The notes under the pieces are model-generated. The model was not told where the DNA came from and did no database searches. It was given only the letters and a program-made list of their open reading frames with translations. Shown one piece after another: positions 1-64,000 of a stretch of DNA of 64,000 nt (positions within the stretch are counted from its first letter, which is position 1; each line of letters begins with the position of its first letter). A program made the translations under genes and the position numbers. This stretch comes from Dehalococcoidia bacterium (GTDB lineage: Bacteria > Chloroflexota > Dehalococcoidia > Lucifugimonadales > UBA3495). The DNA lies in contig JASLXV010000023.1 in the NCBI GenBank assembly GCA_030740155.1, positions 18,908-82,907 of the forward strand. The letters are read 5' to 3'.

Positions 1-1
1 T

Positions 2-103
2 GGCGATCACCATGACGAAACTGGCGACGGGCACCAGCCACCACCCGTAGAAGACTCCCCGGGGACGGCCGGGGAGGTGTCCGCTCTGGCCTGCGTTTCC
101 CAA
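2..103 (-). CDS. MFS transporter, N-terminal fragment (runs off window)
   Basis: Read by hand: TTG start after GGAG, translation ...PRGVFYGWWLVPVASFVMVIA; YGW motif as in the MFS at 57044-58441. Confidence 0.65.
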   Translation of the reverse strand, partial: MGNAGQSGHLPGRPRGVFYGWWLVPVASFVMVIA

Positions 104-265
104 GGCCCACTCCGATCTCGCTCGAACCGTTGCCCCGGTTCGAGCCGCCGCTTCCGGTCACCCCGAGACTATCAGAAGTTGGCGTGGGTGGTCTATCGGC
201 TCATCGAAGCGGAGGAAATCAACCCACGGTGGCCAGGGATCGAGCCCGGCTAGGGCGGCTCCCGG

Positions 266-1111
266 TCAGCCCCGGTCACTCCGGGTTGTTTCGAGCCACA
301 GTTGGTATACCGTGTTCTTGGGCATATCCAGCGATACGGCCACCTGGGCCACCGCCTCTTTCGCCCGGGTCCCGGCCTCCCGCAGCCGGGACAGCTCCCG
401 GCGGGCCTCCTCCAGTTGGGACGGCGGTGGGCCGGCGGGCAATGGCTCTTCGGGCGCTCCCCGCACCACCAGGACCAGCTCTCCCAGGGGGGCCTGAAAG
501 TGTTCCACGGCCTCGGATAACGAGCCTCGGAACACCTCTTCGTGTAGCTTGGTCAGCTCCCGGCACACGGCGACCTCCCGGTCCCCCAACTCCTCCAGCA
601 TGTCTTGCAGCGTGGCCCGCAGCCGGTGGGGAGCTTCGAACGCCACCAGCGTCAACGGGAGGGAGGAGGCCGCCCGGAGGGACTGGCGCCGGCCCTTTTT
701 CCGCCGGGGCAGGAATCCCAGGAAGAGGAAAGCGTCGGCGGAGAGGCCGGAGACAGCCAGGGCGGTGGTGAGGGCCGACACCCCCGGAACCGATTCCACG
801 CGAAACCCGGCGGCGGCCGCCCGGGACACCAACTCGCTGCCCGGGTCGCTGACCGCCGGCATCCCGGCGTCGCTAACCAGCGCCACATCGCCCAACGCCA
901 GGGCCTCCAGCAGCCGGGGAATCCGGGCCTGCTGGTTGTGCTCGTGGTAGCTCAGCAGCGGCACCCGAATCCCCAGATGGGATAGCAGCCGGCGGGTGAC
1001 CCGGGTGTCCTCGGCGGCGACGAGTTGCACCTGGCCCAAGACCCGGGCCGCCCGGAGGGTCATATCCTCCAGATTTCCGATCGGTGTTCCTACCACGAAG
1101 AGAGTGCCCAT
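266..1111 (-). CDS. rsmI: 16S rRNA (cytidine1402-2'-O)-methyltransferase
   Basis: GTPIGNLEDMTLRA, AEDTR, SDAGMPAVSDPG and RELTKLHEE motifs. Confidence 0.95.
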   Translation of the reverse strand: MGTLFVVGTPIGNLEDMTLRAARVLGQVQLVAAEDTRVTRRLLSHLGIRVPLLSYHEHNQQARIPRLLEALALGDVALVSDAGMPAVSDPGSELVSRAAAAGFRVESVPGVSALTTALAVSGLSADAFLFLGFLPRRKKGRRQSLRAASSLPLTLVAFEAPHRLRATLQDMLEELGDREVAVCRELTKLHEEVFRGSLSEAVEHFQAPLGELVLVVRGAPEEPLPAGPPPSQLEEARRELSRLREAGTRAKEAVAQVAVSLDMPKNTVYQLWLETTRSDRG

Positions 1112-1131
1112 GCCTTAACATATACCCTGTA

Positions 1132-1842
1132 ATGAGGGCTGCTGGCAAATATTGGACTGGCTCGGTCCGCCCCCAGGTCGAAAAGGCCGGGGGTGTCCCC
1201 GCCCTGGCGCTCTTGGTTCTGGTTGTCCTGGTAGCTACGTCGGGGTTCCTGTACCTGCACGAATGGGGGCACGCCTTCGGTTTTTGGCTCGACGGCCTGG
1301 CGCCCTGTGTGGGCCTGAACAGTTCGTGGCCCGCTCCGCCCAACGAAGACGTTATTACCCTGATGGGCGGCCTCTTCGGTCCGTTGCTCGGTATGGGGCT
1401 AGGTCTGCTGTTCCTGGCGTTGCACTTCCTTCTCAGCTTCGCCAAAAAGTGGACCATGATACTCAGCGTGGCGAACCTGGTGGTACACCCCTTCTTCGTC
1501 GGCGGGTTCATCTATTCGGTCCTGATGTCCGGGCGCCCTTTCTACTGGGATGATGAGAGTACCGTTTCCTTGATGCTACCCGACACTTCGAGCACTGCAA
1601 GTGCCCTCAACGATCTGGTTGGCGAAGTAGGCAGAAGCTTCCTGTTCGATGGCTGGTCATTGGCGGTGGTTTGGCCGGGGGCGCTGCTGCCACTCTTCGC
1701 CCTCATTGGCCTGACGTGGTTTGGCCGGCCTCTCGGGAACCAGCGCGCGGTCACCTGGACGCTCGTGGTTGGAGCGCTCTGTTTGGCCGGCGCTGCTTTG
1801 TGGGCGGGGGTTGCCCAGTTCGGCTGGAAAATTTGCTTCTGA
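1132..1842 (+). CDS. Integral membrane protein with HExxH motif (M50 peptidase-like)
   Basis: YLHEWGH at the end of a TM helix, GP motif, several TM segments; start uncertain. Confidence 0.5.
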   Translation: MRAAGKYWTGSVRPQVEKAGGVPALALLVLVVLVATSGFLYLHEWGHAFGFWLDGLAPCVGLNSSWPAPPNEDVITLMGGLFGPLLGMGLGLLFLALHFLLSFAKKWTMILSVANLVVHPFFVGGFIYSVLMSGRPFYWDDESTVSLMLPDTSSTASALNDLVGEVGRSFLFDGWSLAVVWPGALLPLFALIGLTWFGRPLGNQRAVTWTLVVGALCLAGAALWAGVAQFGWKICF

Positions 1843-1903
1843 TCAGGCGCAAAGCGGGCTTCGAGGCATACACGCGGATTTCCCCACCCCCCCCATGATT
1901 AAC

Positions 1904-1944
1904 GTTGTGACACCCCTGCGCCTCGGGCGCAGGGGTGTCACAAC
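1904..1944. repeat. Perfect 19-bp inverted repeat
   Basis: GTTGTGACACCCCTGCGCC-tcg-GGCGCAGGGGTGTCACAAC. Confidence 0.9.
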
Positions 1945-2108
1945 TACTCTTCCCTATGGGTGGGGCCGAGCCTTGCTCGCCGCCCTTGCCGGATGGCGGC
2001 GTGGCCGGTAAGCTCAATAGAGCGATCGGATTCCAACGGCGATCCCACGGGAACAACGGACCCCGGATCAAGACCCGAAACAACACCTGAAACAACAACG
2101 GAGGGAGC

Positions 2109-3776
2109 ATGGCGAGCCTTACCGGCGCCCATTTATTCATCCGGTGCCTGAAGCAAGAGGGCATCGAGAAGGTGTTCACCATCGTCGGCGACACCATTCT
2201 GCCCCTGGTGAACGCGGCCGCCGAGGAGGGCATCGAGTTCATCGACACCCGGCACGAGGGCGCCGCCCTGCACATGGCCGACGGCTACGCGCGGATCACC
2301 GGCCGGCCCGCGGTGGGAATGTTCACCGGGGGGCCGGGGTTCTCCAACGCCATCTCGGCGCTGCCGGCCGTTTTCACCTCGGAGAGCCCCGTGATCTTCA
2401 TCGCCGGCTGCGCCGAGCTTCCGGAGAAGGGAATGACCACCTTTCAGGAGATCGACCAGACCGCCATGGCCGCGCCAGTGACCAAGGGCTCCTGGCTGAT
2501 CCACGACCGGAAGCGCATCCCGGAGTTCGTGGCCACGGCCTTCCGAACGGCCATGTCCGGCCGGCCCGGCCCGGTGCACCTCACGCTGCCGATGGACGTG
2601 CAGGAGCAGGAGATCTCCGAGGATGAGCTGCCCCGGTACCTACCCCGGGAGTACCGGAGTCAGGGCCGTTCCCAGGGAGACCCGGCCCTGATCGAGGAGG
2701 CGGCGGCCCTGCTGAGCGGGGCCAAGCGGCCGGTGATCATCGCGGGAAATCCGGCTCGTTACTCGGTGGCGGAGGAGCAATTGCAGTCTCTGGCCGAGGC
2801 CACCGGCATCCCCGTCTTTACCGTGGAGCAGGCCAGGGGATTGCTGGACGACGAGCATCCCCTGTGTTTCGGCTATGCCGATGGGGCGCTGAATCCGCCG
2901 GCCCGCCGTTTTAGCGAGGCCGACGTGGTGCTGCTGCTGGGTAAGCGGCTGGACCACCGTTACCGCTACGGGGATATCTTCAGCCCCGCCGCCCAAATCA
3001 TCCAGGCCGACCCCTCTCCGGCGGAGATCGGGCGCAACCGGGGCGTTGCCGTGGGGCTGTTGGGAGACCTGGGGGCGCTGGTGGACCAGTTGACCGCCGC
3101 CATCAAGCCGGGCTCTCGGGACGGTATCGCGTCCTGGGTGGACCAGCTCCAGGAGGACCGGTCGGCCTGGATGCAAGAGATGCGGGACAAGGCTGGGGGC
3201 GAGCCGATGCACCCGATGGACGTGTACTCCAGAGTCGAGCATCTGATCGACCGGGACACGGTTATCGTCTTCGACGGCGGCGACTACGTGCAGTGGGGCC
3301 GCGGCTACGTCAAAGCCCGGAGGCCCGGCCACTTCATCCGGCTGGGACCGCTGAGCCACCTGGGAGCCAGCATCCCCTACGGCATGGCCGCCAAGCTGGC
3401 CTATCCCGGCAGCAAGGTGCTGGTGTTCATCGGCGACGGGGCCTTCGGCTTCTACGCCATGGAGTACGACACCTGCATGCGCCATAACCTGGCGATAACC
3501 ACGGTGATGGGGAATGACCACACTTGGGGAATCGACAAGACCTTTCAGCTTGCTTACTTCAACCGGGCCGTGGCCACCGACCTTCGCTCCGTCCGGTACG
3601 ACAAGCTGGTGGAGACCTTGGGGGGCTACTCGGAGTATGCCGAGACGCCGGAGGAAGTAGCCCCAGCCGTTGAAAGGGCCCTGGCTTCCGGGCGTCCCTC
3701 CCTGGTCAACGTGGCGATTCGATCCGAGCCGAGTCCCCTGGCGGCGGCAATGATCGCGAGGCGTGCCGGGCGTTAG
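2109..3776 (+). CDS. Thiamine diphosphate-dependent enzyme (acetolactate synthase / 2-hydroxyacyl-CoA lyase family)
   Basis: RHEGAALHMADGYAR, GRPGPVHL and GDGAFGF...N ThDP motif; GGAG RBS. Confidence 0.9.
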   Translation: MASLTGAHLFIRCLKQEGIEKVFTIVGDTILPLVNAAAEEGIEFIDTRHEGAALHMADGYARITGRPAVGMFTGGPGFSNAISALPAVFTSESPVIFIAGCAELPEKGMTTFQEIDQTAMAAPVTKGSWLIHDRKRIPEFVATAFRTAMSGRPGPVHLTLPMDVQEQEISEDELPRYLPREYRSQGRSQGDPALIEEAAALLSGAKRPVIIAGNPARYSVAEEQLQSLAEATGIPVFTVEQARGLLDDEHPLCFGYADGALNPPARRFSEADVVLLLGKRLDHRYRYGDIFSPAAQIIQADPSPAEIGRNRGVAVGLLGDLGALVDQLTAAIKPGSRDGIASWVDQLQEDRSAWMQEMRDKAGGEPMHPMDVYSRVEHLIDRDTVIVFDGGDYVQWGRGYVKARRPGHFIRLGPLSHLGASIPYGMAAKLAYPGSKVLVFIGDGAFGFYAMEYDTCMRHNLAITTVMGNDHTWGIDKTFQLAYFNRAVATDLRSVRYDKLVETLGGYSEYAETPEEVAPAVERALASGRPSLVNVAIRSEPSPLAAAMIARRAGR

Positions 3777-3806
3777 AAGCCAGAATAATTTATAGCTGTT
3801 CCCTGA

Positions 3807-3834
3807 GGTGGTTCGACAGGCTCAACACGAACGG
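3807..3834. repeat. REP-like repeat family B (GTGGTTCGACAGGCTCACCACGAACGG)
   Basis: Near-identical copies at about 25177-25204, 58512-58538 and 58563-58590. Confidence 0.8.
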
Positions 3835-3927
3835 GGAAAACCCCTGAATTGGAGAGACCCGTTCGGCCATGTATCTTACATATAGACGTGACAGACCGCT
3901 TCGTCCTGGGTCTTGCGGACCGGCGGC

Positions 3928-4281
3928 TCAGCGGCTGGTGTTGATGACCGCCCGGCGGTGGGTGCCCTCTCCGAGCTTGCGGTCGCCATCGTAGGCTTCC
4001 ACCCGGAAGGTCAACTTGTTGCGGTCCACCTCGGTTAGCTCCGCGTAAGCGATGATGGTGGCGCCGATGTCGGCCGGGGCCAGGTGCCGGACATCGACAT
4101 TAAAGCCGACCGAGGTCTGGCCCTCTTCCAGGAACTTGTGCACCGTCGCAATGGAGGCCAGTTCCATCAGCTCAATCATGGCCGGAGTGCTGTACTTGTT
4201 CACGTGCCCCGCCACGTTGTGCTCGCAGACCATTGTCTGTTTCTCGCCCTTGATGCCGGGGACTATCTTCGAAGTCACCAT
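3928..4281 (-). CDS. FlK-like hotdog thioesterase
   Basis: STPAMIELME, TSVG, HLAP and GEGTHRRAV motifs. Confidence 0.85.
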   Translation of the reverse strand: MVTSKIVPGIKGEKQTMVCEHNVAGHVNKYSTPAMIELMELASIATVHKFLEEGQTSVGFNVDVRHLAPADIGATIIAYAELTEVDRNKLTFRVEAYDGDRKLGEGTHRRAVINTSR

Positions 4282-4438
4282 TTAGCTGCGCCTCCTGATC
4301 GGCTAGGGGTTGCGGTTTTTGTCATCATAACAGATGGCTTGGCGGCACCCACCGGGCTCGCGGGTACCCCGAGACCCTCATCAGGGAGGGCCGGCGGGAA
4401 CGCTTGCGGCCGCCTCGGCTTCAGGCTTTGCCCTAAAA

Positions 4439-4566
4439 CTGTCATTCCGAGGAGAGAAGCGACGAGGAATCTGGTGCGGGGTTCCTTCATCGGAGCCTAG
4501 ACCCACTACCCAGACCCCTCGCTTCACTCGGGGTGACATGCTCCAGGGTACTTTTGAGGCAAGGCC
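4439..4566. repeat. REP/MITE-like repeat family A (GTCATTCCGAGGAG...CGACGAGGAATCT...CTCGGGGTGAC)
   Basis: Full second copy at 34060-34188, inverted half-copy at 17650-17689, remnant near 15581-15620. Confidence 0.85.
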
Positions 4567-4637
4567 CCAGCTTCACGCCTGCCTGTTGAACGCGGCCCGA
4601 TATTGATATAACATTCACCCCTCAGGAAGCTTCTGCT

Positions 4638-5564
4638 ATGGATACCAAGAGGGACATCCTTTCGGTGACGGACCTGTGTGCCGATGAGACCCGTGGAATT
4701 ATACGCCGGGCCCGGCATCTGAAGGCGGACGTGTCAGCTCAGCCCCTCCAGGGCAAGAGCATTGCCTTGTTGTTCGAGAAACCCTCGCTGCGCACCCGAG
4801 TCAGCTTCCAGGTGGCCATCAGCCAGTTGGGCGGCTACTCCGTCTACCTCGGCCCGGACGATGTGGGCCTTGGCGGCCGCGAGCCGGTGTCCGACATCGC
4901 ACGAGTGCTCTCCGGCTACGTGGATTGCATCGTCGCCAGGGTCTTCAACCACCAGGACCTCGTGGAATTGGCCCGGTATGCCTCCGTGCCCGTGATCAAT
5001 GCCCTGTCCGACTGGGAACACCCGTGCCAAACCATGGCCGACCTGCTGACCATGGACGAACACCTGGGCGGACTGGAGGGCGTCAAACTGGCTTTCATCG
5101 GCGACGGCAACAACGTGGCCCGAAGCTTGTGCCTGGCCCTTCCGGCGATGGGCGTAGGTTTCACCATGGCCGCGCCGGAGGGATATGAATTGGACGAGAC
5201 CTCGCTCAAGCTGGCGCGCCGGCGGGCCGAGACAGCGTCGGTGGAGGTGCGAGCGGTGAGGGCCCCGGTCGAGGCAGTCACCTTCGCCGATGTGGTGTAT
5301 ACCGACGTGTGGGCCAGCATGGGGCAGGAAGAGGAAGCAGCACGCCGCCGGCAAGCTTTCCAGGGGTACACGGTTGACCCGGCCCTGCTGGCTCAGGCCA
5401 AGGCCGGCGCCATATTCATGCACGATATGCCGGCCCATTACGGCGAAGAGGTGCCGCCGGGAATGCTGGAGCACCCCCAGTCGGTGGCCTATCAACAGGC
5501 CCATAATCGCAAACCAGCCCACATGGCTCTCCTGGAGTTTGTCATGGGCGGAGCCGGAGCTTAG
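4638..5564 (+). CDS. argF: Ornithine carbamoyltransferase (atypical C-terminal motifs)
   Basis: FEKPSLRT, HPCQ, GDGNNV and DVWASMG motifs; HDMP in place of HCLP. Confidence 0.8.
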   Translation: MDTKRDILSVTDLCADETRGIIRRARHLKADVSAQPLQGKSIALLFEKPSLRTRVSFQVAISQLGGYSVYLGPDDVGLGGREPVSDIARVLSGYVDCIVARVFNHQDLVELARYASVPVINALSDWEHPCQTMADLLTMDEHLGGLEGVKLAFIGDGNNVARSLCLALPAMGVGFTMAAPEGYELDETSLKLARRRAETASVEVRAVRAPVEAVTFADVVYTDVWASMGQEEEAARRRQAFQGYTVDPALLAQAKAGAIFMHDMPAHYGEEVPPGMLEHPQSVAYQQAHNRKPAHMALLEFVMGGAGA

Positions 5565-5566
5565 TC

Positions 5567-6910
5567 GTGAACGTCCCTATCGTGGCCATCGTCGGACGGC
5601 CCAACGTCGGCAAGTCGTCTCTATTCAACCGGATTCTTGGCCGCCGCCAGGCCATCGTATCGGAGGTGGCCGGAACCACGCGTGACCGGTTGCTGGCCGA
5701 GGCCCAATGGGATGACTATCGCTTCATCCTGGTGGATACGGGGGGCCTGGAAACGAACCCGGAGGGGACCATCCGGGAAAAGGTCCAGGAGCAGGCGGAC
5801 ATGGCCGTGGCCTCGGCCGACGTGATCATTTTCATGACCGACGTGGCCGACGGCCTGACCCCGGCCGATCAGGTGGCGGCCGACCGGCTCCGGCGCACCC
5901 AAAAGCCCGTGATATTGGCGGTCAACAAGGTGGACAACGACGCCCGGGAATTCACCGCGTCGGAGTTCTACCAGATAGGGATGGGCGAGCCGTCGCTGAT
6001 CAGCGCCTACCACAATTACGGTATTTACGAGTTGATGGACCTGGTCCTGGCCAATCTGCCCTACCAGCCCGAGGCGCCGGATGAGGCGGAAGAGACGGAA
6101 ATGCCATCGCCGGCCACGCTGAAGCTGGCCATCGTGGGACGGACCAATGTTGGCAAGTCCATGCTGCTGAACTCCATCCTGGGGCAGGAGCGGTCCATCG
6201 TCAGCCAGGTAGCGGGAACCACACGGGACGCCGTGGACACCAACTTGAACTACCGGGGCAACGACATCGTGTTGATCGATACCGCCGGCATCCGCCGGCC
6301 CGGACGCGTCGGGCGCGGCATCGAAAAATACAGTGTAATCCGGGCCGTGAGTGCGGTGAATCGCAGCGATATCACGCTGCTGGTGGTCGACGCCACCGAA
6401 CTGGCCACGGCCCAGGACGCCCACATATCCGGGCTGGCCTGGGATGTGTGCCGGGGTCTCATCGTGGTGATCAACAAATGGGACCTGATGGAGGAAGAGG
6501 GCTCGCTGGAGCGGGAACGCGCCCTGTTCCGCGTGCGGGAACGGCTCCATTTCATGCCCTATGTCCCCATCTGCTTCACCTCCGCGCTGCACGGGACCGG
6601 TATCCCCGGGCTGTTGCGGACCGCCCTGGACCTGTGGCAGGAGAGGCTCCGGTTGATCCCAATCCGCCAGTTGCAGTACGTCCTGGCCGACGCTCTCGCC
6701 GCCCACTCGCCCCCCACGGTGAAAGGACACGGGCGCAAGAGGCTGCGCATCAACCGTTTGCGGCAGGTTGATGTGAATCCGCCGACGTTCCTCTTTACAG
6801 TGGATAACCCGCAACTGGTACACTTCTCGTATCAACGCTACCTGGAGAATCAGTTGCGGACCAATTTTGGCTTCGACCACACTCATCTGAGGCTGGTGTT
6901 CAAGAAATGA
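5567..6910 (+). CDS. der: Ribosome biogenesis GTPase Der
   Basis: Two G-domains (GRPNVGKS and GRTNVGKS, DTGG and DTAG, NKVD and NKWD) plus KH-like C-terminus. Confidence 0.97.
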   Translation: MNVPIVAIVGRPNVGKSSLFNRILGRRQAIVSEVAGTTRDRLLAEAQWDDYRFILVDTGGLETNPEGTIREKVQEQADMAVASADVIIFMTDVADGLTPADQVAADRLRRTQKPVILAVNKVDNDAREFTASEFYQIGMGEPSLISAYHNYGIYELMDLVLANLPYQPEAPDEAEETEMPSPATLKLAIVGRTNVGKSMLLNSILGQERSIVSQVAGTTRDAVDTNLNYRGNDIVLIDTAGIRRPGRVGRGIEKYSVIRAVSAVNRSDITLLVVDATELATAQDAHISGLAWDVCRGLIVVINKWDLMEEEGSLERERALFRVRERLHFMPYVPICFTSALHGTGIPGLLRTALDLWQERLRLIPIRQLQYVLADALAAHSPPTVKGHGRKRLRINRLRQVDVNPPTFLFTVDNPQLVHFSYQRYLENQLRTNFGFDHTHLRLVFKK

Positions 6911-7629
6911 TGCGAAGGCCGTTGCCCCCGCTGTTGTTCGTCTCGGTGGTGCTGCCCCTGCTGACCGCTTTCGTGGTCGTGGCGTTCCTGACTTTGGAAG
7001 ACGCGCCCGTGGCGGCCCAGTATGCCTCGGTGCTGGTCCTCTCGTATCTTCTTGGCTCGATCCCCTGGGGCTACCTCCTGCTCTTCATGACGCGTGGGGT
7101 CGACGTCCGAGAATACGGAAGCGGCCGCACCGGGATGACCAACGTACTTCGCACCGGTGGAGGCAAGCTTGCCGTCGTGGTCCTGGCGCTGGACCTGGGC
7201 AAAGGAATATTGGCGGTGCTGCTGGCCCGGGAAGTGATCGGCCCGAACGAGGCCGAAGTGGCGGCCGGCCTGTGCGTGTTGGTGGGCCACAACTGGCCTG
7301 TGTTCCTTCAGTTCCGCGGCGGCCGGGGCATCTTGACCGGCCTGGGGGGCCTGTCGATCATGGCCCCGATCCCGGCGGTTTTCGCGGCGGTGGCCTTTGT
7401 CTTCGCGACACTGTTCAGCCGGTACGTGTCCCTCGGTTCCATAACCGGAGTGGTCATCGCCTTTCTCTCGGTGCTGGCGATGACCCTGGCGGGGGTGTAC
7501 TCCACTACCTACACCCTCTACGTGTCCCTGGGCGGGGCCATTATCATCTGGCAGCACCGGGACAACATCCGGCGGATACGCCAGGGCAATGAGCGGCGCT
7601 TGGGTCAGCCGGCTGATAAGCTTGTCTGA
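6907..7629 (+). CDS. plsY: Glycerol-3-phosphate acyltransferase PlsY
   Basis: YLLGSIP, GSGRTGMTNVLR, GHNWP.F..FRGGRG and HRDNI motifs; der-plsY-gpsA synteny. Confidence 0.93.
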   Translation: MMRRPLPPLLFVSVVLPLLTAFVVVAFLTLEDAPVAAQYASVLVLSYLLGSIPWGYLLLFMTRGVDVREYGSGRTGMTNVLRTGGGKLAVVVLALDLGKGILAVLLAREVIGPNEAEVAAGLCVLVGHNWPVFLQFRGGRGILTGLGGLSIMAPIPAVFAAVAFVFATLFSRYVSLGSITGVVIAFLSVLAMTLAGVYSTTYTLYVSLGGAIIIWQHRDNIRRIRQGNERRLGQPADKLV

Positions 7630-7650
7630 CCGTCGAGCAGACCTCAGGTT

Positions 7651-7682
7651 ACATAGGGGCGATTCGCGAATCGCCCCTATGT
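7651..7682. repeat. REP-like palindrome family C (TAGGGGCG...CGCCCCTA)
   Basis: Perfect 32-bp palindrome; related copies at 15525-15554 and 17743-17770. Confidence 0.85.
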
Positions 7683-7709
7683 CTGCGTGAGAGAATAGGG
7701 GATCAAGCG

Positions 7710-8714
7710 TTGGAAGAGAGGGTAGCGGTAGTCGGCTCCACCACTTGGGGCACCACCTTGGGCATTATCCTGGCGCGGAAGAACATCCCGGTAAGGTTGT
7801 GGGCCCGCACTTCGGAGGAGGCCGCCGAGCTTGAAGCCAAGCGCCGAAACACCCGCTTCCTTCCGGACATCGCCTTCCCCGATGGCCTCAGCGTTACCAG
7901 CGACGTTCAGGACGCGGTAGCCCCAGCCGGGCTGGTCATCGTCGGCGTGCCCTCCGACCGGCTACGGCAGAACGTTCGAAACATACGCGACGCCATCACA
8001 CCTGGAACTATCATCCTGAGCGCGACCAAGGGCCTGGAGTTGCCGGCGGGTCAAAGGATGAGCCAGGTCCTGAAAGAGGAGCTTCCCCCTCACCTGCACC
8101 CCGGCATCTGCGTGCTGTCCGGCCCCAATCTGGCCAAGGAAATAATCCAGGGGAAGCCGGCGTCCACCGTGATCGCCGGAGAGGACTCGGCCGTCGTCAA
8201 GCAGGCCCAGGCCATCCTCATGTCCCGCTATTTCCGAGTCTACACCAGCCGGGACGTCGTCGGGGTGGAACTCGGCGGAGCGCTGAAGAACATCATCGCC
8301 CTGGGGGCCGGCATGGTCGACGGCATGGAGGTGGGTGAAAACGCCAAGTCGGCCTTCATCACCCGGGGGCTGGCCGAGATCACCCGCCTGGGGCTTGCCG
8401 CCGGCGCCGAACCCCTCACCCTCGCCGGACTGGCCGGGCTTGGCGACCTGATCGCCACCTGCTCCAGCCCGCTGAGCCGCAACCGCCACGTGGGGGACCA
8501 GCTGGCCCGGGGCAAGACCTGGCCGGAGATTCAACGGGCCATGGACAACGTGGCCGAAGGGGTCAATTCCACCGGCGCGGCGCTGGCCATGGCCAGCCAT
8601 TTGGGCGTGGAGATGCCCATTGCCCTGGCCATCAACCGAATCCTCTTCGAAGGGTTGTCACCCCAAGAAGCCGCCACCGAGCTGATGGAGCGCCCGCCCC
8701 GCTCTGAGTGGTAG
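7710..8714 (+). CDS. gpsA: NAD(P)H-dependent glycerol-3-phosphate dehydrogenase
   Basis: GSTTWGT, SGPNLA, GGALKN and GLGDLIATCSSPLSRN motifs. Confidence 0.95.
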   Translation: MEERVAVVGSTTWGTTLGIILARKNIPVRLWARTSEEAAELEAKRRNTRFLPDIAFPDGLSVTSDVQDAVAPAGLVIVGVPSDRLRQNVRNIRDAITPGTIILSATKGLELPAGQRMSQVLKEELPPHLHPGICVLSGPNLAKEIIQGKPASTVIAGEDSAVVKQAQAILMSRYFRVYTSRDVVGVELGGALKNIIALGAGMVDGMEVGENAKSAFITRGLAEITRLGLAAGAEPLTLAGLAGLGDLIATCSSPLSRNRHVGDQLARGKTWPEIQRAMDNVAEGVNSTGAALAMASHLGVEMPIALAINRILFEGLSPQEAATELMERPPRSEW

Positions 8715-8729
8715 GCCGCTCCGCTTCGC

Positions 8730-9101
8730 CTAACGCAGCTCGCCGCGGCGGAGGGACGGCGCCCGCTCCAACAGCCACCGGGCCGCCGCCACGCGGTGAC
8801 ACGGCTGGCCCGCCGGCTCGAAGCACAACAGCGTAAACTTCCCTAATCCGGGCGACTCGTCGACCCATTCCCGGAATTTGTCCAGGTCGTGGTAGTCCGT
8901 GTCCAATCCCCGGCGGAACTCGCGGGAAAAAGCGGCAAAATCGATCTCTCCGCTCCGGTAGGCCAGAAGCAACTCCTGCCGGGGGTACAGGAATGGGAGC
9001 GTTTCCCACTGGACCCGCTTGCCGCGGGGATGCCTCCGAGACACCCGGTAGAGGCGGCCCTCCCAGTCATCGGGAGCGTAATAGCTGGCGGTGTACAGCA
9101 T
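8730..9101 (-). CDS. DUF488-like protein
   Basis: TLLCFE...CHR motif. Confidence 0.6.
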   Translation of the reverse strand: MLYTASYYAPDDWEGRLYRVSRRHPRGKRVQWETLPFLYPRQELLLAYRSGEIDFAAFSREFRRGLDTDYHDLDKFREWVDESPGLGKFTLLCFEPAGQPCHRVAAARWLLERAPSLRRGELR

Positions 9102-9107
9102 GGGCGG

Positions 9108-10154
9108 CTATCGGTCTTCGACACTGCCAGGTTGGACTAGGGGACGGCCGGTCCCGGAACTCCGGCGGCGGAAGGCCTGGCGTAGCACGAACACCAGCGC
9201 GCCCAGGGCGATGATGCTGGCGTAGCTGATGGCTCGGTCCACCAGCACCATCGCCACGGCGGCGCTGCTCGCCAGGCTGGACAGACGCACGGCCAGACCG
9301 GAGACCCCCGATTCCACCGCCCCGAGTCCTCCAGGGGTTGGGAACAGGGTCAGCAGGGAGTTGGCCAGGGTCAGGAAAACGATCACGGCCAACCCCAGGT
9401 CCAGATCCAGGGCCTGGACCACCAGGTACAATCGCCCCACCTCGGCCAGCCAGCCCAGCAGGCCCAGGACGGTGGCCGGCAGGACCCGGCGGAAGCTGCC
9501 CATGGTGCCTTCCTGGAAACGGCGGTAATGCTCGGACAGCCGGTCCGGCAGCTTTCTCAGGGTCCACTCCCTGGCCCAGGTCATCGCCGCCAACACAAAG
9601 GCCAGCAGGAATACCAGGACGACGGCCAGCCCCAGCACTGCCCAGGCGGCCCGTCCGGTGTCACTGACCAGAAAGGGCACCGCCGCCGCCAGCATCAGAA
9701 CAACCAGGATGGCGTCCAGCGTCCGTTCCGCCAGGATGGTGCCGATGGTGCGGGGAAAAGATGCGCCTTGCTCGTCTCGGTGCAAATAGGCGCGGTAGGC
9801 GTCGCCCAGGCGTAACCACCCCACCGCATTGGCGAACCAGCCAAGCAGCAACAGTTGGCTGCAGTAGAGCACGCCGGGAACCGGCGCGTCGTCGCCCTGA
9901 GTGTTGCGGAGAAGGAGCCGCCACCGGGCTCCTCGTAAAATGAAGGTCGAGTAGTGAACCAGAAAGGCCAGGGCCAGGTACCAGGGATTGCCCCCTCTAA
10001 CCTGCTCCCAGGTTGCCCCCACGTCGACGTCGAAGCGGGTGGCGACGAAAACCAGGAAGGCCCCGGCCAGCGCCAGGGAGATCAGGGTGGGGAAGGAAAA
10101 AAACCGTCGCTTTAGATTGGTCGATTCTCCAGGGTTGCCGCCGGAGGGGGCCAT
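9108..10154 (-). CDS. Lysylphosphatidylglycerol synthase TM-domain / flippase-like protein (UPF0104)
   Basis: RGARW, RLGDAYR, ER.LD and PTPGGLGAVE motifs; GAGGA RBS before ATG at 10154. Confidence 0.85.
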   Translation of the reverse strand: MAPSGGNPGESTNLKRRFFSFPTLISLALAGAFLVFVATRFDVDVGATWEQVRGGNPWYLALAFLVHYSTFILRGARWRLLLRNTQGDDAPVPGVLYCSQLLLLGWFANAVGWLRLGDAYRAYLHRDEQGASFPRTIGTILAERTLDAILVVLMLAAAVPFLVSDTGRAAWAVLGLAVVLVFLLAFVLAAMTWAREWTLRKLPDRLSEHYRRFQEGTMGSFRRVLPATVLGLLGWLAEVGRLYLVVQALDLDLGLAVIVFLTLANSLLTLFPTPGGLGAVESGVSGLAVRLSSLASSAAVAMVLVDRAISYASIIALGALVFVLRQAFRRRSSGTGRPLVQPGSVEDR

Positions 10155-10194
10155 TAATCCTCGGTTGAGCCCGCCGGGCAGGACTGGGCCATTT

Positions 10195-11094
10195 CTAGCG
10201 CAGCTCCTTCGGCAGGGTGAAGGCGACATCTTCGTCGACACCATCGAGCTGGATTACCACCTCCGGCGCCAGCGCCCGGATAACGCTCTCCACCAGCACC
10301 TCGGGGGTTGAGGCTCCCGAGGTAATGCCCACGTTTTCCTTTCCTTCCAGCCAGGCCGGGTCCAACTCCTCCGGCCCCATGATCAGGTATGACGGGACGC
10401 CCTGGGCTTCGGCGACCTCCCGGAGACGGTTGCAGTTGGAGCTGTTCTCGGCGCCGATAACCAGGACAACCTCCACCAGTTCCGCCATCCTGGTCACCGC
10501 CATCTGCCGGTTGGTGGTGGCGTAGCAAATGTCGCTGCGGACCACGGCGTCATGAAACCGGTTCCGGATTGCATCGATGGCCTGGGCCGTGTCCCGGACC
10601 GAGAGCGTGGTCTGGGTCAACACGGCCACCCGTTCTTCCGGAGGCCAATCCGGGGGCTGGCTTTCCGATTCATCATTGATCAGGGTCATCTCCACCTGGC
10701 CCATGGTCCCCCGCACTTCCTGATGGCCCCGGTGCCCCACCAGCAGGACCTTCCTTCCTTCCTGGTGGTACTTCTTGGCCTCGTTGTGGACCCGGGTCAC
10801 CAGAGGGCACACGGCGTCGATTACCCGCAAGCCGCGCTCTTTGGCCTTTTCGAAGTCTTCGGGCGGGGAGCCGTGGGCGGAGAACACTACCCGGGAGCCG
10901 CGAGGTATCTCATCGACGGTCTCGACGGTAATCGCCCCTTTCCGCTCCAGATCGGCGACCACATAGGGGTTGTGGACGATCTGGTGTTTGACGTAGACGG
11001 GCGGGCCGTACTTGCGGAGGCAGATCTCCACGACATCGATCGACCGCACCACCCCGGCGCAGAACCCCCGGGGAGAGCTGAGGGTCACTTTCAC
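10195..11094 (-). CDS. ispH: 4-hydroxy-3-methylbut-2-enyl diphosphate reductase
   Basis: RGFCAGV, SAHG, DAVCPLV, DICYATTNRQ and TSGASTP motifs. Confidence 0.97.
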   Translation of the reverse strand: MKVTLSSPRGFCAGVVRSIDVVEICLRKYGPPVYVKHQIVHNPYVVADLERKGAITVETVDEIPRGSRVVFSAHGSPPEDFEKAKERGLRVIDAVCPLVTRVHNEAKKYHQEGRKVLLVGHRGHQEVRGTMGQVEMTLINDESESQPPDWPPEERVAVLTQTTLSVRDTAQAIDAIRNRFHDAVVRSDICYATTNRQMAVTRMAELVEVVLVIGAENSSNCNRLREVAEAQGVPSYLIMGPEELDPAWLEGKENVGITSGASTPEVLVESVIRALAPEVVIQLDGVDEDVAFTLPKELR

Positions 11095-11124
11095 TGGGCC
11101 ACTCCTAATGCAGTCAGCCGTCGG

Positions 11125-12306
11125 CTATCCGCTCTGGTCCGCCATTAAATGCAAATACTTGTACCCGGAGCCGGTATTCAGCAGGACGATCGTCTCGTCG
11201 GCCTGCAAGAAACCCTCTTGGACCAGGCGATTGAGCCCCACAACGGTGGCGGCTCCTTCGGGACAGGCGACAACTCCCTCGGCGGCGGCGAGTTCGTGCA
11301 TGGCTTCCACCATCTCATGGTCCTCCACCGCCAGTGCGGTGCCCGCCGTCTCCCGGATTATCTGAAGGATGAGGTAATCGGCGAAGGGGCCCGGCACCCG
11401 GAGGCCGTCGGCCACCGTCGCGGCTTTGGGCCAGGGCTCGGCGGCGGGAGTTCCTTCGTGAAACGCCTTGACGATGGGTTGGCAGCCGACGGCTTGCACC
11501 GCGATGAACTTGGGCTGCCGGCCTTCGACCCAGCCCAGCTCCATCAACTCCTGGAATGCCTTGTGCATGCCGATGATGCCGGTTCCGCCGCCGGTGGGAT
11601 AGACGATGGCATCGGGCAACTTCCAGCCCAGCTGCATGGCGATTTCCAGGCCCATCGTCTTTTTGCCCTCGGCCCGGTAGGGTTCCTTCAGTGTCGAGAG
11701 GTCGAAGAGCCCTTGCTCCTTGGCTACCGCCACCGCTATCCGGCCGGCGTCTCCGATCAGCCCGTCAACCAGGTTCATCTCAGAACCGGTGAGAAGGCAC
11801 TCCTTCTTGTTGGCGTCGGGGACATCCTTCGGCATGAACACTTTGAGCGGCATTCCACCCCGGGCGCAGTAGGCGGCGGCGGCCCCGGCGGCGTTGCCGG
11901 CGGAGGGCATCGTGAAACCGGGGGCGCCCAGCTCACCGGCCCGGGAGATGGCTGCCGATATTCCCCGGGCTTTGAAGGTCCCAGTGGGGTTCAGCCCCTC
12001 CTCTTTGATGAACAGGTGGTTCAATCCCAGACGCTTCCCCAGGTTCGGCGCCTTCAGCAAGGGGGTCCCCCCTTCGCCCAGGGTGACCACGTTCGCCGGG
12101 TCCTCCACCGGTAGCAGCTCGGCGAAGCTCCACATTCCACCGGGCCGGCGCGCCACGGCGTCCCGGTCCACCTCCCGGCCCAATTTGGGCAGGTCATAGC
12201 GGGCATACAGCACTTTACCGCAGCAAGGGCTAACCGTGCTCAGGGCGCCGGCGGAATAGGTCTTGCCGCATTGAGTGCATTCCAGGTGGGCCAGATAGCT
12301 GGACAC
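11125..12306 (-). CDS. thrC: Threonine synthase family PLP enzyme
   Basis: LGEGGTP, NPTGTFKARG, PSAGNA and PTGGGTG motifs; GTG start after GGAGG. Confidence 0.8.
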   Translation of the reverse strand: MSSYLAHLECTQCGKTYSAGALSTVSPCCGKVLYARYDLPKLGREVDRDAVARRPGGMWSFAELLPVEDPANVVTLGEGGTPLLKAPNLGKRLGLNHLFIKEEGLNPTGTFKARGISAAISRAGELGAPGFTMPSAGNAAGAAAAYCARGGMPLKVFMPKDVPDANKKECLLTGSEMNLVDGLIGDAGRIAVAVAKEQGLFDLSTLKEPYRAEGKKTMGLEIAMQLGWKLPDAIVYPTGGGTGIIGMHKAFQELMELGWVEGRQPKFIAVQAVGCQPIVKAFHEGTPAAEPWPKAATVADGLRVPGPFADYLILQIIRETAGTALAVEDHEMVEAMHELAAAEGVVACPEGAATVVGLNRLVQEGFLQADETIVLLNTGSGYKYLHLMADQSG

Positions 12307-12456
12307 GGGCTGGTAACCTCCATTTCTCAGACAGGCGAATAGCCTGGATACGGTGGCGATTATCTCGAAGATATCATACTCTATGTTGGGTACCTCTGGC
12401 ACGGGGTGGAATCGGTCCCCGGCCAGTTTCCCCCGCTTTTGTGGTCAAACCTCCTA

Positions 12457-12465
12457 TGCTATAAT
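12457..12465 (+). promoter_or_regulatory. Extended -10 promoter (TGcTATAAT) for the crotonase-prs-amidohydrolase unit
   Basis: Consensus TGnTATAAT about 35 nt upstream of ATG 12501. Confidence 0.65.
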
Positions 12466-12500
12466 CCGTGGTGCCGCCGACCCGATCACGGAGAGAGACC

Positions 12501-13319
12501 ATGCCGTCCTACCAACACCTGCTGCTGGAAAAAGACCCGGTCGCGCACATTGCCAAACTCACCATCAATCGTCCCGACCGGCGCAACGCCATGAACGATC
12601 AGACCACCGATGAGATGTCCGACGCCATCGAAGACGTGGAGGCCGACGACTCCATACGAGTTCTCATTCTCACCGGGACCGGCAATGTGTTCTGCGCCGG
12701 CGGCGACCTGCAGGCGCTGCGGGGAGGCAGCGAGCTGGGTACCTGGGCCGCGGACACACCGGATGAAATCCGCCGCAGTTTCCGTCGGGCCCAGCGCCTG
12801 ATGCTGGGATTACAGCGGATGGAAAAGCCGGTCATCGGCATGATCACCGGCGCCGCCGTGGGCGCGGGTTTCGACTTGGCTGCCGTGTGTGACATTCGGA
12901 TAGGGTGCCCCCGCTCCCGATTCATGGTAGGCTACGTGCGGTTGGGCCTGTTTCCCGGCTTCGGCGGCACCTGGCTTTACACCCGAACCCTCGGCAGTTT
13001 GGGTAAGGCGGCTGAGCTGTTGTTCACCGGCGATTTCATGGAAGCGGATGAGGCGTACCGTGTGGGGTTTCTAAACCGGCTGGTGCCGGAAGAAGACCTG
13101 GAAAGCGCAACCATGGAAATGGCCCGTAAGATCGGGGACGGCCCGCCAATCGCCCTCCGGTTGGCCAAGCTGATGCTCTACAAAGGCCTGGACTTCGACC
13201 TGGAGACGGCGATGAAGATGGCGGCGGCGGCGGAGACAATTACCTTGACCTCGAAGGACCACGAAGAGGGCATCGCGGCCTTTCGGGAGTCCCGGAAAGC
13301 CGTTTACGAGGGCCGATAA
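12501..13319 (+). CDS. Enoyl-CoA hydratase/isomerase (crotonase) family
   Basis: NRPDRRNA, FCAGGDL and GAAVGAG motifs. Confidence 0.9.
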   Translation: MPSYQHLLLEKDPVAHIAKLTINRPDRRNAMNDQTTDEMSDAIEDVEADDSIRVLILTGTGNVFCAGGDLQALRGGSELGTWAADTPDEIRRSFRRAQRLMLGLQRMEKPVIGMITGAAVGAGFDLAAVCDIRIGCPRSRFMVGYVRLGLFPGFGGTWLYTRTLGSLGKAAELLFTGDFMEADEAYRVGFLNRLVPEEDLESATMEMARKIGDGPPIALRLAKLMLYKGLDFDLETAMKMAAAAETITLTSKDHEEGIAAFRESRKAVYEGR

Positions 13320-14269
13320 TGGTTTCGGTGATCGACGACCTCAAAGTATTTACCGGCAACGCCCACCGGCAATTGGCCCAAGACGTTTGCCGGTACCTGG
13401 ATTTACCTCTGGGCGAGGCTGAGGTGTTCAAGTTCGCCAACGACAACACCTTCGTCCGCATCCAAGAAAACGTCCGTCAGAGGGACGTTTTTATTATTCA
13501 GCCCACCTGCTACCCGGTCAACGACAACCTGATGGAACTCCTCATCATGATCGACGCCTGCAAGCGGGCGTCGGCGGGGCGCATAACCGCGGTGGTCCCC
13601 TACTACGGTTACGGCCGCACCGATAAGAAGGACCAACCGCGCGTGCCGATAACTGCCCGCCTGGTCGCCGACCTGTTGACCGCGGCCGGCGCCGAGCGGC
13701 TGCTGACCGTCGACCTCCACGCCGGACAGATACAGGGCTTCTTCAACATCCCGGTGGACGAGTTGACCGCGCTGCCCATTCTGACCGACTACTTCCAATC
13801 CAAAGAGATCAACGACCTGGTGGTGGCGGCGGTGGACATCGGCATCAGCAAACGGGCCAGGGACGTTGCGGAGCGGCTCCACGCTCCCCTGGCAATCATC
13901 GAGAAACGCCGATTGGGCAATAACGAGCGCACCGAGACCCTGAACGTCATCGGCGATGTGCGGGGCAAGGTGGCCCTCCTCTTCGACGACGAAGTCGATA
14001 CCGGAGGCACCATTGTCGCCTCCGCCCGCACCCTGGTGGAACGTGGCGTCAAAGAGGTGTACTGTTGCGTGACCCATCCGGTCCTGTCCCGCGACGCCTC
14101 CGATCTCATGGCCCACAGCAATTTCACCGAAGTAGTGGTCTCGGACACCATCCCTCTGCCGGCGGAGAAGCGCAACGGCAAGATCACCGTGTTGTCGGTG
14201 GCCCCCCTGTTGGGCGAGGCGATCCATCGCATCCATAAAGGGCTCTCGGTCGGGGAGATGTTCAACTGA
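13319..14269 (+). CDS. prs: Ribose-phosphate pyrophosphokinase
   Basis: VNDNLMELL, PYYGYGR.D, DLHAGQIQGFF and DDEVDTGGT motifs. Confidence 0.95.
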   Translation: MVSVIDDLKVFTGNAHRQLAQDVCRYLDLPLGEAEVFKFANDNTFVRIQENVRQRDVFIIQPTCYPVNDNLMELLIMIDACKRASAGRITAVVPYYGYGRTDKKDQPRVPITARLVADLLTAAGAERLLTVDLHAGQIQGFFNIPVDELTALPILTDYFQSKEINDLVVAAVDIGISKRARDVAERLHAPLAIIEKRRLGNNERTETLNVIGDVRGKVALLFDDEVDTGGTIVASARTLVERGVKEVYCCVTHPVLSRDASDLMAHSNFTEVVVSDTIPLPAEKRNGKITVLSVAPLLGEAIHRIHKGLSVGEMFN

Positions 14270-14289
14270 CTCAGGAGGTAGGTTTCGGC

Positions 14290-15465
14290 ATGTACGATTT
14301 GCTGATCAAAGGTGGCACCGTAATCGACCCATCTCAGGGCATCCACGGCGTCAATGATGTGGCGGTGGAGAAAGGCAAGATTGCCCGGGTCGCCTCTAGC
14401 ATCCCCATCGAGGAGGCCCTCCGGGTGGTCGAGGTTCGCGGGAAGCTGGTTACACCCGGCCTGATCGACCTGCACACCCACGTCTACGACGGGGTGAACA
14501 ACAATGGCGTGGCGCCCGACCTCGGTGGGGTTCGCGCCGGCGTCACCACCATGGTGGATGCGGGCAGCGCCGGGTGTGACAATATCGGAGGCTTTCCAAG
14601 ACACATCATTCCCAACAACCACACCGAAGTTATCTGCTTCTTGCATATTTGCCGTACCGGCCTGACCACATCTCCCGACATCTTCAGCCCGGCCAGCATT
14701 GACCTGGAGAAGACGATCCAAGTAGCCTCGGAGAACCGCTCGTTTATTTCCGGCATCAAGGCGCGGATGGTGTCGCCGGCGCTGGAGATCATGGGAATGG
14801 AGATGCCGCGTCTGGCCAAACAGGCCGCCAAGGAAGCCGGCATCAAGCTCATGGTCCACATCGGGGACACGGAGAAGCGCTATGACGCCAACGTCATCCG
14901 CCAACTGCTGCCGATAATGGAGGAAGGGGACATCGTCACCCACTTCTTTACCGCCAACCCGGGTGGGGTGCTGGGCGCCGATGGCAAGCTGGTCCCCGAG
15001 GCCAAGGAGGCCAACGACCGGGGAGTGTGGCTGGATACGGCCCACGGCCGGATGAACTTCAGCTTCGACGTGGGCGAGCGGATTCTGGACCAGGGGCTGT
15101 CGCCCCACTGCATCAGCACCGACCTGACCCAGCCCGGCCGGCTGCGCACCGTCCACAGCATGACGGAGATGATGAGCCGGTTCCTGGCCATGGGGTTCAC
15201 CATGGATCAGGTGGTCACCATGTCCACCTTGAATCCCGCCAAAGCGGTCGGCGCGGATGACCGCCTGGGCACCCTGGCCGTTGGCCGGCAGGCCGATATC
15301 TCGATACTGGAAGTCAAGGACGGTGAATGGGTGGTCTACGACGTGGTCGGCGACTCCCGGCGGCTGGACAAGGCGTTGGTGCCGGTGATGACCGTCAAGA
15401 GGGGTGAGGTGTTCGAAGCCGCCTGGGGTCCCCGCCCCTGGGGTTGGGAGCCGGACCAGTCCTAG
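14290..15465 (+). CDS. Metal-dependent amidohydrolase/deacetylase (dihydroorotase-like)
   Basis: PGLIDLHTH, GVTTMVDAGS, MVHIG and ISTD motifs. Confidence 0.85.
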   Translation: MYDLLIKGGTVIDPSQGIHGVNDVAVEKGKIARVASSIPIEEALRVVEVRGKLVTPGLIDLHTHVYDGVNNNGVAPDLGGVRAGVTTMVDAGSAGCDNIGGFPRHIIPNNHTEVICFLHICRTGLTTSPDIFSPASIDLEKTIQVASENRSFISGIKARMVSPALEIMGMEMPRLAKQAAKEAGIKLMVHIGDTEKRYDANVIRQLLPIMEEGDIVTHFFTANPGGVLGADGKLVPEAKEANDRGVWLDTAHGRMNFSFDVGERILDQGLSPHCISTDLTQPGRLRTVHSMTEMMSRFLAMGFTMDQVVTMSTLNPAKAVGADDRLGTLAVGRQADISILEVKDGEWVVYDVVGDSRRLDKALVPVMTVKRGEVFEAAWGPRPWGWEPDQS

Positions 15466-15524
15466 AGCCGTTCCCAGTTATTGCCGGCCGCCTCGAATCG
15501 GGCGTCGGCCCAATAGACGCACCA

Positions 15525-15554
15525 AGTAGGGGCGAGGCATTTCTCGCCCCTACT
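15525..15554. repeat. REP-like palindrome family C
   Basis: AGTAGGGGCGAG-gcattt-CTCGCCCCTACT. Confidence 0.8.
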
Positions 15555-15658
15555 CTTGTCGGCGGACCTGCCTCGAAACCGTCATTACGAGCGAAGCGCC
15601 GGGTGACATGTTCCAGCGTACTCCAGAGGCAAAGCTGCTGGGAGCCGACGCGGGGTTG

Positions 15659-15721
15659 GCCACAGGAGGCAACAGAGGCATTAGCTCCTAATTAAATCTC
15701 TGTGCCTCTGTGTCTCTGTGG
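15659..15721. repeat. CACAGAG/CTCTGTG palindromic repeat family D
   Basis: Related element at 63458-63527; both lie between convergent genes. Confidence 0.65.
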
Positions 15722-15756
15722 TCATTTCCCCGTGAAGCGCTTTTGGAGCACGCGGT

Positions 15757-16719
15757 TCAGGAAACCGTCTTGCCGGCGGGTCGCTTCTTCCCACGGAAGG
15801 GCCGGGTCAGCCGGCGAAGCTTGGCGGAAAGCCGGAACCTGGGCCGGATGCTGTGGGCGATGAGGGGCGCCACCTGCCGGTTGCCCGCTACCAGGGGAGC
15901 CACCCAGCGCCTCAATTCCTTCATGCTTGGCGAACGTGTCTCCCAGCTGGGCACCAGGCATTCCAGGGGATTCCACCGTTTCTCGCCGGGCAGTCGCGCC
16001 ATCACGGTTCCCTGGGCCTCCGTGACCGCCAGCACCCCCGCCGCCACGTCCCAGAGGTGGGGAGAGCCTTGAATCGAGTATTGCAGCACGCCGGAGGCAG
16101 TCATCGCCAACTCATAGGCGGAGCTGCCGGTGGTCCGTGGCTCTCCTCCGTTGGAGTGGCCGCTCCCAGTTAATCTGCCGGCGAACTTGGAGGTGTGGGC
16201 GAAGGAGCCCGGCAGGCCGACGAGGCGGTTGTTTACCGGTTCTTTCGACTGGTAAACGGTAACCGGTTCCCCGTCGGCGAAGCAGCCGCCGCCCCGGCGG
16301 CAGTGCATGACGAACCCGCCGCCCGGCTTGGGCCAGGGGATGTAGAGCGCACCCGCCAGGGGCCGGCCCCGGTAAAGGACGCCGATTGACGACGCGTACA
16401 CCGGAAGCCCGTTGATGAAGTTGGTGGTCCCGTCCAGGGGGTCGAGTACCCAGAGGTAGTCGGGGCAGGCCGTGTCGGACGCGCCGGCGTCCTCCTCCCC
16501 AAGGATGCCGTGGTCCGGAAACCGCTGGGCTATCTCCGCCACGAGAAACTCCTGGCAGGTGGTGTCGGCAGCGGTCACCGGGTCCCGGTGAGCCTTGTCT
16601 TTGTACTCGATGGAGATCTGGCGTCCGAAGTGGGCGGAGAGGATTTCCCCGGCTCCCTCGGCCAGCCGCACGGCGAAGGTCTCGATCTCCTGGGCCAGCG
16701 TGTCAGCGGGGAACGCCAC
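15757..16719 (-). CDS. Inositol monophosphatase family protein
   Basis: ILGEE, WVLDPLDGTTNF and WDVAAG motifs. Confidence 0.92.
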   Translation of the reverse strand: MAFPADTLAQEIETFAVRLAEGAGEILSAHFGRQISIEYKDKAHRDPVTAADTTCQEFLVAEIAQRFPDHGILGEEDAGASDTACPDYLWVLDPLDGTTNFINGLPVYASSIGVLYRGRPLAGALYIPWPKPGGGFVMHCRRGGGCFADGEPVTVYQSKEPVNNRLVGLPGSFAHTSKFAGRLTGSGHSNGGEPRTTGSSAYELAMTASGVLQYSIQGSPHLWDVAAGVLAVTEAQGTVMARLPGEKRWNPLECLVPSWETRSPSMKELRRWVAPLVAGNRQVAPLIAHSIRPRFRLSAKLRRLTRPFRGKKRPAGKTVS

Positions 16720-16836
16720 TGCTGCTTCCTCTTGTTTCAGCCATCGTGGGAAGATTCTTTGGGTAGAGCGAGGGGAACCCTTTCTTGCAGTAAAGGGTTC
16801 GCCGGAGGCGCCTTTCTTGGGGTTTTCCAGCAGGGA

Positions 16837-17301
16837 TTATGGCCCGGCGGCGGCCTGTAAGGCCTCCAGGTGCCCGGTCCAGTGCCGGGCGATGGTGCGC
16901 ATCCGGTCTTTGCCGGTGGGGGCTGAGCCGTCGGCCCGGTACATCAGCACCGCGTCGGGGTTTGGCAGGGCCCGGATCGCTTTGATCAATTCTTGATGTG
17001 ACTGTTTGAGTTGAGCGACGATGTCGGCGAGGGTTGAACCGGCGGTCTTTCCGACGGCGTCCTCATTGATCGCGTCGACGGAGATCGTGTGGTAGAGTGC
17101 GGGCCCGCCCTGGCCCACGGCCAAAGCAGCTTCGGTGGTGGCCCGGTGCCAGAAAAGCATGTGGGCCGCCACCTCCCACACCCCCCAGCGATCGACGCGG
17201 GCCGATGACTGGGCCCCGGGACCCTCGAAGTACTGAAGTGTCTTCTGCACCACCTGATTCGCCAGGTCGATTAGCTGATCAATCGTTTCGGACTCGGCCA
17301 T
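16837..17301 (-). CDS. DinB/YfiT-like four-helix protein
   Basis: W.VWEVAAHM and C-terminal HWTGH motifs. Confidence 0.65.
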   Translation of the reverse strand: MAESETIDQLIDLANQVVQKTLQYFEGPGAQSSARVDRWGVWEVAAHMLFWHRATTEAALAVGQGGPALYHTISVDAINEDAVGKTAGSTLADIVAQLKQSHQELIKAIRALPNPDAVLMYRADGSAPTGKDRMRTIARHWTGHLEALQAAAGP

Positions 17302-17649
17302 TTAGGTGCCCTCCTCATCGCAGTCTGGCGGCGAACCTCCCAGCGACGCCCGCGGTTGGAGCAGTTTCACCGGAGTTATTGCCGGGGTATTGATTGGAAC
17401 TATTTGCTCCGGAACGGCGGCGCTGGGCTGGGGACAACCCAGTATAACATGGGCTGTCGGCGTCGCCGTTGCCGAACGTCTTGCCTGTCCGGAGGGAGCG
17501 GCAGCTTGCCCGGAGGCGCCGGGTCCGCCGTGACTTCCGCGAAATATGAAATAGCTCAATTCGTTATGGGGTTGGCGCATGTCAGTTGATTCCGCGCCCA
17601 AGATGCGAATTGAGGGAATGTTCGGCGGGTCAAGGCTCCGATGGAGGGA

Positions 17650-17770
17650 CCCCGCGCCGGATTCCTCGTCGCTTCGCTCCTCGGAATGAAATTTCTTGGA
17701 CAAGCCCATCTTCAGGCGAGGGGTTCGGCAGGGGCGAACAGAAGTAGGGGCGGGTATGAAACCCGCCCCT
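17650..17770. repeat. Cluster of REP-like repeats (inverted family A half plus family C)
   Basis: GATTCCTCGTCGCTTCGCTCCTCGGAATGA and GTAGGGGCGGGT...ACCCGCCCCT. Confidence 0.75.
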
Positions 17771-17799
17771 TTTGATTGCGTCCAGGTTATGCGCTCAGG

Positions 17800-18210
17800 T
17801 TATGCGGCCGGTTTGAAGTACGGGATGGTGACCTGCTCGGTGGCCCGGACGAAGGTCACCTCCACCGGCATGCCGATCTTCACGTCCTTCGGGTTGCAAT
17901 CGACGATGTTGGTGAACATCTTCACCCCTTCATCCAGCTCCACCAGGGCCAGGACGTAGGGCACTTCTTCGGCGAAACCCGGCGTCCGGTTCTGGTAGGT
18001 AACCGTATAGGTCCAGACGGTGCCTTTGCCGCTAGCCTCGAACCACTTGATATCGCTGGACCAACAGTGAGCGCAGATTCCACGGGGATAGAACTGGAAC
18101 TCGCCGCAGCGATCGCACTTCTGGATAATCAGGCGTCCCTGACGGCAGGAGTCCCAGTATGGCTTGGTCTCGCCAACGATGGTCGGCAGCGGCTTCTTCC
18201 ATTCAGGCAT
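17800..18210 (-). CDS. DUF35 Zn-ribbon/OB-fold protein
   Basis: CDRC...PRGICAHC, G.G.V.TYT and IGMPV motifs. Confidence 0.92.
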   Translation of the reverse strand: MPEWKKPLPTIVGETKPYWDSCRQGRLIIQKCDRCGEFQFYPRGICAHCWSSDIKWFEASGKGTVWTYTVTYQNRTPGFAEEVPYVLALVELDEGVKMFTNIVDCNPKDVKIGMPVEVTFVRATEQVTIPYFKPAA

Positions 18211-18213
18211 GGT

Positions 18214-19395
18214 CTAATCCCTCCCCAGAATCACTGTTCCGCCGCTGTGCCGGGTCGCCAGGGTGCCACCCGTTCCGTGGCATAGGGCGACCCGGCAGTT
18301 GGGGACTTGGCGTGGCGTCCCCTCGAACTGGTTGCGGAGTTGCCGCGTCGCCTCCAACAGCAAGAAGATGCCTCGCATTCCCGGGTGGTTGGACGAGAGG
18401 CCGCCTCCATCGGTGTTGATGGGCAGCTCCCCGCCGACCTCCAGCCGGCCGCCGGATACGAATGCGCCGCCCTCACCCTTCTGGCAGAAACCCAGGTCCT
18501 CCAACGTTTCGATTACCGTGATGGTGAACGAGTCGTAGACCATGGCCATGTCGATGTCCTGATGGGTCACCCCGGCCATGGCGAAGGCCGGCTCGTGGCT
18601 CTGCTTCGCGGCGATGTACATCAGGTCTCGCTTGCCCGCCCCCTGGTGGGCCAGCGCTTCACCCGTGCCCAGCACCCATACCGGCTTGTGCCGGCAGCCC
18701 CGGGCGACCTCCGGCGAGGCCACTACCACCGCGCCTCCGCCGTCGCTGATCAAGCAACAATCCGGGAGGTGCAGAGGAGACGATATCACCCTGGAGTTGA
18801 CCACGTCCGCGACGGTGATTGGGTCGCGGAACATCGCCTCCGGGTTCATGGAGGCGTGCTTGCGTATCGAGACGGCCACCTCGGCCAGTTGCTCCGAGGT
18901 GGTCCCATACAGGTGCATGTGCCGCTGGGCGATCATGGCGTACATGCCCACCGTGGTCAACCCGTACAGCTCTTCAAAGCTATCCGGCGACGGCTCAAGC
19001 TTGGGGTGGCCGAACCGGGCCACACCGCCGGTGCCCACCGAGACGCCGCCCGACCGGGCCTGGGAGCTGTAGGTGATGACGGCGCAGTTGATGCGCCCGC
19101 TGGCGATGGCGTTCAAAGCGTGGGCCAGATGGAACTCGAAGGAGCCGCCACCGACGGTGGTGTTGTCCACGAACTTTGGGTAGAGGTTCAGGTAGTCGGC
19201 CAGGTTCATCCCGGTGTTGCGGCCGGCCGAGTGGGCGACGAGCAGGCCGTCAACATCTTTCTTCTCCAGGCCCGCGTCCTCCAGCGCCTTGATGACGCTC
19301 TCCCCCTTGATCTGTAGCTCACTCTTGTCGGGCGCGTAGCGGGTGACGTGCTCGTGAATGCCGACGATGGCGGCGGCGCGCCTGAGATCCACCAT
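18214..19395 (-). CDS. Thiolase-like protein (SCP-x/Ltp2 type)
   Basis: DCCLISDGG, YDSF and NTDGGGLS motifs; coupled to DUF35. Confidence 0.88.
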   Translation of the reverse strand: MVDLRRAAAIVGIHEHVTRYAPDKSELQIKGESVIKALEDAGLEKKDVDGLLVAHSAGRNTGMNLADYLNLYPKFVDNTTVGGGSFEFHLAHALNAIASGRINCAVITYSSQARSGGVSVGTGGVARFGHPKLEPSPDSFEELYGLTTVGMYAMIAQRHMHLYGTTSEQLAEVAVSIRKHASMNPEAMFRDPITVADVVNSRVISSPLHLPDCCLISDGGGAVVVASPEVARGCRHKPVWVLGTGEALAHQGAGKRDLMYIAAKQSHEPAFAMAGVTHQDIDMAMVYDSFTITVIETLEDLGFCQKGEGGAFVSGGRLEVGGELPINTDGGGLSSNHPGMRGIFLLLEATRQLRNQFEGTPRQVPNCRVALCHGTGGTLATRHSGGTVILGRD

Positions 19396-19716
19396 ATTTG
19401 AGGTACCTCCGTACCAGATTGTCGCCGAGGGAGTTCGCCCTTTCTTATCTCAGAGCATCCATGGAAGGGGAGGCTCGGCATGGGTGCTGAACGCCGGCAG
19501 CGGAGCGCTGACCGCTGATCATCATGGCCACCTGGAGCGGCATTATCATAGGTGCGGGGCTGGAGGGTGTCAAGGGCCGGTGCATCCGGCGGTCTCGGGC
19601 TGGGGGCCTCTTCCTAATCCCCGGGATACCGGATATAGTTGGGTGCGAGGCATGCCTCCCTCACCCGGAGTCAAAACAGGGCATGCTGGTGGCGGCCAAT
19701 AATTTCAGGAGGCTTC

Positions 19717-20364
19717 ATGCTGGCGTTTTTGGGAGGCACCGGACCGGAAGGCAGGGGACTCGCCTTGCGGCTAGCCCTGGCAGGGCAGCAGGCGATCATC
19801 GGGTCTCGAGACGCCGGCCGGGCCGCCAAAGTGGCGGAGGAGCTGCTTCAGCTCGCCCCCGGAGCCCGCATCGGGGGAGCCACCAACGCCGATGCCGCGG
19901 CCCGGGCCGACGTGGTCTTCTTGACTTTTCCCTACGAAGGGCAGCGTACGGTGCTGGAGCAGTTGCGGGAGTCCCTTGACGGCAAGGTGGTGGTTAACGT
20001 CATCGCCCCCATGCTCTTCGAGCGAGGCCGGGGCGCCAGCGCCGTGGCGGTGCCGGCGGGCTCCGCTGCCCAGGAGGCGCAGGAGATATTGCCCGGCTCC
20101 CTGGTCGCCGCCGCTTTTCAAAACGTCAGCGCCGAGGACCTGCAGAAGCCGGAGATTATGCTGGAGGGGGATGTGATCGTCTGCTCTGGCCATCGGGAAG
20201 CCAAAACCCTGGTGATGGACCTGACGCGGGAGATCAAGAACCTGCGCCCGGTGAACGGAGGCGGCCTGGCCAACGCAAAATACGTGGAGCAGCTAACCCC
20301 CCTGCTGGTCAACATCAACCGGATACACAAGATCCACGCCGGCATCAAGATAGTCGGACTCTAG
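19717..20364 (+). CDS. npdG: NADPH-dependent F420 reductase
   Basis: GGTGPEG.GLA, IGSR, AAFQNVSA and TPLL.NIN motifs; AGGAGG RBS. Confidence 0.9.
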   Translation: MLAFLGGTGPEGRGLALRLALAGQQAIIGSRDAGRAAKVAEELLQLAPGARIGGATNADAAARADVVFLTFPYEGQRTVLEQLRESLDGKVVVNVIAPMLFERGRGASAVAVPAGSAAQEAQEILPGSLVAAAFQNVSAEDLQKPEIMLEGDVIVCSGHREAKTLVMDLTREIKNLRPVNGGGLANAKYVEQLTPLLVNINRIHKIHAGIKIVGL

Positions 20365-20447
20365 GGAAAAGTTCTTTAGGAGGGGTCTGGGGGACCCTTT
20401 CTTGGAAGAAAGGGTCCCCCAGCGTTCCAGCATTCAGGAGTTGATCG

Positions 20448-20714
20448 TTAAAGCCAGCTTTCTTCTTCGTCTTCCTCCGGCTCCCGGAACGTATACCCCA
20501 ATCCTTCAAGCTCGGCCCGGAGCCGCCCAGAAAACTCCTCGATGGTGCCGCTCTCCGGCACGGTGATTTCAATCTTGCCGTCCGCGGTCCGGCCGATGGA
20601 GCCGGGGTCTTCCTTGGACAGTTCCACGCTGACAGACTCCCGGTGGATGCCCAAGGTATCGGTCACCGAGAAGATGACCTCCATGTCTCCCATGTCGATT
20701 ATTCCTTCGGCCAT
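20448..20714 (-). CDS. Small acidic hypothetical protein (88 aa)
   Basis: MAEGIIDMGDM...EEDEEESWL; purine-rich RBS; coding-like composition. Confidence 0.7.
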   Translation of the reverse strand: MAEGIIDMGDMEVIFSVTDTLGIHRESVSVELSKEDPGSIGRTADGKIEITVPESGTIEEFSGRLRAELEGLGYTFREPEEDEEESWL

Positions 20715-20943
20715 AGCTGGCACCCCTTTTGACCCTAGAAGTGTGGGAAGGCATTGATCCTGAACCAAGTATACAGTCGCCGGTCGCGGACCCTGGTTCC
20801 CGGCCGGAATGGATTTCAATTTTTCCTTGATGCATGTATATTTCCTGAAAGGGTTGCGACGGCACGGCGGCATTGTGTCCCGAGGCTGCGGAAGGGCCGG
20901 GCCGCTCGCCTGACCCCTGGAATGCAACGTCACGTATAAGAAT

Positions 20944-20953
20944 GTAACGTTAC
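20944..20953. promoter_or_regulatory. Palindromic operator candidate GTAACGTTAC (LacI-like)
   Basis: Perfect 10-bp palindrome in an AT-rich patch upstream of the FAD oxidoreductase. Confidence 0.35.
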
Positions 20954-21016
20954 GGACAAGGTTGAGGCTCTGATACCGGGCGGCCGGCCGGCCGCCCCTA
21001 CTGAGGTTTGCTAGTT

Positions 21017-22183
21017 ATGCGACAGAGCGCCGACGTGGTCATCATTGGCGGTGGGGTTATGGGGTGCAGCATGCTGTATAACCTGGCCCGGTTGGGAGTC
21101 ACCAACTCCCTGCTGGTGGAACGGGACGTGCTGGGGTCCGGCTCCACCGGCCGCTCCCAGGCCATCTGCCGGATGCACTACTCCAATCCGGTGACGGCCT
21201 CGATGGCCTGGGAGAGCCTCAAGGTCTTTACCAACTTCGACGACGCCGTCGGCGGCAGCTCGGGGTTCGTCAAGACCGGGTATCTGGTCATAGTCGAGGA
21301 TGTCGATCGGCCTGGGCTCGAACGAAATGTGGCGATGCAGCAGGAGCTGGGCATCAATACCAGCCAGGTCACTGCCGCCGATCTGAGAGAGCTGGCCCCG
21401 ATGCTCGCCGTCGATGAGACGGAAGCCCTGGCCTGGGAGCCGGAGTCGGGATATGCCGACCCGTACATGTTGACCACATCCTACGCGGCGCGAGCCCGTG
21501 ATATGGGCGCGGAAATCATGTTGCGGGCCCCGGCTCAGATGATAGAAGTGTCGGGGGACCGGGTCCGCGCGGTGGTGACCGATCAGGGCAGGGTGGAGAC
21601 ACCGATCGCCGTGGTGGCCGCCGGCCCCTGGTCCAAGATAGAACTGGCCAAAGTGGGGGTCGACGCGCCTCTGGTTCCGGTCCGCCACCAGGTGGCACTG
21701 CTCACCCGGCCGCTGGACCGGATACCCGATCACCCTATCGTCGGAGACATCGCCCAATCCTTATCGTTCCGGCCTGACGGCTCTTCCATGACCATGCTGG
21801 GGGTTGGCGAGGACGAGGTGGCAGACGTCGATAGCTACAACCAGGGTGTGGAGATGTCGGGCATCGCCGATGCGCTGGGCCGGATGGCCCGCAGAATGCC
21901 CGGAATGGCCGATTCATACGTCCGTGGCGGCTGGGCCGGCCTCTTCACCACCACCCCGGACTGGCACCCCATCCTGGACCGGGTCCCAGGCATCGAAGGG
22001 CTGTACTGCGCCGTGGGGTTCAGCGGGCACGGGTTCAAATTGTCACCCATGATCGGCTTGGCCATGGCCGAGTTGATCGCCCAGGGGCGGGCCACGTCCA
22101 TCGACATTTCGCCGCTACGCTTCACCCGGTTCGCTGAGGGGGACCTGCTTTCCTCCAGCTTCAGGTACCGGGTGCTTGCCTGA
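21017..22183 (+). CDS. FAD-dependent oxidoreductase (DAO / sarcosine oxidase beta-like)
   Basis: IIGGGVMG, GSTGRS, TPDWHP and GFSGHGFK motifs. Confidence 0.9.
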   Translation: MRQSADVVIIGGGVMGCSMLYNLARLGVTNSLLVERDVLGSGSTGRSQAICRMHYSNPVTASMAWESLKVFTNFDDAVGGSSGFVKTGYLVIVEDVDRPGLERNVAMQQELGINTSQVTAADLRELAPMLAVDETEALAWEPESGYADPYMLTTSYAARARDMGAEIMLRAPAQMIEVSGDRVRAVVTDQGRVETPIAVVAAGPWSKIELAKVGVDAPLVPVRHQVALLTRPLDRIPDHPIVGDIAQSLSFRPDGSSMTMLGVGEDEVADVDSYNQGVEMSGIADALGRMARRMPGMADSYVRGGWAGLFTTTPDWHPILDRVPGIEGLYCAVGFSGHGFKLSPMIGLAMAELIAQGRATSIDISPLRFTRFAEGDLLSSSFRYRVLA

Positions 22184-22234
22184 CGCCGCCGGCCTGACGC
22201 CATTGCACAGAGGAACGGGACCGGAGCACCAGCG

Positions 22235-23554
22235 ATGCTGAGAGGTGGCCGCAGGGTGCTGCTGGCCGTTTTCCTGGGCCTCTTGGTGCTGGCCGCCGGA
22301 AACGGCGATTACCGGCCCTCGGCGTTGGACCTGGCGGTAGCGCCCTACCGGTACAGCCTGGTCCGCTGGGAGCTGTCCCACTTCCTGGAAAAATGGGTCA
22401 ACAAGCTGGAGGACCTGCTGCCCTGGGCCTCGACGCCGTCGCGTGAGGACCGAATCGCCCGGGCGGTGGAGTTCTTTGACCTGGGCGAAACGTTGCGGGG
22501 CCTGGAGCACCGGCTCCGGTTCCCCGAGTCGAACGCCGGGAGTCCGTCGCCGGAGGATCAGGGCCGGCCTCTCCGGGCCGAGATTGAGGAAATCAGAGAG
22601 CGGCGACGCCACCTGCGGGAGGGTGTGGAGGAGACGATAGAGGGCGAGATCAGCGCCGTGCTCGCCACGGAAGGGTTCGCCTCCCGGATCGGCCTCATCT
22701 TTCCGCCGGTGGACACCGTCTTTTCCGGGTCTCCCGGGGCGCTGATACTGTCGCCGAGGGACCGGATCGAGCGGCAGTTGACGGTCTTGCTGATTCCCGG
22801 CCTGGACGACGACGTCCGGGAACAGATCGAGGAGCAGATCTTCCAAGGGGAAAACATGGCGGCCCTGGTGGCAAGCACCGGCGGTGTGGCCACCTACCCC
22901 AGCGTGGTTTCCGATTCCGGCAGTCTCCACCATGCCGTGGTGACCACCGCTCACGAATGGCTCCACCATTGGTTCTTCTTCCAACCGCTGGGGCAGCACT
23001 TCTGGGACAGCTCCCAAATGACCACCCTGAACGAGACGGCAGCGACACTGGGCGGCCGGGCGATCGGGGACCGGGCCTTCACGGCCATGACCGGGGAGCG
23101 GATAAACCGCGATCCGCCACCGGAGCCCGTGGCCCCGGACCCCGAGGCCTTCGACTTCAATGCCGCCATGCGCGAGACCCGGGTGAAGACCGAGGAGCTG
23201 CTGGCCGAAGGCAACATCGAGGAGGCGGAGGCGTATATGGAGGAGCGACGCCGGTTCCTGGCGGACAACGGCAGCTTCATTCGGAAGATCAACCAGGCCT
23301 TCTTCGCCTTTCACGGGTCCTACGCCACCAGCGCGGCGTCGATCAGCCCCATAGACGCTCAACTGAGGGAGCTTCAGGACCGCAGTGGCTCCCTGGAGGG
23401 CTTCATCAAGTCCGTCGGCCGGTTCGGCAGCTACCAGGAGTTCCTGGACCACCTGGAACAGCCTCAGGCGGGGCAAGGCCGGGCGGCGGGGGACCAGGGC
23501 GCCGGCATCGAAGACCCGGCCGGCAGGCCCGAGACCTTGGCCTCCGCACCCTGA
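22235..23554 (+). CDS. Exported or membrane-anchored protein with gluzincin-like metallopeptidase motif
   Basis: Hydrophobic N-terminus; AHEWLH followed by NETAA. Confidence 0.6.
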   Translation: MLRGGRRVLLAVFLGLLVLAAGNGDYRPSALDLAVAPYRYSLVRWELSHFLEKWVNKLEDLLPWASTPSREDRIARAVEFFDLGETLRGLEHRLRFPESNAGSPSPEDQGRPLRAEIEEIRERRRHLREGVEETIEGEISAVLATEGFASRIGLIFPPVDTVFSGSPGALILSPRDRIERQLTVLLIPGLDDDVREQIEEQIFQGENMAALVASTGGVATYPSVVSDSGSLHHAVVTTAHEWLHHWFFFQPLGQHFWDSSQMTTLNETAATLGGRAIGDRAFTAMTGERINRDPPPEPVAPDPEAFDFNAAMRETRVKTEELLAEGNIEEAEAYMEERRRFLADNGSFIRKINQAFFAFHGSYATSAASISPIDAQLRELQDRSGSLEGFIKSVGRFGSYQEFLDHLEQPQAGQGRAAGDQGAGIEDPAGRPETLASAP

Positions 23555-23569
23555 CGGCTTCTTGACCGG

Positions 23570-24853
23570 TCAGCGCTCGTCCTCGGCCCAGAATTCCTCC
23601 GGCCGCTTGTTATACTTCCCATAGCTCAGCACATCGTCGAACCACAGCCAGAACCGGTTCAGCCACCGCCAGCGCCAGTGTTTGATGGAGATGCGAGCCG
23701 CCACGTGCACCCAGTGGGTGGACTTGGTCCAAGGGCAGGTCCGGGTGCAATTGGAGCAGGTGGTGCCGACCCGGTTCTGGTACCCCATGCACTTCTTCGC
23801 GTCGACCATCCACTGGAGGACCCCGGTGGTGTTGCACTCGTTGTTTGGCTGATAGCTTCGCTCGCCCGTCGGAATGGCCCCGGCACCGCACTTCCGGGTG
23901 CATTTCAGACAGATATCGCAGAACTCGGTGATGCCGAAGTCCCGGGCGCCGTCGGGCTCCAGCGGCAGGTCGGTGATGACTTTGGATATCCGCAGGCGGG
24001 ACCCAATCTTGGGGTTGATCAGGTTGCTGTGCCGGCCCACCTGACCGAGCCCCGCGTCGACGGCCAGGGGGATGCTCAGCGCCACGTCGTTGCCGCAAGG
24101 GATTGCGTGGTACCCCAGGCCTCGAATAAACTCGGCCAGCATCCAAACGGTTGGCGCCAGCCTGGTATAGGCCATGGTGCTGAACGCCTCCGTGAGGAGG
24201 GTCGGCGCGTACTCCGCGCCCTTGGAGCCCCCGGGCCATTCGTGCAGCATCACCACCACGTACTGCATCTCCTTTGGAATGACGCGAGTCCCATCTTCCA
24301 GAAGAGTGGGCGCATCGTACTGTTCCAGGCCGGGCTCGTCGGAGAACTTGATGGGGTACTGTTTCATCGCCTTCTTGTCGAAGTAATGGGAGTACACCCA
24401 ACGCCGGTCCAGCCTGGCAATACCGGCCTGGTTCGCGCCGAACACCCTGGCGGCCTTACGCACGACCTTGGATGCCTCTTTGGTGGGAGCCTCCCAGCGC
24501 TGCCCTGGCGCGGGTCCCAACTGGGACTGCCAGGCGGTGGAGGGCTGATCCGGCTCATTCTTCGAGAACCTCAGCAGATTGAGGAAGGAATCTGCCGCGG
24601 CGTCCAGGCTCCAGGCGGGCCGGTCGTAGCCGCTCCGCCCCTTTTCAACAAGCAGGTGCTGCTTGGTTTTTAGCTTGGCGCGTTCCGCGAAAGCCACCGG
24701 ATCATAGAGCGCCTGGGTGCCCATATTGTTCATCTGGTTGAACCTTACGTACGAGCTTTGCACCTCGTACATTTCGGCAGCCGTGACAAAGCCGTTTGGG
24801 CTCGGGTTCTCTGGTTGTTGCACCTTAGGGGCCGGCCGCTGCTTGATCTTCAT
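23570..24853 (-). CDS. Reductive dehalogenase (RdhA)-like cobalamin/2x[4Fe-4S] protein without TAT signal
   Basis: GA..GIA.LDRRWVYS, IRGLGY.A, PLAVDAGLG..GR, TDLPL.PD, FCDICLKCTRKC and C...CSNCTRTCPW motifs. Confidence 0.85.
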   Translation of the reverse strand: MKIKQRPAPKVQQPENPSPNGFVTAAEMYEVQSSYVRFNQMNNMGTQALYDPVAFAERAKLKTKQHLLVEKGRSGYDRPAWSLDAAADSFLNLLRFSKNEPDQPSTAWQSQLGPAPGQRWEAPTKEASKVVRKAARVFGANQAGIARLDRRWVYSHYFDKKAMKQYPIKFSDEPGLEQYDAPTLLEDGTRVIPKEMQYVVVMLHEWPGGSKGAEYAPTLLTEAFSTMAYTRLAPTVWMLAEFIRGLGYHAIPCGNDVALSIPLAVDAGLGQVGRHSNLINPKIGSRLRISKVITDLPLEPDGARDFGITEFCDICLKCTRKCGAGAIPTGERSYQPNNECNTTGVLQWMVDAKKCMGYQNRVGTTCSNCTRTCPWTKSTHWVHVAARISIKHWRWRWLNRFWLWFDDVLSYGKYNKRPEEFWAEDER

Positions 24854-25020
24854 GCCGTAAGAACTCCAATGGGCGCCAAATTATCGGTCGCCGCTCCGGA
24901 TACCGGATCAGGGACGTACAAATCTCTGGCCTCTCTACCCTCCAAGGCCACGGTTGCCTCCGCTAGTTTAGTGCCGTGTAATTGGCTTGTCACCCAGCCG
25001 GTAATCCCGGCGGCGCTTCT

Positions 25021-25204
25021 CTGGATTCCGGCCTTCGCCGGAATGACGGGAGCGGATGGGACTACCGCCCAGTTTCGCCGATTTAGATTCATTGCACAAA
25101 ATACGCTAATCCCTGGTTTCGGTCACGGCCGTTAAGCTCATCCGTTGTCCCAGAGCCTGTCGAAGGGCGCCGCGCCGGTGGTTCGACAGGCTCACCACGA
25201 ACGG
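25021..25204. repeat. Cluster of REP-like repeats (CTGGATTCCGGCC..GCCGGAATGAC plus family B pair)
   Basis: Related copies at 59363-59390 and 58512-58631. Confidence 0.75.
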
Positions 25205-25305
25205 TCGAATTTCGTCGCGGTTCGTTCTCCCGGCATCGCCCGGAGGGGCGTAACGGCGCTCACCGCGAACGGCGCCGGTGGAGCCGATTATCACGAGACA
25301 GCCGG

Positions 25306-26085
25306 CTAGCCGTCCCCCAGGTGTCTGATCTCCCGCAGGAACTCCGCGCCGGCGAGTGCGACAAGGTCCGACAGGCCCAGGTCGAACTTCTTGACCCCCA
25401 ACTCGTATCGACGTTTGGTTGCCTCGCGATCGAACACCACGCTGAGGCTGACATCCACGCCCGCCTTGACGATCTCCACGATCATGGCGTCCATGGTCCG
25501 GTCGACCTCTGCCTGGTCCGGCATGCCCATGGACTGCCACAAGTCCCTGGGGCCGATCTGAATACAGTCGATACCCGGCACGGCGAGAATCTCCGACAGA
25601 TTCTGAACCGCCTCGACCTCCTCCAGTTGGCACAGGACGAACACCTCCCGGTTGGCCATCTCGGTGTATTCGCGTCCGATGACGTCCAGCCCAAACCACG
25701 CCCCCCGGCCCTTTTCGTACACGGTACGCGAACCCTCGGGGTAGAACCGGCAGGCCTGGACCACGGCGCGGGCGTCCACGGCCGTGTTGATTCGAGGGAT
25801 ATGGACCCCGGCGGCGCCCACGTCCAGGTAGCGTAGTATTTGATCCTCTGAGAACGCCATCCGGATTATGACCGGGATGTTGAAGGCGTCTCCGGCCCGA
25901 ATGAGGTTCTCCACCTCCCGCTCGTCCATGGGCAGATGCTCGCAGTCGATGGTCACGTAGTCATATTCCAACGCCCCAAACAGCTCGACCATCTCGGGAC
26001 AATACGAACCGAGTCTCCCACCCACCACAATCTGGTTCTCTTTGAGCTTTGCCTTCATGCTATTGCTGCGTATTCTCATCATCAC
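25306..26085 (-). CDS. HpcH/HpaI aldolase family protein
   Basis: IDCEH, LDVGAAG, QLE, and IGPRDL motifs. Confidence 0.88.
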   Translation of the reverse strand: MMMRIRSNSMKAKLKENQIVVGGRLGSYCPEMVELFGALEYDYVTIDCEHLPMDEREVENLIRAGDAFNIPVIIRMAFSEDQILRYLDVGAAGVHIPRINTAVDARAVVQACRFYPEGSRTVYEKGRGAWFGLDVIGREYTEMANREVFVLCQLEEVEAVQNLSEILAVPGIDCIQIGPRDLWQSMGMPDQAEVDRTMDAMIVEIVKAGVDVSLSVVFDREATKRRYELGVKKFDLGLSDLVALAGAEFLREIRHLGDG

Positions 26086-26159
26086 CCCTTGTGAGTTGCT
26101 CTTCGGCCGCTTGACCGAGCGGCAGGAACGCGACTTGCCGTCGGCCGCGGGTCAACAGT

Positions 26160-28157
26160 CTACAGGTACCGGCCGGCCCGGGCGCCGTCCAGCACCGCGT
26201 GGAATATCCGGCGCGGGGCCAGGCAGTCACCGGCCAAATGGAGTTCCTTGACCCGGCCTTTCAGCGCCCTCGCAAGCTGGGTATTGGCGCGGCTGCCGCA
26301 CGCCAGCACGACCGTTTCTATGCCCTCTATCCGGCGCTCTCGCCTGGTCAAGGTGTTCCGGACCACGATGCTTTCCTCTCCTATCGCTTTGAGCCCAGTC
26401 AAGGGCGAGAGGGTAACTCCCTTTTCCAAGAGCCGCTTGGTCAGCAGGTACTTGGTGGCATCCTCGATACCCTGACCCACGGTCAGCAATTCCGAAATCA
26501 GTTCCACGTCTTTACCCTGGTCCGCCAGGAACTCGGCAATCGATGGGGCGGGCAGATGGTCCTCGACGCCTCCGACAACCAGCACCTTCTGCCCAACCTG
26601 GGCCTCCCCCTGGAGGACCTGCATGGAGGTCACCACCCGTGCGTCATCCACGCCGGGAACCGGAGGAACATAGGGCTCGGCGCCGGTGGCCAGCACCACG
26701 GCGTCGGGAGCAAGCTCGGCCACCAATTCCGGGGTTATCTCTTCGCCCAGTAGTAGCTCCACTCCCAGTTTCTTGAGTTGAGAGTGGAGATAGACAATCA
26801 TATCTCCCAGTTGCCGGCGGTTGGGGTCACGAGCGATGATGCTAACCTTGCCGCCGAGTTCGGTCCGGCGCTCACTCAGCAGGACACGGTGTCCCCTGAG
26901 GGCGGCCAGCCGGGCCGCCTCCATCCCCGCCGGGCCGCCTCCCACGATGAGGACGAGCTTCTTGGCCCGAGCCGGCGCAAAATCCATCTCCTCTTCCCGG
27001 CCCGCCGCCGCGTTCACCGCGCACATCACCGGCCGTCGCCGCCCCACGTAATGGCATTCGTTGGTGACGATGCAGGTCCTGATGTCCTCGAGCCTGCCCT
27101 CCCTGGCCTTGTTGGCAAATTCTGGGTCGGCGATGAAGGCCCGGGCCATCCCCACCATGTCGGCGGAGCCTTCGGCGATGATGCCCTCGGCGAGCGACGG
27201 GTCGTTGATCCTGCCGGCCACGATTACCGGAATGTCCACCACCGCCTTGATCGCGGCGGCCATGGGAACGTTGGGGCCGGGCGGCACGTAGGACGGGCTC
27301 GTGTAGGCCAGCTTTAGCCCATCCTTGGTGAGTCCCATATGAGTTCCGCCGCTGATATTTATGAAATCGATGTGCTGGTTCAACCGCCGGGCGAGCCCTT
27401 TCACGTCCTCCAGCGTCAGGCCGCCTTCGAAGCGCTCGTCGCCGGTGATGCGCACCCCCACCGGGAAGCTTGGGCCCACCAGTTCCCTGGTGGCCTCCAG
27501 CATCTCCAACAGGAAGCGGAGCCGGTTGTCCGGGTTGCCCCCGTATCGGTCGTTGCGCCGGTTGGTATGGGGCGATAGGAACTGGTTTACCAGATACCCG
27601 TGAGCCGCGCCGATCTCCACGCCGTCCAGGCCCGCTTCCTTGATCCTCCTGGCGCCATGGGCGAATACCCGGACCAGCTCCGCGATCTCCTCTGCCTCCA
27701 ACTCGTGAGGCACTTCCAGGTCGTACTCGTCGATCACCTCGGAGGGTCCCATAGCCAGACGCAGGGCGCCCGCATGCTGGATCGCGATCCCCAGGTGGAG
27801 CACCTGCCCAACGCAGACGGCGCCATGGCGGTGCACCGCTTCGGCCCGCCTTCGAAACACCGGAATCAGCGCATCATCGTAGTGACGGATGCCCTCAGGC
27901 GTGGCCGGATTGAGGGGCACTACGTCGGGATCCGACGCATGGCCGGGGACGAACCGCCCCGGACCCACCGAGTAATGGTGCACTCCCTCGCCCGAATTGA
28001 TCCCGATCAGCCCCACTCCCCCACGGGCCCGCTCCTCCAGATAGCGGAGGTTTCTGCCTTCCGACAGGCGGGTGTGATGGGTGGTCATCATCAACCGGTT
28101 GCGCACCAGCAGGGAACCGAGATTGATGGGCTGAAAGAGATGCTTGAAATCGGACAT
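26160..28157 (-). CDS. NADH:flavin oxidoreductase (OYE TIM barrel plus FAD/NAD domain, DCR/TMADH-like)
   Basis: RNRLMM, AHGYLVNQFLSP.TN.R.D.YGG and GGGPAGME motifs; start trimmed to MSDFKH. Confidence 0.9.
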   Translation of the reverse strand: MSDFKHLFQPINLGSLLVRNRLMMTTHHTRLSEGRNLRYLEERARGGVGLIGINSGEGVHHYSVGPGRFVPGHASDPDVVPLNPATPEGIRHYDDALIPVFRRRAEAVHRHGAVCVGQVLHLGIAIQHAGALRLAMGPSEVIDEYDLEVPHELEAEEIAELVRVFAHGARRIKEAGLDGVEIGAAHGYLVNQFLSPHTNRRNDRYGGNPDNRLRFLLEMLEATRELVGPSFPVGVRITGDERFEGGLTLEDVKGLARRLNQHIDFINISGGTHMGLTKDGLKLAYTSPSYVPPGPNVPMAAAIKAVVDIPVIVAGRINDPSLAEGIIAEGSADMVGMARAFIADPEFANKAREGRLEDIRTCIVTNECHYVGRRRPVMCAVNAAAGREEEMDFAPARAKKLVLIVGGGPAGMEAARLAALRGHRVLLSERRTELGGKVSIIARDPNRRQLGDMIVYLHSQLKKLGVELLLGEEITPELVAELAPDAVVLATGAEPYVPPVPGVDDARVVTSMQVLQGEAQVGQKVLVVGGVEDHLPAPSIAEFLADQGKDVELISELLTVGQGIEDATKYLLTKRLLEKGVTLSPLTGLKAIGEESIVVRNTLTRRERRIEGIETVVLACGSRANTQLARALKGRVKELHLAGDCLAPRRIFHAVLDGARAGRYL

Positions 28158-28692
28158 CTTGTTGCACGCTCTACTTCGCCAGGGCGACGAGACTACCGCA
28201 CTATCAATGCCAAAATTCAGGATCAGGATTCGGGCGTCGCAAAAACTCGCCTCCCCAACGGTGATGATTCTATGGACCCACCCATATCGTGTCAATCGCG
28301 GCGTCTCTCCTCTGGGCCGGACCTGGTTCGCTCCGACGTGGATGCTCGCCCGCGCCGGTACGACACCCTCCTCTGTGAGTTGCTCCGGAGAGGCCGGAAA
28401 ATTACCTGAAAGTTCGGCCGGAATGCCGGGGATACCATCCCATCCGGGCATGTGCTACTATTCCGGTTGCGCCAGTACTCGAATGGGGATGTCGCCGTTT
28501 ACCGTCGGCCAAGGGAACACCACGTCCGCAAAAACGGGCGCAAGAACGGCCGTTTTCCCCACATCACCGGATAATCCGGGGCGCGCCTTATGGGCAACGC
28601 GCCTCTGTACGATCACTCCAATATCCACTTGAGATACGGGATGAACCACGGGTCCTCCGATGCAGGCCCATTCATCCAACTGGAGGGCGTTC

Positions 28693-31104
28693 ATGGCCGA
28701 TCAAGCGCTGGCCGGCGTACGAGTGCTGGACCTTACCCAGGGCGTGGCGGGTCCTTTCTGTACCCGGCTGCTGGCCGACTACGGGGCCGAAGTGGTGAAG
28801 GTGGAGGCCCCCGGCGAGGGCGACAAGACCCGTCACCTGGGCCCTTTTCCCGGAGATATCCCGAACCGGGAAAAAAGCGGCTCCTTCTGGTACCTGAACT
28901 TCAACAAGAAAGGCATCACCCTGGACCTCGAGGACCCGGAGGACGTTCAGAGCTTGAGGTGCCTGGCCGGCGAGGTGGACCTGCTGGTCGAGAGCTTCCG
29001 GCCCGGGGTCCTGGCCCGGTTTGGGCTGGACCTTGGGGGGCTGCAGAAGGCGAACCCGGGCCTGGTGGTGACCTCCATCACCGACTTCGGCCAGACCGGA
29101 CCCTACCGCGACTACCGGGCCTGCCAGCTGGTACTCAGCGCCCTGGGAGGGCTGCTCTGCAACAACGGGTACCCGGAGCGGCCCCCGGTGCAAACCGCCG
29201 GCTGGCTCTGCGACTACGTGGTGGGCACATTGGCAACCGCGGGAGCCCTGGCCGCCCTCTACCATCGGAACCGGGGCGGACAGGGGCAACACGTGGACAT
29301 TTCCGCGATGGACTGCATCGCCGCCATAGTGGGGCGGCAGGTCACGGAGCTTTCCCTCACCGGCCAGCAGGAGGGCCGGCGCGGCTCTGGCTTCCAGCTC
29401 ATCCCCTGCCCCGACGGTTACATTGGCGTCAACATCCTGAACTTCCGCCACTGGGAGAATTTTTGCCGGATTATCGGGGCCCCCGACCTGGCTCAGGACC
29501 CCCGCTTCGAGATCAGCCTGGGACGCCAGCGCCACGCCAAGGAGTTGCACCAGCGGATCTTCCAGGCCCTGGAAGGCCGCACGCGGGCGGAGCTTTTCGC
29601 CCAGGGACAGGACCAGGGTGTCCCCATGGGGCTGGTGGCCACTCCCGAAGAGATCCTGGATTTCCCTCAGCATAAGGAGCGTGGCTTCTTCGTGAAGATG
29701 GCGCAGCCCGGAGCAGACAGCCTGCTGGTCCCTGGGGCCCCATTCCGGCCCTCGGCCACGCCGTGGAGGATGTCGTGTCTCGCTCCCACCCTGGGCCAAC
29801 ACAATGGGGACCTCCGGGATAGCAGCCTGTTCTCTCCCCGGCGAGGCCCTGCGGCGGCCCCGGCGCCTCCGGGCCGGCTGCCCCTCGAAGGCATCCGTAT
29901 CCTGGACTGCACCCACTGGGTGGCGGGTCCCTCGGCCACCCAGTACCTGGCCGCGCTGGGGGCCGAGGTGATCAAGGTGGAGTCGGTGCAGCACTTCGAC
30001 GGGGCGCGAACCTCCGTGTACCAGATGGAGGGGATGGCCTACGAACAGTCGGCCAGCTACATCTTCCGCAACCGTAACAAGAAGGGGATAACCCTGAACC
30101 TCGCGGACCCCAGCGGACAGGAGCTCTTCCGGGGGCTGGTGCGGGAGTGCGACGTGGTGACCGAGAACTACACCCCGAACGTGATGCCCCGCTTCGGCTT
30201 GAGCTATCAGGACCTGAGGCCCCAGAACCCCACGATGGTGATGCTATCCATGTCCGGATACGGCGCCAGCGGGCCTTGGAGCCGCTACCCGGCGTTCGCC
30301 AGCACCTTTGCCCAGATGTCCGGAATCTACCATCTGTCCGGCTATCCGGATTACCTGCCGACACCCCTCGGTGGAGGTGGCGTGGACCCCATCAACGGGA
30401 TCATGGGCACGGTGGCCGTGCTGGTGGGCCTGCTCCACCGGCAGCGTACCGGCCAGGGGCAGCACGTGGACTTTAGCCAGCTCGAGGCCATCACCACCAT
30501 GCTGGGAGACTCGTTCCTGGACGTGGGGCTCAATGGACGGGTGCCGATGCGGCAGGGAAACCGCCACCCCAGGGCGGCCCCCTACGGGTGCTACCCCTGC
30601 CAGGGCGAGGACTCCTGGGTCACCATTGCCGTGTTCACCGACGACGAGTGGCGGCAGCTTTGTCGCGTCATGGGAACGCGCGAGCTGGCGGGCCAGGAGC
30701 GGTTTGCCAGCCTGGAAGCGCGGCTGGCCCATCAGGACGAGCTTGACGAGCTGGTAGGCAAGTGGACGGCGGAGCGCGAAGGCTACGAGGTCACGCGAGT
30801 GCTCCAGGAAGTTGGCGTAGCATCCGGCCCCGTTCTGCCGCCCGCGTTGCTTCCGAAAGACCCGCACCTGGAGGCAGGAGGATTGTTCGAGGAAGTGGAG
30901 CGGGCCTGGGTGGGCAAACTTCCCTACACCAAAGTTCCCATCCGCTTCTCCGCAACGCCCCTCGGCCCGTCGGCCCCCGCGCCATGCCTGGGAGAGCACA
31001 ACGGCCCGGTGCTGGGGAGCCTGGTGGGGTTGGAGGAGGGAGAGCTTCAGGACCTGGAAGCGCGCCAGATTATCGGCACCGAACCCCTGACGGTGCGGGT
31101 CTGA
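28693..31104 (+). CDS. Tandem-fused family III CoA-transferase (two CaiB/BaiF domains)
   Basis: VLDLTQGVAGP...NFNKKG and ILDCTHWVAGP...NRNKKG; catalytic-position Asp in both halves. Confidence 0.92.
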   Translation: MADQALAGVRVLDLTQGVAGPFCTRLLADYGAEVVKVEAPGEGDKTRHLGPFPGDIPNREKSGSFWYLNFNKKGITLDLEDPEDVQSLRCLAGEVDLLVESFRPGVLARFGLDLGGLQKANPGLVVTSITDFGQTGPYRDYRACQLVLSALGGLLCNNGYPERPPVQTAGWLCDYVVGTLATAGALAALYHRNRGGQGQHVDISAMDCIAAIVGRQVTELSLTGQQEGRRGSGFQLIPCPDGYIGVNILNFRHWENFCRIIGAPDLAQDPRFEISLGRQRHAKELHQRIFQALEGRTRAELFAQGQDQGVPMGLVATPEEILDFPQHKERGFFVKMAQPGADSLLVPGAPFRPSATPWRMSCLAPTLGQHNGDLRDSSLFSPRRGPAAAPAPPGRLPLEGIRILDCTHWVAGPSATQYLAALGAEVIKVESVQHFDGARTSVYQMEGMAYEQSASYIFRNRNKKGITLNLADPSGQELFRGLVRECDVVTENYTPNVMPRFGLSYQDLRPQNPTMVMLSMSGYGASGPWSRYPAFASTFAQMSGIYHLSGYPDYLPTPLGGGGVDPINGIMGTVAVLVGLLHRQRTGQGQHVDFSQLEAITTMLGDSFLDVGLNGRVPMRQGNRHPRAAPYGCYPCQGEDSWVTIAVFTDDEWRQLCRVMGTRELAGQERFASLEARLAHQDELDELVGKWTAEREGYEVTRVLQEVGVASGPVLPPALLPKDPHLEAGGLFEEVERAWVGKLPYTKVPIRFSATPLGPSAPAPCLGEHNGPVLGSLVGLEEGELQDLEARQIIGTEPLTVRV

Positions 31105-31599
31105 GCGCCGGCGAGGATTGCGAGGAAATCCCCCTCGGTCCCCTTTTGCAAAGGGGGATGCACGGTGGCCCTGGTCTCATGGGCCTCACGTTGGCAAGGA
31201 TTGCGAGGAGGCCCTCCACGGTCCCCCTTTGTTAAAGGGGGATACAGGGGGATTTGGCCCCAACCAAGTTCCAGAACAAGTATAACTGTCCATTCAAAAG
31301 CCGGTGATTCACGAACTGCGAATGGGTCTGCATCCATGTCGCCAGTATCAGTCGTGGCTTGGCCTGGCGGCTTCCCTGACCCGCGATAACACTGTTCGGG
31401 GCAAAGGCACGCGGGACTCCCCCATCGATACTCGGTGAGCGAGGCGGTTCTGGACAAATCTTCCCAGTTGACGCTACTATTCCTCCATCACTGTCCTGAT
31501 GATGGATCCTACCCAGTTTACCGGGCTGAACGCCTGCTTTCCGGGAAGATGTTCGCGGGCGAAGCGACGGTGGTGCAACCAAGATAAGGGGGGAGTCGT

Positions 31600-32970
31600 A
31601 TGGATAAGCTCCAGGAACGGTTGGCCACTTATGCCTGCGCTCTGAACTACGAGGACCTGCCTCCGGCGGTCATTCACGCCGCCAAGGTGAGGGTGATCGA
31701 CACCATGGGCGCCCTGGTTGGGGGCTTCTCCGGAGAACCGTGCCGGATCGTACGGGCCATGGCTGCTCTTTCGTCCAGCCCCATGGCGGCCACCGTCCTG
31801 GGCACTCGGGAGACGAGTTCTCCTGAGATGGCGGCTTTCGCCAACGCCGCCACGGCCCGGTATATGGAATCCAACGACGTGTATCACTGGCCGGGGAGTG
31901 GCGGAGGGCACCCCAGCGATACCCTCACTCCGGTCCTGGCGGTGGCCGAGCCGACCCACGCCAGCGGGCGGGAGTTCATCAACGCCATCGTGTTGGCCTA
32001 CGAGATCTACCTGCGGGTTGGCGATGCCACCCGGACTCCGGGCTGGGACGCCGCCACCAGAGTGGTCTTGGCCGTCGCGATCGCGGCGGGGAAGATTCTG
32101 GGCCTTTCCCAGGAGCAGATGGCTCATTGCATCTCCCTGGCAGTCGTGCCCAACAACGCCCTCGGGCAGACGCGCAGCGGCCGTCTCTCCATGTGGAAAG
32201 CGGTGGCCGCGGGCCAGGCGGGAAAGGCGGGGGTGTTCGCCGCGCTGCTGGCCCGTCAAGGGATGGAAGGGCCGAACCTCCCGTTCGAGGGAGCGGCTGG
32301 GTGGTTCCGCAAGGTGTCCGGGGAGGCCTTTGCCCTGGAGAGCATGGGCGGCCGTGGCGCCCCTTTCAAGATATTGGACACTATTATCAAGGCCAGGGCT
32401 TCCTGCGGGTCTACCATCTCGTCGATTATGGCGGCTGAAAGAGCGCACGCCAGCCTGAAAAGCACCAGGGACGTGGAACGGGTCATCGTGGAGGTCTACG
32501 AGCCGGCCAAGCGAGGCATGGGCACCGATGAGGTGAACTGGCGCCCCGAGACCCGGGAGACGGCGGACCACAGCATACCCTACGTGGTGGCGGCGGCCTT
32601 GCTGGACGGCACCGTGGGGCCCCGCCAGTTCACGATGGAGCGCATCCGGGACCCGGAGCTAATGGCCCTGCTGCAGAAGGTGGAGGTGGTGAGCAACCCT
32701 GAGTTCACCAAAGCCTACGAGAGCGTTCCCGTGGGCCACTCCACTCGGGTGGAGGTGGTGACCACGAGCGGTCAGCGGCACGTGGGCGAGGTGAACAGCA
32801 TCAAGGGAGACACCAGAGACCCCATGAGCGATGGGGAGATCGAGGACAAGTTCCGCATCAACACCCTGGGCATCCTGAGCGATGAGCGGGTCCGCTCCAT
32901 CCTGGACCGCCTGTGGCAGTTGGAAGAGATGGAGAATGTAGCCGAGATACCGCCGGCTTTGGTTCTGTAG
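31600..32970 (+). CDS. MmgE/PrpD family protein (2-methylcitrate dehydratase-like)
   Basis: GHPSD, LSMWK and RETADHSIPY motifs. Confidence 0.9.
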   Translation: MDKLQERLATYACALNYEDLPPAVIHAAKVRVIDTMGALVGGFSGEPCRIVRAMAALSSSPMAATVLGTRETSSPEMAAFANAATARYMESNDVYHWPGSGGGHPSDTLTPVLAVAEPTHASGREFINAIVLAYEIYLRVGDATRTPGWDAATRVVLAVAIAAGKILGLSQEQMAHCISLAVVPNNALGQTRSGRLSMWKAVAAGQAGKAGVFAALLARQGMEGPNLPFEGAAGWFRKVSGEAFALESMGGRGAPFKILDTIIKARASCGSTISSIMAAERAHASLKSTRDVERVIVEVYEPAKRGMGTDEVNWRPETRETADHSIPYVVAAALLDGTVGPRQFTMERIRDPELMALLQKVEVVSNPEFTKAYESVPVGHSTRVEVVTTSGQRHVGEVNSIKGDTRDPMSDGEIEDKFRINTLGILSDERVRSILDRLWQLEEMENVAEIPPALVL

Positions 32971-33064
32971 CCTCTGACGCCGCGGGTCCGAACGGGGCCT
33001 GGCCGGGCATCGGCAGAGAGGAGCCGGCAGGAAGCCGGAACGCAACGAAATGAGAGGAGGCACC

Positions 33065-33850
33065 ATGGAATACGAGAACATTCTGTACGAGAAGCGGGAC
33101 CACGTGGGCATCGTCACCCTGAACCGTCCCCGGAACATGAACGCCCTGGCGCCGGGGATGCACGAGGAGATCAAGGACGTGCTGGGGGTGATGCAGGAAG
33201 ACGATGACGTGCTGTGCACCATCCTGACTGGAGCCGGAGACCGGTCGTTCTGCGCCGGGGCCTTCGTGAAGAGTGATAAGACGCACCACGCGGATGGCCC
33301 GGCGGACTATCTGGTCCGGCGGGGCCGCAGCCCTCTGGAGGCGCTGGACAAATACCCCAAGGTTGTCATCGCGGCGGTCAACGGTTATGCCATCGGCGCC
33401 GGGCTGAACCTGGTGGTCTTGTCCGACCTGGTGATCGCCTCAGAGAACGCCAGCTTCGGCTTCCCAATGACCAGGCTCGGCATTATTCCCGCCTACGCCG
33501 GCTCGGCGCGCCTGGCCCAGTGGGTGGGCAAAGGCAAGGCCATGGAGATGGCCATAATGTCTCGCCGGATCGACGCCCAGGAGGCGTACCGGGTGGGCTT
33601 GGCCAACAAGGTGGTGCCCGCGGAGGGCCTGATGGCCGAGGCCATGGTCTGGGCGAGGGAGATCACCGAGTTGGCTCCCATCTCGGTGCGGCTGACCAAG
33701 GAGGATATCAAGCAGGGCATGGACACCGGCCCGGACAGCGCCTGCGACGCCAACTTTTTCCGCTTCATGGCCACCGTGCTCAGCGAGGACCGGGTCGAGG
33801 GCCACGCGGCCTGGCGCGAAAGGCGGACGCCGGAGTTCAAGGGCCGCTGA
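33065..33850 (+). CDS. Enoyl-CoA hydratase/isomerase family
   Basis: LNRP..MNAL, SFCAGA and NGYAIGAG motifs; GAGGAGG RBS. Confidence 0.9.
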   Translation: MEYENILYEKRDHVGIVTLNRPRNMNALAPGMHEEIKDVLGVMQEDDDVLCTILTGAGDRSFCAGAFVKSDKTHHADGPADYLVRRGRSPLEALDKYPKVVIAAVNGYAIGAGLNLVVLSDLVIASENASFGFPMTRLGIIPAYAGSARLAQWVGKGKAMEMAIMSRRIDAQEAYRVGLANKVVPAEGLMAEAMVWAREITELAPISVRLTKEDIKQGMDTGPDSACDANFFRFMATVLSEDRVEGHAAWRERRTPEFKGR

Positions 33851-34059
33851 CCGGCATACGAGCCTGGCTGATTGCGACCGCTGGGCGGTTGGTGTTCCAG
33901 CCAGCTGAGGTGTTGCCGTCCGGAGAAACGGTGGCCGGTGTGCCGGAACGGACCTGCCGGGTTCGTCCGGCACCTGGCCGGCCCAACCTGGAGTCCGGTA
34001 TTGGTAACGGCTGAGGAGCTACCCTGGGGGGAGTGAATTGGTCAGGGGTTCCCTCTAGA

Positions 34060-34188
34060 CTGTCATTCCGAGGAGCAAAGCGACGAGGAATCTGGTGCCG
34101 GGCTCCCCATTTGAAACCTGGACCCACCGCCCCAGACCCCTCGCTTCACTCGGGGTGACATTGTCCAGAGTACTTTTGGGGCAAGGCC
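34060..34188. repeat. REP/MITE-like repeat family A
   Basis: Near-identical to 4439-4566. Confidence 0.85.
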
Positions 34189-34351
34189 ATTGGTCAGGGA
34201 CAGGCGATTGTTCGAGGTTACGCCGGGATTGGGAGGAGAGGTTGTTACCCCATGATAGTGGGGCAATTCCGCGAACCAGATGGCAGTGGACGCACTCGGG
34301 ATACCGGTATGCGGTTCACGGCGTCCTAGGGCGGGGTCGCGGAAATCGAGG

Positions 34352-34738
34352 TTAGGAGTTCCAGCCCAATACGGTTGCCACTTCGTCAGGCAATTCGATG
34401 ACATCGAAAGGTTTGGGGATGAGCCAGGTGGCCCCCAATTCCCCATAAATCCGCCGGTCTTTTTCGCCGGACAAAGCGGTCATCATGATTACCGGAATGT
34501 GCCGCGTAGCTTCGTCGTGCTGGAGTTCTTGAAGGGCCGTGACACCGTCCATCTCGGGCATTGAAACATCCAGTAGGATTACGTCCGGTTGCTCTTCTTT
34601 GGCGGCCGCGAAGCCGGCAATACCGGTGTCGGCCTGTAAGACTTTCCAGCCTTTTGTAGATTCGATTCCGATCTGAATGCAATCTCTAATGATGGCCTCA
34701 TCGTCGACTACCAAGACAGTCTTATCAGGTATTGACAC
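34352..34738 (-). CDS. Stand-alone response regulator receiver domain
   Basis: LVVDDE, LLDVSMPEMDG, MTA and KPF motifs. Confidence 0.9.
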   Translation of the reverse strand: MSIPDKTVLVVDDEAIIRDCIQIGIESTKGWKVLQADTGIAGFAAAKEEQPDVILLDVSMPEMDGVTALQELQHDEATRHIPVIMMTALSGEKDRRIYGELGATWLIPKPFDVIELPDEVATVLGWNS

Positions 34739-35387
34739 TATTCACCCCTAATCTTGATATGCGTCATTGCCATCCACTATTCGGATTACGACCTCGAACG
34801 CTCAGTGAACGGATTGACGGGGTCTTCCAACTCTCCCTGCTTTTTTGGCGCCTTTCCCGACTTGACATAAACATAAACCTTGATCCCGTGGCATTGTCAA
34901 CGCTTCACAGGCCGAGCTAATGGCATCTTTTGGGTCGCTCCGCCCTAGTGGAAAAGCCGGACTCGATTCGTACCCCAAATCCTGACAGGCACCAGCTTCC
35001 ATCTCTCTAGCCACTCCGGGAGACCTCCCCACCAGCGGTCCGGGAAGCAACTCCGCCTCGCCGTTGCCGCATATGTGCGAAACTTGAGAACCCCCCCTCC
35101 GCCTGCCCGAATTTAGCGCGTCGCCATCAATTCAGCTTCAAATGACTCGTAGACCTGATCCAAATTGAAATGCAGCCGGGCGGTTGCCTATTTCGAGACA
35201 GGTGGATACACGGAGAACAGGCTGGGGCTTTCCGGCTTTTCGGCTAGAGGGGGCCGTGGGTGGCCACTCGACGCGGTGGGCTAAGAGCAGGGCCCCGGCA
35301 GGAGCGACTCAGCTTGCGGCTCCCCGCGCCCTGCGGCTAGGCTTAGGGTGAACGGATGGTCATAAGGGCAATTTTCGATATTTGGCG

Positions 35388-36116
35388 TTAGATACCCGCA
35401 CCGCGAGTAAACTCAGCCAACAGGGCTTCTTCACGCTCTGGGCGGTGGTTCGTTGCCGTTGCCTTTTGCACCACCCCAAGCTTCTCCTCGAGTTGACCTA
35501 CTCGGTCCTGAAGTCTTTCGTGGCTGCGCAGTACCAGCGTGATAGCCTCCGCAACCGGATCCGGAAGGTCTGCATGGTCAAGAACGGCCATCGGGTGTGG
35601 TTTCTCTTGGACCACTTTGCCGGGGACGCCGACGACCGTCGCGAACGGAGGAACGGTTTTCACGACAACAGAGCCGGCGCCGACCTTCGCGCCATCACCC
35701 AAAACCACTGGGCCAAGGACAGCGGATCCACCTCCCATCACAACATTGCTGCCCACGGTTGGGTGACGCTTACCCTTATCCAGCGAAGTCCCCCCCAGCA
35801 CGACTCCCTGGTACATCAAGACATCGTCGGCAATCTCCGCGGTTTCTCCGATCACGACTCCGGAGCCATGGTCGATAAAGAACCGCCGGCCGATCGTGGC
35901 CCCCGGATGTATTTCAATCCCGGTTAGAAACCGGCCGATGTGGGAAAGCAAACGGGCAAGGAAATAGATCTTGTGCCGCCACAGGTAATTCGAGACTCGG
36001 TATATCCACACCGCGTGGAGACCCGGATAGCAGAAGACTATCTCGAGTCTGGTCCGCGCGGCTGGGTCCATCTTGAAGACAGTTGCTATATCTTCTCTCA
36101 GTCTTCCAAACATCAC
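35388..36116 (-). CDS. cysE: Serine O-acetyltransferase
   Basis: [29 protein letters not shown] and DLPDP motifs. Confidence 0.95.
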
Positions 36117-36184
36117 AGGCCTGTCCTAATTGTGGTTTTACTGCTCCGGCGAAGCTTCAGACTTTATTGAGAACCAGGTTTGGA

Positions 36185-37105
36185 TTACGCGAAGAGTCCC
36201 GTGGATAGATATCGCTCCCCGGTATCGGGTGCGATCACCACGATAAGCTTGCCGGCGTTCTCCGGTCTCTTGGCAACCTGTATGGCAGACCAGACCGCGG
36301 CGCCTGAAGATATGCCTGCCAATATCCCTTCTTCTCTGGCAAGCCGCTTGGCCGTCGCCGCGGCATCTTCGTTAGATACCTGGATGATCTCGTCAATCAG
36401 GTCCGTACGGAGGACCTGCGGAACAAACCCGGCTCCTATTCCCTGTATCTTGTGGGGCCCGGGACTTCCACCGGAAAGGACCGGCGAAGCCACAGGCTCG
36501 ACTGCAATAGCTTTGAAACTTGGTTTTCGCGGTTTGATTACTTCGGCAACTCCGGTTATCGTCCCGCCGGTACCCACTCCCGACACTAGGATATCCACCT
36601 GGCCATCGGTGTCGTTCCAAATCTCCTCGGCAGTGGTGAGCCGGTGAACCTCGGGGTTCGCCGGATTCATGAACTGTTGTGGCATGAAGGCGTTCGGGTC
36701 TTCTTTCACTATCTGCTCAGCCTTGCCGATGGCCCCTTTCATTCCCTCACTTCCCGGAGTCAGAACCAACTCGCAGCCAAAAGCAGCCAGGAGTTGCCGC
36801 CTTTCCTCCGTCATCGTCTCCGGCATGGTTAGAAGCAACCGGTACCCCTTGGAGGCACAGACCAGGGCCAATCCAATCCCAGTATTGCCGCTTGTCGGTT
36901 CAACAATGACGGTGTTTGGCCCGATCAGACCGGCTTTTTCCGCCGCCGCGATCATCGACAGGCCGATTCTATCTTTGACGCTGCTGCAAGGATTGAACGA
37001 TTCAAGCTTGGCCGCCACGGTGGCCGCTGCTCCGTCCAAGATGCGGTTCAATTTTACCAACGGCGTCCCACCGATCAGGCCAGTAATATCATCAGCTATT
37101 CTCAC
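36185..37105 (-). CDS. cysK: Cysteine synthase A
   Basis: [32 protein letters not shown] and GERYLST motifs; GAGGAGG RBS. Confidence 0.97.
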
Positions 37106-37136
37106 GGTTGTGCCTCCTCAAAATGATCATTACGCC

Positions 37137-37165
37137 AAAAACCCCCAGTGATTTCACTGAGGGTT
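37137..37165 (-). terminator. Intrinsic terminator (attenuator) upstream of cysK
   Basis: Minus strand AACCCTCAGTG-AAAT-CACTGGGGGTTTTT, ending about 30 nt before the cysK start. Confidence 0.85.
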
Positions 37166-37226
37166 CTGGTCTTTTCAGCCTGGTTTTCTTTGGACAATCA
37201 TTTACAGGCGAAAGACCTCACCCTCA
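37158..37226 (-). promoter_or_regulatory. Antiterminator hairpin overlapping the leader ORF and the terminator 5' arm
   Basis: TGAGGGT-ga-GGTCTTT (37226-37211) pairs with AAAGACC-aga-ACCCTCA (37174-37158). Confidence 0.75.
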
Positions 37227-37296
37227 AAATACAACAAGTGCAACAAGTACAACAGGTACAACAACAACCGGGGTTTCGGTCGACTTGGCTACACAT
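37198..37296 (-). CDS. Cys-rich leader peptide (32 aa, MCSQVDRNPGCCCTCCTCCTCCILRVRSFACK)
   Basis: ATG to TGA read by hand; AAGGA RBS 7 nt upstream; 11 Cys codons, 10 of them TGT. Confidence 0.85.
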   Translation of the reverse strand: MCSQVDRNPGCCCTCCTCCTCCILRVRSFACK

Positions 37297-37332
37297 CTCG
37301 GAATCCTTCGCGGTGATTGCCATGGCGGACAG

Positions 37333-37361
37333 AATATATCACATTCCATGACCATTGTGAA
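37333..37361 (-). promoter_or_regulatory. Sigma70 promoter TTCACA-17-TATATT (extended TG) of the cys leader
   Basis: Exact 17-nt spacer; -10 lies 36 nt before the leader ATG. Confidence 0.7.
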
Positions 37362-37515
37362 AGTATGGTGGGGGGGCGGACCAATTGTCCGAGGTGGACT
37401 CAGCCAGTCGGAAAAGATTGGGGCAATATCAGGCGACAGTCTCGCCTTTCCGCCACAGTCTACCGCTGCTCTTTGGGCGGGCCACTTCTGCTAGCGTCTT
37501 GATGCGCCGCCCCCC

Positions 37516-38727
37516 TCACACCCACGGCGTGCGCTTGGAGCGCTCTTTTTCCGAAGTGTAGGCGGGAAGTCCCTGGCGTTCCAGGACCTCGGTCAGCGTT
37601 TCCTTGAACAGCCGGCGGTCGGAGGCGCCGATCACGGCCTGCTCGTGGGCCTCGGAGATCGCCACCGGGTACCCCTGGCCCCGGCGGCACTGGTCCAGGA
37701 TCAGGCTGTGGCCCAGGGACAATAGCGTCTCGTCCAGCGCGACCCACCGGGGGACCTCCACCCTGGCTATCTCCTCGCCGCCGTGCAGGTAGTAGAAATA
37801 GACCTGCTGGGCCTCCCCGTAGTTCTCCCTGGGGACCGAGGAGTTGGTCCGGTAGATGGGGGAGCGCCACCCTGGGGGCAGCCGCCGCTGGAACAGGTCC
37901 CGGTCCAGGACGCCTCCGGCCAGGTCGCAAGGGGAGCGGACGGAGCGCCGGTTGCCGCAGGACTGGCGGCACACACCCAGGTCGTGGGGGCAGAGGCAGC
38001 ATCTGATGGCGTTGACCACCTCGGTGCTCCGGGGCAGGGAGACGTAGGCGGCCAGGGTGACCGGACGGCGCTCGGCCAGGTGCCGTAGCCGCTCCAGCGC
38101 CGGAATCAGCCGGTCGCGAATAATCGCCTCCCTCACGAAGGGCCGGTATCCCTGGCCGGACAGTCCCCAGAGCACCAGGGAGCCGTCGACCAACGCCAGG
38201 ACCGGCGTATCGGAGGGGCACTCGGCGACGACCTCGGCCAGTTGCTCCAGCTCCCGCACCGTCCGCACCAGGCCTAGAAGGGGGCCGGTTACGGCCTCTT
38301 CCTGGGCGGGATTTCCGGGGTCAACGAGGTAGAGTTCCGACGGGCCGGCCCCGAGTTGGGGATGGCTGAAGAAGCTGGCATCGGGACGTCCGCCGTAGGT
38401 CAGAACGCACCCGCCGAGGTTGATCAAGTGGCAGCTAACCGGAAGGTGCCGGTCAACGTCGATGTGGGAGCCGTCCACCGCCGTCACCGACCAGTCCGCC
38501 GGCGGTGGCGGCGGCGCGTAGCTGCCCACCAGGCGGTCTTCCACTTGGGCGGCCAGAAAAGGCCGGTCGGTGGAGGTGCGGGTGATCTCGGCGGCCTCGG
38601 CGGGGTCGACTCCCTGGGCCGCCTCCAGCAGGGCGGTCAGCCGGGCTTCCCGGTCCTCCCGGGACTGGCCCAAACCCTGGGCCACCCGGTCCAGTTGATG
38701 GAGGGTCTCACCCAGGTCCAGGGGCAT
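37516..38727 (-). CDS. NurA-domain nuclease
   Basis: AVDGSH, LVDGSL, RVEVP.W and GYP...EAHE.AVI motifs. Confidence 0.85.
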   Translation of the reverse strand: MPLDLGETLHQLDRVAQGLGQSREDREARLTALLEAAQGVDPAEAAEITRTSTDRPFLAAQVEDRLVGSYAPPPPPADWSVTAVDGSHIDVDRHLPVSCHLINLGGCVLTYGGRPDASFFSHPQLGAGPSELYLVDPGNPAQEEAVTGPLLGLVRTVRELEQLAEVVAECPSDTPVLALVDGSLVLWGLSGQGYRPFVREAIIRDRLIPALERLRHLAERRPVTLAAYVSLPRSTEVVNAIRCCLCPHDLGVCRQSCGNRRSVRSPCDLAGGVLDRDLFQRRLPPGWRSPIYRTNSSVPRENYGEAQQVYFYYLHGGEEIARVEVPRWVALDETLLSLGHSLILDQCRRGQGYPVAISEAHEQAVIGASDRRLFKETLTEVLERQGLPAYTSEKERSKRTPWV

Positions 38728-38733
38728 CGCGGT

Positions 38734-40599
38734 TTACCTCAACACGCGCTCGTCGCCAACGCGACGGGTGATGTGCTGCTGGTCCAGGTATTCCAATAGG
38801 GGCAACACGTACTTGCGGCTGGAGTTGAACATGGTCCTGGCCTCGGCGACGGTGATGCTTTCGTTGGACTGAAGGTGGGAGACGACCCGGTCCGCCATCT
38901 CCCGGTAGGCGGCGGCGGTGAACACCACCGACGGGTTCACCCTCACCACCTGGCCCTGGTCGATCAGCACCCCCAGCAGCTCCGCTTCCAGGGGTTGGTC
39001 GCCGGGAGGCGTGTAAGGCTCCCGGCCCAGGATTTTCAAATATTCGGCCACCTGCTGCTGCATCTTGGGGGTCAAGGTTACCTGGTGGCCGGGGAGCCGC
39101 AGGAACGGGGCCTCTTCCACCACGTAGCTTTCGCCGGCCAGACGGGCCAACGCCCGGGTGAACGCGGGCTGAGACAGGCCGAGGCGGCTGCGGATTTCCT
39201 GGACGGGCGCCCCCCGCCGCAAGGGGTATTGGCCGTGGTAGGTCTGGAGGGACACAAACATCTTGCTCTTGAGGATGTCCCAACTCTGTGCTGAGTAAAC
39301 GACCGCGTCGTTATCGGTCCCCAACTCTCCCAGGACCACCACGTCCCCGTCGTCCACGAGGCTTGCCGTACGCTCCACGACCTCGGACGCCGGCAGGTTG
39401 GAGCGCCGGGATAGGGTCGTCAGATCGCAGGGGCCCCACTGCTCGGCGACGCTGAGCAGTATGTCTTCACCGGTGCCCTGGTCCAGCATCATCAGCCTTT
39501 CTTCCACCTCTGGGCTGAAGCGCCGGTGCCGCCGCCGGGGGTTCGGGTCCACCACCTGCCCCCCGCCCAGGGTATCTTCGGCGGAGCGGATGACGAAGAA
39601 GTCCCCTTTTACCATCGGCAGGGATTCGTTCAACAGAATCTGCACCCAGCCTTCGGCGCCGGGGGCCAGCCGGTCGGCGTCCAGCAGCCGGACCCTGGCG
39701 GTAGTCTCACTGGTGAACAGATGGAAGGTCACCCCCTCGTTGTGGCGCAGGGAGTGGGGCGCTCCCCGGACCATCCTCAACTGGGCGTCCAGCCTTCTGG
39801 TGGGCCTCAACCATCCGGGGGTGGTCAAGATTTCCCCTCGCTGGACCTCGGTGCGGGCCAGCCCGGAGATATTTACGGCCAGCCGGACTCCCGGCTGGGT
39901 GTTCTCCACCTTGGTCTTGTGGCTCTGCAATCCGCGAATCCTGCCCCGGCGGCCCGAGGGGGCTAGCTCTACCTCCTGCCCCACGGCCAGGACCCCGTCG
40001 ATGAGGGTTCCGGTGACCACGGTCCCGAAGCCGGAGATGGTGAAGCAGCGGTCCACGGGCAGCCGGGGACGCCCCAGGTCGCGCCGCGCCTCGGTGTCGT
40101 CGAGTATCCCGTCGAGGGCGGAGCGCAGATCGTCGAGCCCGGCCCCGGTGTTGGCCGATACCCCAACCATTGCCGAGTTTTCGAAAGAGGTCCCTTTCAG
40201 GGCGTCCTCGACCTCGGCCATGACCAGCTCCACCATCTCTTCATCGACCAGATCGGTCTTGGTGATCACCACCAGGTTGCGCCGGACCTGGAGGATGTCC
40301 AGGATGGCCAGGTGCTCCCGGGTTTGAGGCATGACGCTTTCGTCGGCGGCCACGATCAGCATAGCCAGGTCGATGGCGCCGACGCCGGCCAGCATGTTCT
40401 TGATGAACCGTTCGTGGCCCGGCACATCGACGATGCTGACCTCCCGCCCGCTGGGCAAGGTCATCCAGGCGAATCCGAGGTCGACGGTCATCTCCCGCGC
40501 CTTTTCTTCGGGCAGGCGGTCCGGGTCGATGTCAGTCAGGGCCTTGACCAGCGTGGACTTCCCGTGGTCCACGTGGCCGGCGGTGCCTATCACGTACAT
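38734..40599 (-). CDS. selB: Selenocysteine-specific elongation factor
   Basis: [19 protein letters not shown] and C-terminal winged-helix SRKY..PLLEYLD...TRR.GD.R. Confidence 0.96.
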
Positions 40600-40829
40600 T
40601 AGGGCATGATCGCTATGCGGGTGTCTTCGGGTCCAAGTACGTCGATGGCATGATGAAGGCACGCACGAATGTCCTCGGCTTTGAGGCCAGGGTAGTAATC
40701 CTGGGTTATCTTCCCGAAGGAAAGACCTTCCCTCACCAGTTCAAGCACACTCAATACCGGAATCCTGGTACCTGTAACACATGGCTTCCCATAACGGATA
40801 TCCTGGCTTACCGTGATTCCTTCGCTCAT
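40599..40829 (-). CDS. DUF433 domain protein (antitoxin-like)
   Basis: GKPCV.GTRIPV...YPGL..EDI.ACL; stop codon overlaps the selB ATG. Confidence 0.85.
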
Positions 40830-40877
40830 GTCTCCCCTTAGTGAGGGTCTGCGTCAAGAATAGCACCAATTCGACCC

Positions 40878-42107
40878 TCACCCCACAAACCGGGTGAAAA
40901 CCTGGTTGGCGATGAAGTAGGCCGATTCGGTCAGGCGTAGGCGTCCGTCTTGCCGCTCCAGCAGGCCCAACCCGGCCAGGTCCTCAATCTCCGGCCGGTA
41001 CTTCGCTTCCAGGTCGGCCCCGGCCCCGGCGGACGCCTCCGCCAGGTCCATTCCGTCCAGGAGGCGTAGCCCCAGGAACATGGTTTCGGCGCACGCCGTG
41101 TCCCGGTCGATGTATTCCTGGCCGGCCACCGGCGCGACCGTGCGCAACTCCGCCTCCGTGAGGGAGTCGAAGGGCCCCGGCTGGGTGGCCTGCCACCGCT
41201 TCACCCGCGAGATGTAGGTCCGGGGCGAATTCGCTTCCCAGAACCGGTACCGGCCCAGACGGGAGTGGGCGCCGGGCCCAACGCCGAGATAGGGCCGATT
41301 GAGCCAATAGCCCAGATTGTGCCGTGCAACGTACCCGGTCCGCGCCCAGTTGGATATCTCGTAGTGATGGTATCCGGCCCCGGCCAGCAAAACCCGGGCA
41401 AGGCCGTACATGTCGGCGGCCAGGTCCGGGTCCGGCTCCGGCAGCTTCCCCTGCTCCATCTGGTGGTGCAGGGGGGTCCCCTCTTCCAGGGTCAAGCTGT
41501 AGAGTGAAAGGTGAGTGGGGCCGAGGGACACGACGGCTTGCAGCGTCTCCCGCCATTGGGCCAGCGATTGGTGGGGCAGGCCGTACATCAGGTCCAGGCT
41601 GATGTCGGTGAACCCGGCATCGCCGGCGGCCCGGTAGGCGTGCACCGCCTCCTCGGAGTTGTGGCGCCGGCCCAATAGGGTCAGCAGGCCATCGTCCAGG
41701 CTCTGGACACCCATGCTGAGCCGGTTGATTCCCTGGGAGAGCAGTCTCCGGCAGGCGGCCCGGTCCAGGTCCCCCGGGTTGGCCTCCAGGGTTACCTCGG
41801 CATCCTCCTCGACGTTGAAGGCAGCGCGGATCGCGGCCAGCATCCGGCCGATGTATCCGTCGGGCAGATAGGAGGGCGTTCCTCCGCCGAAGAACACGGT
41901 GTTGACCGCCGGTTGTTGCAGCACCCGGCCCCAGAGGCCGAACTCGGCGGTCACGGCCTCCAGGTACGGCGCAATAAGGTCTTCAATCCCCTGGTAGGTG
42001 TTGAAATCACAGTAAGGACATCTGGTCTGGCAGAACGGGACGTGCACATACAGACCCATTCCGGTATCTGGAACGATTCGTGGGGTCGGTAGTGGTCTTG
42101 TTGCCAT
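40878..42107 (-). CDS. hemW: Radical SAM heme chaperone HemW
   Basis: YVHVPFCQTRCPYCDF, FGGGTPS and HYEISNW motifs. Confidence 0.88.
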   Translation of the reverse strand: MATRPLPTPRIVPDTGMGLYVHVPFCQTRCPYCDFNTYQGIEDLIAPYLEAVTAEFGLWGRVLQQPAVNTVFFGGGTPSYLPDGYIGRMLAAIRAAFNVEEDAEVTLEANPGDLDRAACRRLLSQGINRLSMGVQSLDDGLLTLLGRRHNSEEAVHAYRAAGDAGFTDISLDLMYGLPHQSLAQWRETLQAVVSLGPTHLSLYSLTLEEGTPLHHQMEQGKLPEPDPDLAADMYGLARVLLAGAGYHHYEISNWARTGYVARHNLGYWLNRPYLGVGPGAHSRLGRYRFWEANSPRTYISRVKRWQATQPGPFDSLTEAELRTVAPVAGQEYIDRDTACAETMFLGLRLLDGMDLAEASAGAGADLEAKYRPEIEDLAGLGLLERQDGRLRLTESAYFIANQVFTRFVG

Positions 42108-42245
42108 ACAAATCCGCTGGGATCGTCGAGGTCTTGGGGCAATTACCGGAGAGGACGCCGCGATTGCCCGCCGCCGGCTCGGGCCGGGTCCGCCGGTAGG
42201 CCCAAGCCCATCGCTCAGCTGGCCAGGGTGTGGCCTGGCGGGAGG

Positions 42246-42617
42246 CTACTCATCGTCAAGGAGCCTGGAGGAGCCGTCCACCACCTTCGAAGGGTCTTTG
42301 TCCTCGGGTCGATCGGAGCGGGGGGGCCTCCCCAGGTGAAGGTCGACCAGGTGAGGGGGAGAAAGCTTTATCAGCATGAGGACCGCTAGGCCAAGGACGA
42401 TCACGTCGTCGGCTTTACCCACGATCGGGACCTTCCAATCGTGAGCTAGGTCGATGGGCGATACGATGTAGACAAGGGCCAGCGGGACCAATGCCCTTAG
42501 CACTATGAACACCCGCTTGTCGAAAGTGAGCCGCCATACCAACCGTACATACCGCATGATGACCGGCATCAATCGTGGGGCCATGAAGAACAACAACGGG
42601 ATTATCCGATGCAGCAT
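42246..42617 (-). CDS. DUF1232/YkvA family membrane protein
   Basis: YIVSPIDL..D..P.VG..DD motif. Confidence 0.8.
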   Translation of the reverse strand: MLHRIIPLLFFMAPRLMPVIMRYVRLVWRLTFDKRVFIVLRALVPLALVYIVSPIDLAHDWKVPIVGKADDVIVLGLAVLMLIKLSPPHLVDLHLGRPPRSDRPEDKDPSKVVDGSSRLLDDE

Positions 42618-42826
42618 GGTTGCAACTCCGAAAAATCGGCTACCGCATATAATTATAAGGCAGTCCGGGTGCCTTGGGAACCGGGGCCGCTTCCGCCGCG
42701 GGACCATACGCTATACTATTACTGGTGCGGGCGCGAAATGCGTCCCCGCTTTTTTCGGGGTCCCACACAACAGCCGCAAACCTCGGGCCCAAGATCGGTG
42801 TCCGAGGCGATGATGGAGCGTTGAAC

Positions 42827-44227
42827 ATGGCGCCTGTGACTCAATCCCGGACCATCGGCCAGCTTCGTAAGTCCCGTTACCAGGTGCTCCCGGTGCGGGA
42901 AGAACTGAGGAATAACCTGATTGCCAAGATCAGGGCGGAGGAGATCGTCTTCCCGGGCATCATCGGGTTCGAGAACACGGTGATCCCCCAACTGGAAAAC
43001 GCAATCCTCGCCGGGCAGGACGTTATCCTCCTGGGAGAGCGAGGGCAGGCCAAGTCTCGTCTGATCCGGAGCATGGTCAATCTGCTGGACGAGTACATCC
43101 CCAAGATCGCCGGTTGTGAGATCAACGATAACCCCTACAGCCCCATTTGCCGGGCCTGCCGTGATAAAGTGGCCAAGGCAGGCGACGAGACAGAGATCGA
43201 GTGGGTGCCCCGGGAGGACCGCTACTCGGAGAAGCTGGCCACGCCGGATATTTCCATCGCCGACCTTATCGGCGAGGTAGACCCGATAAAGGTGGCCGAG
43301 GGCCATTACCTGTCCGACGAGCTGGTCATCCACTACGGCCTGGTGCCTCGCACCAACCGGGGTATTTTCTGCATCAACGAGCTGCCCGACCTGGCGGAGC
43401 GAATTCAAGTCGGCCTGTTCAACCTGATGGAAGAGCACGACGTGCAGATCAAGGGCTACCGTATCCGCCTGCCTCTGGACGTCTACGTGGTGTCGACCGC
43501 CAACCCCGAAGACTATACCAGCCGGGGCCGCATCGTGACCCCGCTAAAGGACCGGTACGGGTCGCAGATCCACACCCATTACCCCAAGGACATCGAGGAC
43601 GAGATCACCATCATGGAGCAGGAGCGGTCCCGCTTCCCCGAAGAGGACACCATAGTGGTGCCCGACTATATGAAGGAGATACTGGCGGAGATAACTTCAC
43701 TGGCCAGGCAGAGCAGCGAGATCAACCAACGCTCCGGGGTGAGCGTCCGGGTTTCCATATCCAACTACGAGATCCTGCTGAGCAACGCCATGCGACGGTC
43801 CATTGTCCACGGGGATCAGTGGGTCTGCCCCAGGGCCAGCGACTTGCCCTATATCGTTGCTTCTTTTTCCGGGAAGATCGAGCTGGAGACCTTCGAGGAA
43901 GGCCGGGAGAGCAAGGTGACCGACGACCTGACCCGGCGGGCGGCGCTCCGGGTATTTGGCAATTATTTCGACGTGAGCGATCTGGAGCAGGTGATAACCT
44001 CTTTCGACCTGGGGCACACGGCGGAGACCGGCAGCGAGAGGCCGGCGTCCGAGTACCCGGCATTGCTGACGAGGGTAGAAGGCCTGTCCGACGCGGTGAA
44101 GCGGTTGACCGACGACGAGCGGCCCGAGGTGCTGGCTTCGGCCATCGAGTTCATCCTGGAGGGCCTGCACCTGAACCGGCGGCTGAACTGCGAGCGGAGC
44201 CCGGAGGGGTACCTCTACCGGAGGTAG
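42827..44227 (+). CDS. Mg-chelatase-like AAA+ ATPase (Rv0958 type)
   Basis: GERGQAKS, EKLATPD, INELPDL and ANPEDYT.RGRI.TPLKDR motifs. Confidence 0.85.
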   Translation: MAPVTQSRTIGQLRKSRYQVLPVREELRNNLIAKIRAEEIVFPGIIGFENTVIPQLENAILAGQDVILLGERGQAKSRLIRSMVNLLDEYIPKIAGCEINDNPYSPICRACRDKVAKAGDETEIEWVPREDRYSEKLATPDISIADLIGEVDPIKVAEGHYLSDELVIHYGLVPRTNRGIFCINELPDLAERIQVGLFNLMEEHDVQIKGYRIRLPLDVYVVSTANPEDYTSRGRIVTPLKDRYGSQIHTHYPKDIEDEITIMEQERSRFPEEDTIVVPDYMKEILAEITSLARQSSEINQRSGVSVRVSISNYEILLSNAMRRSIVHGDQWVCPRASDLPYIVASFSGKIELETFEEGRESKVTDDLTRRAALRVFGNYFDVSDLEQVITSFDLGHTAETGSERPASEYPALLTRVEGLSDAVKRLTDDERPEVLASAIEFILEGLHLNRRLNCERSPEGYLYRR

Positions 44228-44434
44228 GCCTCGCCGGAAAGCAGGCTTGGCCGGCCGTTCGCCGCCCGGTCTCGGCACGACCTAATTCCCTCATGTTCTG
44301 CGTCGCCAGTTACGGCTACACCCCTCATTGGATCCGAGTATCCGAGCCCTCTATTTCTCCTCTGCAAACCTCTTTTGCGGAACCTGCGAATGGTAAGTGG
44401 GGATTTCTACCACGCCGATTCTGACCGCCCCCCA

Positions 44435-44477
44435 TTGAACTTAAGCCGGCCCGGATTTATGATTAGTACAGATGTTC
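44435..44477 (+). promoter_or_regulatory. Sigma70 promoter (TTGAAC-17-TATGAT) followed by LexA-type box GTAC-N4-GTTC
   Basis: -35 at 44435-44440, -10 at 44458-44463, AGTACAGATGTTC at 44465-44477. Confidence 0.7.
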
Positions 44478-44505
44478 CCATAAGTTCATGAATCAGGGAG
44501 GTTTG

Positions 44506-45411
44506 ATGGGCGTCGCCGCAGTCCGGGCAGTCTACTGCAAAACCTTGCTGAACCGCACCGACGTTCCCGGTATGCCCTTTCGCTGGTCGCTGAACCCCTA
44601 CCGGGGTTGCAGCCACGCGTGTAACTATTGCTTTGCCCGCCCCACCCATCAGTTCGGAGGCCCCGACGCTGGCCGGGAGTTCGAGCAGCGGGTATTCGCC
44701 AAGGTAAACGCGCCGCAGGTGCTGTGCCAAGAGCTTTCCCGCCCCCAGTGGCATCGAGAGCCCATCATCATCGGCACCGCCTCCGACCCCTACGAGCCGG
44801 CCGAGGCCGAGTACCTGCTGACCCGCCGAATCCTCCAGGTATTGGCGGAGTTCGAGAACCCGGCGGCAATCACGACAAAAGGGGTGCTGGTGCGGCGTGA
44901 TGTAGACGTATTGCGGGACCTGGGCCGGGTGGCCCACGTGCGGGTGATCTTCAGCGTTGGGAGCATCGACGAACGGGTGTGGAGGCTGACTGAACCGGGG
45001 GCCCCGGACCCGTGGGCCCGGCTTGAAGCCATGCAATTTCTGGTGGAGAACGGCATCTCCGCCGGGGTGGTTATGGCCCCCTTGCTTCCCGGCATCTCGG
45101 ATAGCTCGCAAAGCATCGACGCGGTGGCCGCCGCTGCCGCCAGTCACCAGGCCCAGTTCCTGGAGGCCAACCTTCTTTTCTTGAACCCCGGCTCCAGAGA
45201 AGGTTTTATGCCGTCGCTGGGAGAGGCTTACCCCCGCCTGGTCCCGGCTTACGCCAGGTTGTACCGCAGAACCTACGCGCCCCAGGCGTACAAGAACAGC
45301 GTGCTGAAGGTGGTCGCGGAGGCGCGGCGAAAATGGGGACTGCCGGCCAGTGCACCGTGGCGGTCGGTGCAGGCTCCCCAGCGGCAGCTACAACTCGCTC
45401 TGAGCGCGTGA
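44506..45411 (+). CDS. Radical SAM protein, Rv2578c/SplB-like (putative DNA repair)
   Basis: LNPYRGCSHACNYCFAR, GTASDPY, TKG and EPG motifs; C-terminal QLQL. Confidence 0.88.
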   Translation: MGVAAVRAVYCKTLLNRTDVPGMPFRWSLNPYRGCSHACNYCFARPTHQFGGPDAGREFEQRVFAKVNAPQVLCQELSRPQWHREPIIIGTASDPYEPAEAEYLLTRRILQVLAEFENPAAITTKGVLVRRDVDVLRDLGRVAHVRVIFSVGSIDERVWRLTEPGAPDPWARLEAMQFLVENGISAGVVMAPLLPGISDSSQSIDAVAAAAASHQAQFLEANLLFLNPGSREGFMPSLGEAYPRLVPAYARLYRRTYAPQAYKNSVLKVVAEARRKWGLPASAPWRSVQAPQRQLQLALSA

Positions 45412-45460
45412 AGGTCCGGCACCGGCGGTGGCGGCGCGGAGGGCGAGGCGGCAGCAGCGC

Positions 45461-46126
45461 TCAGTAGTTTGAAGCCTTGGTCTCGACCAGCTTGCCGGTG
45501 ACCAGGAAAATGACCCTCTCGGCTATGTTGGTGGCCCGGTCGGCGATCCGTTCCAGGTCGTGTGCCACCCATAGCAGGTAGGTCGCCCTTTTGATGGTTT
45601 CCGGGTCCTTGATCATCAAGAGAAGCAGGTTCCGGTACACCTGATCGTACAACTCGTCCACATTGTCGTCGGCCTGGCACACCTGCTGGGCTTTCACAAC
45701 GTCCCTAGTGAACAGGGCGTCCATGCTGTCGTGCAGCATCGCCGTCGCTTTTTCGGCCATGACGGGTATGTCGACCAGTGGTTTGACCGGGGGGTCCTCC
45801 CCCATGGCCAGACTGATTTTGGCGATCCCCTCGGCGTAGTCCCCCATCCGCTCCAACTCCACCGCGATGTGAAGCAGGGCGAGGATGACCCGCAGGTCCC
45901 GGGCCATCGGCTGCTGACTTGCGATGAGGTCGATGCATCGCTCCTCGATTTCGAACCGCTTCTGGTCGATGTAGTCGTCGTCCCGCACAACCTGGTCCGA
46001 ATTTGCCAGGTCTCGCTCCTTCAGGGCGTCCACCGCCAGGTTGATCGACTTTGCGACAGTCGTGGCCAGGACCTCCACTTCTTTCTGAAGCAGATCGAGT
46101 TGAAGGTCAAAATCTGCCCTTGGCAT
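45461..46126 (-). CDS. phoU: Phosphate signalling protein PhoU
   Basis: QPMARDLR, ELERMGDYA and LERIADRATNIAE motifs. Confidence 0.95.
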   Translation of the reverse strand: MPRADFDLQLDLLQKEVEVLATTVAKSINLAVDALKERDLANSDQVVRDDDYIDQKRFEIEERCIDLIASQQPMARDLRVILALLHIAVELERMGDYAEGIAKISLAMGEDPPVKPLVDIPVMAEKATAMLHDSMDALFTRDVVKAQQVCQADDNVDELYDQVYRNLLLLMIKDPETIKRATYLLWVAHDLERIADRATNIAERVIFLVTGKLVETKASNY

Positions 46127-46864
46127 TCCTGCCCCTCCTGATGTTCCACTCCCTGGGATGGGAGACTTGTTCTCGGGCCGCTCCGAGAGCGCCGGGGCTG
46201 AGGACCAGGTCACGGCGGCGGCGCCCTTGTCGCCTTGCGGCCTGGCGTCCCCCGGTCCACGCCGCCTGGATTACGGATTCGCCGCCAGGACCTCTAGCTA
46301 GATTGGATGCCGGAAAACGCCCGGAGACTCCAGCGCATTAATGCGAGGTCTGACCACTTCCAGACGCAACCAGTCGTTCTTGCGTCCCCTTGAGCCGTAC
46401 TCCCGGACCGCTAGGGTTGGTGCTTTCGGACACCGGGTCATCCGTCCCCAAGATTGAGGAGAAAGACTCGCCCCTTATGCCCCCGTTGCGCATGCTTGCG
46501 GGTGGTAGAAGGATACTCTCGGGGGGTAGAATGAGTCAATTCGCCAGACCGGCGTTTTCCTTCTTCCCTTTGCTCGGAGTGTCTGGTATCATCTTAGGTT
46601 AATCACGCCGGGAAGGCGCCCGGTTACGAATTCCAGCGAGCGACGGCGATGGCTACGTGGAACGTCATGGCCCTGCTGCGGGAGAGGAGCGGCGGACCGG
46701 AGTGGAGGGGACGCTAAAGTCTCGGCTTTTGTGTTCGAAGCGGTTGCCGCCCGGTTACTGCCGGAGTTATGATAGGTTTGCGGTCGCGGCCGAGTGAGGT
46801 TTTCGATAGGGAAACTGCGCGATAGCTCCTTTTCCAGAGGTACCATGGTTCGATATGGTGCCGT

Positions 46865-48133
46865 ATGACTAATCCGGCCCTTTTGCTGCTCAAGCCGGCT
46901 GCTTGGCTAACGGATAAGCTGCAAGTCAATCGCAGTGTGGTTGGCGCCCTCGCCGAAGGCCGGAGCGACCAACGCTTTAGGCTGGCTTTTCGGTACTTCT
47001 CGTGGAAGAAGCTGTTCAATGTCATCCTGGTTGAGGCCCAGCTACGGATAGGGCGCGCCAAGACCTGGGGGGCGCCCTTCGAGTGGGAAATCGACACGAC
47101 CAACATTTGCCAGTTGAAATGCCCCTTGTGCCACACCGGTTTGGGCACCATCCGGCGGGATAAAGGGACCATGCATTTCGACCTTTTCACGAGGACTATC
47201 GATCAGATCAAAGACTATTGTGTGTGGCTGACCCTTTATAGCTGGGGAGAACCTTTCTTAAACCGGCGAATTCATGAGTTTGTGGCCTATGCTCATGAGA
47301 ATAAGATTGCTACAATTATGAGCACGAACCTCAACAAGCAGTTGAGCCCCGAGACGGCGGAGAATATCATCAAATCGGGATTGGACGTGATGATCATCTC
47401 GCTCGATGGACTCACTCAGGAAGTCTACGAGACCTACCGTGTTGGCGGGCGGCTGGAGCGGGTCCTGGACAATATCAAGCTCCTGGTGCGAAAGAAGAAG
47501 GAGTTGGGCTACATCACTCCCAACCTGGAATGGCAGTTCATCGTCATGCGGCAAAACGAGTTCCAAATGGACGACGCCCGGCGCATGGCGGTTGAGCTGG
47601 GGGTAGACTCCCTGGTGTTCAAGAAAGTAGACTTCCCTCACGGTGAAAAAACCCAGGAAACGGCGGAGCGCTGGCTCCCGCGGGAGCATCCGGAATACCT
47701 CCGGGGTGATCCGTTTTCAAAGCCGTACCAGGAGGATGGGGATAGGTGTTGGCGGCTGTGGCGCAGCGCCGTGGTCAACTGGGATGGCGGCCTTGCACCT
47801 TGCTGCTACCTGACCGACAAGGCCGAGGATTTCGGCGACGCCGGCACCACCCCGGTCAAGGAAATCTGGACTGGCGAGCAGTACACCACCGCCCGGGGCC
47901 TGTTCAAGAACGGCTATGTACCGGAGAAGTGGGTCGGCTGCGCGTCGTGCGGCGTGTATCTTGGGAGCCAGGCGGCCAGGAAAAGGGGGCCGATGGCGCT
48001 GCATCCGGAGCCGGCCTATGCGGGTTCAACCGGAGTGACGGGCCGGAGCGGTGCAGGCGAGGGACCTCAAGTGCCGGGCGGCTGGCGCTTTCCCATGGCA
48101 AGCAATTGGAAAGAAGAGTCCGATGAAGAGTGA
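46865..48133 (+). CDS. Radical SAM protein with C-terminal SPASM/twitch domain
   Basis: CQLKCPLC and WGEP motifs; C-terminal CWRLW...DG...PCC...CASC. Confidence 0.88.
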   Translation: MTNPALLLLKPAAWLTDKLQVNRSVVGALAEGRSDQRFRLAFRYFSWKKLFNVILVEAQLRIGRAKTWGAPFEWEIDTTNICQLKCPLCHTGLGTIRRDKGTMHFDLFTRTIDQIKDYCVWLTLYSWGEPFLNRRIHEFVAYAHENKIATIMSTNLNKQLSPETAENIIKSGLDVMIISLDGLTQEVYETYRVGGRLERVLDNIKLLVRKKKELGYITPNLEWQFIVMRQNEFQMDDARRMAVELGVDSLVFKKVDFPHGEKTQETAERWLPREHPEYLRGDPFSKPYQEDGDRCWRLWRSAVVNWDGGLAPCCYLTDKAEDFGDAGTTPVKEIWTGEQYTTARGLFKNGYVPEKWVGCASCGVYLGSQAARKRGPMALHPEPAYAGSTGVTGRSGAGEGPQVPGGWRFPMASNWKEESDEE

Positions 48134-48354
48134 CGGCGGGTTTCGTGCCGGGGAGTGGGCCAGTGTTGGGAAGTGTCGAAACCTGCGGGTCATTCAGGTA
48201 TCCGCCCACGGAAGAAGGTGTCAATCCTGGTCTCCAAGGAATGGCTCGCGATAAAACGCCGGTGGCGATACCATACCAGTCACCGCTCTTTGACGTCGAC
48301 GTCAGGTCGACTGGGGTCTGGGCGGTAGGCGGGCATAGCTGAGGGTGGAGAGGC

Positions 48355-49248
48355 ATGATGCTTCCCGAGCGCTTCAACCCCTTCAAAAAGTTCCCGTTTC
48401 GGACCTGGCTTCACCACTTCCGGGAGTTGCTCCTTGTCGTAGGTGCCTACTTCATCTACATGTACTCCAGAGCGCTGGTGTTCGATGACATCGAAGCCTC
48501 TGCCCTGGCCAATGCCAGCACGATCATTGCACTCGAAAAATCTCTGGGTTTCTTCTGGGAGCCGGATTGGCAGGCGTGGGCCATCGCCAGCGCCAAAGCC
48601 GTGGTGGTCTTCTTCAATTGGGCCTACATATTCACTTTCTGGCCGATTATCCTGATCGCCGCCCTCATCCTCTACATCGGCAACCGGCCTCGCTACATTT
48701 ACTACCGCAACGTCCTGCTGCTCAGCTTCGTCTTGGCCTTACTGGGCTTCATGCTGTTCCCCTTGGCCCCGCCCCGCATGATGGCCGGGCAATTCGTCGA
48801 TACCATCAAGGCCTTTGGGCCGGCCTTCTACGCCAGCAGGGAGTTTGCCAACTACTACAATCCCTACGCGGCCATGCCCAGCCTGCACTTTAGCTGGACC
48901 ATTATGTTCGGCATCGTGTTTCTGCGATCGGGCAACCGGTGGGTGAGAGTCCTCGGAATCCTCTACCCATTGGTGACGCTGCTGGCTATCACCATCACCG
49001 GCAATCATTACATTATCGATGCCATTGCTGGTGGCCTCTTGATCGCGGGGGCCTTCGCCACGTTGGAGTTGGGATTCCGCCGCCGGTTCTTCTTGCCGAG
49101 GTTGCGGAAGTACCTTCGAGAATCTTCCGGTAGACGCCGGTTGCCCAAGTCCGGCGCGACCGGGCCGACGGATGCGCCTGCCGCGGGCTTCATACAAAAT
49201 GGCCTGGACGGGTATCCGAATAATCCCGGCAATCCCTCGGGCCAATAG
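48355..49248 (+). CDS. PAP2-superfamily Aur1/inositol phosphorylceramide synthase-like membrane protein
   Basis: PLAPPR, NPYAAMPSLH and TGNHY..D motifs. Confidence 0.85.
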   Translation: MMLPERFNPFKKFPFRTWLHHFRELLLVVGAYFIYMYSRALVFDDIEASALANASTIIALEKSLGFFWEPDWQAWAIASAKAVVVFFNWAYIFTFWPIILIAALILYIGNRPRYIYYRNVLLLSFVLALLGFMLFPLAPPRMMAGQFVDTIKAFGPAFYASREFANYYNPYAAMPSLHFSWTIMFGIVFLRSGNRWVRVLGILYPLVTLLAITITGNHYIIDAIAGGLLIAGAFATLELGFRRRFFLPRLRKYLRESSGRRRLPKSGATGPTDAPAAGFIQNGLDGYPNNPGNPSGQ

Positions 49249-49276
49249 GGCGCCCGGCCTAGCCAGCCCGCGCTGA

Positions 49277-50127
49277 ATGGACGACGACGGCGAACGGAGG
49301 CATCACCCGGCGGACCCTCTCGAAATCCGGCCTGCCCCGGCCGGAAGGTCCCGGGCCGGCAGCATCCCGATCCTCTCCGCCCTCGGGGCCTGGAAAGGCC
49401 ACTTCCTTGAGCTTGCCCTGATTCTTGGGGCCTACGCCGTGTTTCTTCTCACCCGCGGCCTGGTGTTCTCCGACCTGGATGCCAAAGGGCTGGAGAACGC
49501 GGACCGGCTCATCTCCCTGGAAAAGTCCCTGGGCATTTTCTGGGAGCCGGGGTGGCAGTCCTGGACTTTGGACAACGCCAAGGGGATTGCCACGTTCCTC
49601 AACTGGGTCTACATCGTCACCTATTGGCCGGTGATCATGGCCATGGGGCTGGTCCTGTACGTCACCGACCGGCCCCGGTATCACTACGTTCGCACCGTCG
49701 TGTTGATCACCCTGCTGTTCGCGCTACTCATATTCATGTTGTTCCCGGTTGCCTCGCCGTTCAACATGACCGCATACTTTGTGAACACCATCCAGGAATT
49801 GGGCCCTTCGATGTATGGGGGGCCTGATATGGCTACCTTTTACAACTCCAGCGCGGCCATGCCCAGCCTCCACTTCAGTTGGACGGTCATCCTGGGCGCC
49901 GTCATCGTCCGGTCGTTCGGCGGCTGGATCAGGCTTCTCGGAATGTTGTATCCGGTGCTAACCTTTTTGCCATCACTATCACGGGGAACCATTTCATCGT
50001 GGACGCCATGGCCGGCGGGGCTCTCTCGGCGCTGGCGTTCGTGTTGATGGAATTGGGGGCCCGCCGCCGGTTGCTCCCCATGAGGCCGGGTTGGTTGGGC
50101 CGGCCGGGTCCCAGCCCCCGGCGGTAG
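49277..50127 (+). pseudogene. Second Aur1/IPT-like paralogue, frameshifted at a T5 run (49964-49968)
   Basis: AAMPSLH in the first frame; AITITGNHFIVDA continues in another frame to the stop at 50127. Confidence 0.75.
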
Positions 50128-50131
50128 ACGG

Positions 50132-51349
50132 TTACCCGACGACTTTCTGGTCTCTCAACTGTTGGATGCGGGCGGCATCGTAGCCCAACTCTCCCAGCAC
50201 TTCCGAGGTGTGCTGGCCCAAAAGAGGAGCCGGGCGGCGCAATCCGCCGGGGGTTTCCGAGAGGCGGACGGGTACGTTGAACATTTCCACCTGCCCCGCC
50301 ATGGGGTGCTCTTGAAAGGTCAGCATCTCGTTGTCCCTGACTTGGGGGTGGTCGAAGACCTCATTCCGGTCCAGCACCGGCGCTGCCGGGAGGTCGTGCC
50401 GTTCCAGGATGCTCAACCACTCCTCCCTTGGCTTCGTGGACAGGATGCCTTCGATAAGCTCGCGGAGTTCCCCGCTTCGTTGCGCCCGTTTCAGGTTGTC
50501 GTCGAAAGCCGGGTCGTCGATCAGGTGCTCCAATTCGATGGCCCGGCAGAGGGCGGCGAACTGCTGGTTGTTGAGCACCACCATGATCAGGAACTTGCCA
50601 TCCTGGCACCGGTACGGGGAGTAGAGGGCTTGGCTGGCGAAGTCCACAGAGCTTCCCGTGGAGCTCTCCCGCTCGACCCGTACCATGTCTACCGACTGCA
50701 TGGCCAGGGCCATGTGCAGCAGCGACGTCTCCACCCGCTGGCCGCGGCCCGTCCTCTGGCGCACCAGTAGGGCCAGGGCGACGCCGTAAGCCATCGCCAT
50801 CGGCGCGGAGGCGTCGGAGATCCAGATACCGCTGGAGATCGGTACGCCCTCCGGGGTGCGCCGCTTGCCGAGGATTCCGGAAATGGACTGGAAAAGCAGG
50901 TCATACCCCCGGCGCTGGGCGTAGGGGCCCCGTTCGCCGAAGGCGGAGACCCCCACATAAATAAGCCCGGGATTTCGTTGGCTCAAGGTCTCGTAGCCGT
51001 ACCCCAGCCGTTGCTCCACGCCGGGGCGGAAGTTATGGATGAAGACATCGGCCCGGTCCAGTAGTTGGTACACGATCTCCCGGCCCTCGGGGCAGGAGAT
51101 GTCCATGGCCATGCCTCGTTTGTTCCGGTTCACCACCAGGAAGGACCGGCTTTCTCCCTGGGCCGTGGGCGGTTGGGTGAACAACCGGCGGGCGTCGTCG
51201 CCCCAAAGGGGCTCGATCTTGAGCACCTCGGCCCCTTGGTCGGCCAGGTACATGCCAATTCCCGGTGCGGCCCAAACCTGGGCCACCTCCACTACATTGA
51301 CTCCTTCCAGGGCCTGGTGCCCCATTCCAGTTTGATCATCCAGCGTCAT
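50132..51349 (-). CDS. Family III CoA-transferase (CaiB/BaiF)
   Basis: GAEVLKIEP, NRNKR, NFRPG and APLLGQHT motifs. Confidence 0.92.
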   Translation of the reverse strand: MTLDDQTGMGHQALEGVNVVEVAQVWAAPGIGMYLADQGAEVLKIEPLWGDDARRLFTQPPTAQGESRSFLVVNRNKRGMAMDISCPEGREIVYQLLDRADVFIHNFRPGVEQRLGYGYETLSQRNPGLIYVGVSAFGERGPYAQRRGYDLLFQSISGILGKRRTPEGVPISSGIWISDASAPMAMAYGVALALLVRQRTGRGQRVETSLLHMALAMQSVDMVRVERESSTGSSVDFASQALYSPYRCQDGKFLIMVVLNNQQFAALCRAIELEHLIDDPAFDDNLKRAQRSGELRELIEGILSTKPREEWLSILERHDLPAAPVLDRNEVFDHPQVRDNEMLTFQEHPMAGQVEMFNVPVRLSETPGGLRRPAPLLGQHTSEVLGELGYDAARIQQLRDQKVVG

Positions 51350-51660
51350 TGCCTTGGCCCCCTCTGCCACGCGCACGGTTTGCCGATACCGGGTTCATAA
51401 TTCCTGCGAATACTAGGCGCTAGGCACCCCAACCGGGACGCATTCCACCCCAGTTGGCGAGCCCGCGCCGGCACCAAGTCTACCAGCTTGCCCTGTCTTT
51501 TCCCACCCACCCGCACTTGCCGGCTCCTCACGCCATTCGGGAAGATTTGGGCGCAGACTGAAGCCGGCCGGGGCCGTGGATTGGCGAACGCCGCACGTCA
51601 GGTTGCGAAAGCCGCCGGACAGTCCTAGAATTGGGGCGCCCATGCTGGCGGAGGAGTTGA

Positions 51661-52950
51661 TTGACCACGGCACCTTCTACTGAAGAGAAAGTACGGCGCC
51701 CCCGGAGCGGCGCCTTCATCCTGACCAACCTGTCCATCGGCCACGGTATCACCCACTGGTACATGGCCAGCATGATGTTCTTGCTCCCACGCATCCAGAC
51801 CTCCCTTGGCTTCAGCGACTTTCAGTTTGGTGCGCTGAACGCCATCCGGCAGGTTTCCAGCGGGTCCGCCACCGTCCCCGCGGGCCTGATCATCGATATG
51901 GCGAAGAACCAGTGGGGGGCGATCCTGGTCGGGTGCATGCTTATGCAGGCCATTTCGTTCGGTTTGATCGCGGTCAGCCCCAACTTCATGGTCCTGGCCT
52001 TCGTGATTGTGCTTCTTCCCCTCCCCGGCACCATCTGGCACATGCCCGCCATCGCCGCCATATCCCAGCGCATGCCGGACAGGCGGGGGTTTGGGCTGTC
52101 GGTTCACGGGATCGGGTCCCAGGTGGGGAGCAGCCTCGGCCCAGTGGCAACCGGAGCCCTGATCACGCTGATAGCGGGCAGGTTGGCGATGGCGGCCTGG
52201 CGGAGCGTCACGCTCCTGTACGTCCTGCCGGCGATTGTCATGGCGGTAGTGGTCTGGTGGTCCCTTCGAGACCTGGGCACCAGCGGCACCACGGCCAATG
52301 AGCCGACGCCGCTGAAGGACCGGCTCCGGGGTGTTCGGAATCTGCTGCGAGACCGGACCATCCTGGCGCTGATGCTGGCCATCCTGCTGCGTAGCATGGG
52401 ATTCAACTCCCTGAACATCTGGCTGCCCAAATACCTGCAGGATTCGGTCGAGCAAGGCGGGCTGGGAATGTCAGCATTCATGGCCGGTCTGAACTTTTCG
52501 CTGCTCACTACCCTGGGAATAATCTCTTCCCCAGTACTGGGCATGCTCTCGGATCGATACGGCCGGAAGATGGTGCTGCTCCCCTGCCTCACCGTCGCCG
52601 CGCTTTTGGCCCTGGCCATCGGACAGGCGGGCGACGGGGTCCTGTTGACCCTGACGATTCTGGCTTCAGGGATGTTCACCTATTCGCTGGCCCAGATAAT
52701 GCAGGCCACGGTGTTGGACCAGGTAGGCCGGGGCACCGAGGGCGCCACCATGGGAACGGTGATGGGTCTGACTCACATTTTCAGCGCCATGTCTCCATTG
52801 ATCGCCGCTGGGATCGTCGATGCCTACGGGCTCGGCTCGGTGTTCTACTACAACGCCGCCCTGTGGGCCGCAACGGTGGTGGTGCTTGTGTTCACTCCCT
52901 TGAGGCCGCCGCCTCGGCTAGCCGGCCCGGCGCCGGCAACCGACGGCTAA
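51661..52950 (+). CDS. MFS transporter
   Basis: About 12 TM segments, G.LSDRYGRK motif; GAGGAG RBS. Confidence 0.9.
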   Translation: MTTAPSTEEKVRRPRSGAFILTNLSIGHGITHWYMASMMFLLPRIQTSLGFSDFQFGALNAIRQVSSGSATVPAGLIIDMAKNQWGAILVGCMLMQAISFGLIAVSPNFMVLAFVIVLLPLPGTIWHMPAIAAISQRMPDRRGFGLSVHGIGSQVGSSLGPVATGALITLIAGRLAMAAWRSVTLLYVLPAIVMAVVVWWSLRDLGTSGTTANEPTPLKDRLRGVRNLLRDRTILALMLAILLRSMGFNSLNIWLPKYLQDSVEQGGLGMSAFMAGLNFSLLTTLGIISSPVLGMLSDRYGRKMVLLPCLTVAALLALAIGQAGDGVLLTLTILASGMFTYSLAQIMQATVLDQVGRGTEGATMGTVMGLTHIFSAMSPLIAAGIVDAYGLGSVFYYNAALWAATVVVLVFTPLRPPPRLAGPAPATDG

Positions 52951-53175
52951 TTTCTCCCCTGGGGTCACCGGGACTCCGCCGTGGGTGAGCGGCCTGACCC
53001 CACCGTGGTCTACCCGCCCTCGTCGTCACGGACTCTCCGACAGTTGCAGCAGAGGTTTTCGCCGTGCCTCATCGTTGCGAGGCGGCGGGTTGAAGAGATG
53101 CCTCGCCCGGTGCTCCGAGGCAGCGAGAACCGCGTTGCGTGTTGCGAATACCGATGGACCGCCATAAAATGGGGA

Positions 53176-54477
53176 TTGCGATTTTGCGGAGGCACGGCAT
53201 CCCCTGCTGAAGAGAAAGTCCGGCGCCCCCGGAGCGGCGCCTTCATCCTGACCAACCTGTCCATCGGCCACGGCATCACCCACTGGTACATGGCCAGCAT
53301 GCTGTTGATGCTGCCCGTCATCCAAAAGTCTCTGGGCCTCAGCGATTTCCAGTTCGCTTCTCTGCACACCATCCGGCAGGTCTCCAGCGGCTCCGCCACC
53401 ATCCCCACCGGCGTTCTCATCGACATGGCGAAGAACCAGTGGGGGTTGATTCTGACCGGGTGCATGATCATGGCCGGAATAGCATCCGGCCTGATCTCGC
53501 TCAGCCCCAGCTACCTGTACCTTGCCGTCGTAATCGTTCTTCTTCCTCTCCCGGGCACCATTTGGCATATTCCGGCCATCGCCGCGATATCCCAGCGCAT
53601 GCCGGACCGGCGGGGGATGGGACTGTCCATCCACGGTATCGGGTCCCAGCTGGGGACCAGCCTCGGTCCCTACGGCACCGGCCACTTGCTGGCCTTGATG
53701 GCGGGGTGGTCGGCGATGGAGGCCTGGAGGAGCGTAACGCTCATCTACGTTGCGCCGGCCATCGTCATGGCGGTGGTGGTGTGGTGGTCTCTGCGAGACC
53801 TGGGCAGCAGCGGCACCTCGCCCAACCTGCAGACGCCGCTCCGGGAACGGATCCGGGGTGTTGGGGGCCTGCTGCGGAACCGGACCATGCTGAAACTGAT
53901 GCTGGTCATCATGCTGCGCAACATGGGGTTCAACTCCCTGACCATCTGGGTGCCCAAGTACCTGCAGGATTCGGTCGAAGATGGCGGCCTGGGGATGTCC
54001 ACGGTCACGGCCGGCATGAACGTTTCGTTGCTCACAGCCCTGGGGGTGCTCTCTTCCCCCTTCCTGGGCGCGCTCTCCGACCGCTACGGCAGGAAGAAAG
54101 TGCTGATTCCTTCTCTCAGCCTGGCCGCCGTGCTGGCCCTGGCTATCGGGCAAGCGGATGACGGGGTGTGGCTGACCCTGACGATTCTGGCCACTGGGCT
54201 GTTCACCTACTCACTGGGCCAGATACTGCAAGCCTCGGTCTTGGATCAGGTTGGAAAGGGCACCGAGGGCGCCACAATGGGGTTGGTGATGGGCCTAAAC
54301 AATATATTCAGCGCCCTGTCTCCAATCGCCGCGGCGTTCGTCGTCAGTGCCTACGGTCTCAGCGCGGTGTTCTACTACAACGCCGGCTTGTGGGCTGCCG
54401 CCGTGGCGGTTCTCTCGTTGATTAGCTTGAAACCGCCTCCCCTGGCAGCCGGCACGAAGCCGGTAGCCGCCGGCTAG
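53176..54477 (+). CDS. MFS transporter, tandem paralogue of 51661-52950
   Basis: Identical N-terminal block EEKVRRPRSGAFILTNLSIGHGITHWYMASM; start codon uncertain. Confidence 0.85.
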   Translation: MRFCGGTASPAEEKVRRPRSGAFILTNLSIGHGITHWYMASMLLMLPVIQKSLGLSDFQFASLHTIRQVSSGSATIPTGVLIDMAKNQWGLILTGCMIMAGIASGLISLSPSYLYLAVVIVLLPLPGTIWHIPAIAAISQRMPDRRGMGLSIHGIGSQLGTSLGPYGTGHLLALMAGWSAMEAWRSVTLIYVAPAIVMAVVVWWSLRDLGSSGTSPNLQTPLRERIRGVGGLLRNRTMLKLMLVIMLRNMGFNSLTIWVPKYLQDSVEDGGLGMSTVTAGMNVSLLTALGVLSSPFLGALSDRYGRKKVLIPSLSLAAVLALAIGQADDGVWLTLTILATGLFTYSLGQILQASVLDQVGKGTEGATMGLVMGLNNIFSALSPIAAAFVVSAYGLSAVFYYNAGLWAAAVAVLSLISLKPPPLAAGTKPVAAG

Positions 54478-54659
54478 CCGCTGGTCAGGTTGTCGGAGGG
54501 ATCTCTGCCCTGAGGCCCTAATCGATCGGAAAATCCGGCTGCCGCATCGAGCCGGCCGCTCTTTCTGGTATACTACCCCGACGAATCATCCACGGGCCCC
54601 ACTTACCACTTTGGCATGGCCCTGAAACCCGGCCCAAAACCTGCAATAAAGGAGCAACC

Positions 54660-54950
54660 ATGGCTCTGTTTGTCGTTACGCATCGGCATACCGCGGATAG
54701 GTGCCCGGCAGGGGACCCTCGGAAGGCGCCCATGCTGCTGCGGTGCCTCACCAATGAACACGCCGCCAAGTTCGGCGTTCAAATCCTGGCCGAGGCGATG
54801 GTGGGTGGGCAACACTCCCTTCACCTGATTTTGGAAGCTACCGACACGGACGGGGTTCAGAAATTCATGGCCCCCTTCGCCCAGGGTGGGAGTGTAGCGG
54901 TACTGCCCGCGAGCCCCTGCGAAACCGTCGTCTCACGGGGAAAATGCTAG
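54660..54950 (+). CDS. Small protein with HxH...CP motif (DUF3303/GYD-like ferredoxin fold)
   Basis: AAGGAG RBS; upstream TGgTATACT at 54566-54574; HRHTADRCP. Confidence 0.65.
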   Translation: MALFVVTHRHTADRCPAGDPRKAPMLLRCLTNEHAAKFGVQILAEAMVGGQHSLHLILEATDTDGVQKFMAPFAQGGSVAVLPASPCETVVSRGKC

Positions 54951-54968
54951 CAGGGGAGGGTCTCCGCC

Positions 54969-55526
54969 CTACTTGATCCCCACAACCATCGAGTCGGGCC
55001 CCACCAGGTGTTCCACGTAGGTGTCGTGGAACCCCGCGTCGCGGAGCCACGATTGGCAATCGGCGCCGGTATAGTCGAATCCGTCCGGCGTGTCGATCAG
55101 CATGTTCAGGCTCATCAGCAGGCCGAAGGCGTTCTGGCTGCGGCCGTCGTCGATCACGGCGTCATAGACGATGAGGGCGCCTCCCGGTTTCAAGGCCTCA
55201 TACGCTCTCGCGATGAGTTTCCGCTTCCCATCAAGGTCCCAGTCATGGAGAATATGGCCCATCAGGAGCACGTCCGTCTCCGGCAGTGGAGCCTTGAAAA
55301 AGTCCCCCAGATAGAAACTCAGGCGTTGGGCCAGGCCGAAGGAAGCCACGTATTCTTCAAAGACAGGGGCCACCTCGGGCAAGTCGAAGCCGCCACCGGA
55401 CAGGTGGCCGTGGGCCAGGGCGATCTGGACCGCGGTGCAACCCTGGGCCGTTCCGACATCAATGAAGCTCTGGTACCTGCCCCAGGGGAATTTCTGTCCA
55501 ATGGAAAGACAGAGGTCCGGGGCTCT
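54969..55526 (-). pseudogene. 5'-truncated O-methyltransferase (methyltransf_2 C-terminal domain)
   Basis: [22 protein letters not shown] and GHILHDW motifs; no start codon or dimerisation domain. Confidence 0.75.
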
Positions 55527-56180
55527 TCAGCCGCCGCCGGTGGTGGCGTAGCCGCCAAAGAAGTGCCGCACCAGCACCCGGAGCCGCGCCCAGTGGTCTT
55601 GCAGCGCCTCCAGTTCCTCCGGTGAGAGTTGGTTGTAGGTCTTGCCGAACTGGGGGAAGTACCACACGGAGAAAGCCCAGAACCCGGTCGCCCGGGCCGT
55701 GTCGCCGGGGCCGTCCGCGATGACGCCGGTGGCGCCCCGCAACTCCCACGAAGCCAGCACCTTCCCTCGGTCGGCGATGGCCACGGCCTCAATCCACGAG
55801 GCTTCACGCTGGGGACCCTGGTAGGGCCGCATCAAGTTCAGCAGCCGGCGCAACCGATGGGCGTCGTCCGCCTCCGGACCGGCAAACCTGTGGGTGTGGC
55901 GGCTGTCCCACCGGGTACCCAGAGCCGGCAGCAACAGTCCCCCGTCGGAAGCGATTGCCAGCGCCGAGGCGGCCCGGGACCAATCACGCGCCTTGGCCCG
56001 CGCGATAGCTTCGTGGGTATCGCCCCTTTCCCGTGGGACGGTGCGCAGGCCGAGCCGGCCGGGCGTCACCGGGGAGAGAGGCAGGCCTTCCAGCAACCAC
56101 TGCAAGGTTTGCTGCTTTGCCGGGTTACCGGTGCCCAGCAGGATGGGCGTTGCACCTAGGGGAGCGGGTTGACCGGCCAT
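55527..56180 (-). CDS. Ham1/ITPase-like NTP pyrophosphatase
   Basis: GTGNPAK, E.G.T...IA..KA and ASDGGL motifs; DHW replaces SHR. Confidence 0.7.
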   Translation of the reverse strand: MAGQPAPLGATPILLGTGNPAKQQTLQWLLEGLPLSPVTPGRLGLRTVPRERGDTHEAIARAKARDWSRAASALAIASDGGLLLPALGTRWDSRHTHRFAGPEADDAHRLRRLLNLMRPYQGPQREASWIEAVAIADRGKVLASWELRGATGVIADGPGDTARATGFWAFSVWYFPQFGKTYNQLSPEELEALQDHWARLRVLVRHFFGGYATTGGG

Positions 56181-56270
56181 GTTGATCCGTTGACCCACGC
56201 TTCGTTCACCGAACAACAGCCACTATCCGCCCACTTGCGAGACCGCGGGTGACGCCCCATGCGCCCGGCA

Positions 56271-56945
56271 CTACAGGATTCGAGCCACGGCGCGGGCGGC
56301 GGCGCCGTCACCGCCCTGAAGCTTGATGGGCAGGGCCCAGAGTTCGAAGGTTTCTCCCACCAGCCGGTCCAGATTTATCAGGTTCTCGATGAGGGGTATG
56401 TCTTGGCCCAGGAGCAGCCGGTGCACCGGAAAATCATGAATGGTGGATGGGGCCGTCTGAGGATGCTTGTCGATGGGAAAGTCGACGGCGACGGCGTTGA
56501 CCGAGCACTCGGCCAGGTAGCCCGCGCCCTCGCTGCTGAGGTAGGGGCCCGCAGTGTAGTAGCGGTCGCCGCCGGACTCCCGTTCGGCCCAGCCGGTGAA
56601 CAGGACGGCGATCTTGTCCCGCAGGGTCCCCTCCTCGCCGCCGGCCTCCCGCAGGTTGGCGACGGAGATGGGGGTGCCGCGACGCGCCAGCTTCCGTAGG
56701 TCCAGAAGGAGGGCCGGCCCCATGTACCTCTCCAGGGGCATATCGTCCACGGTAATGCCGCCGGGGTGAAAGTGGTATGGGGCGTCCACGTGGGTGCCGA
56801 CATGGGTCGCCAGGGTTAGCTTGGTATTGGACCGGGCATGGCTCTCGTGGGTCATCAGCGGTTCCATTTCCACCGAAACCAGGCCGGGCACGGCGGTGAT
56901 CCGGTTGCCGCCCAGGGTCAGGGTCAGGTCAATCAGCTCGGGCAT
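56271..56945 (-). CDS. Cyclase family protein (kynurenine formamidase-like)
   Basis: HVGTHVDAPYH, VHRLLL and IENL motifs. Confidence 0.9.
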   Translation of the reverse strand: MPELIDLTLTLGGNRITAVPGLVSVEMEPLMTHESHARSNTKLTLATHVGTHVDAPYHFHPGGITVDDMPLERYMGPALLLDLRKLARRGTPISVANLREAGGEEGTLRDKIAVLFTGWAERESGGDRYYTAGPYLSSEGAGYLAECSVNAVAVDFPIDKHPQTAPSTIHDFPVHRLLLGQDIPLIENLINLDRLVGETFELWALPIKLQGGDGAAARAVARIL

Positions 56946-57043
56946 GATACCCCCTCAATTTGACCGTCTATGGTGCACCGGTCCCCCACGCCGTTGAACC
57001 GCGGGCGGGTAACCGGCGCTGCTGTTCGCCCTGTTGGCTTCGC

Positions 57044-58441
57044 CTAGTCTACCCCAGGCAGCAACTCCAGGAGGTCGGCCCGGTCGGCCTCGGCCCTGGC
57101 CCTGGCGGACGTGGACCGGGCCTCCACCGGCAAAGATTGCTCCCAGTCTGGAATCAGCAGGCGGGTACTGGGCGCCAGGCTCAAGATTACCAGAACCCCG
57201 ACAAAGCTGAAACCCATGGACAAGACCAGGATCACGGTGAAAGAGCCGGTTGCGAAGATAACGAAGCCCGCCAGAATCGTGGCCACGGCGTGGCCCAACA
57301 GAGCGCCGGTTATCTCGATGCCGTAGAAAGTGCCCAAAGGTCCGGAGCCGAAGTATTGGCGGTTCACCACGGGATAGGCAGACATCTCGCCTCCATAGCC
57401 GATGCCGAAAAGAACGGCGAAAGCGTAAAACACCGAAGAGTCTTGGGCCCAGAACAGGACCAGCACGGTGAGCCCCTGGATGCCCAAGGCCGCCGCCATC
57501 ACCGGTTTGCCGCCGAAGCGCTCGGTCATTATGGGGGTGACGAAACGGCTGCCGATGCTGAAGATGTTGATGAGGCTGAGAATCAGGGCGGCCCCGGTCA
57601 GGCTGATTCCCTGCTCGACGGCCAGGGGAATCGAGTAAATGAGTATGACCCCGTGGCCGGCGCAACCCAGGCTGTGGATGAGGGGCAAGTTCCAGAACTC
57701 TTTGGTGCGCCGCAGGTGGCGATTGAACACCTTGAGCCGGAGCTTCAGTACCTCTTTGGCCCAGACGGCCTCCAGGGGGGCACCATCGACGGCCCCATAG
57801 GGCTTGATGCCCAGTTGGGCGGGACGGTTTCGGAAGAAGGGCGCCGCCAGGAATATGGCGCCGCCGCCCGCGACACCGATGGTCGAGAAAGTGGCCTCCC
57901 ACCCGACGCTTTCCAGGAGGTATCCCACCGTGGGCGCGATTGCGGCGGACCCCAGGCCGCCGGCGGCCCATAGTATCCCGACGCAAAGGCCCAGCCGCCG
58001 CTCGAACCACCCGTCCAACGCTGCGATCAGCGGGACCATGGCTATCGTCTGGGTCAGGGCGAGCATCACGCCGAAAACCAGGAAGAATTGCCACAGGGCG
58101 ACGATCTGCCCCAACAGGACCATGCTGGCGGTGAAGAGGACCGCGGCCGTAACCATCATCTTGTGGGCGCCGTACCGGTCGGCGAGCCACCCGGCGATGG
58201 GAGAGAAGATGGCCCCGGTGAGATAGTAGGTCGCCAGGCCGGCGCCGATGGTACCGATGCTCCAGCCGAAACCGCCATCGGGATCGTTCAGCGGCGGAAC
58301 CATCACTCCGGCCGCCATGCCGACGGACTGGGCGACGATCTGCACCACCGACAACACGGCCACGATTACCCAGCCGTAATGAATCCCGCCGGGCAGCCTG
58401 ACTGCCTTGACCGATGGTTTAGGTTTTGCGTCGATGGTCAT
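57044..58441 (-). CDS. MFS transporter (OFA/MCT-like)
   Basis: HYGW, G.LADRYG and WFERRLG motifs; about 12 TM segments. Confidence 0.9.
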   Translation of the reverse strand: MTIDAKPKPSVKAVRLPGGIHYGWVIVAVLSVVQIVAQSVGMAAGVMVPPLNDPDGGFGWSIGTIGAGLATYYLTGAIFSPIAGWLADRYGAHKMMVTAAVLFTASMVLLGQIVALWQFFLVFGVMLALTQTIAMVPLIAALDGWFERRLGLCVGILWAAGGLGSAAIAPTVGYLLESVGWEATFSTIGVAGGGAIFLAAPFFRNRPAQLGIKPYGAVDGAPLEAVWAKEVLKLRLKVFNRHLRRTKEFWNLPLIHSLGCAGHGVILIYSIPLAVEQGISLTGAALILSLINIFSIGSRFVTPIMTERFGGKPVMAAALGIQGLTVLVLFWAQDSSVFYAFAVLFGIGYGGEMSAYPVVNRQYFGSGPLGTFYGIEITGALLGHAVATILAGFVIFATGSFTVILVLSMGFSFVGVLVILSLAPSTRLLIPDWEQSLPVEARSTSARARAEADRADLLELLPGVD

Positions 58442-58511
58442 GTTTCGAGTCCGTTTTCGCTTCCCAGGCCGGAGGGGGTCCAATTGCCGGGCTTGGCGAC
58501 TATTCGAGAAT

Positions 58512-58631
58512 GTGGTTCGACAAGCTCACCACGAACGGTGGAGGAGGGTTCCCACCTGACCAGGTGGTTCGACAAGCTCACCACGGACGGTGGTAGAGTT
58601 CCCCGTCCGTTCGTCCCGGGCGTGTCGAAGG
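58512..58631. repeat. Tandem REP-like family B copies
   Basis: GTGGTTCGACAAGCTCACCACG twice plus an inverted half. Confidence 0.8.
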
Positions 58632-58668
58632 ACCGTCCGCGCCGCATCCCGCGGATTTGCATGGCTGA

Positions 58669-58986
58669 TCAATGAAGGGGGCACGCGGTGAGAAAGGCCT
58701 TCCCCCACCAGGTATCGCCCGTGCTGTCTTCGCCGGCCTCTACTGGTGTGGGGCTACTCTGGGCCGAGTCCAGGGGACTCGCATCGGTGCTTGCGCCACG
58801 GTTGGCGAAGCCGAAGGACAGCTTCCTATCTTGCTCGTCCACATCGGCGGAAACCGCCCAGGCGCCGAAGAAAATGATGAGGAATACCGTCGCCGCCGCC
58901 ACCACCAAGAAGGTGGCGGGGATGGGAAAACGCTTCACTCCTTGCCTCGCGTCCTTCACCGTGTCTTCCCCGTTCATGAGGCGCAC
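58669..58986 (-). CDS. Small single-TM hypothetical protein ending WWGKAFLTACPLH
   Basis: One clear TM helix and an acidic linker; start uncertain. Confidence 0.5.
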   Translation of the reverse strand: MRLMNGEDTVKDARQGVKRFPIPATFLVVAAATVFLIIFFGAWAVSADVDEQDRKLSFGFANRGASTDASPLDSAQSSPTPVEAGEDSTGDTWWGKAFLTACPLH

Positions 58987-59518
58987 CGTGCCGCTAGCCC
59001 GGCTGCGCCGCCCGGTTGGCGGACGGCCGCCGGGGCGGCCTGCAGGGCGGGATGGCCGTATGGGTTACTATCAACACCGGGCACTATCCGGTCCGCGCCC
59101 GGTATGAGAGTCGTCGCCTGTGTGGTCGAGCGGGTGTGCAGCAAGCTTCCCTTTCGGATTTGGCGGTCAGCTAGTTAATCACGATGATAATTAATGATAC
59201 AGCACCAACGACTGTCGATACCAGTCACGCTTAAGTGCAAATTCTTGGACTGGGGGATGTTGCCACGATCGTTGCCTTGGTCGAGTCTCACCGCCAAGGC
59301 AACGATCGGTCGAAAATCTCAGAGGGCTTTGAATCTGGGCTGATCCTGGTGTCCCCGGTTGCTTGGCTGCCGGCCTGCGCCGGAATGACGAGGGTGAGTA
59401 GGGAACGTCACACATCTTCTTCGCCGATGAAGAGAGATTGGCTAGATAGCACCCTAGTCGCTCCGCTCGACCGACCGGTCACCGGGGGGCCCAGGAGCAG
59501 ATAGCTGACCGCTGACCG

Positions 59519-61108
59519 CTATTTCCCCCCTTGCGCCTGGTATTTGTCGCCCAAGGCAGTCTCCCAGCGGAGGTAGTGCATCATCTCCGCGGGGTTGCGG
59601 TCCACGCCGAGAATCACCACGTCCGTCGGCGAGGTCATCACGCCGGCCAATCCGTTTTCCACCGGTAGGCCCTCCCGCCGCCAGGCTTGCATCCCTCCCT
59701 CCAGCACCGAAACGTCCCGGTAGCCCAGCTCTTTCAGGGTGGCGCCGGCTAGGGTTGAGGCCCGGCCGTCGCTGCAGATGACGCCGATGGCGGCCTCCTT
59801 GGTTGGGGCGACATCACCAACTTGTAACTCGAGGGAGCCCCGTGGCACCCAACGGGCGCCGGCCACGTGCCCCTGGGCGAAGTCCTGGCTGGTATCGACG
59901 AAAATGACCACCGGCGGCGGGTTCTGGTAAAACTCCCGGGGGGACAGGAAACCCATACTGGAACGGGCTTCGGCCAGCCCGTGGGGAGCCTCTCCCGGCA
60001 TCCCGTTCTCCAGGGCCAGGCCGGCGGCGGTCCAGGCGGCGGTGCCGCCGTCCACCGCGTAGGCCTCCTGAATTTCCAACTGCCGGTACCAGGAGGCGGC
60101 GTAGGTGGCCCGGGCCTTGCCGTCGCAGGCAAACACCACGGTGCTGTTATGTACCACCGCCAGTTCGTCGGACCTCTGCAATGCCTGGCCTCCGGGGAAC
60201 CATTGGAAGCCAGGGATGTGCCCCGCCTCGTACTCTTCTCTGGTCCGAACGTCGATCAGGTAGACGGTCTCCCGGTCCCGCCTGCCCAGCGTAGCCTGGA
60301 GCGCCGGAATGTCGAGATAACGCACGCCATCTTCGGCGGCCAGCCGGGCCGCGTAGGTCTCGGCGGCGGCCAGACCCTCGGGTGAGGCCTCCGGCAGCCG
60401 GACCCGGTCGGCGCCCCGCTCCACTTCATAACCGGCCAGCACCCAGCCTGAGGTGCCGTTCTTCAAGCCCTGGATGTTGGAGAGCCCCATCCGCTGTAGC
60501 ACCCTGGTGCCGACGATGCTGCGGGTGCGGCCGGCGCAGTTAACGATCACCGTCGTGTCGGGGTCCAGGTCCTTGACGATGTCGGTGATTCGCAAGGCCA
60601 GCTCCCCGCCGGGCACGCTACGGCCGCCGGGAATGCAGAAGCGCTGGTACTCCTCGGGGGTCCTGGTGTCCAGGATGACCAGCTTGTCGCCCCGTTCGAT
60701 GCGCTGATGAAGGTCCGTGGCCTCGATCTCGGGCACCTGATGCACCACCTCCAACATTTCGCCCAGGTCTTTGCTGGGCACGTTGGTGCCCCACTGGGTG
60801 GGGTAGCCCTGGGTAGTCCACCGGTTGATGCCGCCTTCCAGAATGGAGACCCGCGTGTACCCCATCCGCTCCAGGGTGGCGCCGGCCAACCCGGCCCGGC
60901 GTCCGTCGTCGTCGCAGAGAACCAGGGAAGCTCCCTGGAACGGGACGGCCGCCGGCATCCGGACCTCCAGTTGCCGCCGGGGTATCAGGCTGGAGCCCGG
61001 AATGTGAGAGCTGTTGTACTCGCCTGCCTCCCGGACGTCGATCAAGGCGAACTGGGAGTCGCCGTCGAGCAGGCTTCTGAGGGCTGCCGGGGAAGTCATT
61101 TCGGTCAT
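59519..61108 (-). CDS. Four-domain rhodanese-like sulfurtransferase
   Basis: Repeated DVR/DTR...GHI.G and L.GG...W motifs; active-site CAGRTRS; GAGGAGG RBS. Confidence 0.9.
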   Translation of the reverse strand: MTEMTSPAALRSLLDGDSQFALIDVREAGEYNSSHIPGSSLIPRRQLEVRMPAAVPFQGASLVLCDDDGRRAGLAGATLERMGYTRVSILEGGINRWTTQGYPTQWGTNVPSKDLGEMLEVVHQVPEIEATDLHQRIERGDKLVILDTRTPEEYQRFCIPGGRSVPGGELALRITDIVKDLDPDTTVIVNCAGRTRSIVGTRVLQRMGLSNIQGLKNGTSGWVLAGYEVERGADRVRLPEASPEGLAAAETYAARLAAEDGVRYLDIPALQATLGRRDRETVYLIDVRTREEYEAGHIPGFQWFPGGQALQRSDELAVVHNSTVVFACDGKARATYAASWYRQLEIQEAYAVDGGTAAWTAAGLALENGMPGEAPHGLAEARSSMGFLSPREFYQNPPPVVIFVDTSQDFAQGHVAGARWVPRGSLELQVGDVAPTKEAAIGVICSDGRASTLAGATLKELGYRDVSVLEGGMQAWRREGLPVENGLAGVMTSPTDVVILGVDRNPAEMMHYLRWETALGDKYQAQGGK

Positions 61109-61341
61109 GTCCGGTACCTCCTCGGTTGTATTCTCGATTGTATTCCAGGATGCCTTGCGACCGGCGAGCGCCGCCCGCCTTTGGATCAGGCCGAGGCAAT
61201 TATGGATAGCACCATTTCCGGTGTCAAGGGAGGCCGCTCGACGCACGACGCCCCGCCGATGGAGGCTCCCGGGGGCCGGTAAGGGGGCCGGGGCGGGGTC
61301 TGGGTTCCCTTCTCCGGCGGGCGGATGATAGAATAGACTTG

Positions 61342-61779
61342 GTGCTATCGCGGCTACAACAGTACCTCCACCGGGCAACCGGAGTGCTTCGGGCAGGTCG
61401 TTCCCTGTTCGAAGCGGAGGCCAACCGAGGCCGGCGGAAGCCACGAGTCAAGCGGCCTGCCCCGAGGGCGGTGTCTTCCCCGGCGCCATATTCGCGGAAC
61501 CAGGAGACCCCCGGTTTGGATGACGAGGCTTTCGTTCGACGGATCAGCGAGAAGATTGAACGGCTGTCGGGACGCCAGGTCGAGCTGCGGATCGACGAGC
61601 AGGAAGCCAGTCAATTGCAGTTGGAGCTGAAGCGGGAGATCCCGCTGGTGGTGCTGGGCACCAACGTGATCCGCTACGCCGGTTTCGCCCGAATGTGCAT
61701 TGAATACGCCGCGGCATCCATCCAGGAGGAGCGGCCCATCGATATGCTGGAGTTCCACCTGCTGCTGGCGCGTAACTAG
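61342..61779 (+). CDS. Hypothetical protein
   Basis: Coding-like ORF directly after TGaTAGAAT (61326-61334). Confidence 0.6.
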   Translation: MLSRLQQYLHRATGVLRAGRSLFEAEANRGRRKPRVKRPAPRAVSSPAPYSRNQETPGLDDEAFVRRISEKIERLSGRQVELRIDEQEASQLQLELKREIPLVVLGTNVIRYAGFARMCIEYAAASIQEERPIDMLEFHLLLARN

Positions 61780-61797
61780 CGCCTCGCCACCGGGCTA

Positions 61798-62262
61798 ATG
61801 ACACAAGGGCCGCCATCATCCCCTGAAATGCGCCGTCCCTGGTTCTACCAGAACTGGTTCCTTATCGGCGCGTTCATTCTGGGCTGGCCGATTGCTCCCC
61901 AGTTCGTCCTTTGGCCCGTGGGGGCTATCCTGGTGATCCGTTCCCCCTGGCATCAGGGTATGCCCATCAGAGTCCTTGCTTGGACGATGTTGCTCACCGG
62001 GGGGGGAATGTTGGGATGGCGGCTCCAGAACGCGCCCAGCCCGGTCACGGTTGCCGTCATGGTGATACCCGGCTTGTTCCTGACCGTGGTGACTCAGGCA
62101 TTGTGGGTCCGTTACCGGGCGGACCTCCTGGCGGAGGGTAGACGGTCAACTACAACGGCGGCCTCGGAAGAGGTTCCGCTAGCTGCATCCAGCCGGGCCC
62201 GGTCCCGCCGCCGGGTACGTCGCAGGCGCGGCGCCGGACGCACCCCGCGCCGGCCTTCATGA
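61798..62262 (+). CDS. Hypothetical membrane protein with Arg-rich tail
   Basis: RPWFYQNWF followed by 3-4 TM segments. Confidence 0.6.
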   Translation: MTQGPPSSPEMRRPWFYQNWFLIGAFILGWPIAPQFVLWPVGAILVIRSPWHQGMPIRVLAWTMLLTGGGMLGWRLQNAPSPVTVAVMVIPGLFLTVVTQALWVRYRADLLAEGRRSTTTAASEEVPLAASSRARSRRRVRRRRGAGRTPRRPS

Positions 62263-62345
62263 TGCCGCCGGCCCTTTTCTTGTCTTCCTTCAACAAAGGC
62301 GCCAAAGGTGCTGGTTCACACCGGTGACGGTGAGAATTTCAGGCA

Positions 62346-62500
62346 GGGCCCCCGGTAGGTGTCAAGGAGAACCCGCCCGAGGCGGGAAGAGGACCTGGGT
62401 CTGCTTGGGACCCCACTTCCTTCCAGACTCTTTGCGGAGCTTGCGCCGAGTCTGGTCGAGGGGTGCAGCAAACGAGTGACAATCGGGGTCGAACCGGCCC
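62346..62500 (+). ncRNA. Structured intergenic RNA candidate (rod with central bubble; 6S-like or cis-regulatory leader)
   Basis: Nested helices found by eye: 62347-64 with 62477-90, 62401-14 with 62460-68, 62423-30 with 62448-55. Confidence 0.45.
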
Positions 62501-62516
62501 CGGCAACCGATCTCTT

Positions 62517-62558
62517 ATCTGGTATCCGGCCCGGTCCAGGCTGAATGCCAGATTTTTT
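62517..62558 (+). terminator. Intrinsic terminator
   Basis: ATCTGGTATCCGGCC...GGCTGAATGCCAGAT with a T6 tail. Confidence 0.7.
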
Positions 62559-62697
62559 CTTACAGGCTTGTCAGCGGATTGGCGATCGGTTTAAAGGCGG
62601 GCTTTGTTGGACGACCAGTCCATTGTGAAAAACGCGGCGCCCGGCAGGCCGGTGGTTTCATCAGAATATACCGGAGAATATATGGGGGTAAAGATAG

Positions 62698-63408
62698 ATG
62701 GCTCAACAGGAAGAACCGTTTCGGCGCGGGATGGTCGTGGTGGCCCACGCCGATGATGCCGAGTGGGGTTGTTCAGGTACGGTGGCCAAATGGTGTGCCG
62801 AAGGGTGGGAAGTCGTCCACGTCTTGTGCACCGATGGCAGCAAGGGGAGTGACGACCCAGGGATGACCAGTGGCAGGCTGGTCGAAATTCGCCAGGAGGA
62901 ACAGCGGAACGCTGGAAAGGTGCTGGGTCTGCACGACGTGGTGTTCCTGGGGTACGAGGATTCGATGCTTGAACCCACCCTCGATCTGCGCCGCGATATC
63001 GTACGGGCGATCCGCCGCCACAAGCCCGACGTGCTGATTTGCATGAGTCCATTGCGGCGCCTGAGCGGCGACGATTACCTGGGCCATCCGGACCACTACG
63101 CCTCCGGAGAGGCGGCCCTGTCCGCCGTTTTTCCTTCGGCCCGGGACCGGCTGACCTTCCCGGAGTTGCTCGAAGAAGGGCTGGAGCCCCACAAGGTCCG
63201 GGAGGTGTGGGTTATGGGCCACCCGGACCCGAACAACTACGTCGACGTGGCCGGCTACATGGACATCGCGATCAAGTCGCTGCAACAGCACCAGAGCCAG
63301 GTCCCCGGCGAGAATGCGGAGAACCACATGAGGAGCTGGCGAAGCCGGACCGGCGAGAAGGTGGGTTTCCAGTACGCCGAGGCATTCAAGCGCTTCCGGC
63401 TGGGCTGA
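62698..63408 (+). CDS. PIG-L/LmbE family deacetylase
   Basis: AHADDAE, TDGSKG, R.EE, HPDH and H.SQ motifs. Confidence 0.9.
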   Translation: MAQQEEPFRRGMVVVAHADDAEWGCSGTVAKWCAEGWEVVHVLCTDGSKGSDDPGMTSGRLVEIRQEEQRNAGKVLGLHDVVFLGYEDSMLEPTLDLRRDIVRAIRRHKPDVLICMSPLRRLSGDDYLGHPDHYASGEAALSAVFPSARDRLTFPELLEEGLEPHKVREVWVMGHPDPNNYVDVAGYMDIAIKSLQQHQSQVPGENAENHMRSWRSRTGEKVGFQYAEAFKRFRLG

Positions 63409-63457
63409 CCTCAGGTCTGGACTCATTGGAATTGGCTCAAACCGGTCACGAAATATT

Positions 63458-63527
63458 GCCACAGAGACACAGAGAACACAGAGACGTTAAATCAAGAAAG
63501 ACTCTGTGACCTCTGTGCCTCCGTGGC
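63458..63527. repeat. CACAGAG/CTCTGTG palindromic repeat family D
   Basis: GCCACAGAGACACAGAG...CTCTGTGACCTCTGTGCCTCCGTGGC. Confidence 0.7.
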
Positions 63528-63569
63528 TAACCCCGGGTCTACCAGCTGCAACCAGCCACGCAGCCGGAC

Positions 63570-64000
63570 CTAGGCCGGTTTCTTGGCCACCACCTTGACG
63601 CTGGACACGTTCAGGGGGGAACCGTCTCCCTTATCGAACCGGACCTGCTCGTCGGTGATCTCGATGTCGACGAACCCGGCGCCGCGCAACCGCCCCAGGT
63701 AGACTTCCCGGTCCTCGGCGCCGGCGATGCATGAGGCCCAGGCTTCCGGATCGGTGCGGCTGGGTCCATCGCTGCTGAGGGCCATGACATCCGACAGGTG
63801 CAGCCGGCCGCCGGGGGACAGCACGCGGAAGGACTCGCCGAAAACCGCGTCCTTGTCGGGGGAAAGGCAGACCACGCAGTTGGAGATGATCACGTCGACG
63901 CTGCCGTCGGGCAGGGGCATGTCCTCCATCTCGCCTTTGACGAACTCCACGTTGGTCAACCCCAGGTTGGACTGGTTATGGCGGGCCAGATTCAGCATGT
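63570..64000 (-). CDS. arsM: Arsenite methyltransferase-like SAM-dependent methyltransferase (C-terminal part)
   Basis: VDVIISNCV..LSPDK..VF.E..RVL.PGGRL..SD and W..CIAGA motifs. Confidence 0.75.
   Translation of the reverse strand, partial: MLNLARHNQSNLGLTNVEFVKGEMEDMPLPDGSVDVIISNCVVCLSPDKDAVFGESFRVLSPGGRLHLSDVMALSSDGPSRTDPEAWASCIAGAEDREVYLGRLRGAGFVDIEITDEQVRFDKGDGSPLNVSSVKVVAKKPA

Follow-up and report, generated by a model that had tools for sequence, protein, structure and literature searches.

A predicted cysteine-sensing leader attenuator upstream of cysK-cysE in an uncultured marine bacterium

Whether transcription of cysteine synthesis genes can be set by a ribosome reading cysteine codons in a short leader is the question raised by the DNA ahead of cysK-cysE in the 64,000-nucleotide stretch analyzed here (the window). 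Terminator-based leader-peptide attenuation has classically been listed for other amino acids but not for cysteine, and a trp-type switch on cysK-cysE would fill that gap. According to a 2020 mycobacterial study, attenuation mediated by uORFs had until then gone undescribed for cysteine, and a review cited there is said to list no classical attenuator for this amino acid (10.1101/834739). The reading favored here, to which we give a probability of about 0.8, is that the leader is a ribosome-mediated transcription attenuator, one that senses how much charged tRNA-Cys is available and so sets transcription of cysK-cysE. The parts of such a switch are present in order, with a conservation pattern and alternative folds that are described below; from them we infer the transcription start, translation of the leader ORF, ribosome stalling, termination, and a response to cysteine.

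The genes concerned are carried by the minus strand, as follows.

35388-36116, minus strand: cysE (serine O-acetyltransferase), TIGR01172 at 233.7 bits against a cutoff of 210.7
36185-37105, minus strand: cysK (O-acetylserine sulfhydrylase A), GTG start, TIGR01139 at 470 bits against a cutoff of 351
37113-37119, minus strand: cysK Shine-Dalgarno sequence, identified from the sequence and unpaired with the terminator hairpin in folds

Both scores bear out the cysK-cysE assignment of the original prediction. Nothing other than the leader element separates cysK from a conserved gene upstream. The host is an uncultured marine bacterium, and no tRNA gene was found in the window with ARAGORN. A metagenome search with one query returned eight relatives of the locus, one of which had a usable leader; this contig (L170) encodes proteins 88% (cysE) and 93% (cysK) identical to those of the window and served for comparison throughout.

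Upstream of cysK, the minus strand holds a promoter and a small ORF with its own translation signals.

37333-37361, minus strand: promoter, with the -35 element at 37361-37356, a 17-nt spacer, the TG of an extended -10 at 37341-37340, and the -10 element at 37338-37333
37304-37308, minus strand: leader ORF Shine-Dalgarno sequence AAGGA, 7 nt ahead of the ATG at 37296, kept in L170
37198-37296, minus strand: leader ORF, 32 codons plus TGA, with 11 Cys codons (10 TGT, 1 TGC)
37231-37266, minus strand: putative regulatory Cys run, codons 11-22, nine Cys and three Thr, a 9-nt tandem repeat in 3.9 copies

The original prediction had named a promoter TTCACA-17-TATATT, an AAGGA ribosome-binding site, and a 32-codon ORF with nine Cys in 12 codons and TGT for 10 of its 11 Cys, and all of these were recovered where they had been placed. 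The promoter matches the consensus at 10 of 12 positions, with TG ahead of the -10, and is one of two promoter-like sites in a 3-kb region in which 1.0 would be expected. From the promoter spacing, transcription is predicted to start near 37326, about 30 nt from the leader ATG. A longer version of the ORF (41 amino acids), beginning at the in-frame ATG at 37323, was rejected; that codon is not an ATG in L170, and the 32-codon reading is supported by this lack of conservation. The leader ends with the stop codon at 37200-37198.

The density of Cys codons is far beyond chance. About 2.4e-6 windows with nine Cys in 12 codons would be expected in the 3.6-Mb genome, in which only two stop-to-stop frames reach at least nine Cys in 12 codons, namely the leader and a repeat on contig C67. 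TGT makes up 10 of the 11 Cys codons of the leader, whereas its share of the Cys codons across 1936 long genomic ORFs is 19%. Since the run consists of a 9-nt tandem repeat, this bias should not be counted as 11 separate events. The near-exclusive use of this rare codon probably raises the sensitivity of the leader or keeps the run unstructured. It recalls the rare codons of the leu leader reportedly described by Carter, Bartkus and Calvo in 1986.

Two hairpins that use a common strand were identified between the Cys run and cysK.

37205-37227, minus strand: antiterminator 5' arm, within the last nine leader codons, from the fold of the RNA preceding the terminator 3' arm
37183-37204, minus strand: antiterminator loop, containing the final two sense codons of the leader (Cys, Lys) plus the stop codon
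37155-37182, minus strand: antiterminator 3' arm, whose last 11 nt (37165-37155) are the terminator 5' arm
37165-37137, minus strand: terminator, stem of 9-13 bp in which 37163-37155 pair with 37150-37142
37154-37151 and 37141-37137, minus strand: terminator loop (4 nt) and T5 run, from the sequence and folds

The leader contains two sets of complementary blocks (37226-37220 with 37164-37158 and 37217-37211 with 37174-37168), and when the RNA preceding the terminator 3' arm was folded alone, both formed a single long hairpin, in agreement with the antiterminator pairing first proposed from the sequence; the proposed terminator hairpin with its T5 likewise lies at 37163-37137 of the minus strand. 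The antiterminator fold has a predicted energy of -27.9 kcal/mol, a value reached by 5 of 500 shuffled sequences (z = -2.7), and the terminator hairpin by itself one of -15 to -17 kcal/mol. Through their common strand the two structures are mutually exclusive in silico.

When the folds were repeated with ribosome footprints masked, a ribosome at the stop codon covered the antiterminator 5' arm and removed the antiterminator, and the terminator remained. Footprints at Cys codons 11-19 left the 5' arm free, and one at codon 22 covered the top helix. Under the attenuator reading, transcription would begin near 37326 and a ribosome would load onto the 32-codon leader ORF. With ample Cys-tRNA, it would reach the stop codon and cover the 5' arm at 37227-37205, so that the strand 37165-37155 would be free to pair with 37150-37142, and the resulting hairpin with its T5 would halt RNA polymerase 32 nt ahead of cysK, at about 37141-37137. 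With scarce Cys-tRNA, the ribosome would stall within codons 11-19, near the beginning of the Cys run, and the free 5' arm would pair with the strand 37182-37157 upon its synthesis; the terminator 5' arm would then be held, and polymerase would read through into cysK-cysE. The trp/his-type logic put forward for the locus is thus supported by the masked folds, by conservation in L170, and by independent, non-homologous Cys leaders, the last two of which are set out below.

The masked folding proposed for this locus reproduced the attenuator logic in a kinetic sense only; at equilibrium the terminator formed with every modeled ribosome position. The terminator state is predicted at -37.2 kcal/mol compared with -27.9 kcal/mol for the antiterminator state (a gap of about 9 kcal/mol), and the competing helix is just 7-8 bp, with a 3-nt toehold beside the loop. 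Because the terminator state is the more stable at equilibrium, antitermination could only be kinetic, not thermodynamic. Control is likewise kinetic in the trp operon, whose terminator is the more stable of the two structures. The fold of the window leader also pairs the leader Shine-Dalgarno region with the top of the 5' arm, a helix absent from the L170 fold, and no conserved helix that would sequester the antiterminator in an untranslated leader (of the 1:2 type) was seen in the folds of the leader and L170.

The terminator itself was examined at the level of the genome. The leader hairpin was not listed by one terminator scan, probably because its stem can extend into the T run, and it was called by a separate scan. 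In a strict census, hairpin plus T-run sites followed 58 of 2453 long ORFs (2.4%) compared with 8 of 2453 interior controls, an enrichment indicating that the genome uses such signals; a laxer census gave almost none (14 of 700 after genes compared with 9 of 700 controls). Canonical terminators are rare in this genome. In L170, the terminator 3' arm is identical (9 of 9 positions) and the loop is kept at 2 of 4 positions, and the stem is 18 bp, followed by three T, one A, and one T in place of the T5 run, a replacement that possibly makes for a poor terminator there.

The rarity of canonical terminators, the loss of the T run in L170, and the dominance of the terminator at equilibrium whatever the ribosome position all lend something to an alternative in which the Cys sORF does regulate cysK-cysE by cysteine, but through stalling that alters cysK translation or through Rho-dependent polarity rather than an intrinsic terminator. 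Precedents point the same way: polycysteine sORF control in M. smegmatis is translational and not exerted via termination (Canestrari et al. 2020, 10.1101/834739), and the Actinobacterial Cys leader peptides predicted by Seliverstov et al. (2005, PMC1262725), for which regulation of this sort was proposed, lack terminators. Such leaders resemble that of the window in having a row of Cys codons in an sORF ahead of cysteine or sulfur genes and in the sensing of charged tRNA-Cys by stalling, which is predicted for the window; they are leaderless, their Cys tract pairs with the ribosome-binding site of the next gene, and they act translationally without a terminator. In the window, by contrast, the ORF is led by a ribosome-binding site, and a predicted intrinsic terminator competes with an antiterminator. 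In none of the folds did the Cys tract pair with the ribosome-binding site of cysK, and the mRNA does not appear to be leaderless: a conserved ribosome-binding site precedes the start at 37296, and the ATG nearer the predicted transcription start (37323) is unconserved. A strong hairpin with T5 stands at the attenuator position and has a strand in common with a conserved competing helix, and all of the analogous leaders found in other phyla also have a hairpin and U run. Regulation by translation or Rho is therefore considered unlikely.

Comparison with L170 bears on what is under selection in the leader. L170 keeps the promoter (25 of 29 positions, with the -10 and its TG identical), the ribosome-binding site, the ATG, the frame, the position of the stop codon, and both RNA arms, and has an ATG cysK start at the position of the GTG in the window. 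The leader frame survives an 18-nt indel between the two sequences, and the Cys run is 6 codons in L170 compared with 12 in the window. In the paired arms, 56 positions are the same and 4 changed, compared with 31 and 16 in the loops and tail (Fisher p = 4e-4). All 20 aligned positions of the antiterminator 5' arm are identical, 7 of 22 differ in the loop, and the non-coding 3' arm is identical at 27 of 28 positions, compared with 72.7% identity at 4-fold sites of cysK. The sole arm change in L170 weakens a pair, with two sequences available for the helices of the window. Codons 1-10 of the leader differ at 8 of 30 nt, with amino acid changes, whereas the last eight residues are identical. The N terminus of the leader thus drifts while the frame and the RNA arms are kept, which argues for selection on frame and RNA and not on the peptide.

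These data also speak to the view that the ORF encodes a functional Cys-rich micropeptide (metal-binding, redox-active, or the precursor of a modified peptide) with a terminator of its own, its position next to cysK-cysE reflecting co-expression or cysteine demand. Like a small gene, the ORF has a promoter, a ribosome-binding site, and a terminator, and its last eight residues are conserved in L170; however, the codons for these residues coincide with one arm of the RNA helix, the non-coding partner of that arm is just as well conserved, the first ten codons vary at the amino acid level, and the length of the Cys run differs two-fold between close relatives. A separate cysK promoter would not fit after the terminator, the gap between the T run and cysK being only 31 nt (37136-37106). 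The preference for the rare codon TGT and the fact that leader peptides of other lineages are alike only in their Cys runs weigh further against a functional peptide, and this view is very unlikely.

Analogous leaders were sought in other lineages, and the attenuator reading gains from what was found. Among 80 diverse cysK loci, Cys-dense sORFs were seen in 7 cases on the sense strand compared with 2 on the antisense strand, and all 7 of the sense sORFs are followed by a hairpin and U run ahead of the next gene. Masked folds of each of these 7 predict the same switch as in the window. With a strict criterion, such leaders were found at 13 of 24 loci of Acidobacteriaceae, 3 of 10 of Caldilineaceae, and 2 of 23 of Syntrophales in the sense orientation, compared with none in antisense in each group (0 of 24, 0 of 10, and 0 of 23, respectively). 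The terminator and a competing helix upstream of it persist in the consensus folds of leaders from Caldilineaceae (6 sequences) and Acidobacteriaceae (9 sequences), and each fold has two pairs changed on both sides; the antiterminator strands of the Acidobacteriaceae are invariant in the alignment and thus uninformative on covariation. The genes that follow are cysK in Caldilineaceae, an O-acetylhomoserine/O-acetylserine sulfhydrylase and cysK in Syntrophales, and a peroxiredoxin-like gene and cysK in Acidobacteriaceae. The layout and the predicted switch are those of the window, but no homology to its leader was detectable, Cys runs being the only feature in common, and some of these leaders form a four-segment relay where the window has one long hairpin. 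Rfam searches of nine related or analogous loci at E up to 0.1 gave only two tRNA genes and, antisense to one of these tRNA genes, a sub-threshold match to an unrelated family. No description of the Caldilineaceae, Syntrophales, or Acidobacteriaceae Cys leaders was found in the literature, and the leaders are unannotated. That the Cys reading is a coincidence, with a 9-nt tandem repeat that happens to encode Cys and a hairpin that is an ordinary terminator or the leftover of an inserted cassette, is suggested by the repeat nature of the run and by a cassette that appears acquired, but is extremely unlikely, given that start, frame, and stop are maintained in L170 despite the indel, that only 2.4e-6 such windows are expected by chance, and that the position upstream of cysteine synthesis genes recurs in three other lineages on the sense strand only.

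The original prediction suggested looking for conserved poly-Cys sORFs and stems upstream of cysK/cysE in Chloroflexota genomes. In the comparison made here, neither 202 further genomes of the family nor the regions ahead of 89 further cysK genes of the phylum yielded the element, and L170 is the one close relative found to have it. The leader DNA had no match at E 1e-6 in the 202 other genomes of the family, and in 60 relatives it had chance-level matches only (best E 0.007). The cysK loci of 40 relatives mostly hold another paralogue, at most 50% identical, without a Cys leader. At 89 other cysK loci of the phylum (the 29 best and 60 further), no convincing Cys leader or leader terminator was found, the strict criterion giving 0 of 89 in sense compared with 5 of 89 in antisense. 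Candidates at L164, L156, L227, L269, L231/L233, L244, L263, and L228 were weak, being off-frame in coding regions or without a start, and were rejected. A search for a degenerate Cys-codon pattern in 400 genomes of the class returned matches dominated by TGC/TGT simple repeats. Within the genomes and loci searched, the leader element is confined to the lineage of the window plus L170.

The element appears to belong to a cysK-cysE cassette of acquired origin. We lean slightly toward a joint reading in which poly-Cys leader attenuators are a widespread, polyphyletic, and unannotated class on cysK-containing operons in at least three phyla, and in which the leader of the window moves together with cysK-cysE, as a cassette that regulates itself and was inserted where a conserved gene has its 3' end; slippage of the 9-nt repeat would tune how many Cys codons the leader has. 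The Cys run differs in length between close relatives, which provides a natural test of how sensitivity depends on the number of control codons.

Known systems were compared with the leader. An Rfam 15 search over 35000-39000 at E up to 1 gave no matches, whether to T-box, S-box, other riboswitches, or amino acid leaders. Enterobacterial trp, his, leu, thr, ilv, and pheA attenuators have a strand common to antiterminator and terminator, with termination when the ribosome is at the stop codon and read-through when it is stalled, and the sequence features that define them (a leader ORF with translation signals, enrichment in cognate codons, a terminator, and a competing antiterminator) are all recognizable in the window, the last two as predicted folds. 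The window differs from them in that the amino acid is cysteine, the stop codon lies in the loop of a single long antiterminator hairpin, the folds show no conserved helix of the 1:2 type, and the host belongs to a marine lineage. The uORFC-8-2 motif (Brewer et al. 2021, PMC8632094) lies ahead of the tRNA synthetase gene cysS in Rhodobacterales, which it controls; it is predicted to be a ribosome-mediated attenuator and likewise combines Cys codons with an intrinsic terminator. Its Cys codons, mostly TGC, are two in tandem near position 14-15, and it occurs in alpha-proteobacteria only, whereas the leader of the window carries 9-11 Cys codons that are mostly TGT and precede the biosynthetic pair cysK-cysE. 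The novelty implied for a terminator-based Cys attenuator is accordingly narrower than first suggested: none was found described for the phylum of the window, but a cysS uORF with two Cys codons and a terminator had already been predicted (PMC8632094). No description of the element of the window itself was found, although further Cys uORFs may be listed in the supplements of 10.1101/834739, PMC8632094, and PMC1262725. The element is real and most likely a variant of classical attenuation that, as far as we found, was not previously described. If so, sulfur amino acid synthesis could be set directly by tRNA-Cys charging in groups where only protein regulators have been assumed, and a simple sequence signature, a terminator behind a Cys-dense sORF, would become available for annotating the cysteine regulons of uncultured bacteria.

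RNA-library contigs were also aligned to the locus. One contig of 153 nt is an exact match to 37062-37214, spanning the terminator into cysK; as DNA carry-over is possible, it is weak evidence of read-through. The contig cover stops at 37214, with none upstream, a gap that does not imply absence of transcript there, and such contigs do not show transcript ends. Downstream, cysK is covered by RNA-library contigs.

A 410-nt gap on the minus strand, between a NurA-domain gene and cysK, holds a leader that is, with a probability of roughly 0.8, a trp/his-type Cys attenuator of cysK-cysE, a reading supported in silico by its anatomy, by its conservation in L170 (a metagenome contig, and the sole close relative with the leader) and by folds with masked ribosome footprints. 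The original prediction had claimed just this, and the existence of the element was confirmed from the sequence: its promoter, ribosome-binding site, Cys-run ORF, hairpin with T run and cysK ribosome-binding site were all found on the minus strand where it had placed them. The features, in order of transcription, are as follows.

38727-37516, minus strand: NurA-domain gene (Pfam NurA, E 4.9e-25)
37361-37356 (-35) and 37338-37333 (-10), minus strand: promoter, 17-nt spacer, TG before the -10, 10/12 matches
37308-37304, minus strand: ribosome-binding site of the leader ORF, from the sequence, then ATG at 37296
37296 (ATG) to 37200-37198 (TGA), minus strand: leader ORF of 32 codons, from the sequence
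37165-37142, minus strand: terminator hairpin, then T5 at 37141-37137, from sequence, folds and terminator scan
37105-36185, minus strand: cysK, own ribosome-binding site, GTG start at 37105, above the NCBIfam equivalog cut-off
36116-35388, minus strand: cysE, after cysK, above the NCBIfam equivalog cut-off

Nine of codons 11-22 of the leader ORF encode Cys, and TGT accounts for 10 of its 11 Cys codons. The leader promoter is one of two promoter-like sites found in 3 kb, where 1.0 is expected, and Rfam gave no match at the leader. One T of the T5 run (position 37139) is missing in a minor contig of one DNA run (depth 3.5 of 20). On the plus strand, a terminator-like hairpin with a T run (37531-37543) lies inside the 3' end of the NurA-domain gene, where no plus-strand gene ends.

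Folding just the RNA that precedes the terminator 3' arm gives a single long hairpin of 37227-37205 with 37182-37157, the antiterminator, whose loop contains the leader stop codon and whose energy (-27.9 kcal/mol, z = -2.7) was reached or undercut by only 5 shuffled sequences (dinucleotide shuffling, 500 in all). The terminator 5' arm consists of the final 11 nt of the antiterminator 3' arm. With the A site of a modelled footprint on the stop codon, the whole antiterminator 5' arm is masked and the terminator forms; with footprints at Cys codons 11-19 this arm is free, and a footprint at codon 22 covers the top helix. These folds, which had been proposed with the original prediction, gave the logic of an attenuator, although equilibrium still favours the terminator. 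In whole-RNA folds the terminator state (-37.2, versus -27.9 for the antiterminator state) wins at every modelled ribosome position, so that any switching must be kinetic. Control in the trp leader is likewise kinetic.

Across the genome (3.6 Mb in 108 contigs, 62.6% G+C), only two stop-to-stop frames have at least nine Cys in twelve codons: the leader and a frame of 140 open codons, nearly all Cys and Tyr, on another contig (C67, plus strand, frame offset 108469), which is probably a simple repeat. The genome's own TGY triplet frequency predicts 2.4e-6 windows with at least nine Cys in twelve codons. The leader also favours the rare Cys codon, as TGT makes up only 19% of Cys codons genome-wide (1936 long ORFs); because the run consists of a 9-nt unit repeated in tandem (3.9 copies), the eleven Cys codons are not independent draws. 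In a class-level search, genomes of one family (f47) each gave tens of matches to a TGY repeat pattern versus few for the reversed control pattern, a sign that simple repeats or repeat proteins may be plentiful there.

L170 was one of eight relatives recovered by a metagenome scan with CysE as query. Its 3056 nt carry the end of the NurA-domain gene, the leader, cysK and cysE in the same arrangement, with protein identities to the window of 93% for cysK and 88-89% for cysE and 83% identity across the leader alignment. The -10 and its TG, the ribosome-binding site, ATG 37296, the stop position, both antiterminator arms and the terminator stem are all kept. The sole indel in the leader ORF takes out six codons of the Cys run and, being 18 nt long, keeps the reading frame. 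A 41-codon ORF from an upstream in-frame ATG (37323) was rejected, this ATG being absent in L170. Differences are concentrated in leader codons 1-10 (8/30 nt, amino-acid replacements included), the antiterminator loop (7/22), the terminator loop (2/4) and the stretch after the terminator stem (7/21). Paired segments have 56 positions unchanged and 4 changed, versus 31 and 16 in loops and tail (Fisher p = 4e-4), and the non-coding antiterminator 3' arm is identical at 27 of 28 positions, versus 72.7% at 4-fold degenerate sites of cysK. Taken with the drifting N-terminal codons, this contrast shows selection acting on the reading frame, the Cys codons and both arms of the RNA, and not on the peptide. 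The T5 run is replaced in L170, where the stem reaches 18 perfect pairs and is followed by a short U-rich stretch only; the hairpin is kept but may terminate poorly.

Hairpins with T runs are rare in the window organism's genome but are clearly placed after genes. A lax census found them at 14/700 sites after long ORFs and 9/700 inside, and a stricter one at 58/2453 and 8/2453; the leader hairpin, as positive control, passes the lax test. Contigs with the stretch come from marine and seawater metagenomes (12 studies) and, for part of it, from four RNA libraries; in two RNA libraries contigs cover cysK and cysE. One 153-nt RNA-library contig is identical to 37062-37214 and so takes in the tail of the leader ORF, the terminator and the first part of cysK; it is a weak hint of read-through transcripts, since such contigs show neither ends nor amounts and may reflect DNA carry-over.

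Neither 60 relatives nor 202 further family genomes gave a match to the leader DNA. The relatives' best CysK is at most 50% identical to that of the window and is the counterpart of a second cysK-like gene on another contig (C25:120419-121288, 44% identical), the paralogue common to the rest of the family; the window cysK is additional to it. Family members retain the order of the adjacent SelB and NurA-domain genes (59-76% identity), so the contig is native and leader-cysK-cysE a lineage-specific addition. Downstream of cysE in L170 (2534-2678) can be seen a diverged copy (~140 nt) of the NurA-domain gene 3' end, 81.6% identical to the first copy (L170 1-136) and 86% to window 37644-37503, so that leader-cysK-cysE is flanked by direct repeats; these look like an insertion scar, and no second copy was found in the window. 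CysK identities of 70-78% in many phyla point to no particular donor. Within the phylum, cysK was present in 156 of 401 sampled genomes. A survey of its upstream regions for conserved Cys ORFs and stems had been proposed, and in the 89 examined neither a Cys leader nor a terminator of one was convincing.

Cys leader peptides without terminators have been predicted before cys operons of Mycobacterium and Propionibacterium acnes and before cbs of Bifidobacterium longum (Seliverstov et al. 2005, PMC1262725). The polycysteine sORFs of mycobacteria control translation, not termination, in a report stating that uORF-mediated attenuation for cysteine was previously undescribed (Canestrari et al. 2020, 10.1101/834739); that class is leaderless and translational, and the window leader, being neither, is no member. 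Nor does it belong to the cysS motif of Rhodobacterales, a predicted two-Cys-codon uORF with an intrinsic terminator (Brewer et al. 2021, PMC8632094). It would work like trp/his-type attenuators and shows their sequence-level defining features. In the portions available, a 2026 paper (PMC13236596) merely cites the mycobacterial case, and cysteine is not the subject of one on Chloroflexi (PMC4833913). The literature covered (few subscription journals, no supplements) gave no such leader for cysK, Chloroflexi, Syntrophales or Acidobacteria.

Cysteine has so far been without a classical attenuator, and three more lineages have unannotated leaders with the Cys-leader and terminator design. A set of 80 diverse cysK loci yielded short Cys-dense ORFs on the sense strand at seven and on the antisense strand at two, and all seven sense loci have a hairpin and U run before the next gene, as do two weaker Cys leaders in Chloroflexota-labelled records. 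The leader directly precedes cysK in Caldilineaceae (one locus), is followed by an O-acetylhomoserine/O-acetylserine sulfhydrylase gene (TIGR01326, above cut-off) and cysK in Syntrophales (four), and by a peroxiredoxin-like gene and cysK in Acidobacteriaceae (two). Each of the seven, folded with the ribosome placed on the first Cys codons or on the stop, switches as in the window. Searches among relatives of these loci added further leaders, which were counted under a strict criterion (a run of three Cys, or four Cys in seven, close to the stop and at most 450 nt upstream).

Loci with a Cys leader under the strict criterion
Acidobacteriaceae: sense 13/24, antisense 0/24
Caldilineaceae: sense 3/10, antisense 0/10
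Syntrophales: sense 2/23, antisense 0/23
Control (other cysK loci of the phylum): sense 0/89, antisense 5/89

When the criterion was loosened, a Cys-rich sORF was found at 8 of 10 Caldilineaceae loci, always with a terminator. Of the 13 Acidobacteriaceae leaders in the strict count, 10 have a terminator by the scan. In consensus folds, six leaders from Caldilineaceae and nine from Acidobacteriaceae retain the terminator together with a competing helix upstream, and each fold has two pairs changed on both sides. None of the leaders of the three lineages matches an Rfam family or can be aligned with that of the window, and they are read as independent inventions, or unrecognisably diverged relatives, of one mechanism.

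At five loci of other lineages (L062, L064, L076, L172 and L174), cysK or cysE is immediately preceded by a gene for an Rrf2/CymR-like regulator; the regulator of L064 (129 bits with the NCBIfam CymR model, below the 195-bit cut-off) occurs together with a Cys leader. A further genome of the phylum has two long palindromes, both perfect, upstream of its cysK (L244, G315:C31:5680-6250). SelB (38734-40662) is two genes upstream of leader-cysK in the window, and a tRNA-Sec (L097 2835-2928) lies between the peroxiredoxin-like gene and cysK at one Acidobacteriaceae locus. Selenocysteine machinery thus adjoins cysK under putative Cys-leader control in two unrelated lineages, which is likely a coincidence because the SelB-NurA synteny exists in relatives without cysK.
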